Below are positions 1 to 64,000 of a stretch of 64,000 nt of DNA, one piece after another. The number at the start of each line of letters is the position of its first letter. The first letter of the stretch is position 1. A program made the position numbers and the translations under genes. The notes below the pieces were generated by a model that ran no database searches, was not told where the DNA came from, and saw only the letters and a program-made list of their open reading frames with translations. Origin of the DNA: an uncultured Bacilli bacterium (GTDB taxonomy: Bacteria > Bacillota_I > Bacilli_A > RF39 > UBA660). The stretch is from positions 46,654-110,653 of the forward strand of contig CASTSB010000002.1 of assembly GCA_949451605.1 (NCBI GenBank). The letters are read 5' to 3'.

Positions 1-159
1 CAATTTTTTAATTTTCATTTAAACTCGCTAAAAAGAAACATATAATCACCTATCCCCTAAACCAGTATTCCTATACATACAAGACCTATTATATCATAAA
101 TCAGCTTTTAAAGCACTAAAAAATAGCCATATGGCTATTTTTAATCAATAAATTAGTAA

Positions 160-651
160 CTATTTTCTTTTTTTTCTATTTCTCATTATAAAATCAAGTC
201 TAGAAGCTCGAGAAACTTGATTTTCTATACTTCGATAAGAGCTAGGAACAATTATTTCTTTATCATTATCAAAAACAATTTTAGTATTATAACTATCAAG
301 TTTTTCATAATTTTTTAGATGATTTAAAGAAATCCAAATACAGTCAGAAGAAAGCGGAGAAGTTGTTGGAAAAACTATTAAATTATCAGCTTCATCAACA
401 ATTATAGGAACTTTATATTCAGCTCCTAATATACTTCTAGCTCCTTCTTTTCTTCCATTATAAGTGCTACCAAAATATAAACAGCTATCTTCCATTATTT
501 CAAATGGAGTTTGATTTACCAAATATCTTTCCTTATCTTCATAAACTAAACTAGTAGTTTTTTCATTAGGAACAATAGCTAAAGTTCCTTTCGAAATTTC
601 ATATTTCATATTTTTATCCCCCTTCGAAAGCCAATTATTGCTTTCGTCCAA
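160..651 (-). CDS. comK: ComK-family competence transcription factor (ComK-like)
   Basis: By-eye alignment to the B. subtilis ComK core: AIVP..., CxYFGSTYNGRKEGA (FFGSSYAGRKAG in Bsu), PIIVDxxxxLIVFPTTSPLSSDC(G)WIS, SYRSIENQV (SYNSFENQV). Length 163 aa. Sits just downstream of dnaN on the same strand. Confidence 0.6.
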   Translation of the reverse strand: MDESNNWLSKGDKNMKYEISKGTLAIVPNEKTTSLVYEDKERYLVNQTPFEIMEDSCLYFGSTYNGRKEGARSILGAEYKVPIIVDEADNLIVFPTTSPLSSDCIWISLNHLKNYEKLDSYNTKIVFDNDKEIIVPSSYRSIENQVSRASRLDFIMRNRKKRK

Positions 652-734
652 AAGGATACACTACTTTTTTGTCGAATTTTATCGAAATATGACGAATAAT
701 GTAAAAAAATAAAAAAACTTGAAAAATCAAGTTT

Positions 735-1862
735 TTAATATGTTCTAATTGGTAAAACTAATTGAGTTAAAGATTCATCTTCTTGAGATTTAATTAAAAT
801 TGGTTTTACTTCTCCAACAAAATGAATATCCACAGTATCTGTTGAAAAACTTTTTAAGGCTTCCATCATATATTTTGCACTAAAAGATATCTTTATTTCT
901 TCTGAATTATTTTTAGTAATATTCATTTTTTCTTCTACTCTACCAATTTCTGCAGAACTACTCTTTAATATTAATGTGTTTCCATTTGTTTCTAATGTTA
1001 CTATATTCTTTTCTTTATCGCTTGTTAAAATACTAACACGATCAATTACATCATAAAAAGCATTTAACGATGTTGTTATTACTAAGAACGAATCATCTGG
1101 TAATAAGTTTGAAGTATTAGGATAAGTTCCATTTATTAATCTTGATTCAAATTTTAAATTACCATTCTTAAATAAAATTTTATTACTAAAGATATGTAAT
1201 TCAATATCTTCTTCTTCATCACTTAGTATTCTAGAAAATTCAATTACATTATGACTAGGAATTACAATATTATAATTTTCTTCACTTGGCCTATCTAATT
1301 TAACAATCTTTCTTGCTAATCTATAAGAATCCGTTGAATTACATTCTAAAATATCCCCTACAATATTAAAATTAATACCAGTAAGTACAGGCTTACTTTC
1401 TTCATTAGATGTAGCAAAAGCTGTTTGATTAATAATATTTTTAAAAGCTCCTGCTTTAATAATAACTTTCTTCTTACTTTCTTCTAATCCTATATTAGGA
1501 TATTCACTTTCACTTATACCATTTAAATTAAATTCACTATTTTCAGTATATATTAATATTTTTAATTCATCTATTACTTCTATATTAATATATTTATCAG
1601 GTAATTTTCTTACTATATCTAAAATGTATTTTCCTTGAATAATTATACTACCTTCATTTTCAACAGTAAAATCTTCATCACTATTAGATTCAATAACTGT
1701 TTGAATAGTAATATCATTATCACTAGCTGTTAATGTTAATCTTTTCTTTTTCAATTCAAATTTTACACCAGCAAGTACTGGTATTAAATTTTTGGTTGAG
1801 ATTGCTTTAGATACTTTATTTAAAGCATCTAATAATAAGTCCTTTTTAATTGTTAATTTCAT
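735..1862 (-). CDS. dnaN: DNA polymerase III beta sliding clamp
   Basis: 375 aa. Immediately downstream of dnaA on the same strand. N-terminus MKLTIxKDLL and overall length are typical of DnaN. Confidence 0.9.
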   Translation of the reverse strand: MKLTIKKDLLLDALNKVSKAISTKNLIPVLAGVKFELKKKRLTLTASDNDITIQTVIESNSDEDFTVENEGSIIIQGKYILDIVRKLPDKYINIEVIDELKILIYTENSEFNLNGISESEYPNIGLEESKKKVIIKAGAFKNIINQTAFATSNEESKPVLTGINFNIVGDILECNSTDSYRLARKIVKLDRPSEENYNIVIPSHNVIEFSRILSDEEEDIELHIFSNKILFKNGNLKFESRLINGTYPNTSNLLPDDSFLVITTSLNAFYDVIDRVSILTSDKEKNIVTLETNGNTLILKSSSAEIGRVEEKMNITKNNSEEIKISFSAKYMMEALKSFSTDTVDIHFVGEVKPILIKSQEDESLTQLVLPIRTY

Positions 1863-1994
1863 AATTATATTCCTTCTTTCTTTAAGATTTTATTATTATT
1901 ACTGTGGAAAAAGTGGATAACTTTCTTTTTCCTAAGTATATCAACAAAAAGTTATCAACATATCCTGTGGAAAAACTGTTATTAACTCATATTT
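1863..1994. promoter_or_regulatory. dnaA-dnaN spacer with DnaA boxes (second oriC module)
   Basis: TGTGGAAAA at 1903-1911 and 1966-1974 (reverse complement TTTTCCACA), AGTGGATAA at 1912-1920, TTATCAACA at 1952-1960. A bipartite oriC flanking dnaA is typical of Firmicutes. Confidence 0.55.
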
Positions 1995-3356
1995 TTACAC
2001 AAGACCTATATCTTTCTTTAGCTTTTCTATTATATTAGCTAAATCTTTATTAACTTTTATTTCATTTTCAATTTTTTCAACTGAATGCATAACTGTTGAA
2101 TGGTCTTTTCCACCAAACTCTATACCAATTCTTGGAAATGATTCCGATGTCATTATTCTACAGAGGTACATTGCAATTTGTCTAGGAAAAGAAATATTAG
2201 AACTTCTCTTTTTACTTCTAATATCTTCAACAGAAATTTGAAAGTATTCAGATACAATTTTTTGTATTCTATGAACATCATTCTTTTCCCCTATTCCTTT
2301 ACTAACTGTGTCTTTTAAAGCCTCAACAGCAAGATCTAAATTAATTTCTGCACTTCCCATCATTGAGGAATAAGCTACAAGTCTTGTTATAGACCCCTCT
2401 AATTGCCTTACATTAGTACCAGTATTAGATGCAATATATTCTATAACATCATCTGGAATGTCTTTTTCTAAGTTTTCAGCAATTATTTTTTTTCTTATTA
2501 TTTGAGATCTTAATTCAAAATCTGGAGGAAAAATATTAACTTCTAATCCCCAAGTAAACCTTGTTCTAAGTCTATCCTCTAATACTTTTAAATCATTTGG
2601 AGATCTATCAGAAGATATAATTATTTGCTTACTATCATTATATAAATTATTAAAAGTATGGAAAAACTCTTGTTGAGTTTTTGTAGCTCCTCCTAAAAAT
2701 TGTATATCATCTATAATCAAAACATCAATGTTTCTATATTTATTTTTAAAGAAGTCTACATAATTAAAATTTGTTTCCAAATCATCTTTTCTATTTGTTT
2801 TTATAAAGTCCTGGATAAATTGTTCACTTGTTACATATAGAACTCTTTTATTAGAATTATTTGTAATATAATTTCCAATTGCATGCATTAAGTGTGTTTT
2901 TCCTAATCCGCTCTCTCCATATAAGAATAATGGATTGTACATATTACCAGGATTTTCAGCAACAGAAAGAGCAGCTGCATGAGCAAATTTATTACTATTA
3001 CCTACTACAAAGTTATCAAATGAATACTGTTTTTTTAAATTAGAATTTATATGTTCATCTTTTACAACTTCTTCTCTTACAAGATTAGTCTCCTCTATTT
3101 CTGTTTCTATCTCCTCATTTAATAGAAAAATAAGTTCACAATTAGATCCAGTAATTTTATTAAGTTTTTCAGAGATTAAATTTTCATAATTATCAATTAA
3201 ATGCTTCTTATGAATTGGCATCGGCACTATTATATAAGCTTTAGAATTATCTATTCTATAAAGTTTTGTTTCAGAAAACCAGGTTTGATAAGCTAAAGAT
3301 GATAATTCATCTTTAATTTCTAATAAGAAATTTGACCAAATTGAATCAAAATTCAT
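1995..3356 (-). CDS. dnaA: chromosomal replication initiator DnaA
   Basis: 453 aa. Walker A GESGLGKTHL, sensor and Walker B regions, and a C-terminal DnaA-box binding domain (FGGKDHSTVMHS). DnaA boxes on both flanks. Confidence 0.95.
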   Translation of the reverse strand: MNFDSIWSNFLLEIKDELSSLAYQTWFSETKLYRIDNSKAYIIVPMPIHKKHLIDNYENLISEKLNKITGSNCELIFLLNEEIETEIEETNLVREEVVKDEHINSNLKKQYSFDNFVVGNSNKFAHAAALSVAENPGNMYNPLFLYGESGLGKTHLMHAIGNYITNNSNKRVLYVTSEQFIQDFIKTNRKDDLETNFNYVDFFKNKYRNIDVLIIDDIQFLGGATKTQQEFFHTFNNLYNDSKQIIISSDRSPNDLKVLEDRLRTRFTWGLEVNIFPPDFELRSQIIRKKIIAENLEKDIPDDVIEYIASNTGTNVRQLEGSITRLVAYSSMMGSAEINLDLAVEALKDTVSKGIGEKNDVHRIQKIVSEYFQISVEDIRSKKRSSNISFPRQIAMYLCRIMTSESFPRIGIEFGGKDHSTVMHSVEKIENEIKVNKDLANIIEKLKKDIGLV

Positions 3357-3782
3357 TGATTATCATCTCCCCTGATTTAAAAATTACGATTACTAGTTTA
3401 ACTTAAAACCTTTAAAAAAGAAACTATTTTTTTGAAAAATTTCAAAAAGTTTTTAAAACTAAATATCTAACTTCAAAATAACTAAAAAAACTAAAAAAAT
3501 CAACAAAAAGTGGGGAAAAAATGTTTAAAACTTTTTCTACAAATTTAGACAAAATTCTATCCACATCTTATCCACAAAATATTCCACAATTAAAATTATT
3601 GAAAAATAAGGCTAAAATATACTTTTCCACATTTTCCACAGATTAAGATTTAACAATGTTAATTATAGTTATTAACAATGCTGTGGAATATGTGGATTAA
3701 TAAATAATTATTTAAAAATTAATTGACAAAAACATATTGTTCTTATTATAATAGGGTAGATTTATGTCTGGAGGTGGAGTAG
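3357..3782. promoter_or_regulatory. oriC: DnaA-box cluster between divergent dnaA and rpmH
   Basis: Perfect TTATCCACA at 3568-3576. Near-consensus boxes: CTATCCACA 3557-3565, TATTCCACA 3580-3588, TTTTCCACA at 3623-3631 and 3632-3640, and inverted TGTGGAATA 3683-3691 / TGTGGATTA 3691-3699. Divergent transcription leaves from here and most genes on each side are co-oriented with replication. Confidence 0.7.
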
Positions 3783-3905
3783 ATGAAAAGAACATATCAA
3801 CCAAACAATCGCAAAAAAGCAAAAAGATTAGGTTTTTTTGCTCGTAAAAAAACAAATATATTAAATCGTCGTCGTCGCAAAGGACGCAAAACTCTTTGTA
3901 AATAA
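3783..3905 (+). CDS. rpmH: 50S ribosomal protein L34
   Basis: Small ORF below the ORF-track size cutoff: MKRTYQPNNRKKAKRLGFFARKKTNILNRRRRKGRKTLCK (40 aa). RBS GGAGGTGGAGTAG upstream. Directly upstream of rnpA. Confidence 0.85.
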   Translation: MKRTYQPNNRKKAKRLGFFARKKTNILNRRRRKGRKTLCK

Positions 3906-3910
3906 AATAC

Positions 3911-3940
3911 CGCTGCTAAAACAGTGGTTTTTTACTCTTT
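3911..3940 (+). terminator. hairpin plus T-tract between rpmH and rnpA (attenuator or partial terminator)
   Basis: CCGCTGctaaaaCAGTGG followed by TTTTTT. The stem has one mismatch. Confidence 0.35.
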
Positions 3941-3969
3941 AAATAATAAAGCAAAAGGGGATATATAAG

Positions 3970-4323
3970 ATGAGAAAGTTATATATAGTAAAAAATAAAC
4001 GAGACTTTGATCAAATAATAAATAATAGTAAGTTTAAAAAAAATAAAAGCTTTATTATTTATTTTCAGTCTAACAAACTAATTTACGATAGATTTGGGAT
4101 ATCAGTAGGTAAGAAATTAGGAAATGCTGTTTTTAGAAACACTTATAAAAGAAAAATTAGATCAATAATTGATAAATATAAAAAAAGCTATGTAAACAGC
4201 CAAGATTATATTATAATATTAAGAAGAAGTGCTCTTGACAAAACTTTTCAAGAATTAGATGAAGACTTCAATAAATTAATGAATAATATAAGAGAGGAAT
4301 CAAATGAAGAAGAAAAACACTAA
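3970..4323 (+). CDS. rnpA: ribonuclease P protein component
   Basis: 117 aa basic protein following rpmH. Has the RNR-like motif region (FGISVGKKLGNAVFRNTYKRKIR). Confidence 0.8.
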   Translation: MRKLYIVKNKRDFDQIINNSKFKKNKSFIIYFQSNKLIYDRFGISVGKKLGNAVFRNTYKRKIRSIIDKYKKSYVNSQDYIIILRRSALDKTFQELDEDFNKLMNNIREESNEEEKH

Positions 4324-5242
4324 AATTATAAAAATTTTTACAATTATTTTATTACTATTACTAACAACAGGATGTGCAAAAACTCTAACAGATAGCAATA
4401 AAAAACCAGTAAAAAATGAAGTAACTGGTCAAAATTTAACAAAAAACATTTTGTGTAAGCCACAAAACAAGGCTACTATAAAAGCATATAAAGAGAATAA
4501 AGTAGACATAGATAAATTACCAAGTTGTGATAATTACAAGATTACATCTGGTAAATATGAAGGTTTATGGACAAGCTTTTTTATAAAACCTCTTGCATTT
4601 TTATTATTGTTATTAGGAAGTAAGATTGGTAATTATGCTGTATCATTAATAATAATAAGCTTAATAATCAGACTAATTGCGTATCCTATTACTAAAAAAA
4701 CCGCAATGCAGTCAGAATTAATAAAAAAAGCACAACCAGAATTGAATAAAATCCAAAACAAATATAAAAATAAACAAGATCAAGAATCAATGATAAAACA
4801 AAATCAAGAAATGCTAATGGTTTATAAAAAATATAATATTAATCCTTTATCTGGATGTTTATTTTCACTTATTCAATTACCTTTATTGATAGCATTTTTT
4901 GAAGCTATTCAAAGAACTCCAGCTATTTTTGAAGGAAAGTTCTTAGGATTGCAATTAGGTACAACACCAAGTGTTGGAATTACTAGTGCAAGCTTTTATG
5001 CTTATATAATTCTAATAGTTTTAATAGGAATTACAACTTATTTATCTTTTAAATTAAATTCTGCCGCAAATATGCAAGATCCTAGTATGAAAATGATGCC
5101 AATTATGATGACAGTTATGATTATTATAACAGGTTTAGCAATGCCATCTGCATTAGGTATTTATTGGATTACAACAAATATATTTACAATAATTCAAAAT
5201 ATTTTAGTTAAAAGGAGTAAGGAAGTAAATGGAAAAGCATAA
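4304..5242 (+). CDS. yidC: membrane protein insertase YidC/SpoIIIJ (lipoprotein form)
   Basis: 312 aa. Lipoprotein signal LLLTTGCAK, multiple transmembrane segments. Conserved rnpA-yidC-jag order. Confidence 0.85.
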   Translation: MKKKNTKIIKIFTIILLLLLTTGCAKTLTDSNKKPVKNEVTGQNLTKNILCKPQNKATIKAYKENKVDIDKLPSCDNYKITSGKYEGLWTSFFIKPLAFLLLLLGSKIGNYAVSLIIISLIIRLIAYPITKKTAMQSELIKKAQPELNKIQNKYKNKQDQESMIKQNQEMLMVYKKYNINPLSGCLFSLIQLPLLIAFFEAIQRTPAIFEGKFLGLQLGTTPSVGITSASFYAYIILIVLIGITTYLSFKLNSAANMQDPSMKMMPIMMTVMIIITGLAMPSALGIYWITTNIFTIIQNILVKRSKEVNGKA

Positions 5243-5843
5243 TTATATTGGTAAATCATTTGAAGAGGCTAAACAAAATGCCATTACAGATTTACAACAA
5301 TTAGAAGCAGACTTAATAATAAAGGAAACAAAAACTACAAAAAGTGGATTATTTAAATCTTCTAAAGTAGAAATAGAAGTAATTGAAAAAAATGAGGTAA
5401 TAAAATATATTAAAGATTACTTAATACAATTACTTAAAGATTTAGGATTTAATGCTCAAGTTGAGTTAAAAAACAAAAGTGAAGTGCCAACATATTTAAT
5501 TTTTTCTGATAACGATGCATTACTAATAGGAAAAAACGGAAAAAATTTAAAAGCTCTTTCATATTACGTTTCTTTACATATTAATAAAGAAATTGGAAGT
5601 AATATTAAATTTATAATTGATGTAAATGATTATAAAAAGAAAAGAGAAAAAAGTTTAGAATCATTAGCAAAAAGAATTGCAAAAGAAGTTTCAGAAACAA
5701 AAATAGAAGCAAAATTAGATTCTATGAATTCATATGAAAGAAGAATAATTCATAATACTTTAACAAATAATAAAAAGGTTTATACTGAAAGTGAAGGTAC
5801 TGAACCAAATAGATATGTTGTTATAAAACCAAAAGAAGATTAA
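5229..5843 (+). CDS. jag: Jag/KhpB RNA-binding protein (KH + R3H)
   Basis: 204 aa. Sits after yidC. C-terminal R3H-like SMNSYERRIIHNTL. Confidence 0.75.
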   Translation: MEKHNYIGKSFEEAKQNAITDLQQLEADLIIKETKTTKSGLFKSSKVEIEVIEKNEVIKYIKDYLIQLLKDLGFNAQVELKNKSEVPTYLIFSDNDALLIGKNGKNLKALSYYVSLHINKEIGSNIKFIIDVNDYKKKREKSLESLAKRIAKEVSETKIEAKLDSMNSYERRIIHNTLTNNKKVYTESEGTEPNRYVVIKPKED

Positions 5844-5903
5844 TTCTTCTTTTTTTTAATTATAAAGTGTGCTATAATATGTAGGAATTGGAGGGGAAAC
5901 TTT

Positions 5904-7256
5904 ATGGATGATACAATTGTTGCTATATCTACAGCCTTAGGTGTAGGAGCTATATCTATTGTGAGATTAAGTGGAGAAGAAGCTATTGATATTGTTGCTT
6001 CATGCTTTAAAGGTAAAAATTTAAAAGAAGTATCTTCTCATACAATTAATTACGGACATATCTATAATGAAGAAGAGTTAATTGATGAAGTATTAGTTTC
6101 AGTTATGAAAGCTCCAAAAACTTATACAAGCGAAGATGTAGTTGAAATTAACTGTCATGGAGGAATTATCGCTACAAACAAAATATTAGAAACGATGTTA
6201 ACTCATGGTGCAAGATTGGCGGAACCAGGAGAGTTTACAAAAAGAGCATTTTTAAACGGGAAAATAGATTTGATTAAAAGTGAATCTGTTATGGATTTAA
6301 TTGATAGTAAAACAGAAGAGGCAAGAAAATTAGCAATGTCTGGTTTAAGCGGCAGAACTTCTCAGCTAATAACTAACTTTAGAGATACTTTGAAAAATCT
6401 TTTATCACAAATTGAAGTAAATATTGATTATCCAGAGTATTATGATATAGAAGTGGTAACAGAAGAGAAAATAAAGCAAGAAATTGCTAAGATGAAAAAA
6501 GATTTAGATTATTTAGTAAAAATTTCAGAAAATAGTATGACCTTAAAAAACGGTATAAAAACAGTTATAGTTGGAAAACCAAATGTAGGAAAAAGCTCAA
6601 TTTTAAATAAATTATTAGAAGAAGATAAGGCTATTGTTACAGATATTGCAGGTACGACAAGAGATATAGTAGAAGGTGAAATTAATTTAGATGGAATTCT
6701 ATTAAATATAATTGATACTGCAGGAATAAGGAAATCTGAAGATATAGTTGAGCAAATTGGAGTAGAAAAATCAATATCTATGATTTCTCAAGCTGATCTT
6801 GTAATAGTTGTTTTAAATAATAACCAAAAATTAACAAACGAGGATTTGGAAATATTAGAAAAAACAAAGAATAAACAACGCATTATCGCAATTAATAAAA
6901 TAGATCTAGAAAAAAATATTGACTTAGATTTAAATCTTGAAAATATCATTTATACAAACACTACAGATATTAATGGAATAGAAACATTAAAAGATAAGAT
7001 AAAAGAATTATTCAAATTAGAAAAATTAAATACTAAAGATTATACTTATTTGACAAACTCAAGACAAATTGCATTAGCAAAACAAGCAAATAAATCGTTA
7101 TTAGATGCAGAAAAATCATTAAATGATGGTCTACCAGTTGATATGATAGAGATAGACTTAACAAATTGTTTTGAAACATTAGGTGAAATAATAGGGGAGT
7201 CATACAAAGAAGAAATTATAGATAATTTATTTGCAAATTTTTGTGTAGGAAAATAG
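5904..7256 (+). CDS. mnmE: tRNA modification GTPase MnmE
   Basis: 450 aa. G-domain GKPNVGKSSILN, DTAGIR, C-terminal CVGK. Confidence 0.9.
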   Translation: MDDTIVAISTALGVGAISIVRLSGEEAIDIVASCFKGKNLKEVSSHTINYGHIYNEEELIDEVLVSVMKAPKTYTSEDVVEINCHGGIIATNKILETMLTHGARLAEPGEFTKRAFLNGKIDLIKSESVMDLIDSKTEEARKLAMSGLSGRTSQLITNFRDTLKNLLSQIEVNIDYPEYYDIEVVTEEKIKQEIAKMKKDLDYLVKISENSMTLKNGIKTVIVGKPNVGKSSILNKLLEEDKAIVTDIAGTTRDIVEGEINLDGILLNIIDTAGIRKSEDIVEQIGVEKSISMISQADLVIVVLNNNQKLTNEDLEILEKTKNKQRIIAINKIDLEKNIDLDLNLENIIYTNTTDINGIETLKDKIKELFKLEKLNTKDYTYLTNSRQIALAKQANKSLLDAEKSLNDGLPVDMIEIDLTNCFETLGEIIGESYKEEIIDNLFANFCVGK

Positions 7257-7259
7257 GAA

Positions 7260-9125
7260 GTGAAAAAAATGGAATATGAAATAATTGTAGTTGGTGGTGG
7301 ACACGCTGGATGTGAAGCAGCATTATCATCAGCAAGACTTGGTCATAAAACTTTATTAGTTACAGGAAATATAAATAATATAGCTGATATGCCTTGCAAT
7401 CCTTCAATAGGAGGACCAGCAAAAGGAATAGTAGTAAGAGAAATAGATGCCCTAGGCGGAGAAATGGGTAGAAACGCAGATAAAGCAGTTCTTCAATCAA
7501 AAATGTTAAATACTAAAAAAGGTCCAGCTGTTCAAGCATTAAGATTTCAAGCAGATAAAATAACTTATCCTAAAGAAATGTTAAAAACATTACAAAATAC
7601 AAAAAATCTTGATATTAAAGAAGCTTTTGTTGAAGATCTTGTAGTAGAAAACAATAAAATTATGGGAGTAATATTAGCTGATAATAAAAAAATTTCTGCA
7701 GAAGCAGTTATTCTTACAACTGGAACTTATTTAAAAAGTGTTATTTTAACTGGAGCAAACAAAGAGCCAGGAGGTCCACATGGAGAAAATAACAGTAAAT
7801 TTCTAAGTGATAAATTAAAAGATTTAGGATTTAAAATATTAAGATTAAAGACAGGAACACCACCACGAATAGAAAAGTCTTCTATAAATTATGAAGAAAC
7901 ATCTCTTGAACCAGGTGATAAAAAAATAAGAACATTTTCTTTTGATAATATAATTTACAAAGATTCTGATGAACAAATTCCTTGTCACTTAATTTATACA
8001 ACAAAAGAAACACATGATATAATCAAGGAACATTTAAAGGAATCTAGTATGTATGGTGGATATGTAGAAGGAGTAGGTCCAAGATATTGTCCTTCAATTG
8101 AGGATAAAGTAGTAAGATTTTCAGACAAAGAAAGACATCAGCTATTTTTAGAACCTGAAAGTATTTTTTATGATGATATTTATATTCAGGGTTTTTCAAC
8201 AAGTATGCCTCATAATATTCAAGAAATTATGGTACATAGTCTACCAGGCTTAAAAAATGCTAAAATATTAAAATATGCATATGCTATAGAATACGATGCA
8301 ATAGATTCAAAGCAACTAAAACCTTCATTAGAAACTAAGATAATAGAAGGATTATTTACTGCAGGACAAATAAACGGAACAAGTGGTTATGAAGAAGCTG
8401 CAGGACAAGGTTTAATAGCAGGAATAAATGCATCTTTAAAATTAGAAAATAAAGATCCATTAATCTTAAAAAGAAACGAATCGTATATTGGAGTTTTAAT
8501 AGATGATTTAGTTACAAAAGGAATAAAAGACCCATATAGATTACTAACTTCTCGTGCAGAGTACAGATTATTATTACGTCATGATAATGCTGATTTAAGA
8601 TTAAGAGATTACGGATATAAAGTTGGGTTAATATCAGATGAAAAATATTCTATATTCAATAAAAAGAAAGAAGATATTAATGAATTAACAAATCTTTTAA
8701 TAAACACTAGGATAACTCCTAAAAAAGAAACTAATGAGTATATTGAAAGTCTTAATTCAAATCCTTTAAAAGATGGAATTTCTTTATTAGAATTTTTAAA
8801 AAGACCGGAAATAAAGATAGAAGATTTAAAACATTTTATTGAAATTCCATATAGTAGTGAAGTGCAAGAACAAGTAGAAATTAATACAAAATATGAAGGA
8901 TACATAAAGAAAGCCTTAAAAGAAGCTGATAAAATGTTAAGTTTAGAAGAAAAATCTATTCCTGAGAATCTTGATTATGATGATATTGATAATTTAGCAA
9001 GTGAAGCAAGACAAAAGTTAAAAGAAATAAGACCTATAACAATAGGCCAAGCCTCAAGAATAAGTGGAGTAAATCCTGCTGATATTTCTATTTTGATGGT
9101 TTATTTAAGAAGGAAGAAAATATAA
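7260..9125 (+). CDS. mnmG: tRNA uridine 5-carboxymethylaminomethyl modification enzyme MnmG (GidA)
   Basis: 621 aa. FAD motif IVVGGGHAGCEAA. The true start may be the ATG at 7269, after RBS AGGAAG. Confidence 0.9.
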   Translation: MKKMEYEIIVVGGGHAGCEAALSSARLGHKTLLVTGNINNIADMPCNPSIGGPAKGIVVREIDALGGEMGRNADKAVLQSKMLNTKKGPAVQALRFQADKITYPKEMLKTLQNTKNLDIKEAFVEDLVVENNKIMGVILADNKKISAEAVILTTGTYLKSVILTGANKEPGGPHGENNSKFLSDKLKDLGFKILRLKTGTPPRIEKSSINYEETSLEPGDKKIRTFSFDNIIYKDSDEQIPCHLIYTTKETHDIIKEHLKESSMYGGYVEGVGPRYCPSIEDKVVRFSDKERHQLFLEPESIFYDDIYIQGFSTSMPHNIQEIMVHSLPGLKNAKILKYAYAIEYDAIDSKQLKPSLETKIIEGLFTAGQINGTSGYEEAAGQGLIAGINASLKLENKDPLILKRNESYIGVLIDDLVTKGIKDPYRLLTSRAEYRLLLRHDNADLRLRDYGYKVGLISDEKYSIFNKKKEDINELTNLLINTRITPKKETNEYIESLNSNPLKDGISLLEFLKRPEIKIEDLKHFIEIPYSSEVQEQVEINTKYEGYIKKALKEADKMLSLEEKSIPENLDYDDIDNLASEARQKLKEIRPITIGQASRISGVNPADISILMVYLRRKKI

Positions 9126-9761
9126 ATGAATGAAAAAGAATTTTTAGATGCTTTAAAAGAATTAAATATTTATTTAACAAATGATCAATTAGATAAATTA
9201 AATAAATTTTACAATTTATTAATTGAATGGAATACTAAAATAAACTTAACAAGAATAGTTGATAAAGAATCAATTTATTTAAAACACTTCTATGATAGCT
9301 TAACTATTACTAAAGTAGTTGATTTAAGAGAATCAAAAACATTATGTGACATAGGAACAGGAGCTGGATTTCCAGGGATTGTTTTAAAAATAGTATTTCC
9401 TAATCTAAAAATAACTTTAGTAGATGCTTTGCAAAAAAGAGTTAAATATTTAAATACTATTATTAAAGAGTTGGAATTACAAGACATTAAAGCAATTCAT
9501 GCTAGAGGAGAAGATTTAAAAGATAAATTTGATATTGTAACATCCCGTGCAGTAGCTAATATAGAAAAATTATTAACTTATACTATGCATCTAGTATCAA
9601 AAGATGGAATAATGATTGCAATGAAAGGTAATATTGAGCAAGAACTTACAGAAGAAGTTTCTAAAAAGATATCAAAAAAATATAATATTATCGAAATAAA
9701 TAAATTTTTGCTGCCAAAAGAAGAAAGCAATCGTAGCTTAGTTGTTATAAAGAATAAATAA
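9126..9761 (+). CDS. rsmG: 16S rRNA (guanine527-N7)-methyltransferase RsmG (GidB)
   Basis: 211 aa. SAM motif DIGTGAGFPG. Follows mnmG. Confidence 0.85.
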   Translation: MNEKEFLDALKELNIYLTNDQLDKLNKFYNLLIEWNTKINLTRIVDKESIYLKHFYDSLTITKVVDLRESKTLCDIGTGAGFPGIVLKIVFPNLKITLVDALQKRVKYLNTIIKELELQDIKAIHARGEDLKDKFDIVTSRAVANIEKLLTYTMHLVSKDGIMIAMKGNIEQELTEEVSKKISKKYNIIEINKFLLPKEESNRSLVVIKNK

Positions 9762-9792
9762 AGTGAAACATGTACTTGATTCACTTTTTCTT
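9762..9792 (+). terminator. rho-independent terminator after rsmG
   Basis: AAGTGAAacatgtacttgaTTCACTT followed by TTTTCTTTT. Confidence 0.5.
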
Positions 9793-9925
9793 TTGTTAAA
9801 AATGAAATATTAATTGTAAATAAACATATTCTTTACTATTAGATAAATTGTTTTTCTTGAAACAACACAAAAAAAGACTTATAATGATAACATAGGGTAA
9901 ATGAAGAATGAAATGAGGGATATAA

Positions 9926-11167
9926 ATGAATAATGGACAAAAAGACGAAGTAGTATATTTATATTTAGATGATATTATACCTAATAGATTTCAACCAAGA
10001 GAAGTTTTTGATGAAAAAGCATTAAAAGAATTAGCAGTATCTATTCGTGAACATGGCGTTATTCAGCCTATAATTGTTAGAAGCGTTAACGGAAAATATG
10101 AAATAATTGCTGGAGAAAGAAGATATAAAGCAACAGCTTTAGCTGGTTTAACTAAAATCCCCGCAATAATTCGTGACTTAGATGATAAAGAAAGCTCAAA
10201 AGTAGCATTATTAGAAAATTTACAAAGAAAAAATTTAAGCCCTATAGAAGAAGCAAGAACATATCAAAAAATCTTAGAAATAGATCAAATGACTCAAGAA
10301 GAATTAGCAAAAACTATGGGAAAAAGTCAATCTTCTGTTGCTAATAAATTAAGACTATTATCACTTCCTTATGAAATACAGGATGCCTTATTAAAAGAAC
10401 AAATTTCAGAAAGACACGCTAGAAGTTTATTAAATATTCCAGATTCAAAAAAGCAAAAAGAAATGCTAAAGAAGATAATAAATAACAAAATGAGTGTAAG
10501 AAGTTTAGAAGAAGAAATTAAAGCATCTTATCCAAAAGAAGATACATCAGTAGCTAGAGAAGAAAATTTTGTAAATACTAATCCACTTATGCCTACATTA
10601 GATCTTTCTTCTAATAATGATAATTTTGGAAAAGTTACAATAGCTCCTCCAAAAGAAGAGCAAAATGATTCATCAAACATAATTAATTATGGTGAAATAA
10701 CAAATGAAGAAGAAAATATTCCTCCTATGCAATTAAATTTTGATAGTAATGTTGAACCAGTTGATGTTCGTCAAATAAAGGAAAATGCTAATGATATAGA
10801 AAAAAATGATAATGCTCAGGCAGGAAATATAGATTCCTTATTAAATTTAGGAGCAACTTCAAATGGACCTTCTATAAGTGGAGACTCGTTTAATTTTTTA
10901 ACTCCAGCAGAAGGTATTGTGAAAGAATCAATTAATAATGAAGAATTGGAAACAAACGATTATTTTAAACCCCCTGAAGGAGAAGGCTTTAACGATATGA
11001 TATCAATTAACCCAATTGTTGATACAAATGAAAATTATACTATTGAACAGGCAACTGAGAAAATAAGAAATTTAGTAGAAGATTTAAAAAATCATGGAGT
11101 TAATTTAAGTAGTGATGAAATGAATTTTGAAAAATCTTACCAAGTAATAATAAAAATTGCTAAATAA
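9926..11167 (+). CDS. noc: ParB-family nucleoid occlusion protein (Noc-like) with long C-terminal low-complexity extension
   Basis: N-terminal ParB/Srx box GERRYKA and HTH region. Occupies the noc slot between rsmG and soj. The last ~200 aa are N/E/S-rich and lack any recognisable domain. Confidence 0.6.
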   Translation: MNNGQKDEVVYLYLDDIIPNRFQPREVFDEKALKELAVSIREHGVIQPIIVRSVNGKYEIIAGERRYKATALAGLTKIPAIIRDLDDKESSKVALLENLQRKNLSPIEEARTYQKILEIDQMTQEELAKTMGKSQSSVANKLRLLSLPYEIQDALLKEQISERHARSLLNIPDSKKQKEMLKKIINNKMSVRSLEEEIKASYPKEDTSVAREENFVNTNPLMPTLDLSSNNDNFGKVTIAPPKEEQNDSSNIINYGEITNEEENIPPMQLNFDSNVEPVDVRQIKENANDIEKNDNAQAGNIDSLLNLGATSNGPSISGDSFNFLTPAEGIVKESINNEELETNDYFKPPEGEGFNDMISINPIVDTNENYTIEQATEKIRNLVEDLKNHGVNLSSDEMNFEKSYQVIIKIAK

Positions 11168-11281
11168 AAACAAACTTAGATTAGTAATGCTTACTATCTA
11201 AGTTTTTAATTTCAAAAAAACGTTTCAAAATATCTATTTATTTGATACAATAATTATTGAAAATGGAAAATGGGTGATTAG

Positions 11282-12070
11282 ATGGGAAAGATTATATCAT
11301 TAGTAAATCAAAAAGGTGGAGTAGGAAAAACAACTACTAGCATTAATCTTTCTGCATCATTAGCAGTATTAGGAAAAAAAACCTTATTAATAGATTTGGA
11401 TCCACAAGGTAATACAACTACTGGTGTAGGAATAAATAAAGGTGAAATAGAAAATAGCGTCTATGATGTTTTAATTGGAGAATGTAATATTAAAGATGCT
11501 ATGATTAAAACAAAATATAAAAATTTATATATACTTCCTGCCACTATAAATTTAGCAGGATTAGATAATGAATTAGCTGAAAAAAGTAAGCAAGAAGAAA
11601 ATTTTTCTAAAGGTGAACAATTAAAAAAACATATAGAAGAAATAAAAGAACAATTTGATTTTATTATTCTAGATTGTCCTCCATCTTTAGGAATAATTAC
11701 GACAAATGCGCTTACAGCATCTAATTCCGTAATTATTCCAGTGCAATGTGAATTTTTTGCATTGGAAGGAATTACACAATTATTGAAAACAATTATGTTG
11801 GCACAAAAGAATTTAAATCCAACTTTAGATATTGAAGGAGTCTTATTGACTATGTTAGACTCAAGAACTAATTTAGGATTTGAAGTTGTTGATGATATAC
11901 GAAAATTCTTTAAAGAAAAGGTATATAACACTATAATTCCAAGATTAGTTAGATTAACAGAAGCACCTTCACATGGAGAGCCAATCATAGCATATGATCC
12001 AAAAAGTAGAGGATCAGAAGCATATATAAATTTAGCGAAGGAAGTGATTTCAAGAAATGGAAGCAAATAA
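11282..12070 (+). CDS. soj: chromosome partitioning ATPase ParA/Soj
   Basis: 262 aa. Deviant Walker A KGGVGKTTT. Confidence 0.85.
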   Translation: MGKIISLVNQKGGVGKTTTSINLSASLAVLGKKTLLIDLDPQGNTTTGVGINKGEIENSVYDVLIGECNIKDAMIKTKYKNLYILPATINLAGLDNELAEKSKQEENFSKGEQLKKHIEEIKEQFDFIILDCPPSLGIITTNALTASNSVIIPVQCEFFALEGITQLLKTIMLAQKNLNPTLDIEGVLLTMLDSRTNLGFEVVDDIRKFFKEKVYNTIIPRLVRLTEAPSHGEPIIAYDPKSRGSEAYINLAKEVISRNGSK

Positions 12071-12968
12071 TGATAATCAATCAACAACTAAAAGAAGAGC
12101 TTTAGGAAGAGGTTTAGAAGAATTATTTTATAATGAACCTATAAATTATGAAAAGGTAGAAGAAAAAATAATTAGTGAGACATCAAAAGATGAAATAGTA
12201 AATATTAAACTTGATGATTTAAGAAGCAATCCTTATCAGCCAAGAAAAATTTTTGATGAAGATGCTTTAAATGAATTAGCGTCTTCTATTAAAGAACATG
12301 GTGTATTTCAACCAATAATAGTTAAAAAAAGTATTAAAGGTTACGAAATAATTGCTGGAGAACGAAGAGTAAAAGCATCAAAAATTGCGGGAAAAACAGA
12401 AATTCCGGCAATAATTAGAGATTTTGATGATACTCAAATGATGGAAATTGCTTTACTTGAAAATTTACAGAGAGAAAATTTAAGCGCAATTGAAGAAGCA
12501 ATGGCATATAAAAAATTACAAGATACTTTAAATCTAACTCAAGAAGCTTTGGCTGCTAGATTAGGAAAAAGTAGAAGTCATATTACAAATATGCTAGGGC
12601 TTTTGAATCTACCTGAAGCTATTCAAGAACAAATTAGTGAAAGAAAAATAAGTATGGGACATGCAAGAGTTCTTAGTAAGCTAGAAAGTAAAGCTCAACA
12701 AGAAGAATTAGCAACTAAAGTTATAAATGAAAATCTAAGTGTAAGAGACCTAGAAAATATAACAACAGAAAAAGAACAATATGCAAGAACTCATAAAATT
12801 AATAAAACCTATAAAGCAAGTAATGAATACAAATTTGTTCAAGAAGACTTATGTGAAAAACTTGGTACTAAAGTAAAAATAAAAAATAATAAAATAGAAA
12901 TCAGTTTCGTTAATGGTAATGATTTAAATAGAATTTTAGAAATAATGAAAATCGAGCCAAGAGGTTAA
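12057..12968 (+). CDS. spo0J: chromosome partitioning protein ParB/Spo0J
   Basis: 303 aa. GERRVKAS ParB box, HTH. Overlaps the soj stop. Confidence 0.85.
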   Translation: MEANNDNQSTTKRRALGRGLEELFYNEPINYEKVEEKIISETSKDEIVNIKLDDLRSNPYQPRKIFDEDALNELASSIKEHGVFQPIIVKKSIKGYEIIAGERRVKASKIAGKTEIPAIIRDFDDTQMMEIALLENLQRENLSAIEEAMAYKKLQDTLNLTQEALAARLGKSRSHITNMLGLLNLPEAIQEQISERKISMGHARVLSKLESKAQQEELATKVINENLSVRDLENITTEKEQYARTHKINKTYKASNEYKFVQEDLCEKLGTKVKIKNNKIEISFVNGNDLNRILEIMKIEPRG

Positions 12969-12969
12969 T

Positions 12970-13788
12970 ATGATAAAATTATTTAACCTTGAAATAAATT
13001 TAAAATTAATAATTTTACCATTAATATATATAATAATAGGAATTATTGTATATGAATTATTAAGAAAGATAATAACTAAGATTACAGTTAATAATAAAAA
13101 ATACAACTTAAAGAATCATCAAAAACAAAGAATTGATACATTAAGAATTTTAATATTAAACATAGTTAAATATATTACAGTAATTATTGTTGTCTTAATG
13201 ATATTAGGAACATTCGGAGTTAATGTAAGTTCTATTTTAGCAGGTCTTGGAATTACAACAGCCATTATTGGATTAGCATTTCAAGATTTAGCAAAAGATA
13301 TAATTGCAGGATTTTCTATTATTACAGAAGCCCAATATGAAGTCGGTGATACAATAGAAGTAGATGGCTTTATGGGAGAAGTAGTATTTTTGGGTCTTAA
13401 AACTACAAGAATAAGAAATTATAAAGGTGCAACAAAGATAATATCAAATCATAATATGGATAAAATAATTAATTATAGCCTTAATAATTCTTTAGCAATT
13501 GTTGATGTAAGTGTGGATTATAATGAAAATTCAGATAAAGTAGAGAAGATTTTAAATGAGGTGGCAGAACGTCTTAATGGTACTATTGAAGAAGCAACTG
13601 GAGAAATTCAAGTTATTGGATTAACATCTTTAGATGATTCAAGTATTAATTATAGAGTAACATTAGAAACAAATGCTATGCAACATTATGCAGTAGAAAG
13701 ACTATTAAAAAAAGAGATTAAAAAAGCTTTCGATAAGGCAAAAATAAAAATACCTTTCCCACAAATAGAGGTTCACAATGGAAAATAA
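12970..13788 (+). CDS. small-conductance mechanosensitive channel (MscS family)
   Basis: 272 aa. N-terminal transmembrane helices, then the MscS beta-domain pattern (GDTIEVDGFMGEVVFLGLKTTRIRNYKG). Confidence 0.7.
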   Translation: MIKLFNLEINLKLIILPLIYIIIGIIVYELLRKIITKITVNNKKYNLKNHQKQRIDTLRILILNIVKYITVIIVVLMILGTFGVNVSSILAGLGITTAIIGLAFQDLAKDIIAGFSIITEAQYEVGDTIEVDGFMGEVVFLGLKTTRIRNYKGATKIISNHNMDKIINYSLNNSLAIVDVSVDYNENSDKVEKILNEVAERLNGTIEEATGEIQVIGLTSLDDSSINYRVTLETNAMQHYAVERLLKKEIKKAFDKAKIKIPFPQIEVHNGK

Positions 13789-13978
13789 TTTAAAATATGA
13801 CATTGGAACAAAAGTTATTATGAAAAAACAGCATCCCTGTGGAAGTAATGAGTGGGAAATTACTAGAGTAGGTGCTGATATAAAGATTAAATGTCTAAAT
13901 TGTGGAAGAACAATTCTAATTCCAAGAATAGAGTTTAACAAAAAACTAAAAAAAATAATTTCACAGGAAGGACAATAA
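13778..13978 (+). CDS. DUF951 (YyzM-like) small protein
   Basis: 66 aa. CGSNEW...CLNCGR zinc-ribbon-like pattern. B. subtilis has yyzM in the same neighbourhood. Confidence 0.55.
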   Translation: MENNLKYDIGTKVIMKKQHPCGSNEWEITRVGADIKIKCLNCGRTILIPRIEFNKKLKKIISQEGQ

Positions 13979-13979
13979 T

Positions 13980-15575
13980 ATGAAAGATAAAAAGAGATTG
14001 AAATTAAAAAAATTCTATTTTCATCCAATAACTGTATTTTTGTTTGCATCACTTATGGTTATTATACTAAGTGGCATCCTTTCAAGTCTTGAAATACAAG
14101 CAACATATAATGTTATTAATGAAAATACTTATGAATTAGAGCCAACACTTGTTGCAGTAGAAAGTTTATTAAATTATGATGGTATAAAATTTATTATAAG
14201 TAACGCCGCTAAAAACTTTTTGAGTTTTGGTCCTTTAGTAAGTTTAATAATATCATTAATAGGTATATCAGTAGCAGAAGCTTCTGGAATGATTGAAGTA
14301 TTCTCTAAAAAGTATTTGAAGAAAATACCAAAACCAACATTAACATTTTTAATTATTCTACTAGCAACTATTTCATCATTAATAAATGACGTAGGTTATG
14401 CTATATTAATTCCATTAATTGCTCTAATTTACTTCATAATTGAAAGAAATCCAATTTTAGGAATAGTCACAACATTTTGTGGAGTATCATTTGGTTATGG
14501 CATTTCAATATTTGTTGGATCAACAGAAGCTGCTCTAATAGGCTATACAAAAAGCGCTGCTATGTTAATTGATGAAAACATTCATATTGCTTTAACAAGT
14601 AACTTAATATTTATAATTGTTGCTTCAATAATATTATCATTAATAGGAACAATAATTATTGAAAAGATTATTTCACCAAAGATAGGCAAATACAAAAAAG
14701 AAGATGAATTTGCTACTACTGAACAATATCGAGTAATAAATTTAGAGGAAGAAGAACAAAAACAAATAGAAAAAGAAAAATACGAAAAAAGAGGTTTAAG
14801 ATTTTCTTTAATTATTGCTTTAATCGTATTATTTATATTTGTATATTCTTTAATACCAAATTTACCTTTCTCAGGAATGTTATTAGATATGTCTGAAAAT
14901 ACATATTTGAATCAATTATTCGGGAAAAATTCATATTTTCAAGATGGATTTACTTATATGATTGCAATATTCTTTGTTCTTGTAGGAATTGCTTACGGAA
15001 TAGGATCAAAATCACTTAAAAGTGATAAAGACTTAATTGAAAAAATAAATCATAATTTTTCTACAATAGGAAGTTCAATACTTTTAATGTTTGTAGTATC
15101 CCAATTTATAGCAATTTTTAAGCAAACTAATATTGGAATCATTATAGCTTCTTGGTTAGCAAACATCTTGAATAATTTAAATATAAGTGGAATTCCATTA
15201 ATTATAGTTACTTTAATTTTCATTGCACTTGCAAACTTTACTTTAACTGGATCTGCAAATAAATGGTTAATTTTTTCTCCAGTAGTAGTACCTATGTTTA
15301 TGCAATCAAACATTTCTCCACAATTTGCTCAAATAGTTATGCGAGCTGGAGACTCTATGACTAATGGATACACACCGATACTTGCATCATTTGTAATATA
15401 TATTGCTTATTTAAATATTTACAATTTAAATAAAGCAAAACCTTATTCAATAAAAAAATCCTTAAATTTAATAACTCCATACTTTATTTTAATATCAATA
15501 ACATGGATTTTATTAGTAGTAGGATGGTATATTATTGGATTACCAATAGGTCCAGGAGTTTATCCGACATTATAA
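13980..15575 (+). CDS. polytopic membrane transporter (AbgT/YfcC-like, uncertain family)
   Basis: 531 aa with about 12 predicted hydrophobic segments. No family-diagnostic motif recognised. Confidence 0.4.
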   Translation: MKDKKRLKLKKFYFHPITVFLFASLMVIILSGILSSLEIQATYNVINENTYELEPTLVAVESLLNYDGIKFIISNAAKNFLSFGPLVSLIISLIGISVAEASGMIEVFSKKYLKKIPKPTLTFLIILLATISSLINDVGYAILIPLIALIYFIIERNPILGIVTTFCGVSFGYGISIFVGSTEAALIGYTKSAAMLIDENIHIALTSNLIFIIVASIILSLIGTIIIEKIISPKIGKYKKEDEFATTEQYRVINLEEEEQKQIEKEKYEKRGLRFSLIIALIVLFIFVYSLIPNLPFSGMLLDMSENTYLNQLFGKNSYFQDGFTYMIAIFFVLVGIAYGIGSKSLKSDKDLIEKINHNFSTIGSSILLMFVVSQFIAIFKQTNIGIIIASWLANILNNLNISGIPLIIVTLIFIALANFTLTGSANKWLIFSPVVVPMFMQSNISPQFAQIVMRAGDSMTNGYTPILASFVIYIAYLNIYNLNKAKPYSIKKSLNLITPYFILISITWILLVVGWYIIGLPIGPGVYPTL

Positions 15576-15580
15576 AAAAA

Positions 15581-15608
15581 CTTCACATCTATAAATGTGA
15601 AGTTTTTT
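15581..15608. terminator. bidirectional rho-independent terminator between convergent genes
   Basis: CTTCACATctataaATGTGAAG (8-bp perfect stem) flanked by A-run and T-run. Confidence 0.7.
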
Positions 15609-15612
15609 ATTT

Positions 15613-16800
15613 TTAATCATCAGATAAATTGTCAAAATATCCTTGTATGAATACAACAGGTGTTCCCTTATCACCACTACCACTAGTTAGATCACATAAA
15701 GAACCAATTAAATCTGTAAGTCTTCTAGGAGTAGTACCTTGAGTAATCATTTTTCCTTTCAAATTACTATCTTTTTGTTTAATTTCATTCTTTATTGCTT
15801 CCTTTAATTCATCTCCTCTTAAATCAGGGTATTTATTATCAGAAACAAATTTTAATTTTATCTCATTAGGTGTACCTTCTAAACCGTTTGTATAAAAAGG
15901 AGAAACAACAGGATCTGCAAGTTCCCATATTTTTCCAACAGGATCCTTAAAAGCACCATCTCCATATACCATTACTTCAATATCACAAGAAGTTAATTTT
16001 TTTAGCCTTTTTTGAATATTCTCTACTAATTCTTGACCATCCTTAGGAAATAATTTAATTCTTTCTTCTGTAGCTTTATTTGAACCAAGCAATCCATATT
16101 TAGGATTACATCCACTTCCATCAACAGGTGCATTTAAAATTTCATATAGACCTAAAACTTTAGCTCCATTCATTTCTAAATTTTTTTTAGTTTTATACCT
16201 TGTATGAATATCACAAGTTATAATATTATTAGTATACTTTAAAATATCATTAGCATTATTAGATAAAATAAATTCGGCTTTACATCCTTCTTTTTCAATT
16301 AACTCACGATAGAAATCAATCATATTAATACCAGTGAATGGATGAAGCCAATCTCCAAAGTTTTCATTATATTCTTTTTCTGTGATAATACTTTCTAAAG
16401 AAAATTTGCTATTATCAAGTTTTTCTTCATCTAATATTGCATTTCCTACCTCATCACTAGGAAATGATAATTGAACATAAAGCTTTTTTGTACTTCTAGC
16501 AATTCCTTTCAAAATAATAGAAAACCTATTTCTACTAAGTATAGGAAAAACTATTCCTAATTCTTCAGGATTATCAAATTTATTTTTAATATCCAATGAA
16601 ACATCATCTACAGTTGCATAGTTTCCTTCACTAATGCCAACTACAGCTTCAGTTATAGCTACTACATCACGATTTTTAAACTTAAATCCTTCAGATTTTT
16701 GCGCTTCCAGCAAAGAATTAACTACTATTTCTTCTAAATTATCTCCTTCCTTAATTATTGGAGTACGAATTCCACGTACAACAGTTCCAACATTTCTCAA
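15613..16800 (-). CDS. CofE-like (F420-0:gamma-glutamyl ligase fold) domain protein
   Basis: N-terminus VGTVVRGIRTPIIKEGDNLEEIV...RDVVAITEAVVGISEGN matches the CofE/FbiB N-terminal signature. At 395 aa it is longer than canonical CofE. Confidence 0.45.
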   Translation of the reverse strand: MRNVGTVVRGIRTPIIKEGDNLEEIVVNSLLEAQKSEGFKFKNRDVVAITEAVVGISEGNYATVDDVSLDIKNKFDNPEELGIVFPILSRNRFSIILKGIARSTKKLYVQLSFPSDEVGNAILDEEKLDNSKFSLESIITEKEYNENFGDWLHPFTGINMIDFYRELIEKEGCKAEFILSNNANDILKYTNNIITCDIHTRYKTKKNLEMNGAKVLGLYEILNAPVDGSGCNPKYGLLGSNKATEERIKLFPKDGQELVENIQKRLKKLTSCDIEVMVYGDGAFKDPVGKIWELADPVVSPFYTNGLEGTPNEIKLKFVSDNKYPDLRGDELKEAIKNEIKQKDSNLKGKMITQGTTPRRLTDLIGSLCDLTSGSGDKGTPVVFIQGYFDNLSDD

Positions 16801-16924
16801 AAATTAACCACCTTCCCAATTAATTATAGCAGACTCCACTCTTTTAATCTATAAATAAAACAGATTTTACTTTAATTATAGTTAATGCTATAATATTGTC
16901 GGACAAAGAAATGAGGTTGAAAAT

Positions 16925-18025
16925 ATGAGTTTAACAGCAGGAATAGTAGGCTTACCAAATGTTGGAAAATCAACATTATTTAATGCAATTACTAATCAAA
17001 AAATTTTAGCAGAAAATTATCCATTTGCAACAATTGAACCTAATAAAGGAATAGTAACAGTAAAAGATGAAAGAATGGATAAATTAAAAGAAATGTACAA
17101 TCCAGAAAGATTTATACCAACAGCTTATGAATTTACAGATATAGCAGGATTAGTTAAAGGTGCTAGTAAAGGAGAAGGTCTAGGAAATAAATTTTTATCA
17201 CACATAAGAGAAGTGGATGCTATTGTAGAAGTAGTAAGATGTTTCAATGATGGAAAAATAATTCACGTAGATGGTAATATTGACCCCATAAGAGATATTG
17301 AAACTATAAACTTAGAACTTGCTATTGCAGATTTAGATATTATAAATGGTCGCCTTGAAAGAGTATCAAAAAAGGCTAGAACTACAAAAAATAAAGATGA
17401 TTTATTGGAAGTAGAAGTTTTAGAAAGATCAAAGAAAGCTTTAGAAGAAAATATTCCATTAAGAAGGTTAGATTATACTGAAGAAGAATTAAAATTAATC
17501 AAATCATATAGTTTTCTAACTTTAAAGCCAATAATTTACTTAGCAAATATCAAAGAAGATGAACTTATCGAAGAAGATAACGAATATGTTAAAGCAGTAA
17601 AGGATTACGCAAATAAAGAACATTCTAAAGTAATCAGTTTATGTGCAAAAATAGAAGAAGAATTAAGTGAATTAACAGAAGAAGATAAAAAAGAAATGCT
17701 AGATGGACTAGGGTTAGATGGATCAGGCTTAGAAAGATTAGTAAGAGCAACATATGATATTTTAGGACTAGCAACATATTTTACTGTAGGAAAAGATGAA
17801 GTAAGAGCTTGGACTTTTAAAAAGGGAATGAACGCTAAGCAATGTGCAGGTATAATTCATACTGATTTTGAAAAAGGATTTATAAAGGCAGAAGTAATGT
17901 CGTACTCTGATTTAATTGAGCAAGGAAATGAACTTAAGGTTAAAGAAGCAGGAAAAGCAAGATTAGAAGGAAAAGATTATATTATGCAAGACGGTGATAT
18001 TTGTCACTTTAGGTTTAATGTATAA
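16925..18025 (+). CDS. ychF: ribosome-binding ATPase YchF
   Basis: 366 aa. [16 protein letters not shown]-terminal TGS domain. Extended -10 TGCTATAAT at 16886-16894. Confidence 0.9.
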
Positions 18026-18039
18026 AAAAGGAAAAGAAT

Positions 18040-18819
18040 ATGAGTTTAAATACGAAAATAAAAATATTTGAAACAGGTATATCTGAAGGAATTTTTAGTA
18101 GAAACAAAAAATTTTATGACAGTTCTTTAAATGAAGAAGAAATAAATAATATTTTTGACAAGGTAAAAGAAAATGTAGGAAAAAAATATGGTTTCAATGG
18201 TAAACATATTTTTCAAGCTTTACAAAAAACTGATACAAATAAAATTAATTACCCTGATGGAAAATACGTTGTACTTGATGATTCATATATGGATGACAGC
18301 GATTATTTTAAAAAAAATATAGAAACAGATATTTTAATAATTAGTGAAAAATATAAAAACATAGTAGTAGGAAATCAAATGGCGGATTGTCCTATCGTAA
18401 TAGTAGAAGACAGAAAAAAAGGTGTTAGTGCTTTATCTCATTGTGGTGCAACATACATTAATAGAGAACTACCAATTCAAACAGTACAAGCTTTAACTAA
18501 GGAATATAATTCTAATTTAGAAGATCTATATGTATATATTGGAAGTTGCGCTAAAAAAGAAAATTACATTTATGACCAATATCCAAATTGGGCAACAAAC
18601 AAAGCAGTATGGGAAAATAATATCGTAAAAAAATCAGATGGATATCATATTGATATGAATAGTGCCATAGAAAATCAATTAAAAAGAATGGGTATTAAAA
18701 ATATCCTATCGAGTGATATTGATACAATAACTAATGATAATTATTATTCTCATAGAGCTTTTATGTTAGGTAATGAAAAGAAAAAAGGACAAAATTTTGT
18801 AGGTTTTTTCTATAATTAG
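18040..18819 (+). CDS. PgeF/YfiH-family (DUF152) protein
   Basis: MADCPIVIVEDRKKGVSALSHCGATYI resembles the xADCxPVxx...HAGWRG core. The C-terminal YYSHRAFMLGNEKKKGQNF resembles the family tail. Confidence 0.4.
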   Translation: MSLNTKIKIFETGISEGIFSRNKKFYDSSLNEEEINNIFDKVKENVGKKYGFNGKHIFQALQKTDTNKINYPDGKYVVLDDSYMDDSDYFKKNIETDILIISEKYKNIVVGNQMADCPIVIVEDRKKGVSALSHCGATYINRELPIQTVQALTKEYNSNLEDLYVYIGSCAKKENYIYDQYPNWATNKAVWENNIVKKSDGYHIDMNSAIENQLKRMGIKNILSSDIDTITNDNYYSHRAFMLGNEKKKGQNFVGFFYN

Positions 18820-18820
18820 G

Positions 18821-18871
18821 TAGACATAGAAAAAATAATTTGCTATAATACATGCGAGTATTTTAATACTC
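18821..18871 (+). promoter_or_regulatory. rpsF promoter and leader hairpin
   Basis: TAGACA (18821-18826), 17-bp spacer, then TGCTATAAT (18841-18849). Leader hairpin GAGTATtttaATACTC at 18856-18871, possibly the S6:S18 autoregulatory element. Confidence 0.4.
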
Positions 18872-18918
18872 CTTGCTACTTTTAATGAGTGGCCAATAGT
18901 CCAAAAGGAGGTGTGAGA

Positions 18919-19206
18919 ATGAATAAATATGAAATTATGTTCATCGTAAGACCAGACATGGAGGAAGCAGAAATAAGAAAAACTGCTGAAGAAATGAAAA
19001 AGGTTTTAGATAATGGACAAACTACTTTCGTTGAAGAAAAAAATATGGGGCAAAGAGAATTAGCTTATGAAATTAAGAAATTCAAAACAGGTTACTATTT
19101 CTTATATGTAGTTGAAGCAAATACTGACGTTGTTAATGAATTTGACCGTGTAGTTAGAATTAGCGAAAATGTTATTAGACATTTAATAGTAAAAGTAGAA
19201 GACTAA
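18919..19206 (+). CDS. rpsF: 30S ribosomal protein S6
   Basis: MNKYEIMFIVRPD is the canonical S6 N-terminus. Start chosen at the ATG after RBS AAAGGAGGTG; the track ORF begins 30 nt upstream. Confidence 0.85.
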   Translation: MNKYEIMFIVRPDMEEAEIRKTAEEMKKVLDNGQTTFVEEKNMGQRELAYEIKKFKTGYYFLYVVEANTDVVNEFDRVVRISENVIRHLIVKVED

Positions 19207-19224
19207 TAGAAAAAGAGGTAATTT

Positions 19225-19710
19225 ATGAATAGAGTTTTTTTAATAGGAAGATTAACAAGAGATCCTGAACTAAGATATACAGGAAGCAATTTACCAGTAG
19301 CTACATTCTCATTAGCTGTTAATAGAAATTTTTCTAATCAAAGTGGTGAAAGAGAAGCTGATTTTATTAATATAGTTGTTTGGAGAAAACAAGCTGAAAA
19401 TGTTAAAAACTATCTAACTCAAGGTAGTCAAGTAGCAGTTGAAGGTCGCATTCAAACTAGAAGCTATGATGATCAAAATGGTCAAAAAAGATATATTACA
19501 GAAGTTGTTGCTGATAATGTTGAATTTTTAGGATCAAAGAATTCCTCAAATAATTCTAATAGTGTAAATGGTGCTGCTTCAAATAATGCAGGACCAAGTC
19601 CTTATGATTTTGGAACTTCACCAGAACCAAAAGGAACAGATGTAGATAGTAATCCATTTGCTGATTTTGGATCAAGTATCGAAATTAGTGATGACGAATT
19701 ACCTTTCTAA
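19225..19710 (+). CDS. ssb: single-stranded DNA-binding protein
   Basis: OB-fold N-terminus MNRVFLIGRLTRDPELRYT, acidic tail DDELPF. Confidence 0.9.
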   Translation: MNRVFLIGRLTRDPELRYTGSNLPVATFSLAVNRNFSNQSGEREADFINIVVWRKQAENVKNYLTQGSQVAVEGRIQTRSYDDQNGQKRYITEVVADNVEFLGSKNSSNNSNSVNGAASNNAGPSPYDFGTSPEPKGTDVDSNPFADFGSSIEISDDELPF

Positions 19711-19730
19711 TTTAAAAAGGAGGATACAAA

Positions 19731-19946
19731 ATGGCAGAATTTAATAAAAGAAAGAAAAAAATCTGTATGATGTGTGCAGGTAAGCCAGTTGACTATAAAG
19801 ATCCAGAAACATTAAAAAGATATACTAATGAAAAAGGAAAAATAGTTCCAAGAAGAGTAACTGGAAACTGTGCATTACATCAAAGATATATTTCAAAACA
19901 AGTAAAAAGAGCACGTGCAATCGCATTAATGCCTTATTCAAGATAA
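19731..19946 (+). CDS. rpsR: 30S ribosomal protein S18
   Basis: 71 aa. [10 protein letters not shown]...DYKD is typical of S18. Confidence 0.9.
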
Positions 19947-19948
19947 TA

Positions 19949-19979
19949 AAAAGCATACCTTTAGGGTATGCTTTTCTTA
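19949..19979 (+). terminator. rho-independent terminator after rpsR
   Basis: AAGCATACCtttagGGTATGCTT followed by TTCTTATT. Confidence 0.65.
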
Positions 19980-20034
19980 TTAGACAAAATTAACAAATTA
20001 TTATATAATAAGATTGATTTGACAGGAGGAAAGA

Positions 20035-21021
20035 ATGGGGATAATTAAAGAAAAGCGAAAAATAAAGAAAATATTAAAAAAGTCTAAAACAGTATTTTTA
20101 ATGGCACATAAAAATCTTGACTTAGATGCACTAGGTAGTTGTATAGGAATGTACTTAATACTAAAGAGTCAAAGAAAAAAATGCTATATAATTATAGATG
20201 ACAAAAATCATGAACCTGGTGTAGAAAAGATATTAATAGAATTAGATGGTTGTATAAATAAAATTAAAAGTAGTGACATAGATCAATATATTAATAAAAA
20301 GAATCATAAAAATCTTTTAGTTATACTTGATACAAATAAAAAAGAATTAGTTCAAAACGAAGAACTTTTAACAACATTTGAAAATAAATTAATAATTGAT
20401 CATCATGAATTAGGAAAGACTACTATAAAAGATTGTACTATAATAAACGATACAACTGTATCTAGTACTTGTGAGATGATTACTGAATTATTAGATGATT
20501 ATGATATAGAAATAGAGCCATATTATGCAACTATTTTATTATCCGGTATTGTATTAGATACCAATAACTTTACTTTAAAAACAACCGCAGAGACTTTTTA
20601 TACAGCATATTATTTAACAAGTTTAGGCGCAAGTGCAAAAAAAGTACAATATTTACTAAAACAAGATATTGAAGATTTTACAGAAAGACAAAAATTATTT
20701 GCAGATATTGAAACTATAAATGGAAAAATAGCTTTTACAAAAGCAACTCCATACTCTTTATACCGAAGAGAAGACTTAGCAAAAGTTGCAGATACATTGC
20801 TTTTCTTTAATAATATAGAAGCATCTTTCGTAATTGGGAAAATAGGAAAAGATACAATTGGAATTAGTGCCAGAAGTCTTGGTAATTATGATATTAATAA
20901 GCTCCTATCAAAATTGGGTGGTGGAGGAGATGCATATAACGGTGCAGCTACATTTGAAAAAACCACAATAAGTAAAGTTGAACAAAAATTAAAACAACTA
21001 ATAAAGGAGGATTCGGAATAA
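20035..21021 (+). CDS. DHH/DHHA1 phosphoesterase (GdpP-position homolog lacking TM/PAS/GGDEF)
   Basis: 328 aa. DHH motif region [16 protein letters not shown]1 [12 protein letters not shown]. Occupies the rpsR-rplI slot where the ~650-aa GdpP normally sits. Confidence 0.7.
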
Positions 21022-21022
21022 A

Positions 21023-21463
21023 ATGGAAGTTATATTTATAAAAGACCTAAAAAATCAAGGTAAAAAAGGACAAATAAAAAATGTTAAAGATGGTTATGCA
21101 GAAAACTTTTTAATAAAAAATGGATATGCTATAATAAAAAATGCAGAAAATTTAAAAAAACTTAAATATGAACAGGCCAAAAAAGAAGCAGAAGATAAAG
21201 AAAATAAAAAGAAATCAGAAGAAATAGCAAAAGATCTTGAAAAAGAGGTTTTAGAATTTGTTGTAAAAACAGGAAGTCAAGATAAAGTATTTGGAAGTAT
21301 AAGCGTAAAACAAATAAAAGATGAATTAACTAAAAAGGGTTATAAAATAGAAAAAAGTCAAATTGATCTTTCATCAGCAATATCAGCTTTAGGATTTCAT
21401 AATATAAATATTAATCTTTATCCTGGTGTAGTTGCTAAAGTAAAAATTCACGTAATAAAATAG
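21023..21463 (+). CDS. rplI: 50S ribosomal protein L9
   Basis: 146 aa. [31 protein letters not shown]. Confidence 0.85.
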
Positions 21464-21473
21464 AGGTGATAGC

Positions 21474-22835
21474 ATGCCGTTAAAGAATTTACCAAATAAT
21501 ATAGAGGCAGAAGAATCGGTATTAGGAGCTTGCTTTTTATCAAAAGAAGCTCTTCAAAAAGCAATAGAATCATTGCAACCAGAATCATTTTATAATGAAA
21601 AACATCAAAAAATCTTTTCTGCAATGCTTTCTTTAAATGAAGAAAAAACTCCTATTGATATTACTACGGTGACTAGTTATTTAAATAATCATAATAGTTT
21701 AAATGAAGTAGGGGGAGTTGAATATTTAACTGATGTTTTAAACTTTGTACCTACTGCAAGCAATGTAGGTTACTACATTCAATCTGTAGAAGAGACAGCT
21801 TTATTAAGAAAATTAATAGAGACAGCTACAGAAATAGCTTCTGAAGGATATAGAGCTGACGAAACAGTTAATGAGATACTAGACAATTCAGAAAAGAAAA
21901 TCCTAAGTATAGTAAAAAACAGAAAAGTTAGTGAGTTTAGAAGTATTAAAGATGTTTTAACAAAAACACAGTTAGATCTTGAAAGATTATCCGAAAGTAA
22001 AGGAGAAATAACTGGTCTTGCAACAGGATGGTATGACTTGGATAAATTGACTACAGGCCTACATCCTAATGAATTTATAATTATAGCCGCACGTCCTGCG
22101 ATGGGAAAAACAGCATTTGCCTTAAACCTAGCAACTCATGCAGCTATGACTCAAGATAAAGCAGTTGCCTTATTTAACTTAGAAATGAGCGCCGAACAGT
22201 TAGCGATGCGTATTTTATCATCTGTAGGACAAATAGAAGGTTTTAAACTAAAAACAGGAAATCTTTTAAATAATGATTGGAAAAGAATAAATGAAGCATC
22301 TTCCCAATTATCAAATACTAATATGGTAATTGATGATACTCCTGGTATTACTATTGGAGAAATAAGAGCTAAATGTAGAAGACTTGCAAGTTCAGATAAA
22401 GGGTTAAGTTTAGTTGTTATAGATTATTTACAGCTAATATCTGGAGGAAAAAATTACGGAAGCAATAGACAACAAGAAGTATCAGACATTTCAAGAAGCT
22501 TAAAAACGTTAGCTATGGAGTTAGAAGTTCCTGTTATAGCTCTTTCTCAATTGTCACGTAGTGTAGAAGGAAGAGAAGATAAAAGACCATTAATGAGTGA
22601 TTTGCGTGAGTCTGGTTCTATAGAGCAAGATGCTGATATAGTAGCATTCTTATATAGAGATGACTATTATAATAAAGAAGCAAGAACAGAAGATAATAAC
22701 AGTATTAGTGAATTAATAATCGGAAAACATCGTAATGGTCCAACAGCAACTGTAGAACTTTTATTTAAAAAGAATACTTCAACTTTCTTAAATCTAAGAA
22801 AAGATAGAGAAAGTTTAGGAGAACAAGGTGGTTAA
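21474..22835 (+). CDS. dnaB: replicative DNA helicase (DnaB family; DnaC in B. subtilis nomenclature)
   Basis: 453 aa. Walker A ARPAMGKTAFALN and the typical DnaB C-terminal RecA-like motifs. Confidence 0.9.
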   Translation: MPLKNLPNNIEAEESVLGACFLSKEALQKAIESLQPESFYNEKHQKIFSAMLSLNEEKTPIDITTVTSYLNNHNSLNEVGGVEYLTDVLNFVPTASNVGYYIQSVEETALLRKLIETATEIASEGYRADETVNEILDNSEKKILSIVKNRKVSEFRSIKDVLTKTQLDLERLSESKGEITGLATGWYDLDKLTTGLHPNEFIIIAARPAMGKTAFALNLATHAAMTQDKAVALFNLEMSAEQLAMRILSSVGQIEGFKLKTGNLLNNDWKRINEASSQLSNTNMVIDDTPGITIGEIRAKCRRLASSDKGLSLVVIDYLQLISGGKNYGSNRQQEVSDISRSLKTLAMELEVPVIALSQLSRSVEGREDKRPLMSDLRESGSIEQDADIVAFLYRDDYYNKEARTEDNNSISELIIGKHRNGPTATVELLFKKNTSTFLNLRKDRESLGEQGG

Positions 22836-24321
22836 AATGAAAAAATTAATAATAACAATAATGGTAATATCTATTTTATTTACAGCTGGATTTTCGAAAA
22901 TGTTAAAAAGTCCAAAAGAAGTTTATAGAGTTTACTTAAAAGGTGAGTCAATTGGCTTAATAAAATCAAAAGAAAAATTAGAAAAATATATTGATACTAA
23001 AGAAGCTGAAATTAAAGAAAAATATAAAGTAAAAAAAGTATATGCACCTACTGATTTAGATATTGTAAAAGAAGTTACATATTATGATAATGTTTCTTCT
23101 GTTAAAAAAATCTATAATAAAATAAAAGATATTTCTCCATTTACAATAAATGGGTATAAAATAACTATAAAAGGTATTGATTCTAAGGACTCAAATGGAA
23201 AAACAATTAAGGGAAAAAATCAAACTATTTATGTACTAGATAAAGAAGTATTTAGAGAAGCTGCTAATACTACAGCTCAAGCTTTTATTGGGAAATCTGT
23301 TTATGAATCCTTTGCTAATGATACTCAAAAAGAAATAGAAGAAACAGGAACTGTAATAGAAAATATTTATATAGAAAATACAGTAACTATAAAAAAGACA
23401 AATATTTCTGTTGATGAAACTATTTATATGGATAAAGAAACATTAAGTCAATATTTACTTTTTGGTACAACAAAGCAACAACAAAAATATAGAGTTCAAG
23501 ATGGAGATTCTATCGAAGATATTGCTTATAATAATAAAATCTCAAATGAAGAGTTTTTAATTGCTAACCCAACAATACCAAGTGTTAATAGTTTATTATA
23601 TTCTGGTCAAGAGGTAACTTTAGGAGTACTTAAACCTCAAATTAGAGTAGTTGAATGGGACCATGTAGTTAAAGATGAAGAACAAAACTACACTACTATT
23701 ACAGAAGAAGATCCCAATCAATATACTGATTACTCAAAAGTTAAACAAGCAGGAGTTAAGGGAAAGAATCGAGTAACATTAAAGATTCAGAAAGTAAATG
23801 GTGAGTCAACTTCAATTGTACCAGTATCTACCGAAGTATTAAAAGAACCAGTACAAGAAATTGTTATCAAAGGAACTAAGAAAAAATCTGGATATTTTGG
23901 CGGAGGATACGGTTCTGTTATTCCAACTAAAGGTATCTTTGGATGGCCTGCTACATGTTCTACTATATCAAGTCCATTTGGATGGCGCTGGGGAGCATTA
24001 CATGATGCAGTAGATATTGCAGGTTGTGGATACGGATCAAATATTTTTGCAGCAGAATCTGGAACTGTTGTTCAGTCATCATATAAATACGATAATGGTC
24101 AATATATAACAATCCAACATGACAATGGTTATTACACAATGTATGCTCATCTTTGTGAAGGATGCAGATACGTTAGTGTTGGACAAAGAGTTCAAAAGGG
24201 TCAAGTAATTGGTGGAATGGGAAGAACAGGAGCAGCATCAGGTGTTCACTTACATTTTGCAATCTGGACAGGATTTCCATATCGTGGCGGTAAACCATTA
24301 AATCCTATGGGGTTCTATTAA
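22828..24321 (+). CDS. secreted LysM-domain M23 family metallopeptidase
   Basis: N-terminal transmembrane/signal sequence. LysM (YRVQDGDSIEDIAYNNKISNEEFLIANP). C-terminal M23 (HDAVDIA...HLHFAIW). Confidence 0.7.
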   Translation: MVKMKKLIITIMVISILFTAGFSKMLKSPKEVYRVYLKGESIGLIKSKEKLEKYIDTKEAEIKEKYKVKKVYAPTDLDIVKEVTYYDNVSSVKKIYNKIKDISPFTINGYKITIKGIDSKDSNGKTIKGKNQTIYVLDKEVFREAANTTAQAFIGKSVYESFANDTQKEIEETGTVIENIYIENTVTIKKTNISVDETIYMDKETLSQYLLFGTTKQQQKYRVQDGDSIEDIAYNNKISNEEFLIANPTIPSVNSLLYSGQEVTLGVLKPQIRVVEWDHVVKDEEQNYTTITEEDPNQYTDYSKVKQAGVKGKNRVTLKIQKVNGESTSIVPVSTEVLKEPVQEIVIKGTKKKSGYFGGGYGSVIPTKGIFGWPATCSTISSPFGWRWGALHDAVDIAGCGYGSNIFAAESGTVVQSSYKYDNGQYITIQHDNGYYTMYAHLCEGCRYVSVGQRVQKGQVIGGMGRTGAASGVHLHFAIWTGFPYRGGKPLNPMGFY

Positions 24322-24322
24322 A

Positions 24323-25078
24323 ATGAAGATACAGACAATATCCAGTGGTTCTAAAGGAAATTGTTCAATCATTCTTGGTAATGATGCAAATATTATTATT
24401 GATGCGGGAATTTCCTATCTAACTCTAAAAAAGAAGTTGGAAGAAAATTCCCTTTCTTTTGATATGTTTGATGCAATACTAGTAACGCACTGTCATAAAG
24501 ACCATACATCAGGATTAAGTTCTATAATAAAAAAGACAAATTTAAATGTTTTTATACCAGAAAAAATGTACGAAAGTATTAAAGATTATGTTCCATATGC
24601 AAGATGTAATTTTATAGATGATATTTTTAACATTAATTCTATTGATATTGAACTTATTCATACTTCTCACGATGCTCCCTCATCTGTTGGTTATATAATT
24701 ACCTGCTGCAACAAAAAGATGTGTTATGTGACAGATACAGGATACATAAATAGAAAATATTTACAAAAAATGGTCGCGTTAGATCTTTATCTTATTGAAA
24801 GTAATCATGATGAAGTTATGCTTATGGATGGACCATATCCAAGATTTTTAAAAGAAAGAGTAATAAGTGATCATGGCCATTTATCTAACACAACTACCGC
24901 CAAATACCTAAAAAAAATAATAGGTCAAAATACAAAAAATATTATTTTAGCGCATTTGAGTGAAACAAATAATACTGAGGAATTAGCGCTACAAACTATA
25001 AAGAATGAGCTTTCAAATAATAATATAAAGATTATAGCTGCTAGACAAAATGAAATGAGTGAATTAATAGAGGTTTAA
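24323..25078 (+). CDS. MBL-fold metallo-hydrolase (WalJ/YycJ-like)
   Basis: HCHKDHTSG motif. Sits before rlmH as yycJ does in Bacilli, although no walRK is present. Confidence 0.7.
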   Translation: MKIQTISSGSKGNCSIILGNDANIIIDAGISYLTLKKKLEENSLSFDMFDAILVTHCHKDHTSGLSSIIKKTNLNVFIPEKMYESIKDYVPYARCNFIDDIFNINSIDIELIHTSHDAPSSVGYIITCCNKKMCYVTDTGYINRKYLQKMVALDLYLIESNHDEVMLMDGPYPRFLKERVISDHGHLSNTTTAKYLKKIIGQNTKNIILAHLSETNNTEELALQTIKNELSNNNIKIIAARQNEMSELIEV

Positions 25079-25079
25079 T

Positions 25080-25535
25080 ATGATAAAAATAATTACTGTA
25101 GGACAAGTAAAAGAAAAATATTTAAAAGATGGTATAGAAGAATATTTAAAAAGAATTAGAAAATTTACTAATATTGAATTAATAGAAGTAAAAGACGAAG
25201 GGTTAGTCGAAATAGAAAAAGCAAAAGATATAGAAGGAGAAAGAATAAAAAAACATATAAATCCTAAAGATTATATTATAACTTTAGAAATAGATGGAAA
25301 AATGTTAACTTCAGAAGAATTTTCGACAAAGATTGACAAAACATTGATAGATAATAGTAATATAGTTTTTATTATTGGAGGAAGCTATGGAATATCCGAA
25401 AACATAAAAAATATTTCTAATTTTAAATTATCATTTTCAAAATTTACATTTCCTCATCAATTGTTTCGCTTAATCTTATTAGAGCAAATATATAGAGCAT
25501 ATAAAATTATGAATAATGAAAGTTACCATAAATAA
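25080..25535 (+). CDS. rlmH: 23S rRNA (pseudouridine1915-N3)-methyltransferase RlmH
   Basis: 151 aa. MIKIITVGQVKEKYLKDGIEEY, SPOUT fold. Confidence 0.85.
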   Translation: MIKIITVGQVKEKYLKDGIEEYLKRIRKFTNIELIEVKDEGLVEIEKAKDIEGERIKKHINPKDYIITLEIDGKMLTSEEFSTKIDKTLIDNSNIVFIIGGSYGISENIKNISNFKLSFSKFTFPHQLFRLILLEQIYRAYKIMNNESYHK

Positions 25536-25546
25536 GGAGAGGTAAA

Positions 25547-26209
25547 ATGATAGGAAATAGTTGGGATAATTTATTAAACGAGGAATATGAAAAGGAATAT
25601 TTCAAAAAATTATTAGAGTTTTTAAAAGCAGAATACAAAAGCAAAACAATATATCCAAAAAGAAGTGAAATATTTAATGCTTTTAGATATACTTCTTTTG
25701 ATGATGTGAAAGTAGTAATAATCGGGCAAGATCCTTATCATGGGCCAAAACAAGCAGAGGGATTATCTTTTTCAGTAAGTAATGAAGTATTAAAACCACC
25801 TTCACTAAAAAACATTTTTAAGGAACTAGAAAGTGATTTGGGAATACCATTTCCTGAACATAATTCTCTTAAGCCTTGGACACAAGAAGGTGTTATGTTA
25901 TTAAATGCTGTACTTACTGTTGAAGAACATAATCCAACATCACATAAAGATAAAGGATGGGAACAATTTACTGATAACGTTATTAAAATAATAAATGAAA
26001 AAGAAACGCCAGTAGTTTTTATACTATGGGGAAGTTTTGCTAGGGGAAAGAAAAATCTAATCACTAACAAACGACACTACATCATAGAATCTGCTCATCC
26101 TTCTCCATTTTCTGCTTATAATGGATTTTTCGGAAGTAAACCATTTTCAAAAGCAAACGATTTCTTAAGAAAAAACAATATAAAAGAGATAAATTGGAGA
26201 ATAGAATGA
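25547..26209 (+). CDS. ung: uracil-DNA glycosylase (family 1)
   Basis: GQDPYHGPKQAEGLSFSV and HPSPFSA motifs. Confidence 0.9.
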   Translation: MIGNSWDNLLNEEYEKEYFKKLLEFLKAEYKSKTIYPKRSEIFNAFRYTSFDDVKVVIIGQDPYHGPKQAEGLSFSVSNEVLKPPSLKNIFKELESDLGIPFPEHNSLKPWTQEGVMLLNAVLTVEEHNPTSHKDKGWEQFTDNVIKIINEKETPVVFILWGSFARGKKNLITNKRHYIIESAHPSPFSAYNGFFGSKPFSKANDFLRKNNIKEINWRIE

Positions 26210-26739
26210 AAATATTAAAGACAATAAGAAACAATTATATAGTATTTATAATCTTTTCTTTTTTAGGATGGATTTATGAATCAGTTTTCTTTTCTATTAA
26301 AAAGATGAAAATAGTAAATAGAGGATTTCTAAGTGGTCCATATCTTCCTGTTTACGGTTTAGGCGCTATAGTACTATGGAATTTACTTGGAAGATTTAAA
26401 AAGAAAAAGCATATAGTTTACAACATTGATATTACTCCTATTATAATGTTTTTTCTTATTCTTCTAATTTCAACATTTATAGAGTATTTTTCACATTATA
26501 TTTTAGATGAATTTTTTAATATTACTTTGTGGGATTACTCAAAAAACGCTTTCAATATAAATGGAAGAGTAAGCCTTAGTACAAGTGTTGGCTTTGCAAT
26601 AGGAGGTATGTTAGGCTTATATCTAATTCTACCTTTAATAGAAAAGTTAATTTATAATAAAAATACAGTATTTAAAAATACATTTACATTCTTAACTATA
26701 TTAATTGTGATTATTGATCTTTTAATAAGAATAATATAA
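26194..26739 (+). CDS. hypothetical integral membrane protein
   Basis: 181 aa with four or five hydrophobic segments. Overlaps the ung stop. Confidence 0.3.
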   Translation: MENRMKILKTIRNNYIVFIIFSFLGWIYESVFFSIKKMKIVNRGFLSGPYLPVYGLGAIVLWNLLGRFKKKKHIVYNIDITPIIMFFLILLISTFIEYFSHYILDEFFNITLWDYSKNAFNINGRVSLSTSVGFAIGGMLGLYLILPLIEKLIYNKNTVFKNTFTFLTILIVIIDLLIRII

Positions 26740-26770
26740 AAATACACATCATATTTGATGTGTATTTTTA
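26739..26770. terminator. bidirectional terminator between convergent genes
   Basis: AAATACACATCAtattTGATGTGTATTT, a 12-bp stem. Confidence 0.65.
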
Positions 26771-26773
26771 TGA

Positions 26774-27769
26774 TTAATTATTTTGAGCTTGTACAGCAGT
26801 AATAGCAACAACCCCTACAATATCATCTGCAGAGCAGCCACGAGATAAGTCGTTAACTGGAGATGCTATACCTTGACAAATTGGTCCATAAGCTTCAGCT
26901 TTAGCAAGTCTTTGCACTAACTTATAACCAATATTTCCTGCATCTAAGTCAGGGAAAATTAAAACATTTGCACTACCTGCAACATCACTTCCAGGTGCTT
27001 TAGAATTAGCAACACTTGGAACTATTGCAGCATCTAATTGTAATTCTCCATCAATTTTATATTGTGGATATTTCTCTTTAGCTATATTTAAAGCTTCTAC
27101 AACTTTATCAACATCTGCATGTTTAGCGCTTCCTTTTGTAGAATGAGAAAGTAAAGCAACTTTAGGCTCGCACCCTACAAGTAGCTCAAAACTTTCAGCA
27201 CTTGAAGCCGCAATAGCAGCTAATTTTTCAGGAGTAGGATTTTGTTCAAGTCCAGAATCTCCAAAAATGAATGTTCCATTAGCACCAAATTCACAATTAG
27301 GTACAACCATTAAGAAAAATGCTGAAACTAAAGTTACATTTGGTTTAGTTTTTATAATTTGTAATGCTGGTCTTAAAGTATTAGCAGAAGAGTGACATGC
27401 TCCAGAAACTACTCCATCAGCTCTTTTAGTTTTAACAAGCATACAAGCATAATACATATAGTCAGTTAAAAGTAAGTTTTTTGCTTCTTCATAAGTCATG
27501 CCTTTGTTTTTTCTTAATTCAACTAATTCATTTATTAATTTCTCAGTTATAGAAGCCTCATTTGGATCAATAAATTCAATACCATCTAAATTAAATTCTA
27601 AACATCTTTTTTTTATTTCATTTTCATTACCAACTATAACTATTTTAGCGATGCCTTCCTTAACTACTTTTTCTGCTGCCTCAATAACTCTATCATCCAT
27701 AGATTCAGGCAATACAATAGTTTTTAAATCTTTTTTTGCTCTTTCTTTTATACTATTAATAAAACTCAT
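26774..27769 (-). CDS. pta: phosphate acetyltransferase
   Basis: 331 aa, collinear with B. subtilis Pta. Shared motifs: SGAxHSxAxTxRPALQIIKTK, LSHSTKGSAK, SPVNDLSRGC. No ackA adjacent. Confidence 0.85.
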   Translation of the reverse strand: MSFINSIKERAKKDLKTIVLPESMDDRVIEAAEKVVKEGIAKIVIVGNENEIKKRCLEFNLDGIEFIDPNEASITEKLINELVELRKNKGMTYEEAKNLLLTDYMYYACMLVKTKRADGVVSGACHSSANTLRPALQIIKTKPNVTLVSAFFLMVVPNCEFGANGTFIFGDSGLEQNPTPEKLAAIAASSAESFELLVGCEPKVALLSHSTKGSAKHADVDKVVEALNIAKEKYPQYKIDGELQLDAAIVPSVANSKAPGSDVAGSANVLIFPDLDAGNIGYKLVQRLAKAEAYGPICQGIASPVNDLSRGCSADDIVGVVAITAVQAQNN

Positions 27770-27783
27770 TATTATCCTTCTTT

Positions 27784-28314
27784 CTATCTATCTAATAATT
27801 CATATATTTCTTTACTCTCATCATTATAGAAGTCTTTTCTTTTATAATGATGGAAAAAAGCTACAATCTTAGCTGGAAAAGAAGATACTAATTGATTAAA
27901 AACAACTACATTATCATTATAAAACTTAATAGAACCTATTATTGCTTCTTCATTATCACTTAAATCTCTTAATATTGAACTTAAATTTTCACTTTTAAAT
28001 AATTTTTCATGTTCATCTAAAACTTTAAAAAGCTCATTATTAGCACGCTTTAAAATATCATTAGATTGAAAATGATTTAAAGAAGAAATATCAAATTCAT
28101 TTATATCTTCTAAAAAGTCTTCTAATTTAATTTCTTTTTTTATTATTGGAATTGTTCTTTGCAATAAATCAAGCTTTCTTTCAAGTAAAACGTCTAAATT
28201 GCATTCAGCTTCATTTATCTTAATTATTGCTTCACAAAACTTATTATTCTTTGATACCATTACAAAAATTATAATAATTACTAAAACCGAACAACCTATA
28301 ATTACTTCTATCAT
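27784..28314 (-). CDS. LemA family membrane protein
   Basis: 176 aa. N-terminal transmembrane helix, LemA-like helical domain. Confidence 0.65.
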   Translation of the reverse strand: MIEVIIGCSVLVIIIIFVMVSKNNKFCEAIIKINEAECNLDVLLERKLDLLQRTIPIIKKEIKLEDFLEDINEFDISSLNHFQSNDILKRANNELFKVLDEHEKLFKSENLSSILRDLSDNEEAIIGSIKFYNDNVVVFNQLVSSFPAKIVAFFHHYKRKDFYNDESKEIYELLDR

Positions 28315-28382
28315 TGTATCCCTCCAACATCATATTAATTATAGCAAATTTATTAAATAATGTACAAAGGAATTATTAATAA

Positions 28383-30353
28383 TTAAGAAGGCGAAATATT
28401 ACTTAATTTTTCATCAAATACTCTTTCTACTCCACTTGGCTCAGTACCTTTTATAAAATACATAAATTTTTTCCTTGCTGAACTTTCATCAACTGGCTTT
28501 CCAGATATTGGATCTACTAAAACAACAGAAACATTTTTTGGTGTTTCATACCAAGTTTCTTTATCAGTTTTTCCTTTTTCATAGTTTTCAACAGACTGAT
28601 ACCATATATTTTGAGCATATTTATATTCTGAAGTACTCAATGATTTATTATTATCGTAACCAACCCAAACAGCACAAACTATATCCTTATTAAAACCGAT
28701 ATTCCAATTATCAGTGCTTGTAGTACCGCTTTTTAATGCAAACTTATGAGTTAATTTTGAAGAAAGACTAATTGCAGTAGGATAATTATAATCTATATAG
28801 TCTGAATCATAAGTTGCTGTTAGCATATTATTTAAAATAAAAGTTAAGCTTGAATTAAGTACTAATTCTTTTTGACTTTTATTTTCATATAAAATATTCC
28901 CATCAGAATCTACTACTTTTTTTATAAAATGAGGTTCAACTTTATAACCTTCGTTGGCAAAAGCAGAATATCCTGCAGCCATTTCTAAAATACTAATTTC
29001 ATTAGTACCCAATGGTAATGAAGGTATATCTTCTAATTTTGAACTTATTCCTACACGACGTGCAACATTAATTAAAGCTTCACTTCCCAAAAAAAGATGT
29101 GTCTTAACAGCATAGATATTTTCTGAATAAGCAATAGCAGTTGCCATTGTTATAGGTTTATTTCCATAAACATCATTATAATTTTTAGGATTATAACTAT
29201 CTTGATTTATAAAATTAAAAGTTGTCTTTTCGCTAGTAAAAGTTGAACTAGAAGTAAATCCATTTTCTAAAGCAGCATAATAAAGATAAGGCTTCATAGT
29301 AGATCCAACTTGTCGTTTAGAACTAATGGCTCTATTATAAGATGATTTTAAGTAATCTCTACCACCCATAAGAGCAACAACTCCTCCAGTATTTGGATTC
29401 ATCATTACCACAGAAGTTTGCAGTTCAGACTCCTCAGGCATTGTCTCTTTTACAGTCTTTTCAAGTTGTTTTTGAACATCAACATCTAAATTGGTATATA
29501 TTTTTAACTCATTTATTTGATCATAGCTTTTTGGAATACTATCTATACTTTCAAGTTCTTTTAATACAGCATCTTGATAATACATCAAAGAGTTAATGTC
29601 ATTATCTTCTTTATTAATAGCAAAAACAAGTTCTTCACTATAAGCTTTATTAAGTTCATCTTCACTAATAATACCATTATTTTTTAAAGCATTTAAAACA
29701 CTTAATTGTCTTTTTTTAGCTAAATCAAAATTAATAAGCGGAGAGTAATAAGAAGGTGATTTAGGTATTCCAGTAAGCATTGAAGCTTCAGCCAAGTTTA
29801 ATTCGCTAGGACTCTTATCAAAATAGTACTTACTTGCATTACCAATACCATATTGCCCATGTCCATAATTTATGGTATTTAAATATCCTTCAAGTATTTC
29901 GTCCTTAGAGTAGTCAGATTCTATACGGATAGTATACCAAGCTTCATCCCATTTCCTTTTCCAAGTTTTATCAAAATCAAGAAATAAATTCTTAGCATAT
30001 TGTTGGGATATAGTAGAAGCTCCTTGAACAGTAGAACCCTTAGTAATGTTTATATAAGAAGCCTTTAATATTCTAAAAATATCAAATCCAAAATGTTTAT
30101 AAAAGTTTTTATCCTCCGTATAAATTGTAGAGTTTATTAAATCCTTAGATATATTTTCAATAGAGGTCCATTTTTTAGATTGACTTCCTTCAAAAAAAAC
30201 TTTATTATTACTATCGTATAGTACAATATTGTTTGCATTATTAATTTGCAATTTTGGGCTTACTTTAACATATATAAAAACCGATCCAAAAAAAACTAAC
30301 ATTAGTATAAAAGAAAAGCACAAAAATTTTCGTATCCATGATTTTTTTTTCAT
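28383..30353 (-). CDS. class A penicillin-binding protein (PBP1A; transglycosylase + transpeptidase)
   Basis: 656 aa. GT51 motifs GASTISQQ and RKxxE. Transpeptidase SxxK (GSTMKP). Confidence 0.85.
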   Translation of the reverse strand: MKKKSWIRKFLCFSFILMLVFFGSVFIYVKVSPKLQINNANNIVLYDSNNKVFFEGSQSKKWTSIENISKDLINSTIYTEDKNFYKHFGFDIFRILKASYINITKGSTVQGASTISQQYAKNLFLDFDKTWKRKWDEAWYTIRIESDYSKDEILEGYLNTINYGHGQYGIGNASKYYFDKSPSELNLAEASMLTGIPKSPSYYSPLINFDLAKKRQLSVLNALKNNGIISEDELNKAYSEELVFAINKEDNDINSLMYYQDAVLKELESIDSIPKSYDQINELKIYTNLDVDVQKQLEKTVKETMPEESELQTSVVMMNPNTGGVVALMGGRDYLKSSYNRAISSKRQVGSTMKPYLYYAALENGFTSSSTFTSEKTTFNFINQDSYNPKNYNDVYGNKPITMATAIAYSENIYAVKTHLFLGSEALINVARRVGISSKLEDIPSLPLGTNEISILEMAAGYSAFANEGYKVEPHFIKKVVDSDGNILYENKSQKELVLNSSLTFILNNMLTATYDSDYIDYNYPTAISLSSKLTHKFALKSGTTSTDNWNIGFNKDIVCAVWVGYDNNKSLSTSEYKYAQNIWYQSVENYEKGKTDKETWYETPKNVSVVLVDPISGKPVDESSARKKFMYFIKGTEPSGVERVFDEKLSNISPS

Positions 30354-30475
30354 CTTATCAACCTCAAATATATTATGGATTTAAAAAACAAAATTTATGT
30401 ATAAAAAATAAATTAGATGTGATATAATCTATACTAAGTTTTTTCTATATATGTAAAAGCTAAGGAGTTGGGATA

Positions 30476-30832
30476 ATGAAAAAAAATATAATAGTACAAC
30501 TTACAACAGAAGATCAAAAAATAAAATTAGAAACTTCTGCAATTTATAATGAAGAAAAACAAGAATTAACATATATAGAAGATGATGATTTAAAAACAAT
30601 TACAAAATTTAATTATCCTAAAAAAAAATTGTGTAGAAATAATAACGATTTAAAGCTAATTTATAATTTTGAAGAAGGTAAAACTACAAAAGGCAATATT
30701 ACAATAAATGATATAAATCGGAGTATAGATATAAATATCAAAACAAAAAAAATAATAGAAGAAAATAATAAAATAATAATTGATTTTAATGTAGAAGAAA
30801 ATAGCTTTAAATATCAAATAGAGGTGAAATAA
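30476..30832 (+). CDS. DUF1934 (YwiB-like) protein
   Basis: 118 aa. Immediately upstream of argS, as in many Firmicutes. Confidence 0.5.
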   Translation: MKKNIIVQLTTEDQKIKLETSAIYNEEKQELTYIEDDDLKTITKFNYPKKKLCRNNNDLKLIYNFEEGKTTKGNITINDINRSIDINIKTKKIIEENNKIIIDFNVEENSFKYQIEVK

Positions 30833-32581
30833 ATGAGTATTTTAAAAAAAATAAATGAAGAATTAAAACAAAAACTAGAAAGCATAGGGTATAAAGTAGA
30901 TAATATTACTCTACTACCATCAAATAGAAAAGATTTAGGTGATTTTCAAATAAATGATGCCATGAATCTTGCTAAAATTTATAAGAAAAGCCCAGTAGAA
31001 ATAGCAAAAGAAATAGTTGAATGTTTAAAAAAAGATCCAAAATATACTAATATTAATATTGCAGGACCTGGATTTATAAATTTAACATTAAGTGAAGAAT
31101 TTTTAACAGAAGAATTAAATAAGATATCAACAGATATTCATTATAATATTGATAAGCCAGAATTTAAAAAAGTAATTATAGATTTTGGGGGAGCTAATGT
31201 AGCTAAATGTTTACACGTAGGGCATTTAAGAAGTGCTAACCTAGGAGAAGCATTAAAACGTCTAGCAAGATTAATGGGATATGAAGTTTTAGGAGATGCT
31301 CATCTAGGAGACTACGGAAGACCACTAGGACTTGTTGTATTAGAAATTAAAAAAATGTATCCAAAGTTAGAGTACTTTAACAAAGACTATACAGGAGATT
31401 TTAGTGAAATAGATCTTCCAATTACTAATGATGATTTAGAAAAAATATATCCACTAGCATCAATCAAATCTAAAGAAGATGAAGCATACTTGGAAGAAGC
31501 AAGAGAAATCACTGCAAAAATCCAAAACCATGAAAGAGGATATTATGATTTGTGGAAAAAGGTTGTAGAAATTTCAAAATCGGAAATTAAGAAAGTTTAT
31601 GATACTATAAATGTTGATTATGATCTTTGGCTAGGGGAAAGTGATTCTGTAGAATACTTTGATGAACTCAACAAAATATTTGAAGAAAAGCATTTATTAA
31701 CAGATAGCGATGGAGCTAAAATAATTTTATTAGAAGAAGAAACAGATAAAGCCCCAATGCCTCCATTACTATTTATAAAAAGCAATGGCTCAATCTCATA
31801 TGAGACAACTGACTTAGCAACTATTCTTCAAAGAAAAAAAGAATATGATCCAGACGAAATTTGGTACTGTGTAGATGGAAGACAAGAATTACACTTTGAT
31901 CAAGTTTTTAGAGCAGCTAGATATGCAAATTTAGTAGATGAAAAAGTAAAACTTGAATTTATAGGCTTTGGTACTATGAATGGAAAAGATGGAAAGCCAT
32001 TTAAAACTAGAGATGGCGGAATAATGACTTTAAAAGACTTAATCAAACTTGTAAATGAAGAAACAATTAAAAGAATAAATTTGGAGAATATAAGTGAAGA
32101 AGAGAAAAAAGAAATAGCTCTTAAAGTTGCTATTGCTTGCCTTAAATATTCTGATTTTATACCACATAGATCAACTGATTATATTTTTGAACTAGATAAA
32201 TTTGCTGATTTAGAAGGAAAAACAGGATCATATATACTTTATTCAACAATTAGAATGAAATCATTACTTGCTAAATCATCAGGTATAAAACAAGAGAAAA
32301 TGCATAGTATAAACGGAGAAACAGAAAAAGAAATAGGACTTATATTATTAAATTTACCATCAGTTTTATCAAAAACTTTAGAAACTAAATCTTTAAATGA
32401 TTTAACTGATTATATCTTTAAATTAACATCAGCTTATAATAAATTTTATTCTGAAAATAAGATATTAATTGAAGAAAATCAAGAAAAAAGAGAATCATGG
32501 CTAGTTTTGACTTCATTAGTTTATAAGACTAATTTATTAATACTAGATGTATTAGGTATTGAAGTACCTGACAAAATGTAA
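30833..32581 (+). CDS. argS: arginine--tRNA ligase
   Basis: 582 aa. HIGH-type motif (NVAKCLHVGHLRS), C-terminal DALR anticodon-binding domain. Confidence 0.9.
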   Translation: MSILKKINEELKQKLESIGYKVDNITLLPSNRKDLGDFQINDAMNLAKIYKKSPVEIAKEIVECLKKDPKYTNINIAGPGFINLTLSEEFLTEELNKISTDIHYNIDKPEFKKVIIDFGGANVAKCLHVGHLRSANLGEALKRLARLMGYEVLGDAHLGDYGRPLGLVVLEIKKMYPKLEYFNKDYTGDFSEIDLPITNDDLEKIYPLASIKSKEDEAYLEEAREITAKIQNHERGYYDLWKKVVEISKSEIKKVYDTINVDYDLWLGESDSVEYFDELNKIFEEKHLLTDSDGAKIILLEEETDKAPMPPLLFIKSNGSISYETTDLATILQRKKEYDPDEIWYCVDGRQELHFDQVFRAARYANLVDEKVKLEFIGFGTMNGKDGKPFKTRDGGIMTLKDLIKLVNEETIKRINLENISEEEKKEIALKVAIACLKYSDFIPHRSTDYIFELDKFADLEGKTGSYILYSTIRMKSLLAKSSGIKQEKMHSINGETEKEIGLILLNLPSVLSKTLETKSLNDLTDYIFKLTSAYNKFYSENKILIEENQEKRESWLVLTSLVYKTNLLILDVLGIEVPDKM

Positions 32582-32692
32582 AAAAACTGTTGTAATTATA
32601 AATAATATATGGTATAAGTTTAATGGTAATTTTTTTAAAGAACCAAATTATAAAATTTACATATAATGTTTGTTATATAGGAGGGCTACACT

Positions 32693-33136
32693 ATGAGTCT
32701 TAAAAAAATGAAAAAAGAAGATTTAGAGTTATTATCTAACAAAGATATTACATGTTTAATTCTAGAAGAAAGTAAAAAATCTATAAACACTGCAGATTTA
32801 TTTAGAAAAATAATTGAATTATTAGAATTACCTGCAAGTGTGTTTGAAAATAAAATTGCTGACTATTATACTGCTCTAGCAACAGATAAAAGATTTATTC
32901 TTTTAAAAGATGGAACTTGGGATTTGAGAAGCAGACACACATCTGATAAAGTTATAAAAGTATCTGATGAAGAAGATGAAGAGGAAGAAGAAGTAGAAGA
33001 GAAAGAAGAAACTGATGACGAAATCGAAGAAGATGAATTTGACGATTCTGAAACAGATGAATACGATGATGATACAAATGAAGAACTAAAAGACCTTGTT
33101 ATCATTGATGAAGATGAATTAGAACTAGAACAATAA
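32693..33136 (+). CDS. rpoE: DNA-directed RNA polymerase delta subunit
   Basis: 147 aa. N-terminal HARE-HTH-like domain followed by a long poly-acidic tail (EEDEEEEEVEEKEETDDE...). Confidence 0.7.
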   Translation: MSLKKMKKEDLELLSNKDITCLILEESKKSINTADLFRKIIELLELPASVFENKIADYYTALATDKRFILLKDGTWDLRSRHTSDKVIKVSDEEDEEEEEVEEKEETDDEIEEDEFDDSETDEYDDDTNEELKDLVIIDEDELELEQ

Positions 33137-33200
33137 TCTAGTTTTTTTCTTCAAGAAATTATGTTATAATACGAGTGATTACCGAAAAAGGGAGATTTAT

Positions 33201-34268
33201 ATGATAGATAGATTAGAAGTAACTTTACAAAAATATGAATTTTTAGAAGCAGAACTTACTAAACCTGAAGTACTTTCAGATATAAAAAAAACAAGAGAAT
33301 ATTCAAAAGAACTTGCCGATTTAGAAGATATAGTAGCATGTTATAAAAAATATAAAAAAGTTTTAGATGATATAGAATCATCAAAAGAAATGATTAAAGA
33401 TCCAGAATTAGGCGATATGGCTAAAGAAGAATTAAAACAATTAGAAGATGAAAAAGCTTCTTTAGATAAAGAGCTAGAAGTCTTATTAATTCCAAAAGAT
33501 CCTAACGATGGTAAAAACGTTGTAATAGAAATAAGAGGAGCTGCTGGTGGAGACGAAGCAAATATTTTTGCGGGTGACCTTTTTAGAATGTATACAAGAT
33601 ATGCAGAAAAGAAAGGTTTTTCATATCAAGTATATAACTCTGTAGAAGGAACTGCTGGTGGATTTAGTCAAATTGAATTTATTATAAAAGGTAAAAACGC
33701 ATATTCTTTACTAAAATATGAAAGTGGTTCTCATAGAGTACAAAGAGTTCCTGTTACTGAATCTAATGGTAGACTTCAAACATCTACTGCTACAGTTTTA
33801 GTAATGCCAGAAGCAGATGATGACATTGATATAGAAATCAATCCTAATGATTTAAGAATTGATATCTATAGATCAAGTGGTTGTGGAGGACAAGGAGTAA
33901 ATACAACAGATTCAGCAGTAAGAATAACACACTTACCTACAAATACAGTAGTAACATGCCAAAACGAACGTAGTCAAATTCAAAATAAAGAGCAAGCAAT
34001 GAAAGTTTTAAAAACTCGCCTTTATGAGCTACAAGAACAAGAAAAGCTTGAAAAAGAAGGGGCTGAAAGAAGAAGTAAAATAGGTACTGGTGATAGAGCA
34101 GAAAAAATACGTACTTATAATTACCCACAAAATAGAGTTACTGATCATAGAATTGGTTTCACTACAAAAAATCTTGATAGAGTAGTTGATGGAGATTTAG
34201 AAGAAGTAATTAATGCTTTAATTCAAGAGGACCAAAAAAGAAAACTTCAAGGAGAAACAGAAGAATAA
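33201..34268 (+). CDS. prfA: peptide chain release factor 1
   Basis: 355 aa. PxT-type domain and the GGQ motif (SGCGGQGVNTTDSAVRITHLPT). Confidence 0.9.
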   Translation: MIDRLEVTLQKYEFLEAELTKPEVLSDIKKTREYSKELADLEDIVACYKKYKKVLDDIESSKEMIKDPELGDMAKEELKQLEDEKASLDKELEVLLIPKDPNDGKNVVIEIRGAAGGDEANIFAGDLFRMYTRYAEKKGFSYQVYNSVEGTAGGFSQIEFIIKGKNAYSLLKYESGSHRVQRVPVTESNGRLQTSTATVLVMPEADDDIDIEINPNDLRIDIYRSSGCGGQGVNTTDSAVRITHLPTNTVVTCQNERSQIQNKEQAMKVLKTRLYELQEQEKLEKEGAERRSKIGTGDRAEKIRTYNYPQNRVTDHRIGFTTKNLDRVVDGDLEEVINALIQEDQKRKLQGETEE

Positions 34269-35095
34269 TGACTGTTGAAGAATTAATATGTTATGGAAAA
34301 CAGCACGTTCATTCATCCTATGCGAATATTTTACTTGCCGAGACAATAAATAAAAATGTTTTAGAACTATTAAATTACTTAGATTACGAAGTACCAGAAA
34401 AAGAAGAAAAAAAATATAAAAAAGCAGTAACTGCGATAGAAAAAGGTGAACCATTACAATACGCCTTAGGTTATGTAAATTTTTATGGCAATAGATTTAT
34501 AGTCAATAAAAATGTTTTAATACCAAGGTTTGAAACTGAAGAGTTAGTGGAAAATACTATTAAGTATACTAACGAATATTTTAAAAATGAATCAATAGAT
34601 ATAATAGACTTAGGATGTGGTAGTGGAGCAATCGGCTTAACATTAGAAAAAAAATTACCATTATCTAAAGTTGATATGATAGATATTGATGAAAAAGCAC
34701 TTTCAGTAGCCAAAGAAAATGCTAAAAATCTGAATAGTAATGCTAATCTTTTTCTTAGCGATATGTGGGCTAACGTTAATAAAAAATATGACATTATTAT
34801 TTCTAATCCACCTTATATAAAAACTATGGAAGAAATAGAAGAAATTGTAAAAAATAATGAACCTGCAATTGCTTTATTTGCTGGAATAGATGGATTAGAT
34901 TGCTATAAAAAGATATTTGAAAATATAAAAGATCATATGAAAGACAAATGCCTTATAGCTCTAGAAATTGGAATGACTCAAAAAGAAGATATTATTAATA
35001 TAGTAAAAGAAACACTAGGTGAAGTAAAAATCGAAACTAAAAAAGATTTATCTGAAAAAGATAGAATGATATTTATTTTTAAAAATATTGAATAA
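34268..35095 (+). CDS. prmC: release factor glutamine methyltransferase PrmC (HemK)
   Basis: NPPY motif (ISNPPYIKT), SAM motif DLGCGSGAIG. Follows prfA. Confidence 0.85.
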   Translation: MTVEELICYGKQHVHSSYANILLAETINKNVLELLNYLDYEVPEKEEKKYKKAVTAIEKGEPLQYALGYVNFYGNRFIVNKNVLIPRFETEELVENTIKYTNEYFKNESIDIIDLGCGSGAIGLTLEKKLPLSKVDMIDIDEKALSVAKENAKNLNSNANLFLSDMWANVNKKYDIIISNPPYIKTMEEIEEIVKNNEPAIALFAGIDGLDCYKKIFENIKDHMKDKCLIALEIGMTQKEDIINIVKETLGEVKIETKKDLSEKDRMIFIFKNIE

Positions 35096-35143
35096 AATAT
35101 AATAAAAGTCTCACTATAAAGAAAAGGAAAGTGAGATTTTTAT

Positions 35144-35656
35144 ATGAAAAAAACTTTTATATTTTTAGCACTAATAATTGCAATATTAAGTTTAAATAAA
35201 GAAGAAAGCATTAAAATTCCTAAAGAATCGATAAGATTTAGAGTAATAGCAAATAGTGATAGCAAAGAAGATCAAGAGATAAAAAAAGAAGTTGTTAATA
35301 AACTCTCTGAAGAAATAAATAAAACTACTTTAAGGAAATTAAGTATAGATAATAAAAGAAAAGAGATAAAAGAAAAGCTACCCAAATATGAGGAGGTAGT
35401 AGGCTTAACGTTATATGATACTCCTTATAAAGATAAATACACACTAAACTATGGATTAAATTACTTCCCAGAAAAAGAGTATAAAGGTGTTATATACGAA
35501 GAAGGAAAATACGAATCTCTTGTTGTTACTATTGGAGATGGACAAGGAAAAAACTTTTGGTGCGTATTATTTCCACCACTTTGCCAAATAGATGAAGAAA
35601 TAAAAGATGTTGAATATACATCACTTGTAAAAGAATTAATAAATAAGTATTTTTAA
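35144..35656 (+). CDS. spoIIR: stage II sporulation protein R
   Basis: Signal peptide, then RFRVIANSDSKEDQEIK, which matches the SpoIIR signature RFHVxANSD..ED. Same prfA-prmC-spoIIR neighbourhood as B. subtilis. Confidence 0.7.
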   Translation: MKKTFIFLALIIAILSLNKEESIKIPKESIRFRVIANSDSKEDQEIKKEVVNKLSEEINKTTLRKLSIDNKRKEIKEKLPKYEEVVGLTLYDTPYKDKYTLNYGLNYFPEKEYKGVIYEEGKYESLVVTIGDGQGKNFWCVLFPPLCQIDEEIKDVEYTSLVKELINKYF

Positions 35657-35732
35657 TTAGCATAATATTAAATAGATATATTTATCTATTTTTTTGTTTT
35701 ACATATTGAAAAGTAAATAAGCTTTGAAATAA

Positions 35733-35761
35733 TTGACAAAACTACTTAATTTTCTTATTAT
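35733..35761 (+). promoter_or_regulatory. sigma-A-type promoter upstream of fba
   Basis: TTGACA, 17-bp spacer, TATTAT. Confidence 0.4.
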
Positions 35762-35777
35762 TTAATTGGGTGATAAG

Positions 35778-36623
35778 ATGTTAGTTAACTCTAAAGAAAT
35801 GCTACTTAATGCAAAAAAAAATCATTATGCTGTACCTCATTTTAATATAAATAATTTAGAATGGGCAAAATTTATTCTACAAAAATGTAATGAACTAAAT
35901 ATTCCAGTAATATTAGGAGTAAGTGAAGGTGCTGCTAATTATATGGGAGGATTCAATACGATTTCAGGAATGGTAAAAGGTTTAATTAATGATTTAAATA
36001 TTAATATCCCAGTATGTTTACATGTAGACCATGGAACATGCAAAGAAACATGTATCAAGGCAATTGATGCAGGATTTACCTCTGTAATGATTGACGCTTC
36101 TCGTCACGAATTAGAAGAAAATATAAAAATTACAAAAGAAGTAGTAGATTATGCACATCAAAGAGGAGTAACAGTAGAAGCAGAAGTAGGACATATTGGA
36201 GGTAGTGAGGATAACATCACAAGTACATCAACTAATGCAACTTTAAACGATTGTTTAATATTATATAATAATACTGGTATAGACTCTCTAGCACCAGCAC
36301 TAGGAAGCGTTCATGGATTTTATAAAGGTGAACCTAATTTAGATTTTGAAACAATGAAAATAATAAACGATAATATTGATATACCACTTGTTCTTCACGG
36401 AGGAAGTGGCATACCAGAAGATAAGATTAGAAAAGCTATAGAATGTGGAATTTCTAAGATTAATGTTAATACTGAATTACAGGTTGTATGGTCTAAAGCA
36501 GTTAGAGAAAAATTACAAGCTGATAGTTCAGTTTATGATCCCAGAAAAATAATTGGAAGTGGTGAAGCATCACTAAAAAACAAGGTAGAAGAAATAGTTA
36601 AACTATTCGGAACGAGAAATTAA
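35778..36623 (+). CDS. fba: class II fructose-bisphosphate aldolase
   Basis: MLVNSKEMLLNAKKNHYAVPHFNINN and the zinc-ligand region HVDHG. Start taken at the ATG after RBS GGGTGATAAG; the track ORF starts 12 nt upstream at a TTG. Confidence 0.85.
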   Translation: MLVNSKEMLLNAKKNHYAVPHFNINNLEWAKFILQKCNELNIPVILGVSEGAANYMGGFNTISGMVKGLINDLNINIPVCLHVDHGTCKETCIKAIDAGFTSVMIDASRHELEENIKITKEVVDYAHQRGVTVEAEVGHIGGSEDNITSTSTNATLNDCLILYNNTGIDSLAPALGSVHGFYKGEPNLDFETMKIINDNIDIPLVLHGGSGIPEDKIRKAIECGISKINVNTELQVVWSKAVREKLQADSSVYDPRKIIGSGEASLKNKVEEIVKLFGTRN

Positions 36624-36635
36624 ATACACAGGAGG

Positions 36636-37898
36636 TTGAATATGAAAATAATGGAAATTGAAGGTGCCAAAGAATTAAATGGTACCATAAGAATAAGTGG
36701 CGCTAAAAACGCAACTGTTGCCTTAATACCAGCAGCTATATTAACAGATGAAGAAGCTACTATTTGTAATGTACCAGAAATTACTGATACTGAGGCATTA
36801 TGCGATATATTATCCTTATTAAAGGCGGATGTAAAAAGAGCCAGCGAAAGCATCGTAATAAATCCTAAAAGTTTAGAAAATATTGAAATTGAAGAAAAAT
36901 ATTCAAAAAAACTTAGAGCTTCTTATTATTTTATGGGAGCATTACTTGGAAAATTTAAAAAGGCAGTAATGTATTTTCCAGGAGGATGTTCAATAGGAGC
37001 GAGACCAATAGATTTACATTTAAAGGGTTTTGAAGCATTAGGTGCAAAAGTAACAAATGAAAAAAACAAATATATTGTAGAGGCCGAAGAATTAAAAGGA
37101 GCCAATATTTATTTAGATATTGCAAGTGTTGGCGCGACAATTAATATTATGCTAGCAGCAGTTAAAGCAAAAGGAACAACAATAATTGATAATGCTGCTA
37201 AAGAACCAGAAATCGTTAATGTAGCAACATTTTTAAATAATATGGGAGCAAAGATTAGTGGAGCAGGTACATCCACAATTAAAATTGAAGGTGTAGACTA
37301 TTTACATAATTGTTTTCATGAAATAATTCCTGATAGAATAGAAGCAGGAACATATTTAATTATTGGTGCACTATGTGGAAATAATTTAAAAATTGACAAT
37401 ATTATTCCAGAACATTTAGATTCTATTACATCAAAGCTAGAAGAAATCGGTGTTAGTTTAGAAGTAGGTCTAGATTATATTACTATTAATAAAAGTAATA
37501 ATACATTTAAACCTACAACTATTAAAACAGCTGTCTATCCAGGTTTTCCAACAGATTTGCAACAACCATTTACTGTACTTTTAACTCAATGTAATGGAAA
37601 GTCTAAGGTTGTTGAAACTATTTGGGAAAATAGATTTATGCATATACCTTATTTAAAAGATTTAGGAGCCGACGTAGAAGTTAAAAATCAAACTGCAACA
37701 ATAATAGGACCAAGTAAATTACATGGTACACAAGTAGTAGCAACAGACTTAAGAGCAGGAGCTGCCATGGTAGCAGCAGGATTATTTGCTACTGGAACGA
37801 CAACCATTACTAATGTGGAACATATTTTAAGAGGATACGAACAAATAATAGAGAAACTTACAGGTGTAGGTGCTAAAATAACTTTAAAAGAAATATAA
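36636..37898 (+). CDS. murA: UDP-N-acetylglucosamine 1-carboxyvinyltransferase
   Basis: 420 aa. Active-site region around CSIGARPIDLH. Confidence 0.9.
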   Translation: MNMKIMEIEGAKELNGTIRISGAKNATVALIPAAILTDEEATICNVPEITDTEALCDILSLLKADVKRASESIVINPKSLENIEIEEKYSKKLRASYYFMGALLGKFKKAVMYFPGGCSIGARPIDLHLKGFEALGAKVTNEKNKYIVEAEELKGANIYLDIASVGATINIMLAAVKAKGTTIIDNAAKEPEIVNVATFLNNMGAKISGAGTSTIKIEGVDYLHNCFHEIIPDRIEAGTYLIIGALCGNNLKIDNIIPEHLDSITSKLEEIGVSLEVGLDYITINKSNNTFKPTTIKTAVYPGFPTDLQQPFTVLLTQCNGKSKVVETIWENRFMHIPYLKDLGADVEVKNQTATIIGPSKLHGTQVVATDLRAGAAMVAAGLFATGTTTITNVEHILRGYEQIIEKLTGVGAKITLKEI

Positions 37899-37932
37899 TT
37901 AAATATATATTTCTTTTTTTGTGGGTGATAAA

Positions 37933-38652
37933 ATGAAAAAACTAATTAGTCCTAAAATGCAGTTTTTATTCTTTATTATTTTAATTTCAATATTTTTAAT
38001 ATATAAAAAGAATTGTTCAAACAATATAACTTATCTATCTTTAGGAGATGGATATGCCTTAGGTACGAACTCATATGGTATAGCAGATTACGGGTATAGT
38101 GATTTCTTAAAGGATAAATTTAAAAAACAAAATCAATTAAAATTTTACACAAAAGATTTTTCTAATAAAGACATGTCTATAAAAATGCTTCAATCAAACA
38201 TTTCTAATAACGAAAAAAGTGAAAGATTAAAACATAAAATAGGCTTAAAAGAAGAATTGCAAAACGCAGATATAATTACTATTAACGTGGGACTTAATGA
38301 TTTAAAATATTCAATTTTATTAGAAGAAGAAATGAGCTATAATAAATTAGATTTAATTATTAATAAACTAACTCTTGATTTTAATGATCTTATTAAAGAA
38401 ATTAGAAAGTATTATAAAAAAGATATTTTCGTTATTGGTTATCCTATAAACTATTTAGAGTCTTACTATTTAAGTTTGGGCACTAGAAAATTAAATGAAG
38501 TTTATCAAAAAAATAGAGATATTATATTTATATCCACTTCTTACTTAGAACAAAATAAAGAAAAATTCTTTTCAAATCCAAAAAGTAACTACTATAACAG
38601 TAAAGGTCATAAAGATATTGCAAATAAAATCTTTACAAGATACTCCGAATAG
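37933..38652 (+). CDS. SGNH/GDSL-family hydrolase (secreted or membrane-anchored)
   Basis: N-terminal transmembrane segment, then LSLGDGYALG (GDS(L)-like block I) and later conserved blocks. Family assignment is tentative. Confidence 0.5.
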   Translation: MKKLISPKMQFLFFIILISIFLIYKKNCSNNITYLSLGDGYALGTNSYGIADYGYSDFLKDKFKKQNQLKFYTKDFSNKDMSIKMLQSNISNNEKSERLKHKIGLKEELQNADIITINVGLNDLKYSILLEEEMSYNKLDLIINKLTLDFNDLIKEIRKYYKKDIFVIGYPINYLESYYLSLGTRKLNEVYQKNRDIIFISTSYLEQNKEKFFSNPKSNYYNSKGHKDIANKIFTRYSE

Positions 38653-38756
38653 AATAATTTGTATAACAAACGTTAATATTTAATTTTCTGTTTGCCTTGA
38701 AATTATAGATATATAAATATATAAATATATACTTAATGTAGAGTAGAGGTAATAAT

Positions 38757-39437
38757 ATGAGAACTATAAGACAAAATAAAATGATTAGAATTTGAATACT
38801 TGTTATGATAATAGGCGGTCTTTCTATTGGATTTGCCGCGTTTTCAAATAGTTTAAATATTAAATCAAGTACAACAGTTTCACCTAGCCAAGATGAATTT
38901 AAGATAGAAGCCTCATGCTCATCTAATGCTGCAAATGAGTGTGAAATAACACCAACGGCTAATAACGAAATTCTAATTTCGAATTCTTCTAAGGCTATAA
39001 TTGAAAATACAAATGATGGCATTATTGTTAAAAATATAAATTTTTATTTTACTGAGCCAGGTCAGGAAATTACCTATTCCTTTTATGTAAGAAATGTTGG
39101 TAATTTAACAGCTTATATAAAAAGTTATGTTTTCAAAAATATTGATGGACTTTCTAAAACGGTAAAATGTACAGCTGGAGAAGGGACTTCTCAAAAATTA
39201 GTCGACGCTTTTTGTAATAATGGGCTAAGTTATAATTTTAGTGTTTTAAATTCTACTACTGGCTATGGTATTTATCATGCCTTTGAAGACTCAACAAATC
39301 AAAAAATTGAAATTAATAAATCAGGTTTAATATCTTTAACAGTTAAGTATTATGATAAACAAAGAAGAGTTGATGGCCCTGTTGAAATAGAAATAGGTGA
39401 ATTTTACATCAATTTTTCTACCGTTCCTAATAGCTAG
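38757..39437 (+). pseudogene. TasA/camelysin-like secreted protein with in-frame TGA inside the signal peptide
   Basis: ATG 38757 encodes MRTIRQNKMIRI, then TGA at 38793-38795, then in the same frame ILVMIIGGLSIGFAAFSNSLNIK... (track ORF 38805..39437). The joined peptide is a textbook n-region plus h-region signal peptide, and GFAAFS resembles the TasA/CalY GTFAYFS motif. Confidence 0.45.
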
Positions 39438-39561
39438 TCACATTATGAATAATATTAAAATTAAAATCTATCAAAAAAACTAGACAATTAGAGAAATTCT
39501 TGTTATACTAATAACGCATTTAATTACTATGACTTAATGTCATGGCGGAAGGAGTGAAAGA

Positions 39562-39780
39562 ATGAAAAAGAATATTCATCCAGAAATGAAAGACTGTGTT
39601 GTTACATGTGCTTGTGGAGAAACTTTTACTACAAAATCAATTAAATCTGAAATTCCAGTAGAAGTTTGTTCTAAATGTCATCCTTTTTATACAGGAAAAC
39701 AATCTAGAGCTTCACGTGCAGGACGTGTAGATAAGTTTAATAAAAAATACGGATTTGCTCAAAATGAAACTGCTGAATAA
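39562..39780 (+). CDS. rpmE: 50S ribosomal protein L31
   Basis: [22 protein letters not shown] with a CxxC zinc-ribbon pair. Confidence 0.9.
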
Positions 39781-39842
39781 GCGGTTTTTATTTTTCTATT
39801 TTTATCTTTATATGCTATACTAAAAATAGTTGAGGTGAAAAA

Positions 39843-40283
39843 ATGAAAATAGGAATTACTAGTGATCATAGAGGATATGACTTAAAAGAATATTTAAAGA
39901 AAGAATTAGAAAAAGAAAATTATGAAGTAATTGATTATGGAACTTTTTCCACAGAATCTGTGGATTATCCTGATTATGCATTTACTCTTTCCACAAATGT
40001 TGTTGAAAAAATAGTTGATTTTGGAATTGCTATTTGTGGATCAGGAATAGGTATTAGTATTGCTTGCAATAAAGTAAAAGGAATTAGATGTGCCAAAGTC
40101 TCTAACAAAGAAGAAGCTATCGCAACAAGAATAGATAATGATGCAAATATAATTGCATTCGGAGAAAAAACTACAAAAGAAGATGCTATTGAGCTTGTAA
40201 AAACATTTATAGAAACTCCTTTTTCTAATTTAGAAAAGCATATAAGAAGAATAAATAAGATTAAAGAATATGAGGAAAAATAG
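39843..40283 (+). CDS. rpiB: ribose-5-phosphate isomerase B
   Basis: 146 aa. MKIGITSDHRGYDLKEYL, catalytic Cys region GIAICGSGIG. Confidence 0.85.
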   Translation: MKIGITSDHRGYDLKEYLKKELEKENYEVIDYGTFSTESVDYPDYAFTLSTNVVEKIVDFGIAICGSGIGISIACNKVKGIRCAKVSNKEEAIATRIDNDANIIAFGEKTTKEDAIELVKTFIETPFSNLEKHIRRINKIKEYEEK

Positions 40284-40481
40284 ATGAACGGAAAGTTATT
40301 TGTTTATATACTAATGACCATATTAACTGTATGGTCTATGGACGCAGTAAATATTAATCAAATATTTAAAAAAAATAGAGTCTATGAAGCTAGGGTATTT
40401 TACTTTCTTTTAGGCATTTCCTTAATTTATTTATCAACCAATTTTATAATGGATTTATATACATCTTTAAAAATGTTATAA
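40284..40481 (+). CDS. hypothetical small membrane protein
   Basis: 65 aa with two hydrophobic segments. Weak support only. Confidence 0.25.
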   Translation: MNGKLFVYILMTILTVWSMDAVNINQIFKKNRVYEARVFYFLLGISLIYLSTNFIMDLYTSLKML

Positions 40482-40532
40482 GATATGTATAAATTCTTTT
40501 TTTTTGGAAAAATTATAAATGAGGTGAAAATA

Positions 40533-41162
40533 ATGAAAAGATTAAAACTAAGATCTTATGTAGTTCCAACATTATGTGCAATTGTAGTATTTACTTTATT
40601 TGTTTCATCATTTTTTATGAACAGTAGTAGTTCAAATCCATCTCCTACGAACTATGTTACTGATATTATATTAGGTGATAAACTACCAGTAATGAACACA
40701 ACTGATAAAGTCATAAATCCTTATGTATCAAGTAATGTGACAATTGGTAAAAGCTTTTATGATTATAAAGCAAAAGAAGAAGATCAAGAAAAGTCTATTG
40801 TAAAATACGATGATACTTACATGCAAAATTCAGGGGTAGATTTTGTAAGTGAAGAAACTTTTGATGTTGTAGCAATTTTAGATGGAGAAGTAATAAGTGT
40901 AACTGAAGATGAGACTTTAGGACGTATTATCAAAATTCAACATGATAATGAATATACATCTGTTTATCAAAGCCTTTCAGCAACAGAAGTTGAAAAAGGA
41001 ACTAAAGTAACTCAAGGACAAGTAATAGGAAAAAGTGGAACAAATAAGATGGACAAAGATTTAGGAAATCATTTACATTTTGAATTATATATAAAGGGTC
41101 AAATGGTTAATCCTATCTCTTATTTAAATAAAAATTTAGAAGTTTCATCAAAAGGAGAGTAA
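40533..41162 (+). CDS. M23 family peptidase (SpoIIQ-like, upstream of mreB)
   Basis: N-terminal transmembrane anchor. C-terminal HLHFELYIKGQMVNP and a preceding D/H pair. Start taken at the ATG after RBS GAGGTGA; the track ORF starts 48 nt upstream. Confidence 0.6.
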   Translation: MKRLKLRSYVVPTLCAIVVFTLFVSSFFMNSSSSNPSPTNYVTDIILGDKLPVMNTTDKVINPYVSSNVTIGKSFYDYKAKEEDQEKSIVKYDDTYMQNSGVDFVSEETFDVVAILDGEVISVTEDETLGRIIKIQHDNEYTSVYQSLSATEVEKGTKVTQGQVIGKSGTNKMDKDLGNHLHFELYIKGQMVNPISYLNKNLEVSSKGE

Positions 41163-41263
41163 TATTACTCTTTTTTTAATATAAAAAAGAATTTATTCAT
41201 ATAACTATACTATAAAGAATAAAAATTATGGTAAAATATTTATGACAAAAAGGAAGTGGCAAA

Positions 41264-42256
41264 ATGTTATCAAGAGACATTGGAATAGATTTAGGAACAG
41301 CAAATGTATTAATTTATGTAAAAGGTAGGGGAATTGTACTTGATGAACCAAGTATAGTTGCTCTTGATATAGATTCAAAAGAAGTAATTGCAGTAGGAAA
41401 AGAAGCTCAAGTGATGTTGGGTAGAACACCAGGAAAAGTAAAAGCTATAAGACCTATGAAAGATGGGGTAATAGCTGACTTTGAAATTACTGAAATTATG
41501 TTAAATACTTTTATAAAAAAAATAAAAGCAAAAAACTTATTTTTAAGACCAAGAATTTTAATTTGTTGTCCAACTAATATCACACCAGTAGAAAAAAATG
41601 CTATTAAAGAAGCTGCAGAGCGTACTGGTGCTAGAAAGGTATATATAGAAGAAGAACCAAAAGTGGCCGCAATAGGTGCAGGCATGGATATATCAAAACC
41701 TACTGCTAATATGGTAATTGATATGGGCGGAGGAACTACAGATATTGCCGTATTATCTTTAAATGATATTGTTTCTTCTGCTTCTATAAAAATTGCAGGG
41801 AATACTCTAAATCAAGATATTATTAAATATATTAAAGATAAATATCATTTACTTATAGGAGAACTAACATCAGAAGAAATTAAAACTAATTTTGCTAATG
41901 TATATAATCCAGATAAAAAGAAGAAAAAAGAAATAAAAGGAAGAAATTTATTAACAGGCCTTCCAGATACAATAGAAATAACACAACCTGAAATAAAAGA
42001 AGCTCTTGAAGAAAGTCTTCTAAAAATCATAAAAGAAACTACTAATGTCTTAGAAGAGACACCACCAGAACTTGCAGGAGATATTGTTGAAAAGGGAATA
42101 ATTGTAACAGGTGGAGGGGCTTTATTAAAAGGATTTCAAGAACTATTAGAAGAAAAGCTAAATGTTCCAATTTTAATAGCTGAAACTCCACTCACATGCG
42201 TAGTAGAAGGAACAGGTAAATTATTAGAAAATGTTAAGTTGTTAGAACAAGAGTAA
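41264..42256 (+). CDS. mreB: rod shape-determining actin homolog MreB/Mbl
   Basis: 330 aa. DIGIDLGTANVLIYVKGRGIVL, actin-fold phosphate motifs. Confidence 0.85.
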   Translation: MLSRDIGIDLGTANVLIYVKGRGIVLDEPSIVALDIDSKEVIAVGKEAQVMLGRTPGKVKAIRPMKDGVIADFEITEIMLNTFIKKIKAKNLFLRPRILICCPTNITPVEKNAIKEAAERTGARKVYIEEEPKVAAIGAGMDISKPTANMVIDMGGGTTDIAVLSLNDIVSSASIKIAGNTLNQDIIKYIKDKYHLLIGELTSEEIKTNFANVYNPDKKKKKEIKGRNLLTGLPDTIEITQPEIKEALEESLLKIIKETTNVLEETPPELAGDIVEKGIIVTGGGALLKGFQELLEEKLNVPILIAETPLTCVVEGTGKLLENVKLLEQE

Positions 42257-42310
42257 TACGATTTTTATTTGATTATAACTATATATTTGCTATAATCGAT
42301 ATAGAAAGAA

Positions 42311-43390
42311 GTGATTATTTTGAAACTGCAACTATTTAATGCTAGCAAGATAGTATTAACAACATTCATTTTCTCAAGTATTATAATGATCTTTATGAAA
42401 AAAATAGCTTTTCATATTGGAGCAATTGATAAGCCAAGAGACGATGAAGAACAAAGACATATTCATAAAAGAACAGTTCCTAAACTAGGAGGAGTTGGAA
42501 TATTTCTAGCTTTTCTTATTGGATATATGCTCTTTGGTGAACAAAGTACCCGAATGAATTCAATTCTTATAGGTAGCTTTATAGTAATATTAACAGGAAT
42601 AATTGATGATATAAAGCCAATTCGTGCTTCTCACAAAATGATAGGACACTTAATTGCCGCTTCAGTAATAGTATTTTATGGTCGTATTTTATTAAATAAT
42701 ATTTCTGCTTTCGGTTATACTGTAGACTTCGGAAGAATGGCATATCCGTTAACTATTTTCTTTATAGTTGCGTGTACTAATATAATTAATTTAATTGATG
42801 GAATGGATGGTCTTAGTGGCGGAATATGTTCAATATTTTATATAACTATTGCAGTTCTTTGCTTTTATCAAGGAAGATATGGAAGTCTAGTTTTAACCCT
42901 TTGCTTAATTATGCTCGGCTCAACTTTAGGATTTTTATTACATAACTTTTATCCAGCTAGTATTTTTGCAGGAGACTGTGCCACTTTTATGGGATTTATA
43001 ATTTCTATTATTACTTTATTAGAATTTAAAGGTCCTGCCTTAATATCTTTCTTTGTTCCCCTTACAATTATCGGTATTCCTATTCTAGATACAGCCTTTG
43101 CAATAATAAGAAGATTATTAAAAGGACAGCCTCCATTTCAAGCAGATAGGCAGCATTTTCATCATCAATTACTTGGAATGAATTTTTCTCAAAGAACAAC
43201 TGTATTAATTATTTATGCAATAAATATTTTATTTGCATCCGCTTCTATGTTTTATACAATTATTGATCAAAAAATTGGTCAAACGATTTATATAATTATT
43301 TTCTTCTTAGTTATTTGGTTTATTTTTCATACCAGTATCATAACAGATAAAACTAAGAAAAAAAGGATTGGTAAAGGCACTACAAAATAG
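42311..43390 (+). CDS. glycosyltransferase family 4 UDP-GlcNAc:undecaprenyl-phosphate GlcNAc-1-P transferase (WecA/TagO-like)
   Basis: 359 aa, about 10 transmembrane segments. MraY/WecA-like D-rich motifs (IIDDIKP, NLIDGMDGLSGG). Confidence 0.65.
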   Translation: MIILKLQLFNASKIVLTTFIFSSIIMIFMKKIAFHIGAIDKPRDDEEQRHIHKRTVPKLGGVGIFLAFLIGYMLFGEQSTRMNSILIGSFIVILTGIIDDIKPIRASHKMIGHLIAASVIVFYGRILLNNISAFGYTVDFGRMAYPLTIFFIVACTNIINLIDGMDGLSGGICSIFYITIAVLCFYQGRYGSLVLTLCLIMLGSTLGFLLHNFYPASIFAGDCATFMGFIISIITLLEFKGPALISFFVPLTIIGIPILDTAFAIIRRLLKGQPPFQADRQHFHHQLLGMNFSQRTTVLIIYAINILFASASMFYTIIDQKIGQTIYIIIFFLVIWFIFHTSIITDKTKKKRIGKGTTK

Positions 43391-43441
43391 TGTCTTTTAT
43401 TTTTAAAATATGATATACTTTAATTATAAGGAGGAGATAGT

Positions 43442-43972
43442 ATGGAGATTATTATTCATGGAGATAAGTTAAAAGTTACTACTGCAATGAAAGACTATAT
43501 TGAGGAAAAGTTAAGCAAGTTAGAAAAATATCTTGAAAATAGCGATAATGTTCGCATAAATGTTATAGTAAAAGTAAGTAACTATTCACAACGTGTAGAA
43601 ATCACTATCCCATTAAAAACTGTTATTTTAAGAACAGAAGAAACACAACAAGATTTTTATGCAGCTGTCGATAAAGCAATAGACAAGCTAGAAAGACAAG
43701 TAAGAAAAAACAAAACACGTATAGCTTCTCGTCAAACTAAAGGTAATTTTGGATTTGTAATTGATGAGATAGAAAACGTAGAAGACATTGAAGAAACAAA
43801 AATAGTAAAAAGAAAAAAAGTTGAAGTAAAACCTATGGATGAAGAAGAAGCTATTCTTCAAATGGAACTATTAGGACATCAATTTTATATGTATAAAGAC
43901 AGTGAAACTAATAAACCAACAGTTGTTTATAAAAGAAATGATGGCAACTATGGTATTATTGAATCAGAATAA
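43442..43972 (+). CDS. hpf: ribosome hibernation promoting factor (long form)
   Basis: 176 aa. N-terminal YfiA domain plus C-terminal dimerisation domain. Directly upstream of secA, as in Bacilli. Confidence 0.85.
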   Translation: MEIIIHGDKLKVTTAMKDYIEEKLSKLEKYLENSDNVRINVIVKVSNYSQRVEITIPLKTVILRTEETQQDFYAAVDKAIDKLERQVRKNKTRIASRQTKGNFGFVIDEIENVEDIEETKIVKRKKVEVKPMDEEEAILQMELLGHQFYMYKDSETNKPTVVYKRNDGNYGIIESE

Positions 43973-43981
43973 TATATAACT

Positions 43982-44015
43982 AAGAAGAAATGCTTTATTT
44001 CTTCTTTTCTTTTTG
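43982..44015 (+). terminator. rho-independent terminator after hpf
   Basis: AAGAAGAAATgctttATTTCTTCTT (10-bp stem) followed by a T-run. Confidence 0.6.
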
Positions 44016-44044
44016 ATAGAATAATACAATGAGGAGATGTTTAC

Positions 44045-46534
44045 ATGAAATTTTTAAGAAAATTATTTGATCATGAATATAAAGAATTAAAAAGGTTCGA
44101 AATATTAGCTAATAAAATCATGGATTTAGATGAAGAATATTCTAAATTGACTGATACAGAATTACAAAACAAAACTGAAGAATTTAAAGAACGTCTACAA
44201 AAAGGTGAAACTTTAGATGATATCTTGGTTGAAGCATTTGCTACAGCTCGTGAAGCTTCTTTCCGTGTTATAGGAGAAAAACATTACTTTGTCCAAATAC
44301 TAGGTGGACTTGCAATTCATTTTGGAAATATTGCTGAAATGAAAACAGGTGAAGGAAAAACTTTAACCAGTGTATTACCAGCATACCTAAATGCTCTATC
44401 AGGAGAAGGAGTTCATATTATTACTGTAAATGAATACCTAGCTGGAAGAGATGCTGAATGGATGGGTGGAATTCATAGATTCTTAGGCCTTACAGTTGGT
44501 GTTAATGGAAGAGATTTAACTCCTACAGAAAAACAAGAGGCTTATAATTGCGATATATTATATTCAACAAATAATGAAATTGGTTTTGATTATTTAAGAG
44601 ATAACATGGTTGTTAGAAAAGAGGAAAGAGTTCAAAGAAGATTAAATTTTGCCATAATCGATGAAGTGGATTCTGTTCTAATAGATGAAGCAAGAACTCC
44701 TTTAATTATTTCTGGTGGAGAAATGAAAGCAGCTAATTTATATATTGATGCTGACAAATTTGCTAAAAGTTTAAAAGAAGAAAAAGACTTTATTTATGAT
44801 GAAAAAACAAAAAGTGTTAATTTAACTGAATCTGGATCTGATAAAGCAGAAAAAATGTTTCATATAAACAATTTATATGATATTGAAAATGCAACTTTAT
44901 TACACTTTGTAAATCAAGCATTAAAAGCTAATTATTCAATGAGAAATGATGTTGATTACGTAGTTCAAGATGGAGAAGTAGTAATAGTAGATCAATTTAC
45001 TGGTCGTCTACAAAAAGGACGTGCTTATTCTGATGGTCTTCATCAAGCAATTGAAGCAAAAGAAGGCGTACAAATTAATCAAGAAACAAAAACCCTAGCA
45101 ACTATTACTTTCCAAAATCTATTTAGAATGTATAAAAAATTATCTGGAATGACTGGTACAGCTAAAACAGAAGAAGAAGAATTTAGAAACATCTATAATA
45201 TGTATGTAATTGAAATCCCAACAAATAAAGAAGTTATAAGAATTGATGCACCAGATCTTGTATATGCAACTAAAGAGGCCAAATATAAAGCAATTGTTGA
45301 ATTTGTAAAAGATAAATATGAACATGGTCAACCTGTATTAATTGGTACAATCGCAATAGAAAGTAGTGAATTAATAAGTAATCTATTAAAACAAGCTCAT
45401 ATTCCACATGAAATATTAAATGCTAAAAATCATGCGCGTGAAGCAGAAATTATTTCAAAAATTGGACAAAATAAATCTGTAACTATCGCTACAAATATGG
45501 CAGGTCGTGGTACTGATATTAAACTATCAGATGAAATAAAAAAACTAGGAGGTCTATGTGTTGTAGGTACAGAACGTCATGAATCACGCCGTATCGATAA
45601 CCAATTACGTGGACGTTCAGGTCGTCAAGGAGATCCTGGTTATACTCAATTCTTTGTTTCTATGAAAGATGATCTTATGGTTAGATTTGGTTCAGATAGA
45701 ATCGGCGATATGATGAAAAACTTAGGACTTGGAGATCAAGCAATCCAAAGTAAAACATTTACAAATTCTATTGGAACAGCTCAAAAAAGAGTTGAGGGAA
45801 ACAATTTTGATATAAGAAAATCTTTACTTCAATATGATGATGTTATGAATAATCAAAGAGAAATAATTTATGAAAAAAGAAATAAAATTTTAGATAATGA
45901 TAGTATTTATTCAATGGTTACCAATACATTTAGAAATCATATAGAAGATTTAGTAAAATCTCACTTAGCACCAGAAGATTATTTAACTGACAGTGATTTA
46001 GAAGAAATAACTGAATTTGCCAATGAGAATTTACTAAAAAAAGATATAAAAATATCAGAAATAAAAGATTTATCACCAGAAGAAATTATTGATAAATTAT
46101 CAAAACAGTTAATAACAGAATATGAAGATAAAATAAAAGATGTACCAAAAGAAATTTCTAATGAATTTGAAAAAGTAATTACACTACAAGTACTTGATAA
46201 TTACTGGATGGAGCATATAAATACTATGTCACACTTAAGAGAAGGAATTCATTTAAGAGGTTATGCTCAAGAAGATCCATTAAGAGCATATACAATGGAA
46301 GGTTTTGAACTTTTTGATTCAATGCTTCAAAAAGTTGATAAAGATATTTGTATATTCTTATCAAAAGCAGAAATAAGACAAAATATAGAAAGAAAAGAAA
46401 CAACAAAAAAACAAATAACTAATGATACTGAATCAAGAGATACAAAAAAAACAAAGAAGAGCAAAAAAATTGGTAGAAATGAACCATGTCCTTGTGGAAG
46501 TGGAAAGAAATATAAGCAATGTTGCGGAAAGTAG
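44045..46534 (+). CDS. secA: preprotein translocase ATPase SecA
   Basis: 829 aa. DEAD-like motor motifs. C-terminal zinc finger CPCGSGKKYKQCCG. Confidence 0.95.
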   Translation: MKFLRKLFDHEYKELKRFEILANKIMDLDEEYSKLTDTELQNKTEEFKERLQKGETLDDILVEAFATAREASFRVIGEKHYFVQILGGLAIHFGNIAEMKTGEGKTLTSVLPAYLNALSGEGVHIITVNEYLAGRDAEWMGGIHRFLGLTVGVNGRDLTPTEKQEAYNCDILYSTNNEIGFDYLRDNMVVRKEERVQRRLNFAIIDEVDSVLIDEARTPLIISGGEMKAANLYIDADKFAKSLKEEKDFIYDEKTKSVNLTESGSDKAEKMFHINNLYDIENATLLHFVNQALKANYSMRNDVDYVVQDGEVVIVDQFTGRLQKGRAYSDGLHQAIEAKEGVQINQETKTLATITFQNLFRMYKKLSGMTGTAKTEEEEFRNIYNMYVIEIPTNKEVIRIDAPDLVYATKEAKYKAIVEFVKDKYEHGQPVLIGTIAIESSELISNLLKQAHIPHEILNAKNHAREAEIISKIGQNKSVTIATNMAGRGTDIKLSDEIKKLGGLCVVGTERHESRRIDNQLRGRSGRQGDPGYTQFFVSMKDDLMVRFGSDRIGDMMKNLGLGDQAIQSKTFTNSIGTAQKRVEGNNFDIRKSLLQYDDVMNNQREIIYEKRNKILDNDSIYSMVTNTFRNHIEDLVKSHLAPEDYLTDSDLEEITEFANENLLKKDIKISEIKDLSPEEIIDKLSKQLITEYEDKIKDVPKEISNEFEKVITLQVLDNYWMEHINTMSHLREGIHLRGYAQEDPLRAYTMEGFELFDSMLQKVDKDICIFLSKAEIRQNIERKETTKKQITNDTESRDTKKTKKSKKIGRNEPCPCGSGKKYKQCCGK

Positions 46535-46537
46535 ATT

Positions 46538-46565
46538 AAAGCCCATTTATAAGGGCTTTTCTTAT
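46538..46565 (+). terminator. rho-independent terminator after secA
   Basis: AAAGCCCatttataAGGGCTTTT. Confidence 0.65.
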
Positions 46566-46606
46566 AAACAAATTTATTAAAATGGCAAGGGAATTTTAGT
46601 TTTTAA

Positions 46607-46894
46607 TTGTCATTAATAATTTATGATATAATTAAAATATTAATAATTACTTTTGCCATAGGAGGTATATTTTATACAATAAAAATAAGTAATAGATATA
46701 ATAAAGATACCTCAACTAAAGAAGTTATAATTAGCCTTTTTAAGGAACATAATGCAATAGATTTAGAAAGTGGTATTAAAATTAAAGATTTACCTAATAA
46801 CATTTCAAAAAGCCTATATCTATTAATGATGGTTAAAGATAATACTCTTATTTTTAAGAAAGGTAAATATTATTTAAATGAAAAACTTAAGTAA
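46607..46894 (+). CDS. hypothetical small protein with N-terminal TM helix (island gene 1)
   Basis: 95 aa from a TTG start. No RBS confidently identified. Overlaps the next ORF by 17 nt. Confidence 0.3.
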   Translation: MSLIIYDIIKILIITFAIGGIFYTIKISNRYNKDTSTKEVIISLFKEHNAIDLESGIKIKDLPNNISKSLYLLMMVKDNTLIFKKGKYYLNEKLK

Positions 46895-47108
46895 ATATAA
46901 AAAATTATGGGAATATTTAGAAGCTAATAAAGAATTAGAATATAATCTATCTTTTGATGATATAAAAAATATTATTGGTTTCAATATTGATCATTCATTT
47001 TTATCTTATAAAAAAGAAGCCGAAATATATGGTTATAAAGTAAAAAAAATATCATTAAAAGAAAAAATGATAGTTTTTGAAAAAAACAAGAAATTAGGAG
47101 ATATATGA
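46878..47108 (+). CDS. hypothetical small protein (island gene 2)
   Basis: 76 aa. Overlaps both flanking ORFs, consistent with an operon. Confidence 0.3.
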   Translation: MKNLSKYKKLWEYLEANKELEYNLSFDDIKNIIGFNIDHSFLSYKKEAEIYGYKVKKISLKEKMIVFEKNKKLGDI

Positions 47109-47740
47109 AAAATAAAATTAGTGAAATAGGAGCCATATCCATGGCTTTATTGTATAGAAAGAAATATGCTGATTCAGAAATGATTAAATTGTCTTCAGCA
47201 AAAAAATTCAAAGAAACTATTGAAAGTAATTTACAAAGCATGCATAGTGAGTATAGTTGGTGCACAAATTATAAAGAAGAAAATGATTTATATTTTATAT
47301 GTAGAGATGAAAATAATATCTTATATGCAATTATTGACCCTTCAGCAAATATTCAAAGAGCCACAGAACATTATATTTACTGTTTGCCTACAGATATAAT
47401 TCAGGCTTCATTAATGAATAATGTCTTAGAAATTATTGGCTTAAAAGAAGAAAATAATAAGATTGTAGAAATAAGGGATGAAAAACTAGACAATGAATTA
47501 GAAAAAGTAATAAATCTAAATATAAAAGATCCTAATAATTTTTATAAGGAAGTTTTCTATAGTTTAAGCTTAGAGGAAAGAGATTTCTTAAAACAACAAT
47601 TTACTAATAAAAGCTGTTTCAATTGTATTAATGGTCTATGCAAATTACCATATAAAGAAAAAGGTGATAAAGGTTGCTGTATTGATTGGCAAAATCCATC
47701 AGAATTAGGTAAGAAATATATATTAAAAAAGAAAAGTTAA
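47105..47740 (+). CDS. hypothetical protein with C-terminal Cys-cluster (island gene 3)
   Basis: 211 aa. C-terminus CFNCINGLCKLPYKEKGDKGCCIDW suggests a metal-binding knuckle. Confidence 0.35.
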   Translation: MKNKISEIGAISMALLYRKKYADSEMIKLSSAKKFKETIESNLQSMHSEYSWCTNYKEENDLYFICRDENNILYAIIDPSANIQRATEHYIYCLPTDIIQASLMNNVLEIIGLKEENNKIVEIRDEKLDNELEKVINLNIKDPNNFYKEVFYSLSLEERDFLKQQFTNKSCFNCINGLCKLPYKEKGDKGCCIDWQNPSELGKKYILKKKS

Positions 47741-47770
47741 GAACATTATATGTTCTTTTATTTTTTTCTT
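47739..47770 (+). terminator. rho-independent terminator after island gene 3
   Basis: AAGAACATtatATGTTCTT followed by TTATTTTTTT. Confidence 0.55.
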
Positions 47771-47774
47771 AACA

Positions 47775-47788
47775 AGAACAAATGTTCG
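47775..47788 (+). promoter_or_regulatory. LexA (Cheo/SOS) box overlapping promoter of radical-SAM operon
   Basis: AGAACAAATGTTCG gives a perfect GAAC-N4-GTTC core, matching the Bacillus consensus CGAACATATGTTCG at 12 of 14 positions. It lies immediately upstream of TATAAT (47792-47797) and 26 nt before the ATG at 47814. Confidence 0.6.
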
Positions 47789-47813
47789 TGTTATAATTGA
47801 ATTGGTGATAACT

Positions 47814-49019
47814 ATGGATTTAAAAGAAAAACTAATTATATTAGCTGATAGCGCAAAATATGATGCCTCATGTTCATCCAGTGGCAGTTCAAGAAAAGAA
47901 GGTAAACTAGGCAATACAGCAGTGGCAGGTATATGCCATTCATTTGCTGCAGATGGTAGATGTATTTCTCTTCTAAAAATATTATTAACAAATTGTTGCA
48001 TTTACGATTGCAAATATTGTCCAAATAGACGAACTAATAATATTAAAAGAGCAACATTTACTAAAGAAGAAATATGTGAAATTACTATTAATTTTTATAG
48101 AAGAAATTACATAGAAGGACTTTTTATTTCTTCTGGTATTATAAAAAATCCTGATTACACAATGAATCTTATGATAGAAGCAATCTCGTTATTAAGAAGT
48201 AAATATCATTTTGGTGGATATATACATGCAAAAGCTATTCCCGGAGCAAGTGAGTATCTTTTGAAAAAACTAGGTAATCTTGTTGATAGATTAAGTGCCA
48301 ATGTAGAACTACCAACTGATGAAGGGTTAAAACTATTAGCTCCTAATAAAGATAATAGAAAAGTAGATAAAATAATGGATTATGTTCATAAAAACAGAAC
48401 AAATAAATTTGTCCCAGCAGGACAAAGCACCCAGATGATTATAGGAGCAACAAAGGAGACGGACTTAGAAATAATGTCAAAAAGCTCTACTATGTATAAT
48501 AAACATGAATTAAAAAGAGTTTTTTATTCTGCTTATATTCCTGTAAATAAAGATAAACTTTTACCAACGCTCCAAACGCCACCACTATTAAGAGAAAATA
48601 GACTATACCAAGCAGACTGGCTATTAAGATATTATAATTTTAAAGTTGAAGATATTTTAGATGAGAAAAATCCAAATTTTAATCTTTTACTAGATCCGAA
48701 GGCCTCTTGGGCTTTAAAACATTTAAATGAATTTCCAAAAGAGATAAATAGCTGTTCATTTAATGATCTTTTAAAAATACCAGGTATAGGAGTTACTTCT
48801 GCGAAAAGAATAATTTCTTCACGAAAATATTTTAAAATTACATTTAATGATTTGAAGAAAATGGGGATTGTTTTAAAAAGGGCAAAGTATTTTATCACAT
48901 GTAATAATAAGTATTTTACAGATAGCACATTCTTTAATAAAAATATTATAGAAAGAAATTTAATATTAGAAGACAAAGTAAAAAAAGAATCTAATATTGA
49001 ACAATTAGCTTTATTTTAA
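47814..49019 (+). CDS. putative DNA modification/repair radical SAM protein with HhH (TIGR03916-like)
   Basis: CIYDCKYC cluster (CxxxCxxC). C-terminal helix-hairpin-helix LLKIPGIGVTSAKRII. Start at the ATG after RBS GGTGAT; the track ORF begins 12 nt upstream. Confidence 0.7.
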   Translation: MDLKEKLIILADSAKYDASCSSSGSSRKEGKLGNTAVAGICHSFAADGRCISLLKILLTNCCIYDCKYCPNRRTNNIKRATFTKEEICEITINFYRRNYIEGLFISSGIIKNPDYTMNLMIEAISLLRSKYHFGGYIHAKAIPGASEYLLKKLGNLVDRLSANVELPTDEGLKLLAPNKDNRKVDKIMDYVHKNRTNKFVPAGQSTQMIIGATKETDLEIMSKSSTMYNKHELKRVFYSAYIPVNKDKLLPTLQTPPLLRENRLYQADWLLRYYNFKVEDILDEKNPNFNLLLDPKASWALKHLNEFPKEINSCSFNDLLKIPGIGVTSAKRIISSRKYFKITFNDLKKMGIVLKRAKYFITCNNKYFTDSTFFNKNIIERNLILEDKVKKESNIEQLALF

Positions 49020-49786
49020 TGAAAAAAAGTAATTATATTTATCTATATGATAATGATTTTATATCTCTATTAAGTCTGATAAAAATACTTATAACGAAGA
49101 AAGTAATTCCATGTAATATAAAACCTAATACATATACTCCTTCACTTTTTGAAGAGACATTTAAAGAACAAATATCCGAAAATGAAATCATTATAAAAGA
49201 AATAATAGATGCGACTTCATTCTATATTCTTAACACAATGTATAAAATATTTCTATCTGAGCACAATGATAAAGAGATAATAATCTACTACTTTTTTGTT
49301 CATGCCTTAAAATATCAAAATAAAATTTATTATATGCGTAATTTAAAAAGTGTTACTGAGGCATTAAAAATTGAAAAATTTGTAGAACATGAAACACATA
49401 AATTTAAAGGATTTCTTAGGTTTAAGGAATTAAAAGGTGGAATTTTGTATGCCACTATAGAACCGGATAATAACATAATTCTTTTCCTTTCTAAACATTT
49501 TAAACAAAGACTCCAAAATGAATTTTGGATTATAGAAGATAAAAAAAGACAATTAATAAGCATATATGATAAAAATAATTTTTATATTACTTCTTCAGAA
49601 TGCTTCAATATTTTAGATAAAGAGTTATCAGAAGCTGAAGAAGATATAGAAAACTTATGGAAAAACTTTTACAAAACAATTGCAATAAAAGAAAGAACTA
49701 ATTATAGATGTCGTATGAATTTTATGCCAAAAAAATACTGGAAATATATTATAGAAATGAGTGATAAAAATGAAAATAGTTATTAG
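49019..49786 (+). CDS. TIGR03915/DUF4130-like putative DNA metabolism protein (partner of the radical SAM protein)
   Basis: N-terminus IYLYDNDFISLLSLI...PSLFEE matches my recollection of the family N-terminus (IYxYDGxFEGLLTxIF...QxSLF). Translationally coupled (TAATG) to the upstream gene. Confidence 0.55.
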   Translation: MKKSNYIYLYDNDFISLLSLIKILITKKVIPCNIKPNTYTPSLFEETFKEQISENEIIIKEIIDATSFYILNTMYKIFLSEHNDKEIIIYYFFVHALKYQNKIYYMRNLKSVTEALKIEKFVEHETHKFKGFLRFKELKGGILYATIEPDNNIILFLSKHFKQRLQNEFWIIEDKKRQLISIYDKNNFYITSSECFNILDKELSEAEEDIENLWKNFYKTIAIKERTNYRCRMNFMPKKYWKYIIEMSDKNENSY

Positions 49787-51320
49787 TGGTCAAGAACTAC
49801 AAGAAAAGATGACTTTTGCAGTTAATTTATTATGTAATACAGTAAAAAGTACCATTGGACCCAAGGGAAGCAATATTATAATAGATCATTCTGCCTTTAG
49901 TCCTTTTATTACAAATGATGGAGTAACAATAGCACAAAATATAGAAAGTGAAGATCAAATTACCAATACCATTTTGGAATTAGCAAAAGAAGCTTCAATA
50001 AAGACTAATTATTTGGTAGGAGATGGTACAACCACAACATTAGTTTTACTACAAGTAATTTTCAATGAAGGATTAAAAGAAATAAATAATGGAAAAAATC
50101 CTATTATTTTAAAAAAAGAGCTTGAAGAAAGTTTATCAAAAATAATAATAAAAATAAAAGAAGAAAGTAAAAAATCTACACTCAAAGATTTAGAAAATAT
50201 TGCTTTGACGTCTTCTAGTTCTAAAGAAATAGCCAAAATAATTACAGAAGCTTTTAAAATAACTAAAAATAAAGAGTCAATTAAGATTATAGAACAAGAA
50301 AATAATTCCATTAACTTAATTTATAAAAAAGGATATTCAATAGATACACTATTAGCTTCTCCTTATTTTCTGGCAGATAAAAAAGAGATATCAGAAGAAA
50401 ATTTATCTGTTATATTGATTAATAATTATATTCAAGAAATAGAAGAAATTTCAATTTATTTAAGTGATGCTATTACAAATAAAAAATCTTTAATAGTTTT
50501 AGCAGAGGATTATTCTGAATTGGTAATAAATGAAGTTTTATCAATAAACGAATATAGTAATAATAAAATATACTTGCTTAAAATACCAGAATATGGAAAA
50601 AACAAATATGATTTGTTAAAAGATTTAGAACTAATAACAAAAGCTAAAATAATAAACGATTTAGCAAATATAAGTTTTGAAAATTTAGGATTAATAGAAA
50701 ATATAAAAATTGATTGTTCACAAAGCACATTTTATTTTAATGAAAATAATAAAATTAATGAAAAAATAAAAGAGCTTAAGTCTCTTTTTGATAATACTGA
50801 AGAATATAATGAATATTTAGCCAAAAGAATATCAATGTTAGAAACAGGTATTATTGAAATTCTTATTGGAGCACCAACTATTACAGAAAGAAGAGAAAAG
50901 AAAATGAGAGCAGATGATTGCTTATGTGCAATTAACTCTGCAAAAGATGGTTTTGTTACTGGTAGTGGATTAACTTTGTATAAAATTTCAGATAGTTTTC
51001 AAAAAGAAAATCAATCAATTTCTAATATTTTACTAAAAGCACTACAAGAGCCTTTTAAAGAGATAATGTTTAATTCAGGTCTAGATTATAAAGAAATTAT
51101 TTCAGAAATCAAATTATCCAATTATCAAAAAGTTTATAATGTTATAAGCGAGAAATTCGAAAATATAGCTAGTTCAACTGTTAAGGATCCTACAAAAGTA
51201 GTAATTGACTCATTAATTAATGCAACTTCAATAGCTAGTATTTTATTAACAACCACTTCCTTAATAGTTAATGAATACAAAAATAATACCAATAAAATAA
51301 ATGACTTCAATGATTTATAA
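49761..51320 (+). CDS. highly divergent orphan chaperonin Cpn60/GroEL paralog (no GroES partner)
   Basis: Collinear with GroEL by eye: GPKGSNIIIDHSAFSPFITNDGVTIAQNIESEDQ ([34 protein letters not shown]), GDGTTTTLVL (GDGTTTATVL), SPYFLADKKEISE, LIVLAEDYS, ERREKKMRADDCLCAINSAKDGFVTGSGLTL ([32 protein letters not shown]). Lacks the GGM tail. Overlaps the upstream gene. Confidence 0.7.
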   Translation: MIKMKIVISGQELQEKMTFAVNLLCNTVKSTIGPKGSNIIIDHSAFSPFITNDGVTIAQNIESEDQITNTILELAKEASIKTNYLVGDGTTTTLVLLQVIFNEGLKEINNGKNPIILKKELEESLSKIIIKIKEESKKSTLKDLENIALTSSSSKEIAKIITEAFKITKNKESIKIIEQENNSINLIYKKGYSIDTLLASPYFLADKKEISEENLSVILINNYIQEIEEISIYLSDAITNKKSLIVLAEDYSELVINEVLSINEYSNNKIYLLKIPEYGKNKYDLLKDLELITKAKIINDLANISFENLGLIENIKIDCSQSTFYFNENNKINEKIKELKSLFDNTEEYNEYLAKRISMLETGIIEILIGAPTITERREKKMRADDCLCAINSAKDGFVTGSGLTLYKISDSFQKENQSISNILLKALQEPFKEIMFNSGLDYKEIISEIKLSNYQKVYNVISEKFENIASSTVKDPTKVVIDSLINATSIASILLTTTSLIVNEYKNNTNKINDFNDL

Positions 51321-51364
51321 TTATTGTATAATATAATAAAAGTAGTGATTAAAGGAGAATAATT

Positions 51365-52213
51365 ATGGCTGTAGAAGTTACAATAAAGAATAAAAGTTTA
51401 TTTAAAAGAAAATTAAATATAAAAGATTTAATATTAGATGGTATACGTTATGGAATAATGGATGAAGCTTTTAGATTAGAAGAAAATAAAATTGGTGAAA
51501 ATACTGTTTTATTTGATAAGCAACATGTTTGTAGAGGATTTGAAGTATCTTTGAATAATAATGAAATCTTTCTAAGAATGCCTCTTCCAACATCTACCAA
51601 AGATATAGAATTTTTTTACAACTATATTACTAAAATTTGTAAAAAACTTAATACAAAAAAATTTATAAGAGAAAATGAAACAGTATTTATCGATCAAATA
51701 GAAGAATTTATCAACTTTGATATTGAAACTAGTAAAAATGCTTTAAAACAAATGCAAACAAAAATAGAATCAGAAGAAATGAATAATATGTACTTGTTCG
51801 GAGCAGTAAATCCAATTTGCTTAGGAAAAGAAGAAATAGAAAAGATAAACAATAGTCCAAGAAACCTTGGAGAATTACTTAATAGTATTCAAACCAAAGA
51901 TGTATATTACGCAAAGCCAAGTATCTATCAAAAAAAAGATGAATCATTTTTTGGAGTTTTTGTATTAACATCAGATGTTCCAACAGTATTACCATATATA
52001 CCTAAACTTATAATGCCTAATAAAGAAATAAAGGTAAATAATTGGTATTTATGTTTCGTTGTAAAAGATCAAATGTTAGGGCAAATAGCCTATGATGATT
52101 TTACTTCTAATTTAAAAGATGAAGATTCTTATGATAGTGAACATTTTGTAATTAATCTAAATGAAAAGATTATAAAAGATTATTTAGAAAAATATAGAAC
52201 AGAAATAGACTAA
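51365..52213 (+). CDS. hypothetical protein, last gene of SOS-box operon
   Basis: 282 aa. RBS AAAGGAGAATAATT before the ATG. No recognisable motif. Confidence 0.35.
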   Translation: MAVEVTIKNKSLFKRKLNIKDLILDGIRYGIMDEAFRLEENKIGENTVLFDKQHVCRGFEVSLNNNEIFLRMPLPTSTKDIEFFYNYITKICKKLNTKKFIRENETVFIDQIEEFINFDIETSKNALKQMQTKIESEEMNNMYLFGAVNPICLGKEEIEKINNSPRNLGELLNSIQTKDVYYAKPSIYQKKDESFFGVFVLTSDVPTVLPYIPKLIMPNKEIKVNNWYLCFVVKDQMLGQIAYDDFTSNLKDEDSYDSEHFVINLNEKIIKDYLEKYRTEID

Positions 52214-52230
52214 TAATTAGTCTATTTTTG
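52205..52230 (+). terminator. terminator at end of island operon
   Basis: ATAGACTAATaATTAGTCTAT palindrome overlapping the stop codon, followed by TTTTTG. Confidence 0.45.
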
Positions 52231-52444
52231 TATAAAAAAAGAACCCCCTGAATAGGAGCTCCATCTATTTACAGAGGATCTTCACACTACATAGTGAACC
52301 TTCCTCATTTATAATATATGTAAAAACATAAAAAATATACACAATAAAATTTTCCAAACTTTCAAATTGTAAAAATTTATGCTATTCTTAAATTAAATAG
52401 TATTTTAAAAACTAAAAGAGCAATAATAATATAAGGAGAAAATA

Positions 52445-53540
52445 ATGGAAAAAAAAGATTTAGAAAAAATAATTAATTATAATATTGAAACGATAAATAG
52501 TTTATGGAGGTCACTTTGACATAGATTCCAAAAAACAAAAAGTAAAAGATTTAGAACAAATTACTGCAAACCAAAATTTTTGGAATAATAGGTTAGAAGC
52601 CGAAAAAGTTTTAAAAGAAATTACAGAGTTAAAAAACATTATTAATCAAGTTTCTGACTTAAAAATAAAATTAATTGATAATAAAGATTTTTTAGAAATA
52701 ATTGATGAAAAAGATGTAGAATTATTTTCTCAATTAGAAAAAACAATTAATGAAGATAATAAGATAGTAGAAGACTTGAATTTGCTATTACTTTTAAGCG
52801 GACCTTATGACAAAAACGACTGTATTTTAGAAATTCATTCGGGAGCTGGTGGAACTGAAGCTTGTGATTGGGCAAATATGATATATAGAATGTATCAAAG
52901 ATGGTGTGAAAAGAAAAAATATAAAATTGAAATTCTAGATTATCAAACTGGTGAAGAAGCTGGAATTAAAAGTGTGTCATTAAAAATAAAAGGTTTAAAT
53001 GCCTATGGATATTTAAAAAATGAGAAAGGTGTACATAGATTAGTTCGATTATCTCCTTTTGATTCAAATAATAGAAGACATACTTCATTTGCATCTGTAG
53101 AAGTAACACCAGACATAGAAGTTGATAATTCTATAGAAATAGATGAAAAAGACTTAAAAATCGATGTATATAGATCTACAGGAGCTGGAGGACAAGGAGT
53201 AAATACAACAGATTCAGCAGTAAGAGTTACCCATTTGCCTACTAAAATAGTTGTTACATGTCAAAATGAAAGAAGTCAAATTCAAAATAAAGAGCAAGCA
53301 ATAAAAGTATTAAAAAGTAAATTATTAGTAAAAAAACTTGAAGAGCAAGCAAAAGAAATAAATGCTATAAAGGGTGAACAAATGAATATTGAATTTGGCT
53401 CTCAAATAAGAAGTTATGTAATGCATCCTTATTCTTTAGTAAAAGACCACAGAACTAATGAAGAAACAAGCGATGTATTCAAAGTTTTAGATGGTGAGAT
53501 AGATAAATTTATTGAAAGTAATTTAAAGAAAGGGTTATAA
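52445..53540 (+). CDS. prfB: peptide chain release factor 2 (programmed +1 frameshift)
   Basis: Upstream frame MEKKDLEKIINYNIETINSLWRSL ends at CTT TGA C. The +1 frame continues DIDSKKQKVKDLEQITANQNFWNN...LLLLSGPYDKNDCILEIHSGAGGTEACDW and includes the GGQ motif, collinear with B. subtilis RF2. The track ORF 52776..53540 is the downstream part. The start coordinate is uncertain by 1 nt because of my counting across homopolymer runs. Confidence 0.85.
52514..52520 (+). promoter_or_regulatory. prfB autoregulatory +1 frameshift site CTT TGA C with upstream SD-like GGAGG
   Basis: TGGAGGTCACTTTGAC shows the canonical RF2 recoding signal: internal Shine-Dalgarno, CUU-UGA-C slippery stop with a C after the stop. 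Confidence 0.8.
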
Positions 53541-53542
53541 AT

Positions 53543-54421
53543 ATGAATTTGATTAATAATGATAGTTTATCAATAATTAAAGAAATCCAGAAAAAATCTT
53601 ATATAAAACGATTTTTAGCATTTTTATGTGGTGTTTTCTTATTAGCATTTTCATATAATATATTTTTAGCACCTAATGATTTGGTTCCAGGTGGTATCGG
53701 TGGTTTAGCAATCATTATTAATAAAGTTTTTAATATCAATAATTCTATTACAATATTTATTTTTAATATATTTCTTTTAATAATTAGCTATTTATTATTA
53801 GGAAAAGAGAAGACTAGAGCAACAATTTTTGGTGCAATACTTTTTCCACTTTTTATAAATTTAACTCAAAATATTAATGAAATAATAAAAATCGATAATT
53901 CACAACTACTTTTATCAACTATATTTGGTGGAGTGCTATTCGGTTTTGGAGCAGGTATAATTTTTAAAGCAGGTTTCACGACTGGTGGTACAGATATAAT
54001 TAATCAACTACTTTCTAAATATTTAAAAATAAGTATCGGTAAAAGTATGCTTATAAGTGACGGCTTAATTGTGCTATCTTCAGTTTTTACATTTGGCATT
54101 ACTCACTTAATGTATTCTATTATTACATTATATATCATAAGTTTAATGTCAGATAGAGTTATTTTAGGTATTTCAGATAGTAAAGCATTTTATATAATAA
54201 CTGAAAAAGATGAAGAGGTTAAAGAATACATACTTAAATATTTAAATCATGGAGTTACAGTATTAAGAGCAAAAGGCGGCTTTAAAAAAGAAAATAGAAA
54301 TGTATTAATGTGCGTATTACCAACTAAAGACTATTTTAAATTGAAGTCAGGATTAAGTGAGATAGATAAAGATGCATTTTTTGTTGTAACTGATGCCTAT
54401 GAAGTTTTTGGAGGTGAATAA
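53543..54421 (+). CDS. YitT-family membrane protein (DUF161 + DUF2179)
   Basis: 292 aa. Five transmembrane segments plus a C-terminal soluble domain (LRAKGGFKKENRNVLMCVLPTKDY). Confidence 0.65.
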   Translation: MNLINNDSLSIIKEIQKKSYIKRFLAFLCGVFLLAFSYNIFLAPNDLVPGGIGGLAIIINKVFNINNSITIFIFNIFLLIISYLLLGKEKTRATIFGAILFPLFINLTQNINEIIKIDNSQLLLSTIFGGVLFGFGAGIIFKAGFTTGGTDIINQLLSKYLKISIGKSMLISDGLIVLSSVFTFGITHLMYSIITLYIISLMSDRVILGISDSKAFYIITEKDEEVKEYILKYLNHGVTVLRAKGGFKKENRNVLMCVLPTKDYFKLKSGLSEIDKDAFFVVTDAYEVFGGE

Positions 54422-55280
54422 AATGACAAGTATTGCTCATAAAATCTCTAAAAAAAATAAAATAAAAAAATATATAATAATAATTTTTGCTTTAACTGTT
54501 ACTGCAGCTTGTTACAATTTATTTTTAATTTCCACCAATATTGTTACAGGTGGAGTTAATGGTATAGCGATTATAGCAAAACACTTATTCAAATTTGATC
54601 AGTCTTTAAGTATTTTAATTCAGTCGCTTCTATTTTTGGTAGTATGTTTTATTTTTTTAGGTAAAGAAGTTACTTTAGCAACAACTTTTATAAGCCTTGT
54701 TTATCCTTTGTTAGTAAAAATAACAGAACCTTTAGTAGATATTATAAGCTTTAATAAGTCAGATATGCTAATAGTTATAATTTTTGCTGGAGCAGTTACT
54801 GGCTTTGCTAATGGATTATTATATAAAACTGGATATAATTCAGGTGGATTCAGTGTTCTGAGCCAAATATTTAATAAGTATTTTAAAATTTCAGTAGCAA
54901 AAATAAATTTAATTATTAATCTTATTATAGTTTTAATAGGGGCATATTATTTCGGAAGTACTAATGCTATGTATGCAATTATTTATCTATATATAAATAG
55001 TCTTGTTATAGATAAAGTTATATTAGGTATTTCTAATAATAAAGCATTTTATATAATAACTTCTAAAGAATCTAAAATATGCGAATATATTAGTAAAACA
55101 TTAGGGCATAATATTACTATCTTTGAAGCAAAAGGCGGTTTCTTTGAAAAAAAGAAAAATGTATTATTAACAGTAATTCCTTCTAGCGATTATTATAAAG
55201 TTTCTGAAGGAATAAGAATGATTGATAAAAATGCCTTTTTTGTCACAACTGATTCTTATGAAGTGAAAGAAGAAACATAA
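54393..55280 (+). CDS. YitT-family membrane protein, tandem paralog
   Basis: 295 aa. Same architecture and clear similarity to the upstream paralog (GGxxGxAII, GISxxKAFYIIT, AKGGF..K.NVL..V.P..DY). Overlaps it by 29 nt. Confidence 0.65.
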   Translation: MPMKFLEVNKMTSIAHKISKKNKIKKYIIIIFALTVTAACYNLFLISTNIVTGGVNGIAIIAKHLFKFDQSLSILIQSLLFLVVCFIFLGKEVTLATTFISLVYPLLVKITEPLVDIISFNKSDMLIVIIFAGAVTGFANGLLYKTGYNSGGFSVLSQIFNKYFKISVAKINLIINLIIVLIGAYYFGSTNAMYAIIYLYINSLVIDKVILGISNNKAFYIITSKESKICEYISKTLGHNITIFEAKGGFFEKKKNVLLTVIPSSDYYKVSEGIRMIDKNAFFVTTDSYEVKEET

Positions 55281-55381
55281 AATAAAACATATTTTGACGT
55301 TTTTTCTTTTTTTTTGCCTTAATCTGTTTATTAAGCATTGAATAATATGTTATAATTTATTAATAAGGATTGGAGGATAAA

Positions 55382-56080
55382 ATGGATTTAATCAGAATTA
55401 GAAATGTAGAAAAAAAATACAAAAACGGTGTTACTGCTATTTATGATTTAAGTCTAGCTATCGAAAAAGGTGCCTTTGTTTTTGTAATAGGTGGATCCGG
55501 AAGTGGAAAAAGTACATTAATAAAGATGCTATATCGTGAAGAAAAACCAACGCAAGGTCAAATAATTGTTGGTGGATTAGATGTAGCAAAGCTTAAAAAT
55601 AAAAAAGTATACAAATTAAGAAGAAAATTAGGAATTGTATTCCAAGATTATAGATTATTAATGAAGCAAACAGTATATGAAAACGTTGCTTTTGCTCTTG
55701 AAGTTATAGGAGCTCCGAAAGATGAAATAAGACAAAAAGTTTTAAAAGCCTTAGAAGATGTTGGATTAAAGAATAAAATACATAATTATCCAGAACAATT
55801 ATCAGGTGGTGAGCAGCAAAGAGTAGCTATTGCAAGAGCAATAGTTAATGATCCTAAGCTTTTATTATGTGATGAACCTACTGGAAACTTAGATCCAGAA
55901 AAAAGTATGGAAATAATGCAAGTTTTAGATGATATCAATAAGAATAGAGGAACTACTATTATAATGGCTACTCATGATAAAGAAATAGTTAATAGAATGA
56001 AAAAACAAGTTATTACTTTAAAAGATGGTCATTTGGTAAACTTTAAAAAGAAAGGAACGTATAACAATGAAGCTGTTTAG
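55382..56080 (+). CDS. ftsE: cell division ATP-binding protein FtsE
   Basis: Walker A GGSGSGKST, ABC signature LSGGEQQR, Walker B LLLCDEPT. Start at the ATG after RBS GGAGGATAAA; the track ORF starts 12 nt upstream. Confidence 0.85.
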   Translation: MDLIRIRNVEKKYKNGVTAIYDLSLAIEKGAFVFVIGGSGSGKSTLIKMLYREEKPTQGQIIVGGLDVAKLKNKKVYKLRRKLGIVFQDYRLLMKQTVYENVAFALEVIGAPKDEIRQKVLKALEDVGLKNKIHNYPEQLSGGEQQRVAIARAIVNDPKLLLCDEPTGNLDPEKSMEIMQVLDDINKNRGTTIIMATHDKEIVNRMKKQVITLKDGHLVNFKKKGTYNNEAV

Positions 56081-56966
56081 AATGTTAGGAAGAAGCATAA
56101 GAGATGCTTTCAAAAGTGTAATAAGAAACTTCAGTTTATCGCTTGCTTCAATTTCTTGTATTACAATTACTTTAATAATTGTCGCAGTCGCAATAATTGC
56201 TTCATTAAATGTTCAAAATTTTACAAAAGAAATAGAAAAAGATTTAACAATAGTTGTATTTTTAGATACTGATGCAACAGATAAAGATGTAGAAGATGTA
56301 ACTGAGAAAATAAAGAAAATACAAAATATTGAATCATATACTTTTAAAGATAAAGTTGAAGTAAAAGAACAAATGCAATTAGAATCTGATGTTTTTAATG
56401 CAGTTTTAGAAAATTGGGATGTAGAAGAAAGCCCACTAAAGCATACTTTTCAAATAAAAGTAAAAGAAGTTGAAAAAATAAGTGAAACTGCTACTAAATT
56501 AAAATCAATAGATAAAATATCAGTAGTTAGATACGGTGAAGGAATGGTTGACAAGCTTATTAATGCATTTTCATCTATTGAAAAAGTTACTTATGGAATT
56601 GTAATTGCTCTTATTGTAGTTACTATTTTCTTAATAATTAATACAATTAAATTAACAATAGATGCAAGAAAAAGAGCGATTGGAATAATGAGATTAGTAG
56701 GTGCCAGCAACTTTACAATAAGAACTCCATTTATTATTGAAGGAATGGTACTAGGATTATTAGGATCAATAATTCCAGTTATCTTTACAACATATGGATA
56801 CTTAGCATTTTATGAACATTTTAATGGATATTTATTTACAAAATTAATAAGATTAATTGAACCAGAACCATTTATATATACAACTTCATTAATTGTTGTT
56901 GGAATAGGTATAATGGTAGGTATGATTGGTAGTGCTAGTGCTGTTAAGAGATACTTAAAAGTATAA
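56067..56966 (+). CDS. ftsX: cell division permease-like protein FtsX
   Basis: 299 aa. One transmembrane segment, then an extracellular domain, then three transmembrane segments. Overlaps ftsE. Confidence 0.8.
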   Translation: MKLFRMLGRSIRDAFKSVIRNFSLSLASISCITITLIIVAVAIIASLNVQNFTKEIEKDLTIVVFLDTDATDKDVEDVTEKIKKIQNIESYTFKDKVEVKEQMQLESDVFNAVLENWDVEESPLKHTFQIKVKEVEKISETATKLKSIDKISVVRYGEGMVDKLINAFSSIEKVTYGIVIALIVVTIFLIINTIKLTIDARKRAIGIMRLVGASNFTIRTPFIIEGMVLGLLGSIIPVIFTTYGYLAFYEHFNGYLFTKLIRLIEPEPFIYTTSLIVVGIGIMVGMIGSASAVKRYLKV

Positions 56967-58180
56967 TGAAAAATAAATTAAAATTTACTTCATTAATTTT
57001 GATAGTAGCACTTATAGTTTCACTAATAGCACTACCAGTAGAAACACATGCTAAAACTATTAAAGAGTTTCAATTTGAAGTAGACAAATATACAAAAGAA
57101 TTGGAAGCCAAAAAAGCAAAGATTGCAACAAACGATGCTGAAATAGCTCAGATTAAAGAAAGAATCAAACAAATAGAAAATAAAATTGCTGCTGCAGAAG
57201 AAGAAATAAAAGCTTTACAAAAAGAAATTGATGATAGTAATAAAGAAATAGAAAAGAAAAATGAAGAAAGCAAAAAAATAATGGAATATTATCAAATATC
57301 CAATGGTAATAATGTTTATTTAGAATATGCTTTTGGAGCAACAACTATAACTGATATGATATATAGAATTTCTGTTGTAGAACAACTAGCTGACTATAAT
57401 GATAAGATAATGAAAGAACTTAAGGAATTAATAGCTAAAAACGAGCAGAAACAAAAAGAACTTGCAGAAAAGAAAAAAGAATTAAGAAAAATGCAAGATG
57501 ACTTAGAATCTGAAAAAGAAAGAATTAATGCTGATTCAAAGTCAATAAGAGAAACAATGCCTTCTTTAGAAGAACAAATAAAATCTGCTAAAGCTAATGT
57601 CAATTATTATAAGAGCTTAGGATGTGGACAAAACGAAGATATTCAAGCATGCCAGTATAGAATACAACAATCATCAGGTGGTGGTAGTTCTATCCCAAGT
57701 ACTAATGGATTCTATAGACCTATTGAATATGGATCAATTACTCAATGGTATTCAGGATATGGAGGACATTTGGGAGTAGATATGATAAGTAGTAATAGAT
57801 CAATTGCTATATATCCAATTGCCTCTGGACAAGTATTTAAAATCCAATATGATAATTGTAATAGTAATAATTGTCGTTATGGATGTAATGGAAGAGCAAA
57901 AGTTGTAAAAATAAGACACAATGTTGGAGGAAGATATATTTATTCTACTTATGCCCACTTAAGTAATTACGGAAATATTAGAGAAGGACAAATAGTAACT
58001 CCATTTACTGTTATAGGGTACATGGGAAATACTGGTTGTTCAACAGGTGCTCACTTACATATGGAAGTAACAACTTGTGATTGGAATAGTGGAGGAGGAT
58101 GTACTTGGGCTACTTATCAAAGAAGTACAGTAAATCCTAGCAGATATGTTAATTTACCTAGTAGATGGAACAATAGATAA
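56966..58180 (+). CDS. coiled-coil M23 peptidase (PcsB/EnvC-like, FtsEX-associated) with Cys-rich insertions
   Basis: Signal peptide. Long coiled coil (EIAQIKERIKQIENKIAAAEEEIKALQKEIDD...). C-terminal M23 (GGHLGVDM...GAHLHMEV). Unusual Cys clusters CGQNEDIQAC, CNSNNCRYGCNG, CDWNSGGGC. Confidence 0.7.
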   Translation: MKNKLKFTSLILIVALIVSLIALPVETHAKTIKEFQFEVDKYTKELEAKKAKIATNDAEIAQIKERIKQIENKIAAAEEEIKALQKEIDDSNKEIEKKNEESKKIMEYYQISNGNNVYLEYAFGATTITDMIYRISVVEQLADYNDKIMKELKELIAKNEQKQKELAEKKKELRKMQDDLESEKERINADSKSIRETMPSLEEQIKSAKANVNYYKSLGCGQNEDIQACQYRIQQSSGGGSSIPSTNGFYRPIEYGSITQWYSGYGGHLGVDMISSNRSIAIYPIASGQVFKIQYDNCNSNNCRYGCNGRAKVVKIRHNVGGRYIYSTYAHLSNYGNIREGQIVTPFTVIGYMGNTGCSTGAHLHMEVTTCDWNSGGGCTWATYQRSTVNPSRYVNLPSRWNNR

Positions 58181-58221
58181 GTGCTTTAAATTCCATATTA
58201 TGTATTAAATAGCCACAAAAT

Positions 58222-58249
58222 AAAAGATAATCTATATGATTATCTTTTT
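58222..58249. terminator. bidirectional terminator between M23 peptidase gene and tsaC
   Basis: AAAAGATAATCtatatGATTATCTTTT, an 11-bp stem. Confidence 0.6.
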
Positions 58250-58859
58250 AAATACAATTATATTCACGACTTAAAATAGAAGCTAATTTTCCATGTCTAA
58301 TTATTTTAACCTCATTATTATTAATTACTTTAATAATAGTTGAAGATTCATTTTCTATTGTGCCATCATCTTCAATATAATCTACCAAATCCTTAATCTC
58401 TTTCTCTAACAAACTAACATTTGTTATTGTTTTCTGACTTGAGATATTAGCACTTGTAGCTACTATAGGCTTATCAAGTCTTTTTATTAAATTAATTAAA
58501 GCTTCATCTTTTGGCATTCTTATTCCTATTTCATCTGTATTAGAAGTTACAATATTAGGAATATTTTTCTTTTTAAAAATAATAGTTAAAGGACCTGGCC
58601 AATATTTATTAATTATTTCTTGTTCCAAAGGAGAAATGTTTGAAACATATTTTTTCAGCATATCTTCATCAGACACTAAAATTATCATTGCCTTAGAATA
58701 ATCTCTATTTTTTATTTCATAAACTCTTCGTACACTTTCTTCATTTAAAGCATCACAAACAATCCCATAAACAGTATCAGTTGGAATAATCGCAATGCCT
58801 CCTTTTTTTACTATATCTAATAATTCATCTTTCATATTTTTATTTCCTTTTTTCCACAT
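58248..58859 (-). CDS. tsaC: L-threonylcarbamoyladenylate synthase (TsaC/YwlC/Sua5-YrdC domain)
   Basis: IIPTDTVYGIVCDALNEESVRRVYEIKNRD is the YrdC fold signature. The true start is probably the internal ATG (MKDELLD). Confidence 0.8.
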   Translation of the reverse strand: MWKKGNKNMKDELLDIVKKGGIAIIPTDTVYGIVCDALNEESVRRVYEIKNRDYSKAMIILVSDEDMLKKYVSNISPLEQEIINKYWPGPLTIIFKKKNIPNIVTSNTDEIGIRMPKDEALINLIKRLDKPIVATSANISSQKTITNVSLLEKEIKDLVDYIEDDGTIENESSTIIKVINNNEVKIIRHGKLASILSREYNCI

Positions 58860-58874
58860 TAATTGTGGATAAAT

Positions 58875-59345
58875 TTATTTAAATCTTGCAACTAAAGCAT
58901 CAGAAGATTTAGTTGTATTTGCTTCCATCATATTGTTGAGTTCAGTAGTACGTTCATTTAATATTTTAGTTCTTAAATCACATGAATAGTTTTCTGCTTC
59001 TTTTTTCATATTTTTTTGTAATAGAGTAATTTCATTCATTGTTTCTTCGTCATAGAAATCATCATTATTAAAGCCATGCTCTTTAATAATTTGCATTCTT
59101 TTTTCTTCATATTCACTATTTCTTTTTTCAAAAGGCTCTAAATTAGCATTAATTCTATCATAGTTTGATCTAAGAAATGCAAACATTTCATTGAAAACTT
59201 TATGAGATGCTTCACTATTTAAACTTATTTCATTAGTTTGATTTAAATTGAATAAGTCATTAGATAATTTATCTATTCTTTTTGCTTCTTCTTGATTATT
59301 AATATAATAATTTAATTGTTCATTTGTTAAAATGTTTTTCTCCAT
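58875..59345 (-). CDS. hypothetical protein
   Basis: 156 aa, predicted helical. No recognisable motif. Confidence 0.3.
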   Translation of the reverse strand: MEKNILTNEQLNYYINNQEEAKRIDKLSNDLFNLNQTNEISLNSEASHKVFNEMFAFLRSNYDRINANLEPFEKRNSEYEEKRMQIIKEHGFNNDDFYDEETMNEITLLQKNMKKEAENYSCDLRTKILNERTTELNNMMEANTTKSSDALVARFK

Positions 59346-59492
59346 AATAATACCTCCATACTATTAATATAAATCATTAAACACAAAATAGCTAAAAAAT
59401 ATATTAAAATTAACATGTTAAAGTGTAAATATTTATTGAATAAAATTATAAATAATGATAAAATATAACCGCCAAATAAAAGGGATGATTGA

Positions 59493-60425
59493 ATGAATAA
59501 TAAAAGCAATTTTCATAATATAATTAAAGAAATATGTACTGAAGAAGGAATAAAGTTTAGTTTATTATCAAAAGATTGGATAATAATGCTAGAAAAAGAT
59601 AAGAAAACTAAATTTATTGCAGGTTACAAATTTGATTTAAATTCTCATGGTATAGGAGAAGTTTTAGATGATAAATATGCTTTATATGAAGTATTAAAAT
59701 CTAAAAATATAAAAGTTATAGAACATAATATTCTTTTTTCCCCTTCTAATAACTTTCAATACGCCTTAAACTGTAATAAATATGAGACAGTTTACAATTT
59801 CTTTGAAATGCACAACAAATCTATAGTTTTAAAATCAAACTTAGGAGCTTGTGGTAATGACGTTTATAAAATTAATAATAAGGACGAAATAGAAAGTATA
59901 TTAAATGATCTTTTTAAAAGACATCATTCTATAAGTTATTGCCCATTTTATGATATAAAAAATGAATACAGAGTAATAATTTTGAATAATAAGATTCAGT
60001 TAATTTATAAAAAAGATAAGCCTTTAGTTATAGGAGATGGCAAGTCCACAATTAGGGAATTATTAATCACCTTTAATGAAAAATTTTTCGAGGACAAATT
60101 AAGAGACGAAGAATTCAATAAAGTTTTAAAAGAAAAAGAAATATTTGAATATAGTTGGAAATTTAATCTTTCTCAGGGAGCTAAAGCTTCTCTTTTAAGT
60201 GATTATGAATTAAAAGGCAAAATAATTAACTTAGCCGAACAGGCGTCTAATGCTATAGGACTTAATTTTGGCAGTATAGACATTATAGAAACAGAGAATA
60301 AAGAATTGTTAATAATGGAGATAAATAGTGGAATTATGATGGAAAATATAGAACACTTTATACCAAATGGAAAAAATGTTGTTAAAAGTGTTTATAAAGA
60401 TGCAGTCAAAGAACTATTCATGTAA
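59493..60425 (+). CDS. ATP-grasp domain protein (RimK/ligase-like)
   Basis: SNLGACGNDVYKI, EYRVIIL and FGSIDIIETENKELLIMEINSGI resemble the ATP-grasp phosphate-binding and catalytic loops. Confidence 0.45.
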   Translation: MNNKSNFHNIIKEICTEEGIKFSLLSKDWIIMLEKDKKTKFIAGYKFDLNSHGIGEVLDDKYALYEVLKSKNIKVIEHNILFSPSNNFQYALNCNKYETVYNFFEMHNKSIVLKSNLGACGNDVYKINNKDEIESILNDLFKRHHSISYCPFYDIKNEYRVIILNNKIQLIYKKDKPLVIGDGKSTIRELLITFNEKFFEDKLRDEEFNKVLKEKEIFEYSWKFNLSQGAKASLLSDYELKGKIINLAEQASNAIGLNFGSIDIIETENKELLIMEINSGIMMENIEHFIPNGKNVVKSVYKDAVKELFM

Positions 60426-60924
60426 AAAGAAAAATCTCTTTATCCTTTTATCTACCACTAAATCTGCCCGATAAATACTTATCTTTTTGCGAAATTTTAA
60501 GACTATACCTTTTGAAACCTTTTTGATTTTGTTCTTCGTAATATCTTTTTCTTCTTCAGACTTTTATTTCTTTTTTAGTAGTTGTAAAATTTATCTTTGT
60601 CTATTTGGTTAACATCCTCTCTATCTTTTTTTATTTAGTTTCAACTATTTTGAACCTAATCTTCTAATCGCCTAATTCTCAATCTATTTAAATATAGGCT
60701 TATCATATCATTTATATAGATAGAAAAAACAATCTAAACATATTTTGTAAAATATTAAATTTTGTATAAGACAGAAATAAAAGATAATAATAAAACAGAG
60801 AAAGATAAGTTTAGCTTAATTACTAATAAGTATTATTGTTTTATATAACAAGAAATGATAAAATATAGTATCGAAATAAAATCATTTTTAATTAACAAAT
60901 TGAAAACAGAAAGTAGGAGATATT

Positions 60925-62880
60925 TTGTTTAAAATAGTTTCAAAATATAAGCCAAGTGGAGATCAACCTAAGGCAATCAAAGAACTTGTAGATGGTATTA
61001 ATTCAGGAAAAAAGGAACAAGTACTACTTGGTGCTACAGGTACTGGAAAAACCTTTACTATGGCTAATGTAATAGCGACTGTTAATAAGCCAACACTTAT
61101 ACTTGCACATAATAAAACTCTTGCAGGACAATTATATTCTGAATTAAAAGAAATATTTCCAGAAAATAGAGTAGAATATTTTGTCTCATATTACGATTAT
61201 TATCAACCAGAAGCTTATGTACCATCAACTGATACTTATATTGAAAAAGACTCATCTATAAATGATGAAATAGATGAATTGCGTCATGCTGCAACAAGTG
61301 CGCTACTTAGTAGAGATGATGTAATAGTAGTATCAAGTGTATCTTGTATTTATGGTATAGGAGAAGTAGAAGAATATAAAAATAAAATGTTAACTCTTTC
61401 TGTTGGAGATACAATAGATAGAAATGAGATGTTAGTTAAGTTAGTTGAAATGCTTTATGAACGCAATGACTTTGATTTTAAACGTGGTACTTTTAGAGTT
61501 AGAGGAGATGTTGTAGAAATTATACCTGCTAACCAAAACACAATAGGTTATAGAATTGAATTCTTTGATAATGAAATTGATAGAATAAGTGAAGTTGATA
61601 CTTTAACTGGTGTAATTACTAATAATTTAAAAAATATTTCAATTTTTCCAGCAAGTCACTTCGTTGTTAGTGATGAAAAACTGCAAGCTGCTTTAGTTAG
61701 AATAAAAAACGAATTAGAAGAAAGATTAGCTGAGTTAAAAGATGAGAACAAATTAGTAGCAGCTGAAAGGTTAGAGCAAAGAACAAATTATGACTTAGAA
61801 ATGTTAGAAGAAACTGGTTTCTGCTCTGGTATTGAAAATTATTCTGCACCTATGGCTGGAAGAAAAACAGGCGAAACGCCAGTAACGCTAATGGATTTCT
61901 TTCCAAAAGATTACTTACTTTTTGTTGATGAATCACATGTTACTTTACCACAAGTAAGAGGTATGTATAATGGAGATAGAGCAAGAAAGATGAATCTTGT
62001 TGAGTATGGTTTTAGGCTTCCAAGTGCACTAGATAATAGACCTTTGAAATATGATGAGTTTGAAAAGAAGATTAATCAAGCTATTTATGTTTCAGCTACT
62101 CCTGGAGACTTAGAGTTAGAACACACTAACAATACTTATGTTGAACAAATAATTCGTCCAACAGGATTGCTAGATCCAACTATAGAAGTAAGAAAAACAG
62201 AAGGACAAATTGATGATTTAGTAGGCGAAATTAAAGAAAGAATGGCTAAAAATGAAAGGGTCCTTATTACAACTTTAACAATAAGAATGGCTGAAGAATT
62301 AACTAATTATTTAAAAGAACTGGATATAAAAGTAGCTTATCTTCACTCTGAAGTAAAAACATTAGAGCGAATGGAAATAATACATGATGTTCGTGCTGGA
62401 AAGTATGATGTTTTAGTAGGAATAAACTTATTAAGAGAAGGTTTAGATATTCCTGAAGTATCTTTAATAGCAATTTTAGATGCTGATAAAGAAGGATTTT
62501 TAAGAAGCAATAGAAGTTTAATTCAAACTATAGGAAGATGTGCCAGAAATGCAAATGGACATGTTATAATGTACGGAGATAAAATAACCGATTCCATGAA
62601 AAATGCAATAGAAGAAACAGCAAGAAGAAGAAGCATTCAAGAAAAATATAATGAAGAACATGGCATTATTCCTGAAACTATTAAGAAAGATATAAGAGAA
62701 GTTATTAGTAATAAAGATGAAAATAGAAAAACTAAAAAACCAAAACAAATAAGTAAAAAAGAAAAAGAACAAATAATAGAATCTATAGAGCAAGAAATGA
62801 GAGAAGCAGCTAAATCTCTTAATTTTGAAAGAGCAATGGAATTACGTGATATACTTTTTGAAATGAAAACAGGTAATTAG
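60925..62880 (+). CDS. uvrB: excinuclease ABC subunit B
   Basis: 651 aa. Walker [11 protein letters not shown], beta-hairpin, helicase motifs, C-terminal UVR domain ([10 protein letters not shown]). TTG start after RBS AGGAG. Confidence 0.95.
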
Positions 62881-62889
62881 GAGGAAAAA

Positions 62890-63609
62890 ATGAAGTTAAA
62901 TATATTTACATCTACTATAAAAGATGGAATCATGTCTAATAATAAAAAATATTTTCCAAATTTATCAAAAGAAGAAGTTAAAATTATATATAATTTAAAT
63001 GTTAAAAGATTTCTTGAAAAATATAATTTAAGAATAGAAGATATGATTAAATTAAATGATAAAGGAAATAAAGTTACATCAAGAGTTGTCACTGACAACA
63101 ATAAAATATATAAAGATAAAATATTACTATTAAAAGAAAATACAACTAATATTCCTATTATTGTAGAAACAGACGATGATCCAGTAATAGTTGCCACTGC
63201 TAAAAATGAAAAAAATGAGACTATAGCAGCCATATCAAAAGCTTCAATAGAAAATTTAAGTAATAATCTTATTCATGAAATGACTGAAATATTAATGAAA
63301 GAAACAGATGCTGCAACTTTTGAAATGACTTTTTATATTGGACCATGTCCATCTAAAGAAAACTATCTTATACAAGATAAATCAAAAGTAAATACTAAAT
63401 TTTTTGAAAAAGCTTTAGAAGAAAAAAATAAGAAATTATATTTAGATTTGAGATACGCAATTTTTAACGAATTATATTTAGAAATAGTAGATCCAAATAA
63501 TATTTATTTTGATTCCACTGATACAGTTTCTTCTCCTAAATATTTTTCAGAAATAGGAAATAAACCAGGTAAGCATCTTACATGTATAGTATTTAAAGAA
63601 GAAAATTAA
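62890..63609 (+). CDS. hypothetical protein, possibly degenerate PgeF/YfiH-like fold
   Basis: 239 aa. DDDPVIVATAK...IAAIS and C-terminal YFSEIGNKPGKHLTCIV loosely parallel the DUF152 core and tail but lack the catalytic His/Cys. Weak support. Confidence 0.25.
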   Translation: MKLNIFTSTIKDGIMSNNKKYFPNLSKEEVKIIYNLNVKRFLEKYNLRIEDMIKLNDKGNKVTSRVVTDNNKIYKDKILLLKENTTNIPIIVETDDDPVIVATAKNEKNETIAAISKASIENLSNNLIHEMTEILMKETDAATFEMTFYIGPCPSKENYLIQDKSKVNTKFFEKALEEKNKKLYLDLRYAIFNELYLEIVDPNNIYFDSTDTVSSPKYFSEIGNKPGKHLTCIVFKEEN

Positions 63610-63621
63610 AGGAATAATTAC

Positions 63622-64000
63622 ATGAAAAAGTTTAAAAAAATATATATAGAGATAACTAATATATGTAATTTGAGTTGTAGCTTCTGTTCGAAATCAACAA
63701 AACAAAGCGAATCTATGAGTATTAACAAATTTGAAGAAGTAATAGAAAAAATAAAAAACTATACTGATACTATATATTTACACGTCAAAGGAGAACCACT
63801 TCTCCACCCAAAATTGAAAGAAATTTTTAATATATGTGATGCAAATAATATTAGAGTTAACCTAACAACAAATGGCATTTTATTAAAAAACAAAGTTGAT
63901 GAATTAACAGCCAATAATTGTTTAAAAACTATAAACATATCTCTTCATTGTGAAAATAATAAAGAAAACTACTTTGAAGATATTTTCTACACTGTAGATA
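63622..64000 (+). CDS. radical SAM domain protein (partial, runs off window end)
   Basis: IEITNICNLSCSFCS carries the CxxxCxxC radical SAM cluster motif and the ORF is still open at the window end. Not in the ORF track because it is truncated. Confidence 0.5.
   Translation, partial: MKKFKKIYIEITNICNLSCSFCSKSTKQSESMSINKFEEVIEKIKNYTDTIYLHVKGEPLLHPKLKEIFNICDANNIRVNLTTNGILLKNKVDELTANNCLKTINISLHCENNKENYFEDIFYTVD

Follow-up and report, generated by a model that had tools for sequence, protein, structure and literature searches.

A probable recent pseudogene: an in-frame TGA in the signal peptide of an orphan secreted-protein gene from an uncultured Bacilli bacterium

The gene at 38757-39437 of the 64-kb stretch of DNA analyzed here (64,000 nucleotides, referred to below as the window) is very probably a recently pseudogenised orphan copy of a multi-copy family of secreted beta-sandwich proteins. 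On the plus strand, ATG 38757-38759 opens 12 codons (MRTIRQNKMIRI), which are followed by TGA at 38793-38795 and then, in the same frame, by ILVMIIGGLSIGFAAFSNSLNIK and the remainder of the protein up to TAG at 39435-39437. As judged from the compared alleles, the TGA is genuine and arose from GGA by one G-to-T change, because it is found in independent assemblies, and GGA stands at this codon in two other haplotypes of the same species (C and D) and in the paralog P0007. The single G-to-T substitution turned the GGA codon of Gly13 into TGA; under the standard code and with RF2 present, ribosomes starting at the RBS-equipped ATG 38757 would stop after 12 residues. A product reinitiated at ATG 38805 would lack the basic n-region, have a shortened hydrophobic core, and be unlikely to be exported. 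The gene appears to be dispensable in the species, since none of the sampled strains is free of a disabling lesion and decay is also seen in sister copies of related genomes.

The upstream ATG has the features of a gene start. A Shine-Dalgarno sequence, AGAGG, is located at 38745..38749 on the plus strand, 7 nt 5' of ATG 38757, and the same AGAGG-ATG layout is present in P0007. By sequence criteria, this motif marks ATG 38757 as the true gene start, whereas inspection found no Shine-Dalgarno-like sequence in front of ATG 38805, from which public pipelines call a 210-aa ORF (P0081, annotated span 38805-39437). The 12 codons at 38757..38792 (plus strand) code for an n-region with a net charge of +4 that aligns with the N-termini of all homologs. 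The part of the disabled gene behind the premature stop (38796..39437, plus strand) codes for the h-region ILVMIIGGLSIGFA and a beta-sandwich mature domain and ends with the TAG stop. Joined across the TGA, the leader has an n-region charge of +4 and an h-region of 18 residues, against a charge of 0 and 13 residues when the protein is read from ATG 38805. The sequence-only reading had proposed that the TGA bisects a genuine signal peptide, and these values bear it out; cleavage is probable around GFA/AFS. The only sigma-70-like site 5' of the gene, TAGATA-16-TATACT at 38706..38733 (plus strand), lies inside a ATATATAA repeat and is a weak match to the consensus, and such sites are no more numerous here than in shuffled sequence.

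The leader is conserved throughout the family. A search of a collection of 5.8 billion protein clusters with the joined 226-aa protein yielded 80 homologs, nearly all of 215-232 aa and with a query coverage of 96-99%. In all of the about 80 homologs, an extension of about 20 residues, consisting of a basic n-region and a hydrophobic core, precedes a nearly invariant LSIGFAAFS, and the same kind of extension stands before this motif in the reading frames of 55 related genomic loci that were recovered with an alignment of 12 family sequences. The sequence-only reading had named two observations that would speak against it, orthologs starting at the position equivalent to 38805 and a lack of conservation of the 12 upstream codons; the extension in these proteins and loci is the opposite of both. 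The 12 codons match P0007, P0066, and P0006 residue for residue in the alignment, and these most similar leaders all have Gly under the TGA: MRTIYQKKMIKL-G-ILVMIIGG in P0007, MRTIRQKNNIKI-G-ILVL in P0066, and MRDQRKNKMIFI-G-ILAL in P0006. The P0007 codon aligned to the TGA of the window is GGA. Cys never occurs in the column aligned to the TGA, where the homologs have G, I, A, V, T, or L.

These results also bear on the possibility that the annotated 210-aa product is functional and is made by reinitiation at ATG 38805, 10 nt past the TGA. Reinitiation at an ATG so near a stop is mechanistically possible, and the ORF from 38805 is the one that public pipelines annotate. However, this ATG is not preceded by an RBS, its product would begin with an uncharged N-terminus and a core of 13 residues where every homolog has a charge of +4 and 18 residues, and none of the about 80 homologs starts at the equivalent of 38805, save for calls that are themselves truncated. 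We consider functional reinitiation very improbable.

Syntenic orthologs were not found in other species; the proteins with about 50% identity (P0002 and P0004) and those with a near-identical leader (P0007 and P0066) are located in other genomic contexts. The polarity of the change from GGA to TGA thus rests on alleles of the same species and on paralogs. In a separate comparison, the window at 38727-38886 was found to be 72-79% identical at the DNA level to paralogs in L062 and L077 over the RBS and the signal-peptide codons, with about 30 bp 5' of the ATG included, and the mature domains of the same paralogs are merely 35-50% identical at the protein level. This pattern suggests that the 5' module of RBS and signal peptide may be conserved or exchanged between paralogs.

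The locus was compared among strains in the window and 18 assemblies from ENA, Logan, and JGI, 19 sequences in total, and four haplotypes were distinguished. Haplotype A (the window and L075 and L076, two JGI metagenome contigs identical to it) has TGA at codon 13 and no other lesion. Haplotype B (L001-L006, six ENA/Logan assemblies) has the same TGA together with a 2-bp (AA) deletion at 39038..39039 (plus strand; intact in the window), which shifts the frame and leads to a stop after ...NIFLFY. Haplotype B also has an in-frame TTT insertion, and the sole promoter-like site of the gene has lost 8 bp in it (38715-38722); the deletion removes one 8-bp ATATATAA repeat unit and shortens the promoter-like spacer from 16 to 8 nt. 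Haplotypes C (L065-L068) and D (L069-L074) have GGA at codon 13, but C is interrupted by a TAT-to-TAA change at codon 110 (Y110stop; 39084..39086 on the plus strand, TAT for Tyr in the window), and D has the 2-bp deletion found in B. All four haplotypes are therefore disabled, in 19 of 19 assemblies, by three independent lesions (G13stop, Y110stop, and the 2-bp frameshift). No intact allele was present in the 19 assemblies, in the closest protein cluster, which has 9 members, or among the matches of the collection-wide protein search. A recent nonsense mutation with pseudogenisation had been among the options raised from the sequence, and it is the one that these alleles support; the comparison with relatives proposed at the same time did reveal a sense codon, GGA, at this position in haplotypes C and D and in P0007.

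The strain data also address the option that the gene is in fact intact and that its TGA arose through faulty sequencing or assembly. Errors of this kind have a certain prior plausibility in draft or metagenome-derived sequence, and nothing beyond that favors the idea. By contrast, T at 38793 is also present in the two JGI contigs identical to the window and in the six ENA/Logan assemblies of another haplotype background, so that the TGA recurs in at least eight independent assemblies, and the probability of an error is close to nil.

Pairwise difference in the focal gene amounts to 0.7% plus indels, compared with 0.04-0.19% in the flanks, and the flanks of the locus are 99.8-100% identical between haplotypes. 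The polymorphisms of the focal gene comprise 2 nonsense, 3 missense, and 4 synonymous changes, 1 frameshift, and 1 in-frame insertion. The flanking genes fba, murA, a GDSL-like gene, rpmE, rpiB, a DUF1146 gene, an M23 peptidase gene, and mreB are undamaged in all strains. Intact neighbors next to a gene with an elevated difference indicate that the decay is local. All four combinations of TGA or GGA with or without the 2-bp deletion are present in the population, which, as far as can be judged from the haplotypes, implies either recombination within about 245 bp or recurrent 2-bp indels or slippage in the A/T-rich run AAAAATATAAATTTTT.

Whether the TGA acts as a stop depends on the genetic code, which was assessed in the window. 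The window contains a complete prfB gene coding for RF2 (52445..53540, plus strand) with the canonical programmed +1 frameshift: 24 codons are followed by 340 codons in the +1 frame, the protein has the SPF and GGQ motifs, and the frameshift site GGAGG TCA CTT TGA C is located at 52514-52520. The autoregulatory site of prfB functions only if RF2 reads UGA as a stop, so a complete prfB with a TGA-dependent site shows that TGA terminates translation in this organism. RF1 is encoded by prfA (33201..34268, plus strand), which was named by reading its translation (GGQ motif); the exact protein is present in a public collection, and RF1 and RF2 make up the standard set of two release factors. No tRNA genes are located within the 64-kb window. 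In the mechanical ORF listing, prfB appears as a mere 254-aa fragment from TTG 52776.

The gene would be intact if the organism read TGA as an amino acid under a reassigned code, either as Trp (table 4) or as Gly (table 25), and several observations could be cited in favor of this. The public JGI/Logan gene calls P0085 and P0088 show W at the TGA codon, homologs have Gly in the corresponding column, relatives carry labels such as 'Mycoplasma sp.' or 'Tenericutes' MAGs, and TGA ends just 1 of 64 likely genes (TAA 50, TAG 13) in a window with 26.7% G+C. However, the complete RF2 gene and its TGA-dependent autoregulatory site stand against this reading, as do the other 64 likely genes of the window, none of which has an internal TGA and in which Trp is coded by TGG throughout. 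The other alleles, moreover, use plain GGA at this codon and are broken elsewhere. The two W-containing proteins were rejected as artefacts of table-4 gene calling: P0088 has W at an out-of-frame TGA as well, and P0085 is a spurious 'intact' 226-aa protein that is not obtained when its loci, L075 and L076, are translated with table 11. Taken together, a reassigned code is extremely improbable. The sole gene terminated by TGA (25547-26209) has another stop two codons later.

The sequence-only reading had also considered stop-codon readthrough. In one form of this idea, low-level near-cognate readthrough (probably with Trp) would yield a reduced amount of functional exported protein, and the TGA would be an attenuator instead of a knockout. 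UGA is the leakiest stop codon in low-GC Firmicutes, and low-level near-cognate readthrough of UGA is known from Bacillus subtilis. The ORF downstream of the TGA is intact in haplotype A, and Trp at the boundary of the n- and h-regions would probably be tolerated, given the variety of residues in this column (G, I, A, V, T, and L). Nevertheless, an intact ORF is expected anyway at about 1% divergence, and neither a structure nor an element promoting readthrough was found: the Rfam scan gave no match to SECIS or any other element near the TGA, and the RNA downstream of it folds no better than shuffled sequences (z = -1.4). In addition, lineage B, on top of its TGA, gained a frameshift and lost 8 bp of the promoter-like site, and the lineages with GGA were inactivated independently, so that nothing appears to preserve the function. 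The RF2 gene with its frameshift site and the different lethal lesions of the other alleles thus speak against readthrough in general, and a leaky stop is distinctly unlikely. A selenoprotein was also considered and rejected, with no SECIS, the weak downstream fold, and an aligned column that is never Cys.

The window copy is an orphan. It lies between the GDSL-like gene and the L31 leader with rpmE, and neither a SipW-type peptidase gene, a DUF5305 gene, nor a paralog of the focal gene is present in the 64 kb. Several close relatives of the protein are likewise encoded at scattered single sites: P0007 sits between smc and a DHH-family gene, P0004 after gyrA or parC, P0066 before smc, and P0002 in yet another context. 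Decayed copies are found in several related genomes. L062 has two intact family copies, as does L077, where one further copy is frameshifted (11843-12506) and another is broken (13744-14394); L078 has one intact copy and a fragment (1019-1387). L059 has stops in the leader (near 8028), and L053 has a truncated copy (7225). In L062 and L077, several paralogs each occur within 10-17 kb. On the genomes surveyed, the family is multi-copy with fast birth and death, and with such turnover the loss of one copy is unremarkable.

A stronger form of the argument is that loss of the fibre or surface protein has been actively selected in the species, beyond mere tolerance. Its basis is the three independent knockouts, the lack of an intact allele in the sample, and the presence of all four combinations of two lesions in genomes whose identity is otherwise 99.8-99.96%. 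Such selection could be driven by phage-receptor escape, by evasion of recognition by the host immune system, or by an earlier loss of the dedicated SipW/DUF5305 machinery. In a milder variant, the UGA allele would be leaky and represent a state of down-tuned expression. We regard selected loss as rather unlikely, and pseudogenisation of a redundant copy remains the preferred explanation.

Two further features of the surroundings were recorded. The Rfam L31-Firmicutes ribosomal-protein leader is located at 39527-39554, just 5' of rpmE; it scores 34.3 bits against a gathering score of 33.3 and is ordinary. The genes secA and prfB are usually adjacent in Firmicutes, and in the window secA (44045-46534) and prfB are about 6 kb apart, with other genes between them (46535-52444). 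Among these, inspection by eye alone picked out a radical-SAM-like ORF (47802-49019) with a partner ORF (49019-49786), as well as a divergent Cpn60-like ORF (49761-51320), and the intervening stretch may be an insertion.

The sequence-only reading had labeled the protein as TasA/camelysin-like. Family membership in this sense was not supported. The joined protein had no match to PF12389 (Peptidase_M73, TasA/camelysin) at E<=1, and none of 56 family members matched it at the same threshold. The SipW-cognate signal-peptide model of NCBIfam, which we take to be TIGR04088, was not listed for the joined protein (NCBIfam, E<=10) or for P0012 and P0024 (E<=1), although HMMER filters may drop weak matches of such short length. 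The likeness of GFA/AFSN to TWA/AFND was judged by eye only. A profile of the family matched none of the PDB sequences, TasA included, at E<=10, and the weak sub-threshold matches were to Ig-like domains (Cep192_D5 and DUF7507). With the structure predicted from the 210-aa ORF, in which the N-terminal 20 residues are of low confidence, a Foldseek search against the PDB gave no significant match. The predicted fold is a beta-sandwich, and its best matches are donor-strand filament subunits, TasA among them; the matched structures are 7pnb_A (Sulfolobus thread subunit; 7.3, 152 of 183), 7ueg_A (Pyrobaculum bundling pilin; 6.3, 140), 8aur_A (TasA fibre; 5.8, 138), 9h8b (CanX cannula; 5.7, 125), and 9bac (DUF1102; 5.5, 127).

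The functional part of the label was better supported by gene neighborhoods. At 39 of the 55 related loci, the family gene lies directly 5' of a gene coding for a TIGR02228-positive, SipW-type (archaeal-type) signal peptidase. This +1 neighbor is about 376 aa long; residues 1-245 form a polytopic membrane region, residues 247-374 match TIGR02228 with 97.6 bits against a cutoff of 51.85, and the peptidase motifs SGSMEP, HRIY, and TKGDAN are present. At 34 of the 55 loci a DUF5305 gene follows at +2 (PF17231, 61.2 bits against a cutoff of 29). The three-gene unit of family gene, polytopic-SPase I fusion, and DUF5305 gene is conserved in MAGs of gut Bacilli (L007-L061, e.g., L024:8001-11000). A search for sipW, suggested together with the label, thus found a SipW-type peptidase beside the family gene in relatives, but none in the window, where no SGSMxP box occurs in the six frames of the 64 kb. 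Similar arrangements have been described in other organisms. Fibre subunits that come with DUF5305 and a dedicated multi-TM SPase I have been reported for haloarchaeal Tat-fimbriae (Tafi; PMC11821415) and for AbpX/TasA-like matrix loci of archaea and bacteria (bioRxiv 10.64898/2026.01.04.697558). From these neighborhoods, the members of the family are probably secreted subunits processed by a SipW-type peptidase, and the predicted fold suggests that they may assemble as TasA-like donor-strand fibres. The SipW-type/DUF5305 context of the relatives and the predicted fold thus make 'SipW-processed, TasA-like' reasonable as a functional description, not as a statement of family membership.

The appropriate annotation for 38757-39437 is a pseudogene, in place of the 210-aa CDS. 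The TGA itself has little significance as a routine nonsense pseudogene, but the table-4 calls P0085 and P0088 are a caution for code-inference screens in low-GC organisms. The family is an unannotated one of gut Bacilli that is tied genomically to a multi-TM SipW-type peptidase and DUF5305. With this family, the range of the recently described TasA-like matrix and fibre systems would come to include this uncultured lineage; copies of its genes also arise and are lost rapidly.

Compared with TasA/camelysin (CalY) of Bacillus, which belongs to PF12389, is encoded in the tapA-sipW-tasA operon, and forms donor-strand-exchange fibres (PDB 8AUR), the family has no detectable sequence homology, and no TapA-like gene was seen. 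The peptidase of the family differs from Bacillus SipW in having an extra polytopic N-terminal domain of about 245 residues, and it reaches 65 bits against the 190 bits of the SipW equivalog cutoff. The window copy, unlike Bacillus tasA, has no peptidase neighbor. The multi-TM SPase I and DUF5305 of the Tafi/AbpX-type loci, a group considered here together with the bundling pili AbpA (7UEG) and the Sulfolobus threads (7PNB), are shared by the relatives of the window copy but not by the copy itself. In contrast to these systems, the family is confined so far to MAGs of low-GC, gut-type Bacilli, genes for a minor subunit, a tip, or an anchor were not seen beside its own, and many of its copies, including that of the window, are scattered singly among housekeeping genes. 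The closest likeness of the focal gene is to ordinary pseudogenes of redundant surface-protein paralogs, with which it shares a nonsense SNP opposite alleles intact at that site, independent further lesions, raised local diversity, and decayed paralogs. The presence of all four nonsense/2-bp-deletion combinations is the sole point at which it is slightly unusual.

What the first reader, a model, noticed from the sequence alone, without database searches (positions are those of the whole stretch)
46535..52443. About 5.9-kb insertion disrupting the conserved hpf-secA-prfB arrangement
In Bacilli and related Firmicutes, prfB directly follows secA. Here seven ORFs lie between the secA terminator (46538-46565) and the prfB start (about 52445).

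The first three form an overlapping operon (46607-47740) of 95 aa, 76 aa and 211 aa. They are a membrane-anchored small protein, a tiny soluble protein and a protein with a Cys cluster, in the style of a toxin-antitoxin or small defence cassette. The remaining four form the SOS-box operon.

The insertion is bounded by strong terminators. A short GC-rich tract (52236-52300) lies at its right edge.
Basis: partly seen in the sequence, partly recalled or inferred. Interest (0 to 1): 0.6.

Follow-up and report, generated by a model that had tools for sequence, protein, structure and literature searches.

The report
SOS repair operon with private chaperonin
The DNA between secA and prfB is not one inserted element but a long-standing variable spot, and its main content is a DNA-damage-controlled radical-SAM repair operon that always carries its own divergent GroEL-like chaperonin, a pairing I could not find described in the library or databases searched.

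Summary
Seven ORFs lie between secA (ends 46534) and prfB (ATG 52445), with a perfect LexA-type box at 47775-47788.

The "single 5.9-kb insertion" reading is only partly right. None of 80 relatives has these genes after secA. There the interval is mosaic, and tyrosine-integrase islands often insert into the secA 3' end and duplicate it. The window has no integrase, no att repeat and no compositional shift. A sister species (prfB 93% identical) shares most of the arrangement.

The interval holds three separate units:
- o1-o2-o3, a mosaic small-protein operon. It has no defence or toxin-antitoxin signal, and a strain-level deletion removed the native start of o1.
- A LexA-box operon: rSAM (TIGR03916), DUF4130 (TIGR03915) and a divergent Cpn60/GroEL paralogue.
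- A DUF4299 gene, seen next to the operon only in this species and its sister.

The three-gene operon is the real finding. It recurs in 13 of 13 lineages sampled, at different chromosomal sites. Starts overlap, the operator is conserved, and groES is never nearby. The ATPase residues of the chaperonin are invariant, but the protein evolves fast.

I read it as a dedicated, SOS-induced partner of the repair enzyme. Whether a canonical GroEL coexists could not be tested.

The parts
44045..46534 (+). secA. Its last ~40 nt encode the SEC-C zinc motif (CPCGSGKKYKQCCGK*) and are the integration target (att core) used by integrase islands in relatives.
   Evidence: Pfam SecA domains and SEC-C motif at residues 811-829. 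The secA 3' end is duplicated 0.8-8.7 kb downstream in 8 relatives. The window has a single copy.
46538..46559 (+). secA terminator hairpin (AAAGCCC-N8-GGGCTTT) with a weak T tract
46607..46644 (+). Promoter-like TTGTCA...TGATATAAT and a deletion junction at the ATAATTAAA microhomology (46628-46636). Strains 99.5% identical (L081, L082) carry 1.97 kb more here: a TfoX_N fragment, two small membrane ORFs and an AraC/GyrI-like regulator.
   Evidence: blastn and sequence comparison; Pfam of the extra genes
46607..46894 (+). o1: 95-aa protein with an N-terminal membrane helix, function unknown. Its native RBS and ATG, seen in L081/L082, were lost in the deletion.
   Evidence: An 89-aa homologue (58% identity) is present in the sister species L177. 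There are no significant family hits.
46878..47108 (+). o2: 76-aa soluble protein, function unknown. Outside this species, no homologue was found in any locus examined.
   Evidence: The only Pfam hit is a sub-threshold DUF2204 match (19.4 bits against a cutoff of 20.3).
47105..47740 (+). o3: 211-aa fusion of two modules. The N-terminal ~125 aa occur as stand-alone 136-139-aa ORFs after secA in L031, L036 and L068. The C-terminal ~85-aa Cys-rich part is a stand-alone gene in L177.
   Evidence: The AF2 model is unusable (pLDDT 36).
47739..47767 (+). Hairpin AAGAACAT-TAT-ATGTTCTT followed by a T run: terminator of the o1-o3 unit, conserved in the sister species
   Evidence: (z -3.6)
47769..47797 (+). 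Promoter TTAACA-17-(TG)TTATAAT with the LexA-type operator AGAACAAATGTTCG (47775-47788) in its spacer
   Evidence: The same operator sits at the same place in L085, L091 and L177, with AAAC/GTTT variants in 7 more lineages: 11 of 13 lineages against 0.02 expected per window.
47814..49019 (+). Radical SAM protein of family TIGR03916 (putative DNA modification/repair rSAM), with an HhH domain
   Evidence: NCBIfam 610 bits against a cutoff of 343.5; Pfam Radical_SAM and HHH_3
49019..49786 (+). DUF4130 / TIGR03915 partner protein, without a UDG fusion. Its start overlaps the rSAM stop.
   Evidence: NCBIfam 205 bits against a cutoff of 112; Pfam DUF4130 at 8.6e-45
49770..51320 (+). Divergent group I chaperonin (Cpn60/GroEL-like) paralogue of 516 aa. 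Its start overlaps the DUF4130 stop by 17 nt.
   Evidence: Pfam Cpn60_TCP1; every NCBIfam GroEL model scores below its cutoff. AF2 pLDDT is 91, with TM 0.88 to GroES-bound GroEL. It forms a distinct subfamily. It is linked to rSAM-DUF4130 in 13 of 13 lineages.
51365..52213 (+). DUF4299 protein, 282 aa. It has its own RBS and an extended -10-like TTGTATAAT (51324-51334). It lies next to the module only in this species and its sister.
   Evidence: Pfam DUF4299 at 8e-22; contexts; sequence
52205..52229 (+). Strong AT-rich terminator hairpin with a T run, ending the DUF4299 transcript
52236..52306 (-). On the minus strand it reads as hairpin, then hairpin plus T7 terminator. It is a candidate small RNA tied to the prfB upstream region.
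   Evidence: There is no Rfam match.
52445..53540 (+). prfB (RF2) with a programmed +1 frameshift at CTT TGA C (52514-52520)

Best explanation
The secA-prfB interval of this ~26% GC gut Bacilli genome is a long-lived plastic spot holding three independent units, not one insertion.

**The hotspot.** In relatives, tyrosine-integrase islands integrate into the last ~40 nt of secA and duplicate that stretch. The window carries no such island.

**Unit 1** is a small, mosaic, strain-variable operon (o1-o2-o3) of unknown function. I infer it is accessory cargo, and it is partly decayed in this strain.

**Unit 2** is the core. It is a three-gene operon, rSAM (TIGR03916), DUF4130 (TIGR03915) and a divergent Cpn60, transcribed from a promoter whose spacer is a LexA operator.

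**Proposed mechanism**
1. DNA damage leads to RecA-stimulated LexA self-cleavage, which frees the promoter. This is inferred from the operator; it was not shown here.
2. The three proteins are made together through overlapping stop and start codons. The overlaps are shown in the sequence; coupled translation is inferred.
3. The rSAM-DUF4130 complex acts on damaged or modified DNA. The family is known, but its chemistry is not.
4. The Cpn60-like ATPase, which keeps every ATP-binding and ATP-hydrolysis residue, serves as a private GroES-independent chaperone or assembly partner for that Fe-S enzyme complex. This step is inferred.

**Unit 3**, DUF4299, is a neighbour seen only in this species and its sister. 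It may be co-transcribed with unit 2.
For: **Hotspot**
- None of 80 relatives carries any of the four right-hand genes (rSAM, DUF4130, Cpn60-like, DUF4299) after secA; three carry a homologue of the o3 N-terminal domain there.
- 45 downstream regions are mosaic, and integrases occur in 14 of them.
- The secA 3' end is duplicated downstream in 8 loci.
- 30 of 80 contigs break within 600 nt after secA, against 4 of 80 before it.
- There is a 1.97-kb indel between strains that are 99.5% identical.

**Not a fresh insertion**
- The window has one att copy, no repeats and native GC3.
- A sister species shares the arrangement.

**Module**
- rSAM and DUF4130 both score above their curated cutoffs.
- rSAM-DUF4130-Cpn60-like is found in 13 of 13 lineages, with differing flanks.
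- The DUF4130 stop overlaps the Cpn60 start by 4-23 nt in 11 of 11 lineages, and pairwise distances are correlated (r 0.64-0.86).
- None of 78 canonical GroEL loci has rSAM or DUF4130 nearby.
- groES lies beside 72 of 78 canonical GroELs and beside 0 of 15 module loci.

**Operator**
- A perfect GAAC-N4-GTTC lies in the promoter spacer. It is conserved in 11 of 13 lineages against 0.02 expected.
- The two-gene operon is reported as LexA- or DNA-damage-regulated in other phyla (PMC4951493, PMC8565304, PMC12392091).
- An rSAM-DUF4130 complex has been predicted by AlphaFold 3 (bioRxiv 10.64898/2026.08.19.745780).

**Chaperonin**
- The model has a GroEL fold (TM 0.88).
- D52, D87, D398, D495 and the GDGTT core of the GDGTTT motif are invariant in all 40 family members (the last T is S in 2).
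- The protein is 65% identical between sister species in which prfB is 93% and rSAM 90% identical. That is too fast for a sole housekeeping chaperonin.
Against: - No lexA or recA gene lies in the window, and no expression data exist, so SOS control rests on the operator alone.
- uvrB in the same window has no such box.
- I could not show that these genomes also have a canonical groES-groEL. The Cpn60-like protein could therefore be the cell's only chaperonin.
- Conserved gene order shows linkage, not physical interaction.
- Two of 13 lineages (L095, L096) lack a clean palindrome.
- The biochemical activity of the rSAM-DUF4130 pair is unknown.
- The functions of o1-o3 and DUF4299 remain unassigned.
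Confidence: 0.6

Rival explanations
1. The whole 5.9 kb is one horizontally acquired element, such as a genomic island or defence island, inserted between secA and prfB.
For: - The interval is a proven integration hotspot in relatives.
- None of the 80 relatives shares the content.
- A terminator lies at each edge.
Against: - The window has no integrase, and no att duplication of the secA 3' end.
- There are no flanking repeats, and GC and GC3 match the flanks.
- A sister species shares the right-hand five genes beside prfB.
- The three-gene module sits at other chromosomal sites in other lineages and is inherited vertically within sub-lineages: L092, L178 and L179 share flanks.
- o1-o3 are themselves mosaic.
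Confidence: 0.1
2. o1-o2-o3 is a toxin-antitoxin or small anti-phage defence cassette.
For: - The genes are small and overlapping, with a membrane-anchored first product and a Cys cluster in the third.
- They lie in a hotspot where islands land.
- The o3-N homologue in L036 sits next to a DUF3644/REase-like gene.
Against: - None of the three hits any PADLOC model.
- There are no Pfam or NCBIfam families above threshold.
- There are no phage or plasmid homologues for o3 (the o1-o2 DNA gave only chance matches in plasmids).
- The three genes never co-occur outside this species. The sister species has only o1 and the C-terminal part of o3, and L031, L036 and L068 have only the N-terminal part of o3.
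- In this strain o1 has lost its native RBS and start.
Confidence: 0.1
3. The Cpn60-like protein is simply this lineage's general chaperonin, divergent because the genomes are reduced and AT-rich. It happens to be co-transcribed with an SOS operon and has no specific link to the rSAM-DUF4130 enzyme.
For: - No canonical groEL was found in any held locus of the lineage, and its presence could not be tested.
- The ATPase site is intact, and part of the apical hydrophobic surface is kept (Y203, F204, L237).
- From my own knowledge: GroEL is needed for UmuC function in E. coli, so a damage-induced general chaperonin is conceivable.
Against: - A sole essential chaperonin would not be placed under a LexA operator with no other visible promoter.
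- It would not evolve at 65% identity between species whose prfB is 93% identical.
- The linkage holds in 13 of 13 lineages despite relocation of the module.
- There is no groES nearby in any of 15 module loci.
- The R197-E386 salt bridge, L234, V264 and the GGM tail are lost.
Confidence: 0.2

Closest known systems
TIGR03916/TIGR03915 (COG4277 / DUF4130-COG1573) two-gene 'putative DNA modification/repair radical SAM' operon, reported as LexA-regulated
   Same: - Both window proteins score far above the curated cutoffs.
- They are adjacent, with overlapping stop and start codons.
- A LexA-type operator lies in the promoter.
- This matches reports for Verrucomicrobia, Alphaproteobacteria and Bacteroidetes (PMC4951493, PMC8565304) and DNA-damage regulation in Moraxellaceae (PMC12392091).
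   Different: - A third, overlapping gene for a divergent Cpn60 is always attached (13 of 13 lineages).
- The DUF4130 protein has no UDG fusion.
- None of the papers found mentions a chaperonin partner.
Group I chaperonin GroEL (Cpn60) and its specialised paralogues. From my own knowledge these include Chlamydia GroEL2/3, mycobacterial GroEL1, rhizobial nif- or nod-linked GroELs and phage EL gp146.
   Same: - It has the same three-domain fold (TM 0.88 to GroES-bound GroEL).
- The ATP-binding and ATP-hydrolysis residues are invariant.
- It is about 29-30% identical to canonical GroELs.
   Different: - It scores below every NCBIfam GroEL cutoff (296 bits against 582 for the equivalog model).
- No groES lies nearby, and there is no GGM tail.
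- The R197-E386 pair and part of the apical groove are replaced.
- It is hard-wired to a DNA-repair operon and a LexA box.
- It is no closer to phage GroELs than to cellular ones (31% or less).
Tyrosine-integrase genomic islands that integrate into the 3' end of a conserved protein-coding gene and restore it. The dusA- and trmE-targeting islands are examples (PMC4482086, PMC8409611).
   Same: In relatives:
- A Phage_integrase plus Arm-DNA-binding integrase lies about 210-270 nt after secA.
- A direct repeat of the secA 3' end lies at the far side of the island.
- Cargo includes KilA-N and RhuM genes.
   Different: - The target is the SEC-C motif end of secA. None of the listed hits of one full-text search (12 of 182 shown, none opened) describes secA as an integration target.
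- The window itself shows none of the island hallmarks.

Membership tests
TIGR03916/TIGR03915 radical SAM DNA modification/repair pair | Both proteins score above the curated NCBIfam cutoffs | tested here: met
   610.4 bits against 343.5, and 205.4 bits against 112.25
TIGR03916/TIGR03915 radical SAM DNA modification/repair pair | The two genes are always adjacent in one operon | tested here: met
   The stop and start codons overlap by 1 nt at 49019. The same holds in all related loci.
TIGR03916/TIGR03915 radical SAM DNA modification/repair pair | CxxxCxxC radical SAM cluster motif and a helix-hairpin-helix DNA-binding region | tested here: met
   The motif CIYDCKYC is visible in the translation. 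Pfam Radical_SAM scores 1.5e-09. HHH_3 scores 8.2e-05, which is below its gathering score.
TIGR03916/TIGR03915 radical SAM DNA modification/repair pair | Enzymatic activity on DNA | not testable with these tools
   No member has a demonstrated reaction in the papers found.
LexA (SOS) regulon of Firmicutes | Operator matching CGAAC-N4-GTTCG, placed so that it overlaps the promoter | tested here: met
   AGAACAAATGTTCG lies between the -35 and -10 elements. The core motif occurs twice in 64 kb against 0.15 expected.
LexA (SOS) regulon of Firmicutes | Operator conserved upstream of orthologues | tested here: met
   11 of 13 lineages have the palindrome, against 0.02 expected per window. One more lineage has a near match.
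LexA (SOS) regulon of Firmicutes | A lexA gene is present and the operon is induced by damage | not testable with these tools
   No LexA was found among the four ~200-aa window ORFs checked as candidates; most of the window's ORFs were not scanned.
Chaperonin GroEL (group I, housekeeping) | Three-domain Cpn60 fold with intact ATPase residues | tested here: met
   pLDDT is 91 and TM is 0.88 to 4v4o and 5opx. D52, D87, D398, D495 and the GDGTT core are invariant.
Chaperonin GroEL (group I, housekeeping) | Score above the curated GroEL model cutoffs | tested here: not met
   TIGR02348 gives 296 bits against 582. The best subfamily model gives 329 against 352.
Chaperonin GroEL (group I, housekeeping) | groES co-chaperonin gene adjacent | tested here: not met
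   groES is found at 0 of 15 module loci and at 72 of 78 canonical loci.
Chaperonin GroEL (group I, housekeeping) | C-terminal Gly-Met-rich tail, and the full set of apical hydrophobic and inter-subunit contact residues | tested here: not met
   The tail is absent. L234, V264, R197 and E386 are replaced, while Y203, F204 and L237 are kept.
Integrase-borne genomic island at the secA 3' end | A tyrosine integrase next to the junction, and a direct repeat of the secA 3' end at the far border | tested here: not met
   The window has no integrase and a single copy of the 21-mer even with 3 mismatches allowed. Both features are present in relatives.
Toxin-antitoxin / anti-phage defence cassette (o1-o3) | Match to a known defence or toxin-antitoxin protein model | tested here: not met
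   PADLOC gives no hit at E<=0.1. Pfam and NCBIfam give nothing above threshold.
Toxin-antitoxin / anti-phage defence cassette (o1-o3) | The component genes co-occur across genomes | tested here: not met
   The components occur separately in L031, L036, L068 and L177.

The most novel reading that the evidence does not exclude
The Cpn60-like protein is an obligate, GroES-independent, ATP-driven component of the SOS-induced radical SAM-DUF4130 DNA repair or modification machine. It would fold, load Fe-S into, or remodel that complex. That would make it the first chaperonin paralogue dedicated to a DNA-damage pathway, and a handle for finally assigning a reaction to the TIGR03915/TIGR03916 system.
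Probability: 0.3. Interest if true: 0.75.

Novelty: new variant of a known kind. Interest (0 to 1): 0.55.

Why it matters
- **An uncharacterised repair system.** The rSAM-DUF4130 pair is present in about a fifth of prokaryotic genomes (as stated in PMC4951493). It is repeatedly found in SOS regulons, yet no reaction has been assigned to it.
- **A new experimental lead.** A lineage in which the pair is always overlapped by a private chaperonin suggests the enzyme complex is hard to fold or assemble. Co-expression with its Cpn60 could be the route to soluble, active protein.
- **A new kind of GroEL paralogue.** It shows a GroEL paralogue recruited to a single pathway under LexA control and without GroES. 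That bears on how chaperonin paralogues specialise.
- **A useful integration site.** The 3' end of secA emerges as an integration site for integrase islands in uncultured gut Bacilli. This helps in reading MAG assembly breaks and in finding islands.

Tried and rejected
- **Flanking repeats or att sites in the window.** Only AT-rich chance matches were found, and there is no second copy of the secA 3' end.
- **RNA genes.** There is no tRNA or tmRNA. Rfam gave only chance snoRNA-type hits inside coding sequence.
- **Defence and phage families.** PADLOC and PHROGs gave nothing beyond the generic phage GroEL family.
- **o3.** The word-based homologue search returned only the same species. PDB sequence hits are all non-significant. 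The single-sequence AF2 model has pLDDT 36 and was not used.
- **DUF4299.** There is no PDB relative and no phage hit, and only three weak plasmid or chromid hits. The only paper places a DUF4299 gene in a T6SS effector-immunity region of C. jejuni (PMC8285248), which is not informative here.
- **Metagenome scan with the Cpn60-like alignment.** It was swamped by canonical GroELs and gave only 2 family members. The other 78 loci were reused as a control set.
- **Canonical GroEL in this lineage.** There is none in the held loci. I searched with a low-GC gut GroEL (L130) hoping to match contig-length fingerprints, but hit a Clostridia group with no matches. L168 turned out to look Fusobacterium-like.
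- **Phage origin of the chaperonin.** Rejected: identity to phage GroELs is 31% or less, no closer than to cellular ones.
- **SOS box upstream of uvrB.** None was found.
- **Source names.** The databases give the Cpn60-like clusters no names.

Full report
**1. What is in the sequence**

The window is about 26.7% GC, and UGA is a stop codon: prfB is present and carries its UGA frameshift site.

Pfam confirms the flanking genes as HPF, SecA (with a SEC-C motif at residues 811-829) and RF2. prfB starts at ATG 52445 and has the classical +1 frameshift site, GGAGG...CTT TGA C, at 52514-52520. Downstream come two yitT genes, ftsE, ftsX, an M23 peptidase and uvrB. From my own knowledge, this backbone matches the gene order in B. 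subtilis.

Family assignments for the seven ORFs:

| ORF | Assignment |
|---|---|
| o1, o2, o3 | nothing above threshold |
| ORF4 | TIGR03916 radical SAM (610 bits, cutoff 343) |
| ORF5 | TIGR03915/DUF4130 (205 bits, cutoff 112) |
| ORF6 | Cpn60_TCP1, below every curated GroEL cutoff (296 against 582 for the equivalog model) |
| ORF7 | DUF4299 |

**2. Transcription units**

- A hairpin with a T run at 47739-47767 ends o1-o3.
- Directly after it lies TTAACA-17-TATAAT (47769-47797) with AGAACAAATGTTCG in the spacer. The core GAAC-N4-GTTC occurs twice in 64 kb against 0.15 expected.
- The likely transcript start leaves ATG 47814 as the rSAM start, as in the gene calls of relatives.
- rSAM and DUF4130 overlap by 1 nt. 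DUF4130 and the Cpn60-like gene (ATG 49770) overlap by 17 nt.
- DUF4299 follows after 44 nt, with its own RBS and an extended -10-like motif and no terminator in between.
- A strong hairpin with a T run at 52205-52229 closes the unit.

**3. Is it an insertion?**

A scan of one genome per species with SecA returned 80 loci from uncultured gut Bacilli (66-87% identity; Ca. Faecimonas, Ca. Scybalousia, 'Clostridium sp. CAG:710/302/433/762').

- None has rSAM, DUF4130, the Cpn60-like gene or DUF4299 within 10 kb of secA.
- Where prfB is seen downstream, the gap to the matched part of prfB ranges from 1.5 to 9.9 kb. In many loci prfB is more than 10 kb away.
- Clustering the ORFs of 45 downstream regions shows mostly unique genes. 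The commonest cluster (22 ORFs in 14 loci) is a tyrosine integrase with an Arm DNA-binding domain. KilA-N and RhuM genes recur.
- In L012, L018, L032, L033, L042, L057, L064 and L078 the last ~15-40 nt of secA reappear 0.8-8.7 kb downstream. These are the codons of CPCGSGKKYKxCCGK plus the stop. This is the signature of site-specific integration into the 3' end of secA.
- In L078 the second copy is followed by a terminator, and by prfB about 300 nt later. secA-prfB adjacency is therefore the likely ancestral state.
- 30 of 80 contigs end within 600 nt after secA, against 4 of 80 within 600 nt before it. That is expected if populations are heterogeneous at this point.

The window itself lacks every island hallmark.
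- There is one copy of the secA 3' 21-mer even with three mismatches allowed.
- There is no integrase, no meaningful repeat and no tRNA.
- GC3 of the seven ORFs (0.10-0.18) is like that of secA, prfB and mreB (0.11-0.13).

A sister species (L176/L177) settles the point. Its prfB is 93% and its YitT 92% identical to the window's. It already has the order: o1-like (58%), an 87-aa Cys-rich gene equal to the C-terminal part of o3 (54%), rSAM (90%), DUF4130 (79%), Cpn60-like (65%), DUF4299 (68%), then prfB.

So the content is older than the species, and it is assembled from pieces with separate histories.

**4. Strain-level change at the left edge**

Contigs L081 and L082 are 99.5% identical to the window. 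They carry 1.97 kb more between the secA terminator and o1: a TfoX_N fragment, two small membrane ORFs and an AraC/GyrI-like regulator.

The window's junction lies at a 9-nt microhomology, ATAATTAAA (46628-46636). The deletion removed o1's native RBS and ATG. The TTG at 46607 that opens the ORF in the window lies in the former promoter of the deleted genes. o1 may therefore be poorly expressed in this strain.

**5. The o1-o3 cassette**

- There are no PADLOC hits and only weak sub-threshold Pfam or PHROG matches.
- There are no phage or plasmid homologues for o3; a blastn of the o1-o2 DNA against plasmids gave only short AT-rich chance matches.
- The word-based protein search found only the same species for o3.
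- tblastn shows that the N-terminal ~125 aa of o3 form stand-alone 136-139-aa ORFs after secA in L031, L036 and L068. The Cys-rich C-terminal part is a separate gene in L177. o2 has no homologue elsewhere.
- A single-sequence AF2 model was unusable (pLDDT 36).

Nothing supports a toxin-antitoxin or defence system, and the function stays unknown.

**6. The three-gene module**

The Cpn60-like protein has many homologues. The best 120 clusters at 90% identity are all 46-65% identical to it, apart from its own species.

An exhaustive search of cluster representatives at 50% identity shows about 55-60 full-length representatives scoring 250-478 bits. After that the canonical GroELs begin, at about 30-33% identity and about 215-240 bits.

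I looked up or recovered the genomic context of 13 distinct lineages:

| Lineage (locus or protein) |
|---|
| window species |
| P0002 |
| P0006 |
| P0041 |
| P0014 |
| P0106 |
| P0119 |
| P0062 |
| P0056 |
| P0090 |
| P0099 |
| L095 and L096 |

- In all 13 the order is rSAM, DUF4130, Cpn60-like.
- In the 11 lineages with gene calls, the DUF4130 stop overlaps the Cpn60 start by 4-23 nt.
- Flanking genes differ between lineages: uvrB/uvrA, UDG/NUDIX, RecD2, LigD, mutS. They are shared within a sub-lineage (L092, L178 and L179). The module therefore moves rarely and is otherwise inherited vertically.
- Mean pairwise identities are 77% for rSAM, 57% for DUF4130 and 51% for Cpn60-like. Distances are correlated (r 0.64-0.86).
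- As a control, the 78 canonical GroEL loci pulled in by the same scan have no rSAM or DUF4130 within 8 kb.
- groES lies beside 72 of those 78 loci. None of 15 module loci has groES.
- A (G/A)AAC-N4-GTT(C/T) palindrome precedes rSAM in 11 of 13 lineages against 0.02 expected per window. It is identical to the window's in L085, L091 and L177. L095 has a one-mismatch version.

**7. What the Cpn60-like protein looks like**

- With a 40-sequence family alignment, AF2 gives pLDDT 91 and pTM 0.85.
- Foldseek places the model on GroES-bound GroEL and Hsp60 subunits, with TM 0.88 and 27-29% identity.
- Aligned to E. coli GroEL (sequence from my own knowledge, with residue numbering checked), D52, D87, D398, D495, G32/P33 and the GDGTT core of the GDGTTT motif are invariant in all 40 members (T30 and the last T of GDGTTT are S in 2).
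- K51 is N in 39 of 40 members. R197 and E386, L234 and V264 are replaced. Y203, F204 and L237 are mostly kept. There is no Gly-Met tail.
- The apical domain is the least conserved part (29% mean identity within the family, against 48% for the equatorial domain).
- Phage GroELs are no closer than cellular ones (31% or less).
- The protein is 65% identical between species whose prfB is 93% identical. That rate fits a specialised paralogue better than a sole housekeeping chaperonin.
- I could not find or exclude a canonical groESL in these genomes.

**8. What is known**

- The two-gene operon TIGR03916-TIGR03915 (COG4277-COG1573) is described as a putative base-excision or modification system. 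It has predicted or verified LexA control in Verrucomicrobia, Alphaproteobacteria and Bacteroidetes (PMC4951493, PMC8565304).
- It is described as DNA-damage-responsive in Moraxellaceae (PMC12392091).
- DUF4130 was linked to SplB-like rSAM proteins and UDG by gene neighbourhood (PMC3765255).
- A 2026 preprint predicts a confident rSAM-DUF4130 heterodimer with a narrow channel suited to single-stranded nucleic acid (10.64898/2026.08.19.745780).
- None of these papers, and no full-text search I ran, mentions a chaperonin partner.
- NCBIfam has no model for this Cpn60 subfamily, and the sources give it no name.

**9. Mechanism proposed**

- *Shown:* promoter and operator geometry, overlapping reading frames, conserved linkage, intact ATPase residues and absence of groES nearby.
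- *Inferred:* LexA represses the operon. DNA damage derepresses it. The three proteins are made in fixed proportion. The rSAM-DUF4130 complex acts on damaged or modified DNA. The Cpn60-like ATPase acts as a private chaperone or assembly partner for that Fe-S enzyme.
- *Precedent, from my own knowledge:* GroEL is required for UmuC-dependent mutagenesis in E. coli, and client-specific GroEL paralogues exist in rhizobia and mycobacteria.

**10. Verdict**

The hotspot and the two-gene SOS operon are known kinds. The obligatory, overlapping Cpn60 paralogue is a new variant of a known kind and is worth testing. The secA 3' end as an island attachment site is a useful by-product.

Noticed in passing
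On the minus strand it reads as a promoter-like TTTACA..TATAAA, then the hairpin GAGGAAGGTTCAC-N8-GTGAAGATCCTC, then a hairpin plus T7 terminator. The first hairpin shows two compensatory A-U to G-C changes in L012. There is no Rfam match. It is a candidate ~75-nt small RNA, but only three distinct sequences are in hand.
   Followed up: partly
L012, L018, L032, L033, L042, L057, L064, L078 (secA 3' end and a second copy 0.8-8.7 kb downstream): The last 15-40 nt of secA (the SEC-C zinc motif codons plus the stop) are duplicated downstream of integrase-bearing islands. The secA 3' end is therefore an attachment site for tyrosine-integrase elements in this uncultured Bacilli lineage. L032 even carries a 1.2-kb second copy of the secA C-terminal half at 64% identity.
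   Followed up: yes
L001-L080, contig ends relative to secA: 30 of 80 MAG contigs end within 600 nt downstream of secA, but only 4 of 80 end within 600 nt upstream. Assemblies break systematically at this hotspot.
   Followed up: yes
window 46607-46644 versus L081 1454-3484 and L082 1-715: Strains 99.5% identical to the window carry an extra 1.97 kb: a TfoX_N fragment, 128-aa and 56-aa membrane ORFs and an AraC/GyrI-like regulator. The window's deletion is joined at ATAATTAAA and removed the native RBS and ATG of o1.
   Followed up: yes
window 47105-47740; L177 453-716; L031 8465-8875; L036 6472-6885; L068 12535-12954: o3 is a fusion. Its N-terminal ~125 aa and its Cys-rich C-terminal ~85 aa are separate genes in other species. 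In L036 the N-domain homologue lies next to a DUF3644/EC042_2821 REase-like gene.
   Followed up: partly
L088 14264-14971, L091 6024-7188, L175 15714-18152, L180 1-3379, L085 13537-21421: In other lineages the three-gene module sits near other DNA-repair genes: UDG-family proteins, NUDIX, LigD Prim-Pol, RecD2-like helicase and uvrB/uvrA. This is loosely consistent with a repair role.
   Followed up: no
window 60430-60920: A ~500-nt stretch with no ORF of 120 aa or more and pyrimidine-rich runs lies upstream of uvrB. It has no LexA-type box, although from my own knowledge uvrB is SOS-controlled in B. subtilis.
   Followed up: no
window 24062-24073: The only other exact GAAC-N4-GTTC in the window (GAACTGTTGTTC) lies inside an ORF (22828-24321). 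It is probably chance.
   Followed up: no
protein P0179: A 1081-aa protein in the representative library matches the Cpn60-like query in two stretches at 24% identity. It may be a tandem or fused chaperonin-like protein. It was not examined.
   Followed up: no

Follow-up and report, generated by a model that had tools for sequence, protein, structure and literature searches.

In gut Bacilli of a large, uncultured, AT-rich lineage, the genes for a radical-SAM/HhH protein (TIGR03916) and its DUF4130 partner (TIGR03915) form a conserved operon unit with a third gene, which encodes a divergent, Cpn60-like paralogue of the group I chaperonin GroEL. Judging from the operator found ahead of it, the operon is likely under SOS (LexA-type, DNA-damage) control, and the best reading of the third gene, to which we give a probability of about one half, is that it provides a co-translated chaperonin dedicated to a repair complex made of the first two proteins. 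No published account of this three-part unit was found, and literature searches for any connection of chaperonins with DUF4130, TIGR03916 or RF39 gave nothing relevant.

Organization of the Operon

In the window (the whole 64-kb stretch of DNA that was analysed), the operon reads, from 5' to 3', TIGR03916, TIGR03915, the Cpn60-like gene and a DUF4299 gene, with a GAAC-N4-GTTC box ahead of them (Table 1). It is flanked by secA (44045-46534) and prfB (start at 52445); the interval between secA and the operon holds three small family-less ORFs, and an Rfam search of 52180-52800 returned no match. The tight coupling of the genes that was claimed in a preliminary description of this DNA is borne out, with overlapping frames at the first two junctions: the radical-SAM and DUF4130 genes do meet at a TAATG (49017-49021), with a 1-nt overlap, and the 44-nt gap preceding the DUF4299 start at 51365 does carry an AAAGGAG. 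The overlap between the DUF4130 and Cpn60-like genes, previously given as 26 nt, is however 17 nt, because homologues support ATG 49770 as the start of the Cpn60-like gene; this start is preceded by GAGTGAT.

Table 1. Features of the operon and of its promoter region (positions in the window).
Feature	Position	Strand	Remarks
Hairpin AAGAACAT-TAT-ATGTTCTT followed by a T-run	47739..47767	+	read directly from the sequence
Sigma-70-type promoter	47769..47797	+	TTAACA, 17-nt spacer, TGtTATAAT (extended -10)
LexA-type (Cheo) operator AGAACAAATGTTCG	47775..47788	.	core 47776-47787; fills the promoter spacer
Radical-SAM/HhH protein, TIGR03916	47814..49019	+	401 aa; RBS GGTGAT 47804-47809
DUF4130/TIGR03915 partner	49019..49786	+	255 aa; start overlaps the radical-SAM stop
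Divergent group I chaperonin paralogue	49770..51320	+	516 aa; 17-nt overlap between its start and the DUF4130 stop
DUF4299 protein	51365..52213	+	282 aa; PF14132 match

The hairpin that lies just ahead of the promoter is predicted to terminate the transcription of an upstream 211-aa gene, which would insulate the operon from transcription arriving there. It is omitted by the computed scan because it has fewer than three G-C pairs. This hairpin was also considered as a second Cheo/LexA box and was rejected as such, since its GAAC and GTTC arms are 7 nt apart.

Conservation of the Three-Gene Unit

The association of the radical-SAM/DUF4130 pair with a chaperonin-like gene, pointed out earlier for this one locus, is real and extends to about 250 species genomes, all of them from uncultured low-GC gut Bacilli or "Tenericutes." The records of the Cpn60-like family are labelled Bacilli, Tenericutes, Bacillota or Erysipelotrichaceae; four others, under Muribaculaceae, are probably bins with a wrong label. 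When the neighbourhoods of the Cpn60-like genes were read, the order rSAM-DUF4130-Cpn60 was found at 76 of the 76 GTDB loci with enough upstream DNA, and again in deep branches of the family (P0159, 42% identity; P0181, 36%; P0171, 35%; P0220, 35%; P0177, 34%). The Cpn60-like gene thus stands directly 3' of the DUF4130 gene in every readable context, down to 34-36% identity, and its start overlaps the DUF4130 stop at 79 of 80 loci. It is present as one vertically conserved copy per genome and is not patchy in its distribution, while the genes that flank the unit vary between loci. One GroES-linked GroEL (P0176, 37% identical to the Cpn60-like protein of the window) was examined as a lead to the housekeeping GroEL of this lineage and was set aside; it belongs to a tiny family whose next relatives are ordinary Clostridia GroELs, and is for this reason uninformative about the genomes that carry the three genes.

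The Radical-SAM Enzyme and Its DUF4130 Partner

The domain assignments made from the translations alone (TIGR03916, TIGR03915/DUF4130 and PF00118) were all recovered by HMM searches. The radical-SAM protein matches TIGR03916 over almost its entire length (610 bits for a cut-off of 343.5; residues 3-400 aligned to positions 1-414 of the 415 of the model) and PF04055 with 38.7 bits, and its translation carries the cluster motif C62-x3-C66-x2-C69 (C62-IYD-C66-KY-C69). HHH_3 and HHH are seen at residues 311-339 at 23 and 18 bits, i.e., below the Pfam cut-offs. Its partner scores 205 bits against TIGR03915 (cut-off 112) and 153 bits against PF13566 (cut-off 27). The two genes are paired in all loci of the family, and the identity of the radical-SAM protein across these loci is 70-90%.

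Both families have been met before in the context of DNA damage. LexA control of the TIGR03916/TIGR03915 pair was predicted in Verrucomicrobia (PMC4951493), and in Acinetobacter the pair counts among the damage-response genes (PMC12392091), so that such control is not in itself new. An AF3 study predicted that the DUF4130 family is a non-catalytic, nucleic-acid-binding partner of the radical-SAM enzyme. In its full-length model matches, its adjacent overlapping genes and its upstream damage-response operator, the operon described here resembles the known pair. It differs by the absence of UDG and by the invariably attached GroEL paralogue: the known pair is often fused to UDG (a UDG-like fusion, TIGR03914, is present in all the Verrucomicrobia homologues of PMC4951493 but is optional for the family), whereas the 255-aa protein of the window consists of DUF4130 only, and a separate UDG gene was found near the operon in two lineages only. 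The papers found to name the TIGR03916/TIGR03915 families make no mention of a GroEL paralogue as third gene.

A Conserved LexA-Type Operator

The operon promoter is the top promoter match in 46400-52900, with 11 of 12 matches and a TG extended -10. The perfect LexA-type box that had been described is indeed present, but it was said to sit on the -10 element; as it takes up the stretch from TTAACA (47769-47774) to TGtTATAAT (47789-47797), it abuts the -10 element instead of covering it. GAAC-N4-GTTC occurs twice in the 64 kb, for 0.15 occurrences expected, and the second copy (24062) is intragenic.

Scanning the upstream regions of homologous operons, another of the checks initially proposed, showed the operator to be kept ahead of 74 of 74 orthologous operons, at a fixed position and with at most one mismatch. 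The palindrome AAC-N4-GTT is exact in 68 of these promoters and has one mismatch in the other six; the succession TATAAT, TGGTGAT, ATG is kept in all orthologous loci. The consensus is C[GA]AAC-AAAT-GTTT[GA]; a G at the first core position is found in only 24 of 68 loci and a C at the last in 4 of 68, the usual form being CAAAC-N4-GTTTG. The latter would define the SOS operator variant of a large uncultured gut lineage.

Other strong matches to this operator are rare (only about eight in 1.42 Mb), and one is found inside the promoter of a dinD equivalog, between its -35 and -10 elements, on a contig that also carries the three genes (L018). In low-GC gut contigs, 27 of 79 dinD copies have the box, against about four expected by our own estimate from base composition. 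Furthermore, lexA and recA adjoin dinD in gut contigs of 28-32% GC, which are of a similar kind but are not tied to genomes bearing the three genes, and there they have near-consensus boxes with one mismatch each. The operator is kept at every orthologous locus and a box of this type also stands ahead of dinD, lexA and recA in comparable gut contigs, so that the damage control first proposed for this operon is well supported, and we regard it as likely on these sequence grounds. Two observations run counter to it: the uvrB promoters of the window and of another locus (L007) have no box, and tblastn searches with LexA and RecA queries from E. coli and B. subtilis gave no hits, either in the window or at the 90 loci searched, so that no lexA was found in these contigs bearing the three genes.

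A Divergent Group I Chaperonin

The third protein matches PF00118 with 152 bits (cut-off 34) and falls below the cut-offs of all GroEL NCBIfam models, the best subfamily reaching 329 bits for 352 required and TIGR02348 296 for 582; the chlamydial GroEL2 and GroEL3 models give 89 and 75 bits only. No GroES was detected by tblastn (E<=1e-5) within 10 kb at about 80 loci, where the DUF4130 gene stands upstream instead. The description of this gene as a divergent GroEL without a neighbouring GroES consequently holds. The window was also checked for CIRCE, the mark of heat-shock control, and none was found allowing up to three mismatches.

Although its identity to solved GroELs is about 28%, the AF2 monomer model (pLDDT 84.9) displays the complete three-domain GroEL fold, with TM scores of 0.85-0.88 to GroEL subunits and of 0.87 to the GroES-bound form. 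Of the residues that bind and hydrolyse ATP, T30, G32, D52, D87, G88, T89, T90, D398, N479 and D495 show no variation among 83 sequences of the family, and P33 is kept in 82 of the 83. In the client-binding groove, Y203, F204, L237, L259 and V263 stay hydrophobic, whereas small or polar residues stand in place of L234 and V264. The residues of allosteric and inter-ring contacts (R197, E386, A109, R452 and E461) are not conserved. The C-terminus is without GGM repeats (the tail ends ...INEYKNNTNKINDFNDL) and the family has signatures of its own, IIDHSxF and a C-terminal ...INEYxNNxNKxNDYxEL. In GroEL, the stem-loop of residues 31-47 contacts the neighbouring subunit; the corresponding stretch is the most conserved and family-specific part of the Cpn60-like proteins, and the monomer model gives it low confidence. 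Conservation is lowest, in contrast, in the apical, client-binding domain (37% within the family), which evolves fast. Across the lineage, the identity of the whole protein is 43-58%, versus 70-90% for the neighbouring radical-SAM protein. With a net charge of -14, the protein is acidic, as GroEL is.

Possible Roles of the Chaperonin

A model in which the chaperonin is dedicated to the products of its own operon would run as follows. A single promoter, overlapped by a conserved palindromic LexA-type operator of the Firmicute kind, drives the operon, and LexA would repress it by sitting on the spacer in the clade of the window or on the -35 element in most clades, until DNA damage relieves this repression. 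Translational coupling would then ensure that the three proteins are made together. The radical-SAM enzyme and its DUF4130 partner would form a complex acting on nucleic acid, and the chaperonin paralogue would be an ATP-hydrolysing ring specialized on one client, folding, holding or assembling the Fe-S enzyme, a TIM barrel, together with its partner upon their sudden production, probably independently of the classical GroES cycle. The DUF4299 protein is a local addition in the clade of the window. Binding or folding of the radical-SAM and DUF4130 proteins by the chaperonin is what we infer from this arrangement. Within the chaperonin itself, two features speak against a dedicated client, namely an apical domain conserved at 37% when the supposed client is conserved at 70-90%, and the change of L234 and V264 of the groove to small or polar residues.

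The same observations bear on what else the ring could do. It might act in repair itself, as an ATP-driven remodeller that, for instance, removes proteins stalled on or cross-linked to DNA or opens the enzyme complex, or as a scaffold positioning the radical-SAM and DUF4130 proteins. Strict gene order and translational coupling are what would be expected of the subunits of one machine, the surface by which a generalist binds its clients drifts around an invariant ATPase core, and the loss of R197-E386 and of the inter-ring contact residues suggests a changed working cycle. However, we know of no such activity for any group I chaperonin, a ring as acidic as an ordinary GroEL makes direct handling of DNA unlikely, and the five hydrophobic positions kept in the groove are those of a folding chaperone, so that this role appears possible but not probable. 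It would alternatively be conceivable, though unlikely, that the GroEL paralogue of the operon is the only chaperonin left, a GroES-independent ring made solely from a LexA-repressed promoter, which survived genome reduction only to serve the DNA-repair radical-SAM complex or became its working subunit.

That the gene is simply the housekeeping GroEL, perhaps the only one, moved behind the operon by genome reduction with GroES encoded elsewhere or lost, seems to us quite unlikely. Genomes of this lineage are small and AT-rich (one 1.19-Mb contig bearing the family, DAJPHG010000001.1, may be a near-whole genome; assembly GCA_964492595.1 is another carrier), the ATPase residues are intact, and loss of GroE is known from one group only, the related Mollicutes (PMC5810989, PMC13245659). 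Yet neither GroES, within 10 kb at the loci searched, nor CIRCE, in the window, accompanies the gene; it has no promoter of its own, since it starts inside the DUF4130 gene, and the repressor-type operator on which it would depend suits a gene used on demand, not one in constant need. A housekeeping GroEL normally ranks with the most slowly evolving proteins, and here the chaperonin is the more variable neighbour and has lost both the GGM tail and the inter-ring contacts. Very improbable, finally, is a damage-switched anti-phage defence or abortive-infection module; the preliminary description had spoken of an inducible repair or defence module. Damage-response and defence regulons do overlap in some bacteria (PMC12392091), and one distant relative (P0192, 39%) has a phage- or plasmid-like context. 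But none of the seven proteins tested with PADLOC gave a match, no member of the family was found in viral contigs, where the best hit is a phage chaperonin of 32% identity, and PHROGs yielded nothing beyond the generic phage groEL family PHROG 5725. Moreover, the neighbours are ordinary housekeeping genes (secA, prfB, uvrB, priA, tRNA synthetases) and the single copy per genome is inherited vertically.

Comparison With Known Chaperonins

With canonical GroEL, the Cpn60-like protein shares the three-domain fold, the GDGTTT motif, D52/D87/D398 and its acidity; what it lacks is an adjacent groES, CIRCE, the GGM tail, and the R197-E386 and E461/R452/A109 contacts. As a duplicated and diverged group I chaperonin with an apparently narrow task, it resembles the client-dedicated GroEL paralogues, such as mycobacterial GroEL1, Myxococcus GroEL2, or the extra GroELs of rhizobia and chlamydiae. 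These are usually neither coupled in translation to their clients nor controlled by an SOS-type operator, unlike the chaperonin of this operon. Phage-encoded chaperonins, e.g., gp146 of phage EL, are said to work without a co-chaperonin and provide another parallel, since their divergent GroEL-like genes also stand alone, with no GroES (PHROG 5725, "chaperonin groEL," gives 325 bits), but the family described here is chromosomal.

A parallel in the need rather than in the arrangement comes from E. coli, where the SOS polymerase UmuC/Pol V is a damage-induced effector that needs the GroE chaperonin (PMC6590174). There, the general heat-shock GroESL serves UmuC/Pol V, while here a private chaperonin gene is included in the probably damage-inducible operon itself. 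This would be a clear example, from nature, of a group I chaperonin encoded in the operon of its client and placed under SOS instead of heat-shock control, and would bear on the specialization of chaperonins and on how much of GroE persists in lineages near the Mollicutes. The invariable third component also offers a new experimental handle, in the form of a defined three-protein set for co-expression, pull-down, and structure determination.

The Fourth Gene

The fourth protein, initially reported as unknown, matches the DUF4299 family (PF14132) with 78.7 bits (cut-off 31), and its gene is probably co-transcribed with the rest of the operon in the window. The idea of a four-gene module does not survive comparison with other loci: no conserved fourth gene could be retained, because the genes downstream of the unit make up 56 clusters, with many in convergent orientation, and DUF4299 follows the operon only in L001-L006, i.e., the clade of the window itself (>=65% identity). 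By this comparison, it is a clade-specific passenger outside the conserved unit. A 56% identical homologue (P0403) is found in an unrelated neighbourhood, among Imm33, DUF4026, and DUF1653 genes.

The operon between secA and prfB

Four plus-strand genes lie between secA and prfB (47.7-52.2 kb) and, as the preliminary description had it, they are tightly coupled: the radical-SAM (rSAM) and DUF4130 genes meet at TAATG, and a 44-nt gap with AAAGGAG separates the Cpn60-like gene from the DUF4299 gene. The 26-nt overlap described between the DUF4130 and Cpn60-like genes stems from an upstream GTG inside the ribosome-binding site; counted from the ATG at 49770, the start backed by all homologues, it is 17 nt. 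The domain calls hold at the bit scores tabulated below, the rSAM protein having the cluster motif C62-x3-C66-x2-C69, while the fourth protein, described as unknown, matches the DUF4299 family. The region's best promoter-like site comes just after the hairpin ending the upstream gene, and its spacer is filled by the 14-mer AGAACAAATGTTCG: the LexA-type (Cheo) box is indeed perfect and in the operon promoter, but occupies the -35/-10 spacer rather than the -10 element. GAAC-N4-GTTC occurs twice in 64 kb versus 0.15 times expected, the second copy being intragenic. Since the box lies in the promoter spacer, its sequence is rare and the genes and junctions are as read, the initial observation is confirmed with small corrections.

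Of the neighbouring features, the three small genes downstream of secA are shared with L001 and L002, and in part with L006, all loci of the window's own clade. No recognisable terminator for the plus-strand operon follows the DUF4299 gene. As the hairpin there has a T-run on the minus strand only and the stretch from it to prfB contains no minus-strand ORF of 50 aa or more, 52240-52445 may encode a small minus-strand RNA; this region has no Rfam match.

Features of the window and of compared loci (window coordinates unless a locus is named)
Feature	Position	Strand	Match or remark
L31-Firmicutes ribosomal-protein leader	39527-39554		RF03156, 34.3 bits (gathering score 33.3); sole Rfam match in window
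secA	44045-46534		upstream flank of operon
Three small genes (95, 76, 211 aa)	46607-47740		no Pfam, NCBIfam, PADLOC or PHROG family
Hairpin and T-run	47739-47767		ends gene upstream of operon
Promoter-like site	47769-47797		TTAACA, 17 nt, TGtTATAAT
Radical-SAM/helix-hairpin-helix protein	47814-49019	+	TIGR03916, 610 bits (cut-off 343)
DUF4130 protein, usual rSAM partner	49019-49786	+	TIGR03915, 205 bits; DUF4130, 153 bits
Cpn60-like protein	49770-51320	+	PF00118, 152 bits
DUF4299 protein	51365-52213	+	79 bits
Terminator-like hairpin	52240-52262		T-run on minus strand only
prfB	52445-53540		downstream flank of operon
prfB programmed +1 frameshift site	~52507-52521		classical; GGAGG TCA CTT TGA C
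T-rich gap before uvrB	60426-60924		500 nt
uvrB	60925-62880
P0192 gene, L095	2069-3634
Split rSAM gene, L147 (GCA_964492595.1)	3034-4242		called as 289 + 94 aa
dinD-lexA, L155/L156	3001-4549
dinD-recA, L173	431-2367
dinD-recA, L176	3001-5333

A conserved three-gene unit

Searched against 5.8 billion proteins, the Cpn60-like protein matches more than 120 clusters of ~515 aa at 46-65% identity, and in a genome scan with each species represented once, relatives turned up in 250 genomes. The 80 best-matching ones are all uncultured gut MAGs (mean G+C 26%) labelled Bacilli, Tenericutes, Bacillota or Erysipelotrichaceae. Among them, the association of Cpn60-like genes with TIGR03916 extends to other genomes, the order rSAM, DUF4130, Cpn60-like (the triad) being found in 76 of 76 loci with enough upstream DNA; the remaining four are cut by contig ends. 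The rSAM stop overlaps or abuts the DUF4130 start in 78 of 80 loci, and the DUF4130 stop overlaps the Cpn60-like start in 79 of the 80 loci left after removal of redundancy; the Cpn60-like gene has no room for its own promoter. Since the flanks vary between clades (prfB, uvrB-uvrA, polysaccharide deacetylase, priA, ABC transporter) and the genes 3' of the chaperonin fall into 56 unrelated clusters, often convergent, the conserved unit is three genes, and not the four-gene module initially proposed. In one locus, L147, the split rSAM gene may stem from a frameshift or a faulty assembly, or the copy may be decaying.

With an exhaustive HMMER search of 1.84 billion cluster representatives, family members form a continuum down to ~240 bits. 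Among the representatives on its deepest branches, P0171 (35% identity) is preceded by DUF4130 and rSAM, P0177 (34%), P0159 (42%) and P0181 (36%) are preceded by DUF4130, and the 50 nt before P0220 (35%) encode the DUF4130 C-terminal motif NFMPKKYWK..EM, with a stop overlapping the ATG. Near the family boundary, P0176 (37%) has Cpn10 before it, but its group is tiny, with ordinary Clostridia GroELs as relatives.

Operator and probable SOS control

A palindrome occupies a fixed place in every orthologous triad promoter, as exact AAC-N4-GTT in 68/74 and with one mismatch in 6/74 (consensus C[GA]AAC-AAAT-GTTT[GA]), and most clades have it overlapping a -35 of TTTACA type, 17 nt before TATAAT. A box of the kind expected upstream of homologues is thus present in all 74, but its perfect GAAC..GTTC core is confined to the window's clade. 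The triad is a translationally coupled operon with a conserved Firmicute LexA-type operator on its only promoter. Another motif, AAAAATT[ATG]CCA, which could be an UP element or a second-factor site, precedes the palindrome by 11-12 nt in 31/75 triad promoters (L013-L090, ~75-80 nt before the rSAM start), none of them in the window's own clade.

A matrix built from the triad sites has only ~8 other strong matches in 1.42 Mb. One (L018:1178) falls exactly between the TTGCAA and TATAAT elements ahead of a gene for a DNA-damage-inducible protein D equivalog (NF008573, 356 bits versus 242). A metagenome scan with this DinD gave 79 copies on gut contigs of 24-33% G+C, 27 of which have exact AAC-N4-GTT in the 160 nt before the gene, with a cluster at -50 to -70, versus ~4 expected by chance as estimated from base composition. 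On L155 and L156, the dinD box ATAAACATATGTTTGA lies between TTGACA and TACAAT, and lexA (56% identical to B. subtilis LexA) directly follows, its own -35 overlapped by GCAAATTTATGTTTGACA; on L173, L176 and L219, recA is the gene after dinD, and CATACATTTGTTTGA sits immediately before the -35. These lexA and recA contigs are similar low-GC gut contigs, not assignable to triad-bearing genomes. Because this AAAC/GTTT-flavoured box is found at dinD, lexA and recA in organisms similar to the triad bearers, LexA is the likely regulator of the triad operon. No LexA-type box precedes uvrB in the window, L007 or L008, which suggests that nucleotide excision repair is outside the regulon. With the dinD-lexA and dinD-recA arrangements as a guide, it may be possible to chart the SOS regulon of such uncultured low-GC gut organisms. 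Of note, AAAAATTTGCCA, similar to AAAAATT[ATG]CCA, abuts the recA box (L173:1330-1345, L176:4268-4283, L219:1054-1069), and L214, a 114-kb gut contig, has five dinD/Bro-N copies within 7 kb.

For the TIGR03916/TIGR03915 pair, LexA control has been proposed before: a study of Verrucomicrobia predicted it there (PMC4951493), and in Acinetobacter the pair counts as a damage-response gene (PMC12392091). This SOS-linked system was already known; what is new is its third component, derived from a chaperonin and present in every context tested across a large uncultured gut lineage. Among the papers examined, those naming TIGR03916, TIGR03915, DUF4130 or DUF4299 do not mention a chaperonin, nothing relevant was found joining GroEL with radical SAM or RF39, and the source databases give family members no name.

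The chaperonin-like protein and its possible role

The whole chain of the AlphaFold model (pLDDT 84.9) can be superposed on GroEL subunits in the GroES-bound state (TM 0.85-0.88, ~28% identity). For residue comparison, 83 family sequences were aligned to an E. coli GroEL sequence whose numbering agrees with the known D52, D87 and D398. The nucleotide-site residues T30, G32, D52, D87-G-T-T, D398, N479 and D495 are invariant (P33 in 82/83), and groove positions Y203, F204, L237, L259 and V263 remain hydrophobic, with L234 replaced by A or S and V264 by S or N. Neither the R197-E386 pair nor the residues of the inter-ring contacts (A109, R452, E461) are conserved, and in place of the GGM tail there is a family-specific ...INEYxNNxNKxNDYxEL.

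At roughly even odds (about 0.5), the triad is damage-induced and couples an rSAM/DUF4130 complex to a private GroEL-derived folding or assembly factor. DNA damage would relieve repression, the three proteins would be produced jointly, a nucleic-acid-directed complex would form from the rSAM enzyme and DUF4130, and the GroEL paralogue would provide ATP-driven folding or assembly for the Fe-S TIM-barrel enzyme. An independent AF3 study predicts an rSAM/DUF4130 heterodimer with DUF4130 as non-catalytic nucleic-acid-binding partner (bioRxiv 10.64898/2026.08.19.745780), and E. coli Pol V offers a precedent in its dependence on GroE (PMC6590174). The triad bearers belong to a lineage near the Mollicutes, which alone are known to lose GroE (PMC5810989). 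The main weakness is that interaction of the pair with the chaperonin is purely inferred. Also against this reading, the apical, client-binding domain evolves fastest (37% within-family identity, versus 45% intermediate and 58% equatorial); at the same loci, rSAM proteins are 70-90% identical versus 43-65% for the chaperonin.

The paralogue might instead act mechanically in the repair reaction itself, which we consider doubtful. Its intact nucleotide-site residues would suit such a role, but the protein is acidic (net charge -14, versus -19 for E. coli GroEL), and this argues against a DNA-handling ring. That it is a relocated housekeeping GroEL is less probable still. Kinship with the Mollicutes would fit it, but the gene is divergent and GroES-less, as first described, missing the cut-off of every NCBIfam GroEL model (best 329 versus 352; TIGR02348 296 versus 582), with no GroES gene within 10 kb of any copy, and the window has no CIRCE. 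A defence module, also envisaged initially, is very improbable. In its favour, P0192 (39%), near the family boundary and placed between SSB and HU genes and beside HTH_26 and CxxCxxCC genes, has a context that looks phage- or plasmid-like, with neither GroES nor DUF4130; against it, viral contigs hold no chaperonin above 32% identity to the Cpn60-like protein. Another representative, P0179 (1081 aa), contains two Cpn60-like stretches and may be two chaperonin subunits fused in tandem.

Follow-up and report, generated by a model that had tools for sequence, protein, structure and literature searches.

As judged from conserved gene order and overlapping reading frames, the third gene of a radical-SAM "DNA repair" operon in a lineage of low-GC gut Firmicutes encodes a diverged chaperonin and is translationally coupled to the gene before it. 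In the stretch of DNA analysed here (64 kb in full, referred to as the window), gene 3 of this operon is a diverged group I (Cpn60/GroEL-like) chaperonin gene at 49770..51320 on the + strand. Its open reading frame, counted from a GTG, spans 49761..51320 (519 aa) on the same strand; the likely start is the ATG at 49770, which yields a protein of 516 aa and is used in gene calls on 99%-identical contigs (P0001).

A sequence-only reading of the same DNA had described the protein as collinear with GroEL through the equatorial motifs, and profile and structure searches bore this out. Pfam PF00118 (Cpn60_TCP1) matched residues 26-503 with E = 4e-44 (151.6 bits versus a cutoff of 34.3), the top PDB sequence match was Thermus Cpn60 (E = 5e-68), and the motifs IGPKGSN, ITNDGVTIA and VGDGTTTT were all found. 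The NCBIfam GroEL models aligned with the protein from end to end, yet six out of six stayed under their cutoffs, the best being NF009487 (329 bits versus 352), with the equivalog TIGR02348 at 296 bits versus 582; identity to E. coli GroEL was 30% over 528 columns. The AF2 model had a pLDDT of 90, and in Foldseek comparisons it gave TM values of 0.83-0.87 to GroES-bound GroEL/Hsp60 subunits, the top matches being all group I. Models of group II chaperonins (thermosome/CCT) produced only partial N-terminal matches, of 30-61 bits versus cutoffs of 400-800. We note that the protein is shorter than GroEL and has no apical insertion, and so has no built-in lid of the group II kind. By alignment and predicted fold, 49770-51320 is thus a full-length group I chaperonin homologue, genuine but very diverged. 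Similarity due to low-complexity sequence was ruled out because the alignments run end to end and the fold is confident, and a pseudogene or decaying copy was rejected in view of a dN/dS of 0.07-0.25 and of catalytic residues that do not vary.

The dN/dS values show that the gene is under purifying selection, and an alignment of 40 family sequences shows the equatorial ring-building elements and the residues for ATP binding and hydrolysis to be intact. The phosphate-binding loop GDGTTTT (50019..50039, + strand; E. coli G86-T91 region) carries invariant or nearly invariant equivalents of D87 and T89-T91, as do the positions corresponding to T30, G32, P33, D52, G88, D398, G414, G416, I454, N479 and D495, with S at the G415 position in most sequences. 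The catalytic Asp, whose conservation had been proposed as a check, corresponds to D383 here (E. coli D398; 50916..50918, + strand) and is invariant in 40/40 sequences. Some of the best conserved segments are the elements that make up the inter-subunit sheet, namely the N- and C-terminal strands and the stem-loop. Conservation across the family does not extend to the residues of the inter-ring contacts; R197 and E386, the classical allosteric salt-bridge residues, have been lost, and conservation is lowest in the apical domain, where two of the eight classical substrate-/GroES-binding residues are now small or polar (L234 to A/S and V264 to S/A).

The family therefore resembles canonical GroEL in its three-domain fold, its end-to-end collinearity, its ATP-site residues including the catalytic Asp and, as read here from sequence, the stem-loop and terminal strands of the heptameric ring. 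The ITNDGVTI motif (K51 to N) is common to the chaperonin and to Firmicutes GroEL, which suggests descent from a Firmicutes groEL. Unlike canonical GroEL, the family has no groES, CIRCE element or GGM tail, does not conserve R197/E386 or the inter-ring contacts, has a strongly diverged apical domain, and is part of a repair operon that carries a Cheo-like operator. The earlier statement that the protein is more diverged than GroEL ever is holds in part: the family shares 25-40% identity with canonical GroELs from Firmicutes, Actinobacteria and E. coli, versus at least 56% among these, but the wording is too strong because fast-evolving, GroES-linked GroELs lacking GGM repeats occur in low-GC Firmicutes (P0180, P0186). 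P0180 shares about 49% identity with Peptoniphilaceae GroEL, and the chaperonin is clearly further out than GroELs of this type.

Gene 1 of the operon (47814..49019, + strand) encodes a TIGR03916 radical-SAM protein (610 bits versus a cutoff of 343.5; Pfam Radical_SAM and HHH) of 401 aa by the gene call on 99%-identical contigs; in the list of open reading frames it begins at TTG 47802, a position within the ribosome-binding site. Gene 2 (49019..49786, + strand) encodes a putative DNA repair protein of 255 aa of the DUF4130/TIGR03915 family (DUF4130, E = 8.6e-45; TIGR03915, 205 bits versus 112), in which no UDG domain was found. The stop of gene 1 and the start of gene 2 have one base in common, and the start codon of the chaperonin gene is located 17 nt inside the 3' end of gene 2, in agreement with the translational linkage to DNA-repair-type genes claimed previously. 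These overlaps, together with those at related loci (1-23 nt where frames of the triad overlap, and a gap of at most 9 nt at the radical-SAM/DUF4130 junction), show the radical-SAM, DUF4130 and chaperonin genes to be arranged as one operon whose frames overlap or nearly abut.

Directly 3' of the chaperonin gene, with no terminator between, is a DUF4299 gene (51365..52213, + strand; Pfam DUF4299, E = 8e-22) that is probably co-transcribed with the triad in the window species and lies outside the conserved module, being found downstream of the triad only in that species (L001-L004) and missing among the annotated downstream genes of L005, L088, L091 and L111. The window triad is positioned between secA and prfB, near the replication origin and with housekeeping genes around it. 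We also observed an extra AraC/GyrI-like gene in L001 that is not present in L002, although the contigs are 99%-identical.

The chaperonin had been called an orphan, a description that does not stand: it has fixed partners and forms part of a large clade, which comprises at least 67 representative clusters at 50% identity. In a neighbour-joining (NJ) tree of Cpn60-like sequences, a comparison suggested earlier, all radical-SAM-linked sequences were placed in one clade of 67 representatives (bootstrap 74/100) that leaves out every GroES-linked sequence. A DUF4130/TIGR03915 gene is located directly 5' of the chaperonin gene in 17/17 clade loci examined (the window, L005, L008, L009, L010, L034, L088, L090, L091, L096, L098, L099, L100/L102, L101, L111 and L109/L110), and the TIGR03916 gene is found upstream wherever the locus sequence reaches far enough. 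In each of the seven junctions read, the end of the DUF4130 frame and the beginning of the chaperonin frame overlap by 4-23 nt. At the examined loci the chaperonin is about 32-65% identical to that of the window, and the genes around the triad vary between loci with annotated flanks. A metagenome scan with a family-specific C-terminal alignment yielded seven loci, and the triad was present in all six that were informative. Over 12 loci, the pairwise distances of the three genes correlate with r = 0.84-0.91, the chaperonin being the fastest-evolving member (mean p-distance of 0.59 versus 0.29 for the radical-SAM gene).

The operon is preceded by the best sigma-70-type promoter match in 46400-52900 (11/12 positions, with TG), consisting of a -35 element TTAACA (47769-47774), a 17-nt spacer and a TG-extended -10 element TATAAT (47792-47797; promoter 47769..47797, + strand). 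Its spacer carries a Cheo-box-like (LexA-type) palindromic putative operator, AGAACAAATGTTCG (47775..47788, + strand), with a perfect GAAC-N4-GTTC. GAACN4GTTC occurs twice in the 64 kb, versus 0.15 expected, and the operator is the only intergenic copy. A related palindrome, CAAACAAAYGTTTG, precedes the radical-SAM start by approximately 45 nt in nine of 14 family loci, against a background of 0.073 per kb; with the near-identical operons of L005 and L008 counted once, these nine reduce to eight upstream regions, and in most loci the palindrome is only Cheo-like (AAAC-N4-GTTT). Binding of LexA to the operator is a prediction from the motif; neither lexA nor recA, which would have tied the motif to LexA, was found in any locus searched, and the motif was not found upstream of the window uvrB.

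A CIRCE element, with up to three mismatches allowed, was found in none of 11 triad loci scanned (the window and 10 others). Of eight GroES-linked loci scanned, seven carried it 5' of groES, namely the canonical L011, L013, L039 and L040 and the GGM-less L093, L103 and L104; it was not found in L094. The absence of groES noted previously was confirmed by tblastn with E. coli and B. subtilis GroES, which returned no match in the 64-kb window, nor was a groES found in the 23 family loci searched (L001-L010, L034, L088-L092, L096-L102), whereas it is upstream in 74 of 76 canonical groEL loci.

These data bear on the possibility that the chaperonin is simply the genome's sole, fast-evolving housekeeping groEL, which would have lost groES during genome reduction and come to neighbour repair genes by chance. 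Fast-evolving GGM-less GroELs such as P0180 and P0186 do occur in low-GC, small-genome Firmicutes, groESL has been lost in some Mollicutes, and our search for a canonical groESL, which found none, covered the 64-kb window and the flanks of family loci. A scan of genome collections returned mostly canonical GroELs from other species, and among relatives of P0180 no single contig carried both groESL and the triad, L103 and L104 having groESL without the triad. A chance neighbourhood, however, would not persist through 17/17 loci with differing flanks and with chaperonin identities down to about 32%, and CIRCE marks even three of four fast-evolving GGM-less groESL loci, whereas the chaperonin family has neither groES nor CIRCE and carries a Cheo-like operator instead. 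A repressed, SOS-type promoter would also be odd for an essential housekeeping gene. Moreover, the window organism encodes MreB, a class A PBP and MurA and so belongs to the walled Firmicutes, in which, to our knowledge, groESL is nearly universal. We thus regard this explanation as very unlikely and note that, even as the only copy, the chaperonin would be specialised by its context. As a separate observation, L093 (groES-groEL-amidase/LysM-SleB) shares synteny with the first part of L091 (amidase-SleB-triad), the latter being a truncated contig.

In agreement with the earlier reading, the protein ends in ...SLIVNEYKNNTNKINDFNDL, with no GGM repeats. In their place is a family-specific tail, NEYKNNTNKINDFNDL (51270..51317, + strand), which is predicted to be disordered, residues 505-516 having pLDDT < 50. 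N501 and E502 are invariant in a 36-sequence alignment (A1), and the family consensus reads ...INE, followed by 10-14 residues and a final [DE][LIFM]; when counted from the tails, the last residue is hydrophobic in nearly all 67 clade members and is most often preceded by D or E. The missing GGM repeats alone are not decisive, since some GroES-linked GroELs also lack them.

Phage chaperonins are GroEL-like ATPases that need no co-chaperonin, have no GGM tail and serve few clients. The present family is similar to them, for instance to gp146 of Pseudomonas phage EL (PDB 6tmt), in lacking both an adjacent groES and a GGM tail. It could accordingly be asked whether the gene derives from a mobile element or phage and travels on a repair cassette that moves horizontally, serving the element and not the host. 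The triad does occur in differing chromosomal contexts, the window stretch differs between L001 and L002, and P0242, which the NJ tree places next to the clade as its sister, is a stand-alone Cpn60 encoded between SSB and HU genes; this placement is weak, however (37/100). Unlike phage chaperonins, the family is chromosomal, its match to 6tmt has E = 4e-17 as compared to 5e-68 for cellular GroEL, and BFVD phage chaperonins share 17-26% identity with it. None of 50 GroEL-like loci in IMG/VR belonged to the family (identity of at most 32%) or carried a radical-SAM or DUF4130 gene, and no integrase or transposase was found among the annotated neighbours of the triads in L005, L088, L091 and L111 or among the window neighbours scanned. 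A mobile origin is, in our judgement, highly improbable.

Cellular genomes also carry diverged extra chaperonins, including Chlamydia GroEL2/GroEL3, mycobacterial GroEL1, Myxococcus GroEL2 and the rhizobial groESL copies co-regulated with nif/nod, which are thought to have narrow client sets and often show no adjacent groES and altered C-termini. The chaperonin is comparable to such stand-alone or specialised paralogues in being diverged, in having no adjacent groES and in its altered C-terminus. It falls outside the chlamydial variants, whose models NF038370 and NF038369 gave 88.8 and 74.5 bits versus cutoffs of 600. Stand-alone groEL genes are frequent, a groEL without a neighbouring groES being counted in 770 of 4,861 genomes (PMC5406781; review, PMC5904260). 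No GroEL paralogue known to us or described in the literature searched has a fixed, translationally coupled third position behind a radical-SAM/DUF4130 pair or is controlled from an SOS-type operator.

Genes 1 and 2 clearly belong to the TIGR03916/TIGR03915 pair, both being above their cutoffs and adjacent, as the family definition requires. The described system consists of two genes, with DUF4130 often fused to UDG, whereas here there is no UDG fusion and a chaperonin is added. The pair is damage-regulated elsewhere (PMC4951493, PMC12392091), in Acinetobacter as a DdaA-dependent damage-response gene (PMC12392091). A complex of the radical-SAM and DUF4130 proteins that acts on nucleic acid has been predicted, and DUF4130 is assigned a RecJ/DHH-like fold (bioRxiv 10.64898/2026.08.19.745780). 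The literature searched contained no description of a chaperonin partner of DUF4130/TIGR03915/TIGR03916 or of this chaperonin family.

The conserved three-gene operon, the SOS-type operator in the place of CIRCE and the fast-evolving apical domain indicate a specialised role, as had been suggested. The reading that we favour, and to which we give roughly even chances, is that the protein could be a specialised, GroES-independent group I chaperonin-like ATPase serving the radical-SAM/DUF4130 pair. DNA damage would derepress the operator, the three proteins would be made together and in fixed proportion, and the chaperonin ring would spend ATP on folding, holding or assembling the Fe-S radical-SAM/DUF4130 complex; the conserved acidic-hydrophobic C-terminal tails would reach into the cavity, where they may help to recruit the client. 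Service to one client set instead of the proteome would explain the drifted apical domain and the loss of allosteric and inter-ring contacts, would make GroES and the GGM tail dispensable, and would account for a chaperonin that evolves faster than its client. Partial TIM-barrel enzymes are typical GroEL clients. There is also an analogy with the SOS response of E. coli, where unstable damage-induced proteins need a chaperonin: GroE was reportedly found by Donnelly and Walker in 1989 to be required for UmuDC-dependent SOS mutagenesis, and Petit et al. in 1994 and Layton and Foster in 2005 are said to have described the GroE dependence of SOS translesion proteins (UmuC, DinB). The chaperonin is there the general housekeeping GroESL, whereas here a dedicated chaperonin gene would sit inside the damage-inducible operon itself.

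Several points count against a dedicated client. Operon membership shows co-expression, not clientship; the variability of the apical domain might argue the other way, as a fixed client bound there would be expected to conserve the surface; and a closed cage normally needs a lid, for which we see no candidate. The TIGR03916/TIGR03915 pair is reported by the TIGRFAM description to occur in about 20% of prokaryotic genomes, and most carriers have no such chaperonin.

Part of the same evidence could be read differently, with the chaperonin as an integral, stoichiometric ATPase subunit of a repair or modification machine, forming a platform or cage for the oxygen-sensitive radical-SAM/DUF4130 complex or a gate to DNA. 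The chaperonin frames overlap at every junction read and those of radical-SAM and DUF4130 overlap or nearly abut, which suggests fixed stoichiometry; the three genes are co-inherited, as the distance correlations given above indicate; the conserved, disordered acidic-hydrophobic tail resembles a docking peptide; and R197, E386 and the inter-ring contacts are lost while the apical substrate groove is partly kept. On the other hand, the obvious interaction surface, the apical domain, is what varies most, the pair works without a chaperonin in most lineages, and we know of no precedent for a group I chaperonin as a subunit of a catalytic complex. No fusions of Cpn60 with a DUF4130 or radical-SAM protein were found, the long matches being tandem GroELs, a tagged construct and unrelated extensions. 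We consider an integral subunit unlikely. A bolder version, about as unlikely, is that the GroES-less ring may be a working part of an SOS-type DNA repair or modification machine, its tails capturing the radical-SAM/DUF4130 complex and ATP activating, protecting or cycling the oxygen-labile enzyme on damaged DNA; the chaperonin would then belong to a repair pathway and not be a general folding helper. The seven tails recall the C-terminal tip of SSB, a docking site for RecJ-like and UDG proteins, and DUF4130 is RecJ/DHH-like in fold.

The common picture of chaperonins is one of GroES-paired, heat-induced generalists, and the clade described here departs from it as a whole, being hard-wired by overlapping frames and a Cheo-like operator to a widespread, uncharacterised damage-response pair. 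Its members carried no source-supplied name in the protein collection searched, and the label "chaperonin GroEL" on them would mislead metabolic analyses as well as marker-gene analyses based on the cpn60 barcode. If the chaperonin is dedicated to the pair, as in the reading that we favour, it would provide a natural one-client system for defining the minimal needs of the GroEL machine, co-expression of gene 3 would offer a route to soluble TIGR03916/TIGR03915 enzymes, and the family would give a new handle on the role of this repair system in abundant uncultured gut Firmicutes.

The open reading frame at 49761-51320 (plus strand) was confirmed as real, and its start codon is likely ATG 49770, yielding a protein of 516 aa. 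Gene calling on metagenome contigs of 99% identity gave the same start (protein P0001), which sits 17 nt within the 3' end of the DUF4130/TIGR03915 gene ahead of it. The product is homologous to group I chaperonins from end to end: it matches Pfam Cpn60_TCP1 (E = 4e-44), its top PDB sequence match is Thermus Cpn60 (E = 5e-68), it shares 30% identity with E. coli GroEL, and the NCBIfam GroEL models each align over ~500 residues, all under their cutoffs (296 bits versus 582 for TIGR02348). The AlphaFold2 model, for which an alignment of 36 family sequences served as input, has high confidence (pLDDT 90) and resembles GroES-bound-type GroEL/Hsp60 subunits (TM 0.83-0.87), group II and phage chaperonins being far poorer matches. 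The GroEL homology proposed in the sequence-only reading is thus borne out, as is the absence of GGM repeats and of groES, which was found nowhere in the 64-kb window. When tested for membership, the protein was placed with neither housekeeping GroEL, chlamydial GroEL2/3, group II chaperonins nor phage chaperonins.

The chaperonin gene (49770-51320) is the last of a plus-strand operon of three, after genes for a TIGR03916 radical-SAM protein (47814-49019) and the DUF4130/TIGR03915 protein (49019-49786). The linkage to DNA-repair-type genes noted earlier is strict, since this order recurs in every inspectable locus of the family of radical-SAM-linked Cpn60-like sequences (L005, L008, L009, L010, L034, L088, L090, L091, L096, L098-L102 and L111; the operons of L005 and L008 are nearly identical), with chaperonins down to ~32% identical to the window protein. 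The DUF4130 and chaperonin frames overlap by 4-23 nt at all seven junctions read, and at loci L109 and L110 the DUF4130 C-terminus is still encoded in the 50 nt upstream of the chaperonin; genes flanking the triad vary among loci with annotated flanks. In a prospective test, both further clade members (P0167, P0262) had DUF4130 upstream and their nearest non-member, P0242, did not; groES lies upstream in 74 of 76 canonical groEL loci. The TIGR03916 and TIGR03915 proteins are predicted to join in a radical-SAM complex directed at nucleic acid (bioRxiv 10.64898/2026.08.19.745780; PMC3765255), and the literature searched contained no paper tying a chaperonin to DUF4130, TIGR03915 or TIGR03916. 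About 3 kb downstream of the L005 triad, at 14264-14971, a weak UDG-family gene precedes an HD-domain gene; the former is of note since many other lineages fuse DUF4130 to a UDG domain.

Although it had been described as an orphan, the protein has many relatives. A search of 5.8 billion proteins returned >120 related clusters (46-65% identity), all of 500-520 aa and all unnamed, and a profile-based search across 1.84 billion representatives gave ~57 clusters (50% identity) well above canonical GroEL scores, followed by a continuum. In a neighbour-joining tree of 158 sequences, all known radical-SAM-linked sequences fell in a single clade of 67 representatives (bootstrap 74/100), with GroES-linked sequences all outside it. 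Mutual identity among canonical GroELs of several phyla is 56% or more, whereas the family is only 25-40% identical to them, which upholds the high divergence first reported. The named genomes matched are MAGs of 'uncultured Bacilli bacterium' from the guts of rabbits and Hadza people, and all family loci have a GC content of 23-30%. One triad (L034, CAYNFP010000005.1) lies on a 25% GC contig of a MAG whose label, Muribaculaceae (Bacteroidota), is suggested by composition and gene content to stem from a binning error. No family member was found in IMG/VR, which speaks against a chaperonin carried by a mobile element, a very improbable origin in our estimation.

P0242 (L108, 2069-3634), placed with weak support as sister to the radical-SAM-linked clade, is a stand-alone Cpn60 whose neighbours are SSB, HU and an HTH_26 regulator, and the locus resembles a piece of a mobile element or prophage; the tail of P0242 (...IVNE...FL) is similar to that of the family. 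P0177 and P0179 (~1080 aa, high-GC) each consist of two complete GroEL-like units joined in tandem on one polypeptide. GroEL copies that stand alone or are specialised are well known (PMC5406781, PMC5904260).

Across 12 loci, pairwise distances of the three triad genes correlate (r = 0.84-0.91), indicating inheritance as a unit. Of the three, the chaperonin evolves fastest (mean p-distance 0.59; DUF4130 0.52, radical-SAM gene 0.29), a reversal for GroEL, which is usually among the slow-evolving proteins; its dN/dS of 0.07-0.25 indicates purifying selection.

The region's best promoter match (-35 TTAACA, 17-nt spacer, TG-extended -10 TATAAT) lies directly upstream of the radical-SAM gene, and its spacer carries a perfect palindrome of the LexA-type Cheo class, AGAACAAATGTTCG. 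GAAC-N4-GTTC occurs twice in the 64 kb versus 0.15 expected, the operon-promoter copy being the only intergenic one. Nine of the 14 family loci have a related palindrome, consensus CAAACAAAYGTTTG, ~45 nt ahead of the radical-SAM start, versus a background rate of 0.073 per kb; with L005 and L008 near-identical, these nine amount to 8 distinct upstream regions. The palindrome is degenerate in four further loci, and none is present there in L010. Neither lexA nor recA was found in any of the loci examined, and the uvrB gene of the window has no Cheo-like motif. The TIGR03916/TIGR03915 operon is a LexA regulon member in Verrucomicrobia (PMC4951493) and belongs to a DdaA-regulated DNA-damage gene set in Acinetobacter (PMC12392091); the triad operon may be induced by DNA damage through LexA.

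CIRCE, the HrcA heat-shock operator, is lost together with groES: it was found neither in the window nor in 10 other triad loci scanned, and lies upstream of groES in 7/8 GroES-linked loci scanned, including 3/4 fast-evolving GGM-less ones. This regulatory switch, like the conserved linkage to the radical-SAM and DUF4130 genes, argues against the protein being the sole, drifting housekeeping GroEL of its genome, as does the retention of groES, and mostly of CIRCE, by fast-evolving GroES-linked GroELs; we consider that explanation improbable. The window encodes MreB, a class A PBP and MurA and contains an L31-Firmicutes ribosomal-protein leader (39527-39554, its only Rfam match at gathering score), which marks the organism as a walled Firmicute that therefore likely has a second, canonical groESL operon; the diverged chaperonin would in that case be a paralog, as the sequence-only reading proposed. 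In the GroES-linked, GGM-less locus L093, groES-groEL-amidase/LysM-SleB (2345-4229) is syntenic with L091 (1-1636), where amidase/LysM-SleB directly precede the triad (52-63% protein identity); canonical operon and triad may thus lie within ~5 kb of each other in some lineages.

The surrounding sequence includes the chromosomal replication origin, with dnaN and dnaA on the minus strand (735-3356), yidC, mnmE, mnmG, parB and dnaB on the plus strand (4304-24321) and a GC-skew sign change near 4 kb. A search of the 64 kb for tRNA genes found none. Three small ORFs (95, 76 and 211 aa; 46607-47740) with no convincing family match lie between secA and the operon, and after them comes a hairpin terminator, AAGAACATTATATGTTCTT with a T-run (47739-47766). 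Here the two loci at 99% identity to the window, L001 and L002, differ by an AraC/GyrI-like gene present only in L001, so the secA-prfB interval looks like a variable insertion spot. Further on, prfB (52446-53540) has the programmed +1 frameshift site in its classical form (CTT TGA C, near 52505-52515), indicating that TGA is a stop and that genetic code 11 is used, not the Mycoplasma code. Between DUF4299 and prfB, a minus-strand element (52215-52345; MFE -30.9 kcal/mol, z = -2.7) that ends in a G+C-rich hairpin and T-run is a possible small RNA; it matches no Rfam family, and no gene lies near it on that strand.

The catalytic site of the chaperonin is intact: T30, G32, P33, D52, D87-T91, D398 (the catalytic Asp, which was to be checked), G414, G416, I454, N479 and D495 (E. 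coli GroEL numbering) are invariant or near-invariant in 40 family sequences, with mostly Ser at G415. The K51-to-N change (ITNDGVTI), common to the family and Firmicutes GroEL, hints at a Firmicutes origin. The stem-loop and terminal strands that join subunits into a ring are among the best-conserved segments, and the subunits would assemble into such a ring; conservation does not extend to the R197/E386 allosteric salt bridge or to the residues at inter-ring contacts. Divergence is greatest in the apical domain, whose family consensus is 27% identical to the canonical one versus 44-45% for the other two domains; six of eight classical substrate-/GroES-binding positions remain hydrophobic, with L234 and V264 replaced by Ala or Ser. 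In place of GGM, the family has a conserved tail, predicted to be disordered (...L[IV]INE and 10-14 further residues, usually with [DE][LIFM] at the end), which could have a role in recruitment.

An integral ATPase subunit of a repair machine is one possible identity, though a rather unlikely one, and it shades into the reading that we prefer, with about as much doubt as confidence: a GroES-independent chaperonin-like ATPase dedicated to two co-encoded damage-response proteins. The radical-SAM/DUF4130 pair would then be its clients. The E. coli SOS proteins UmuC and DinB depend on GroE, which offers a functional precedent.
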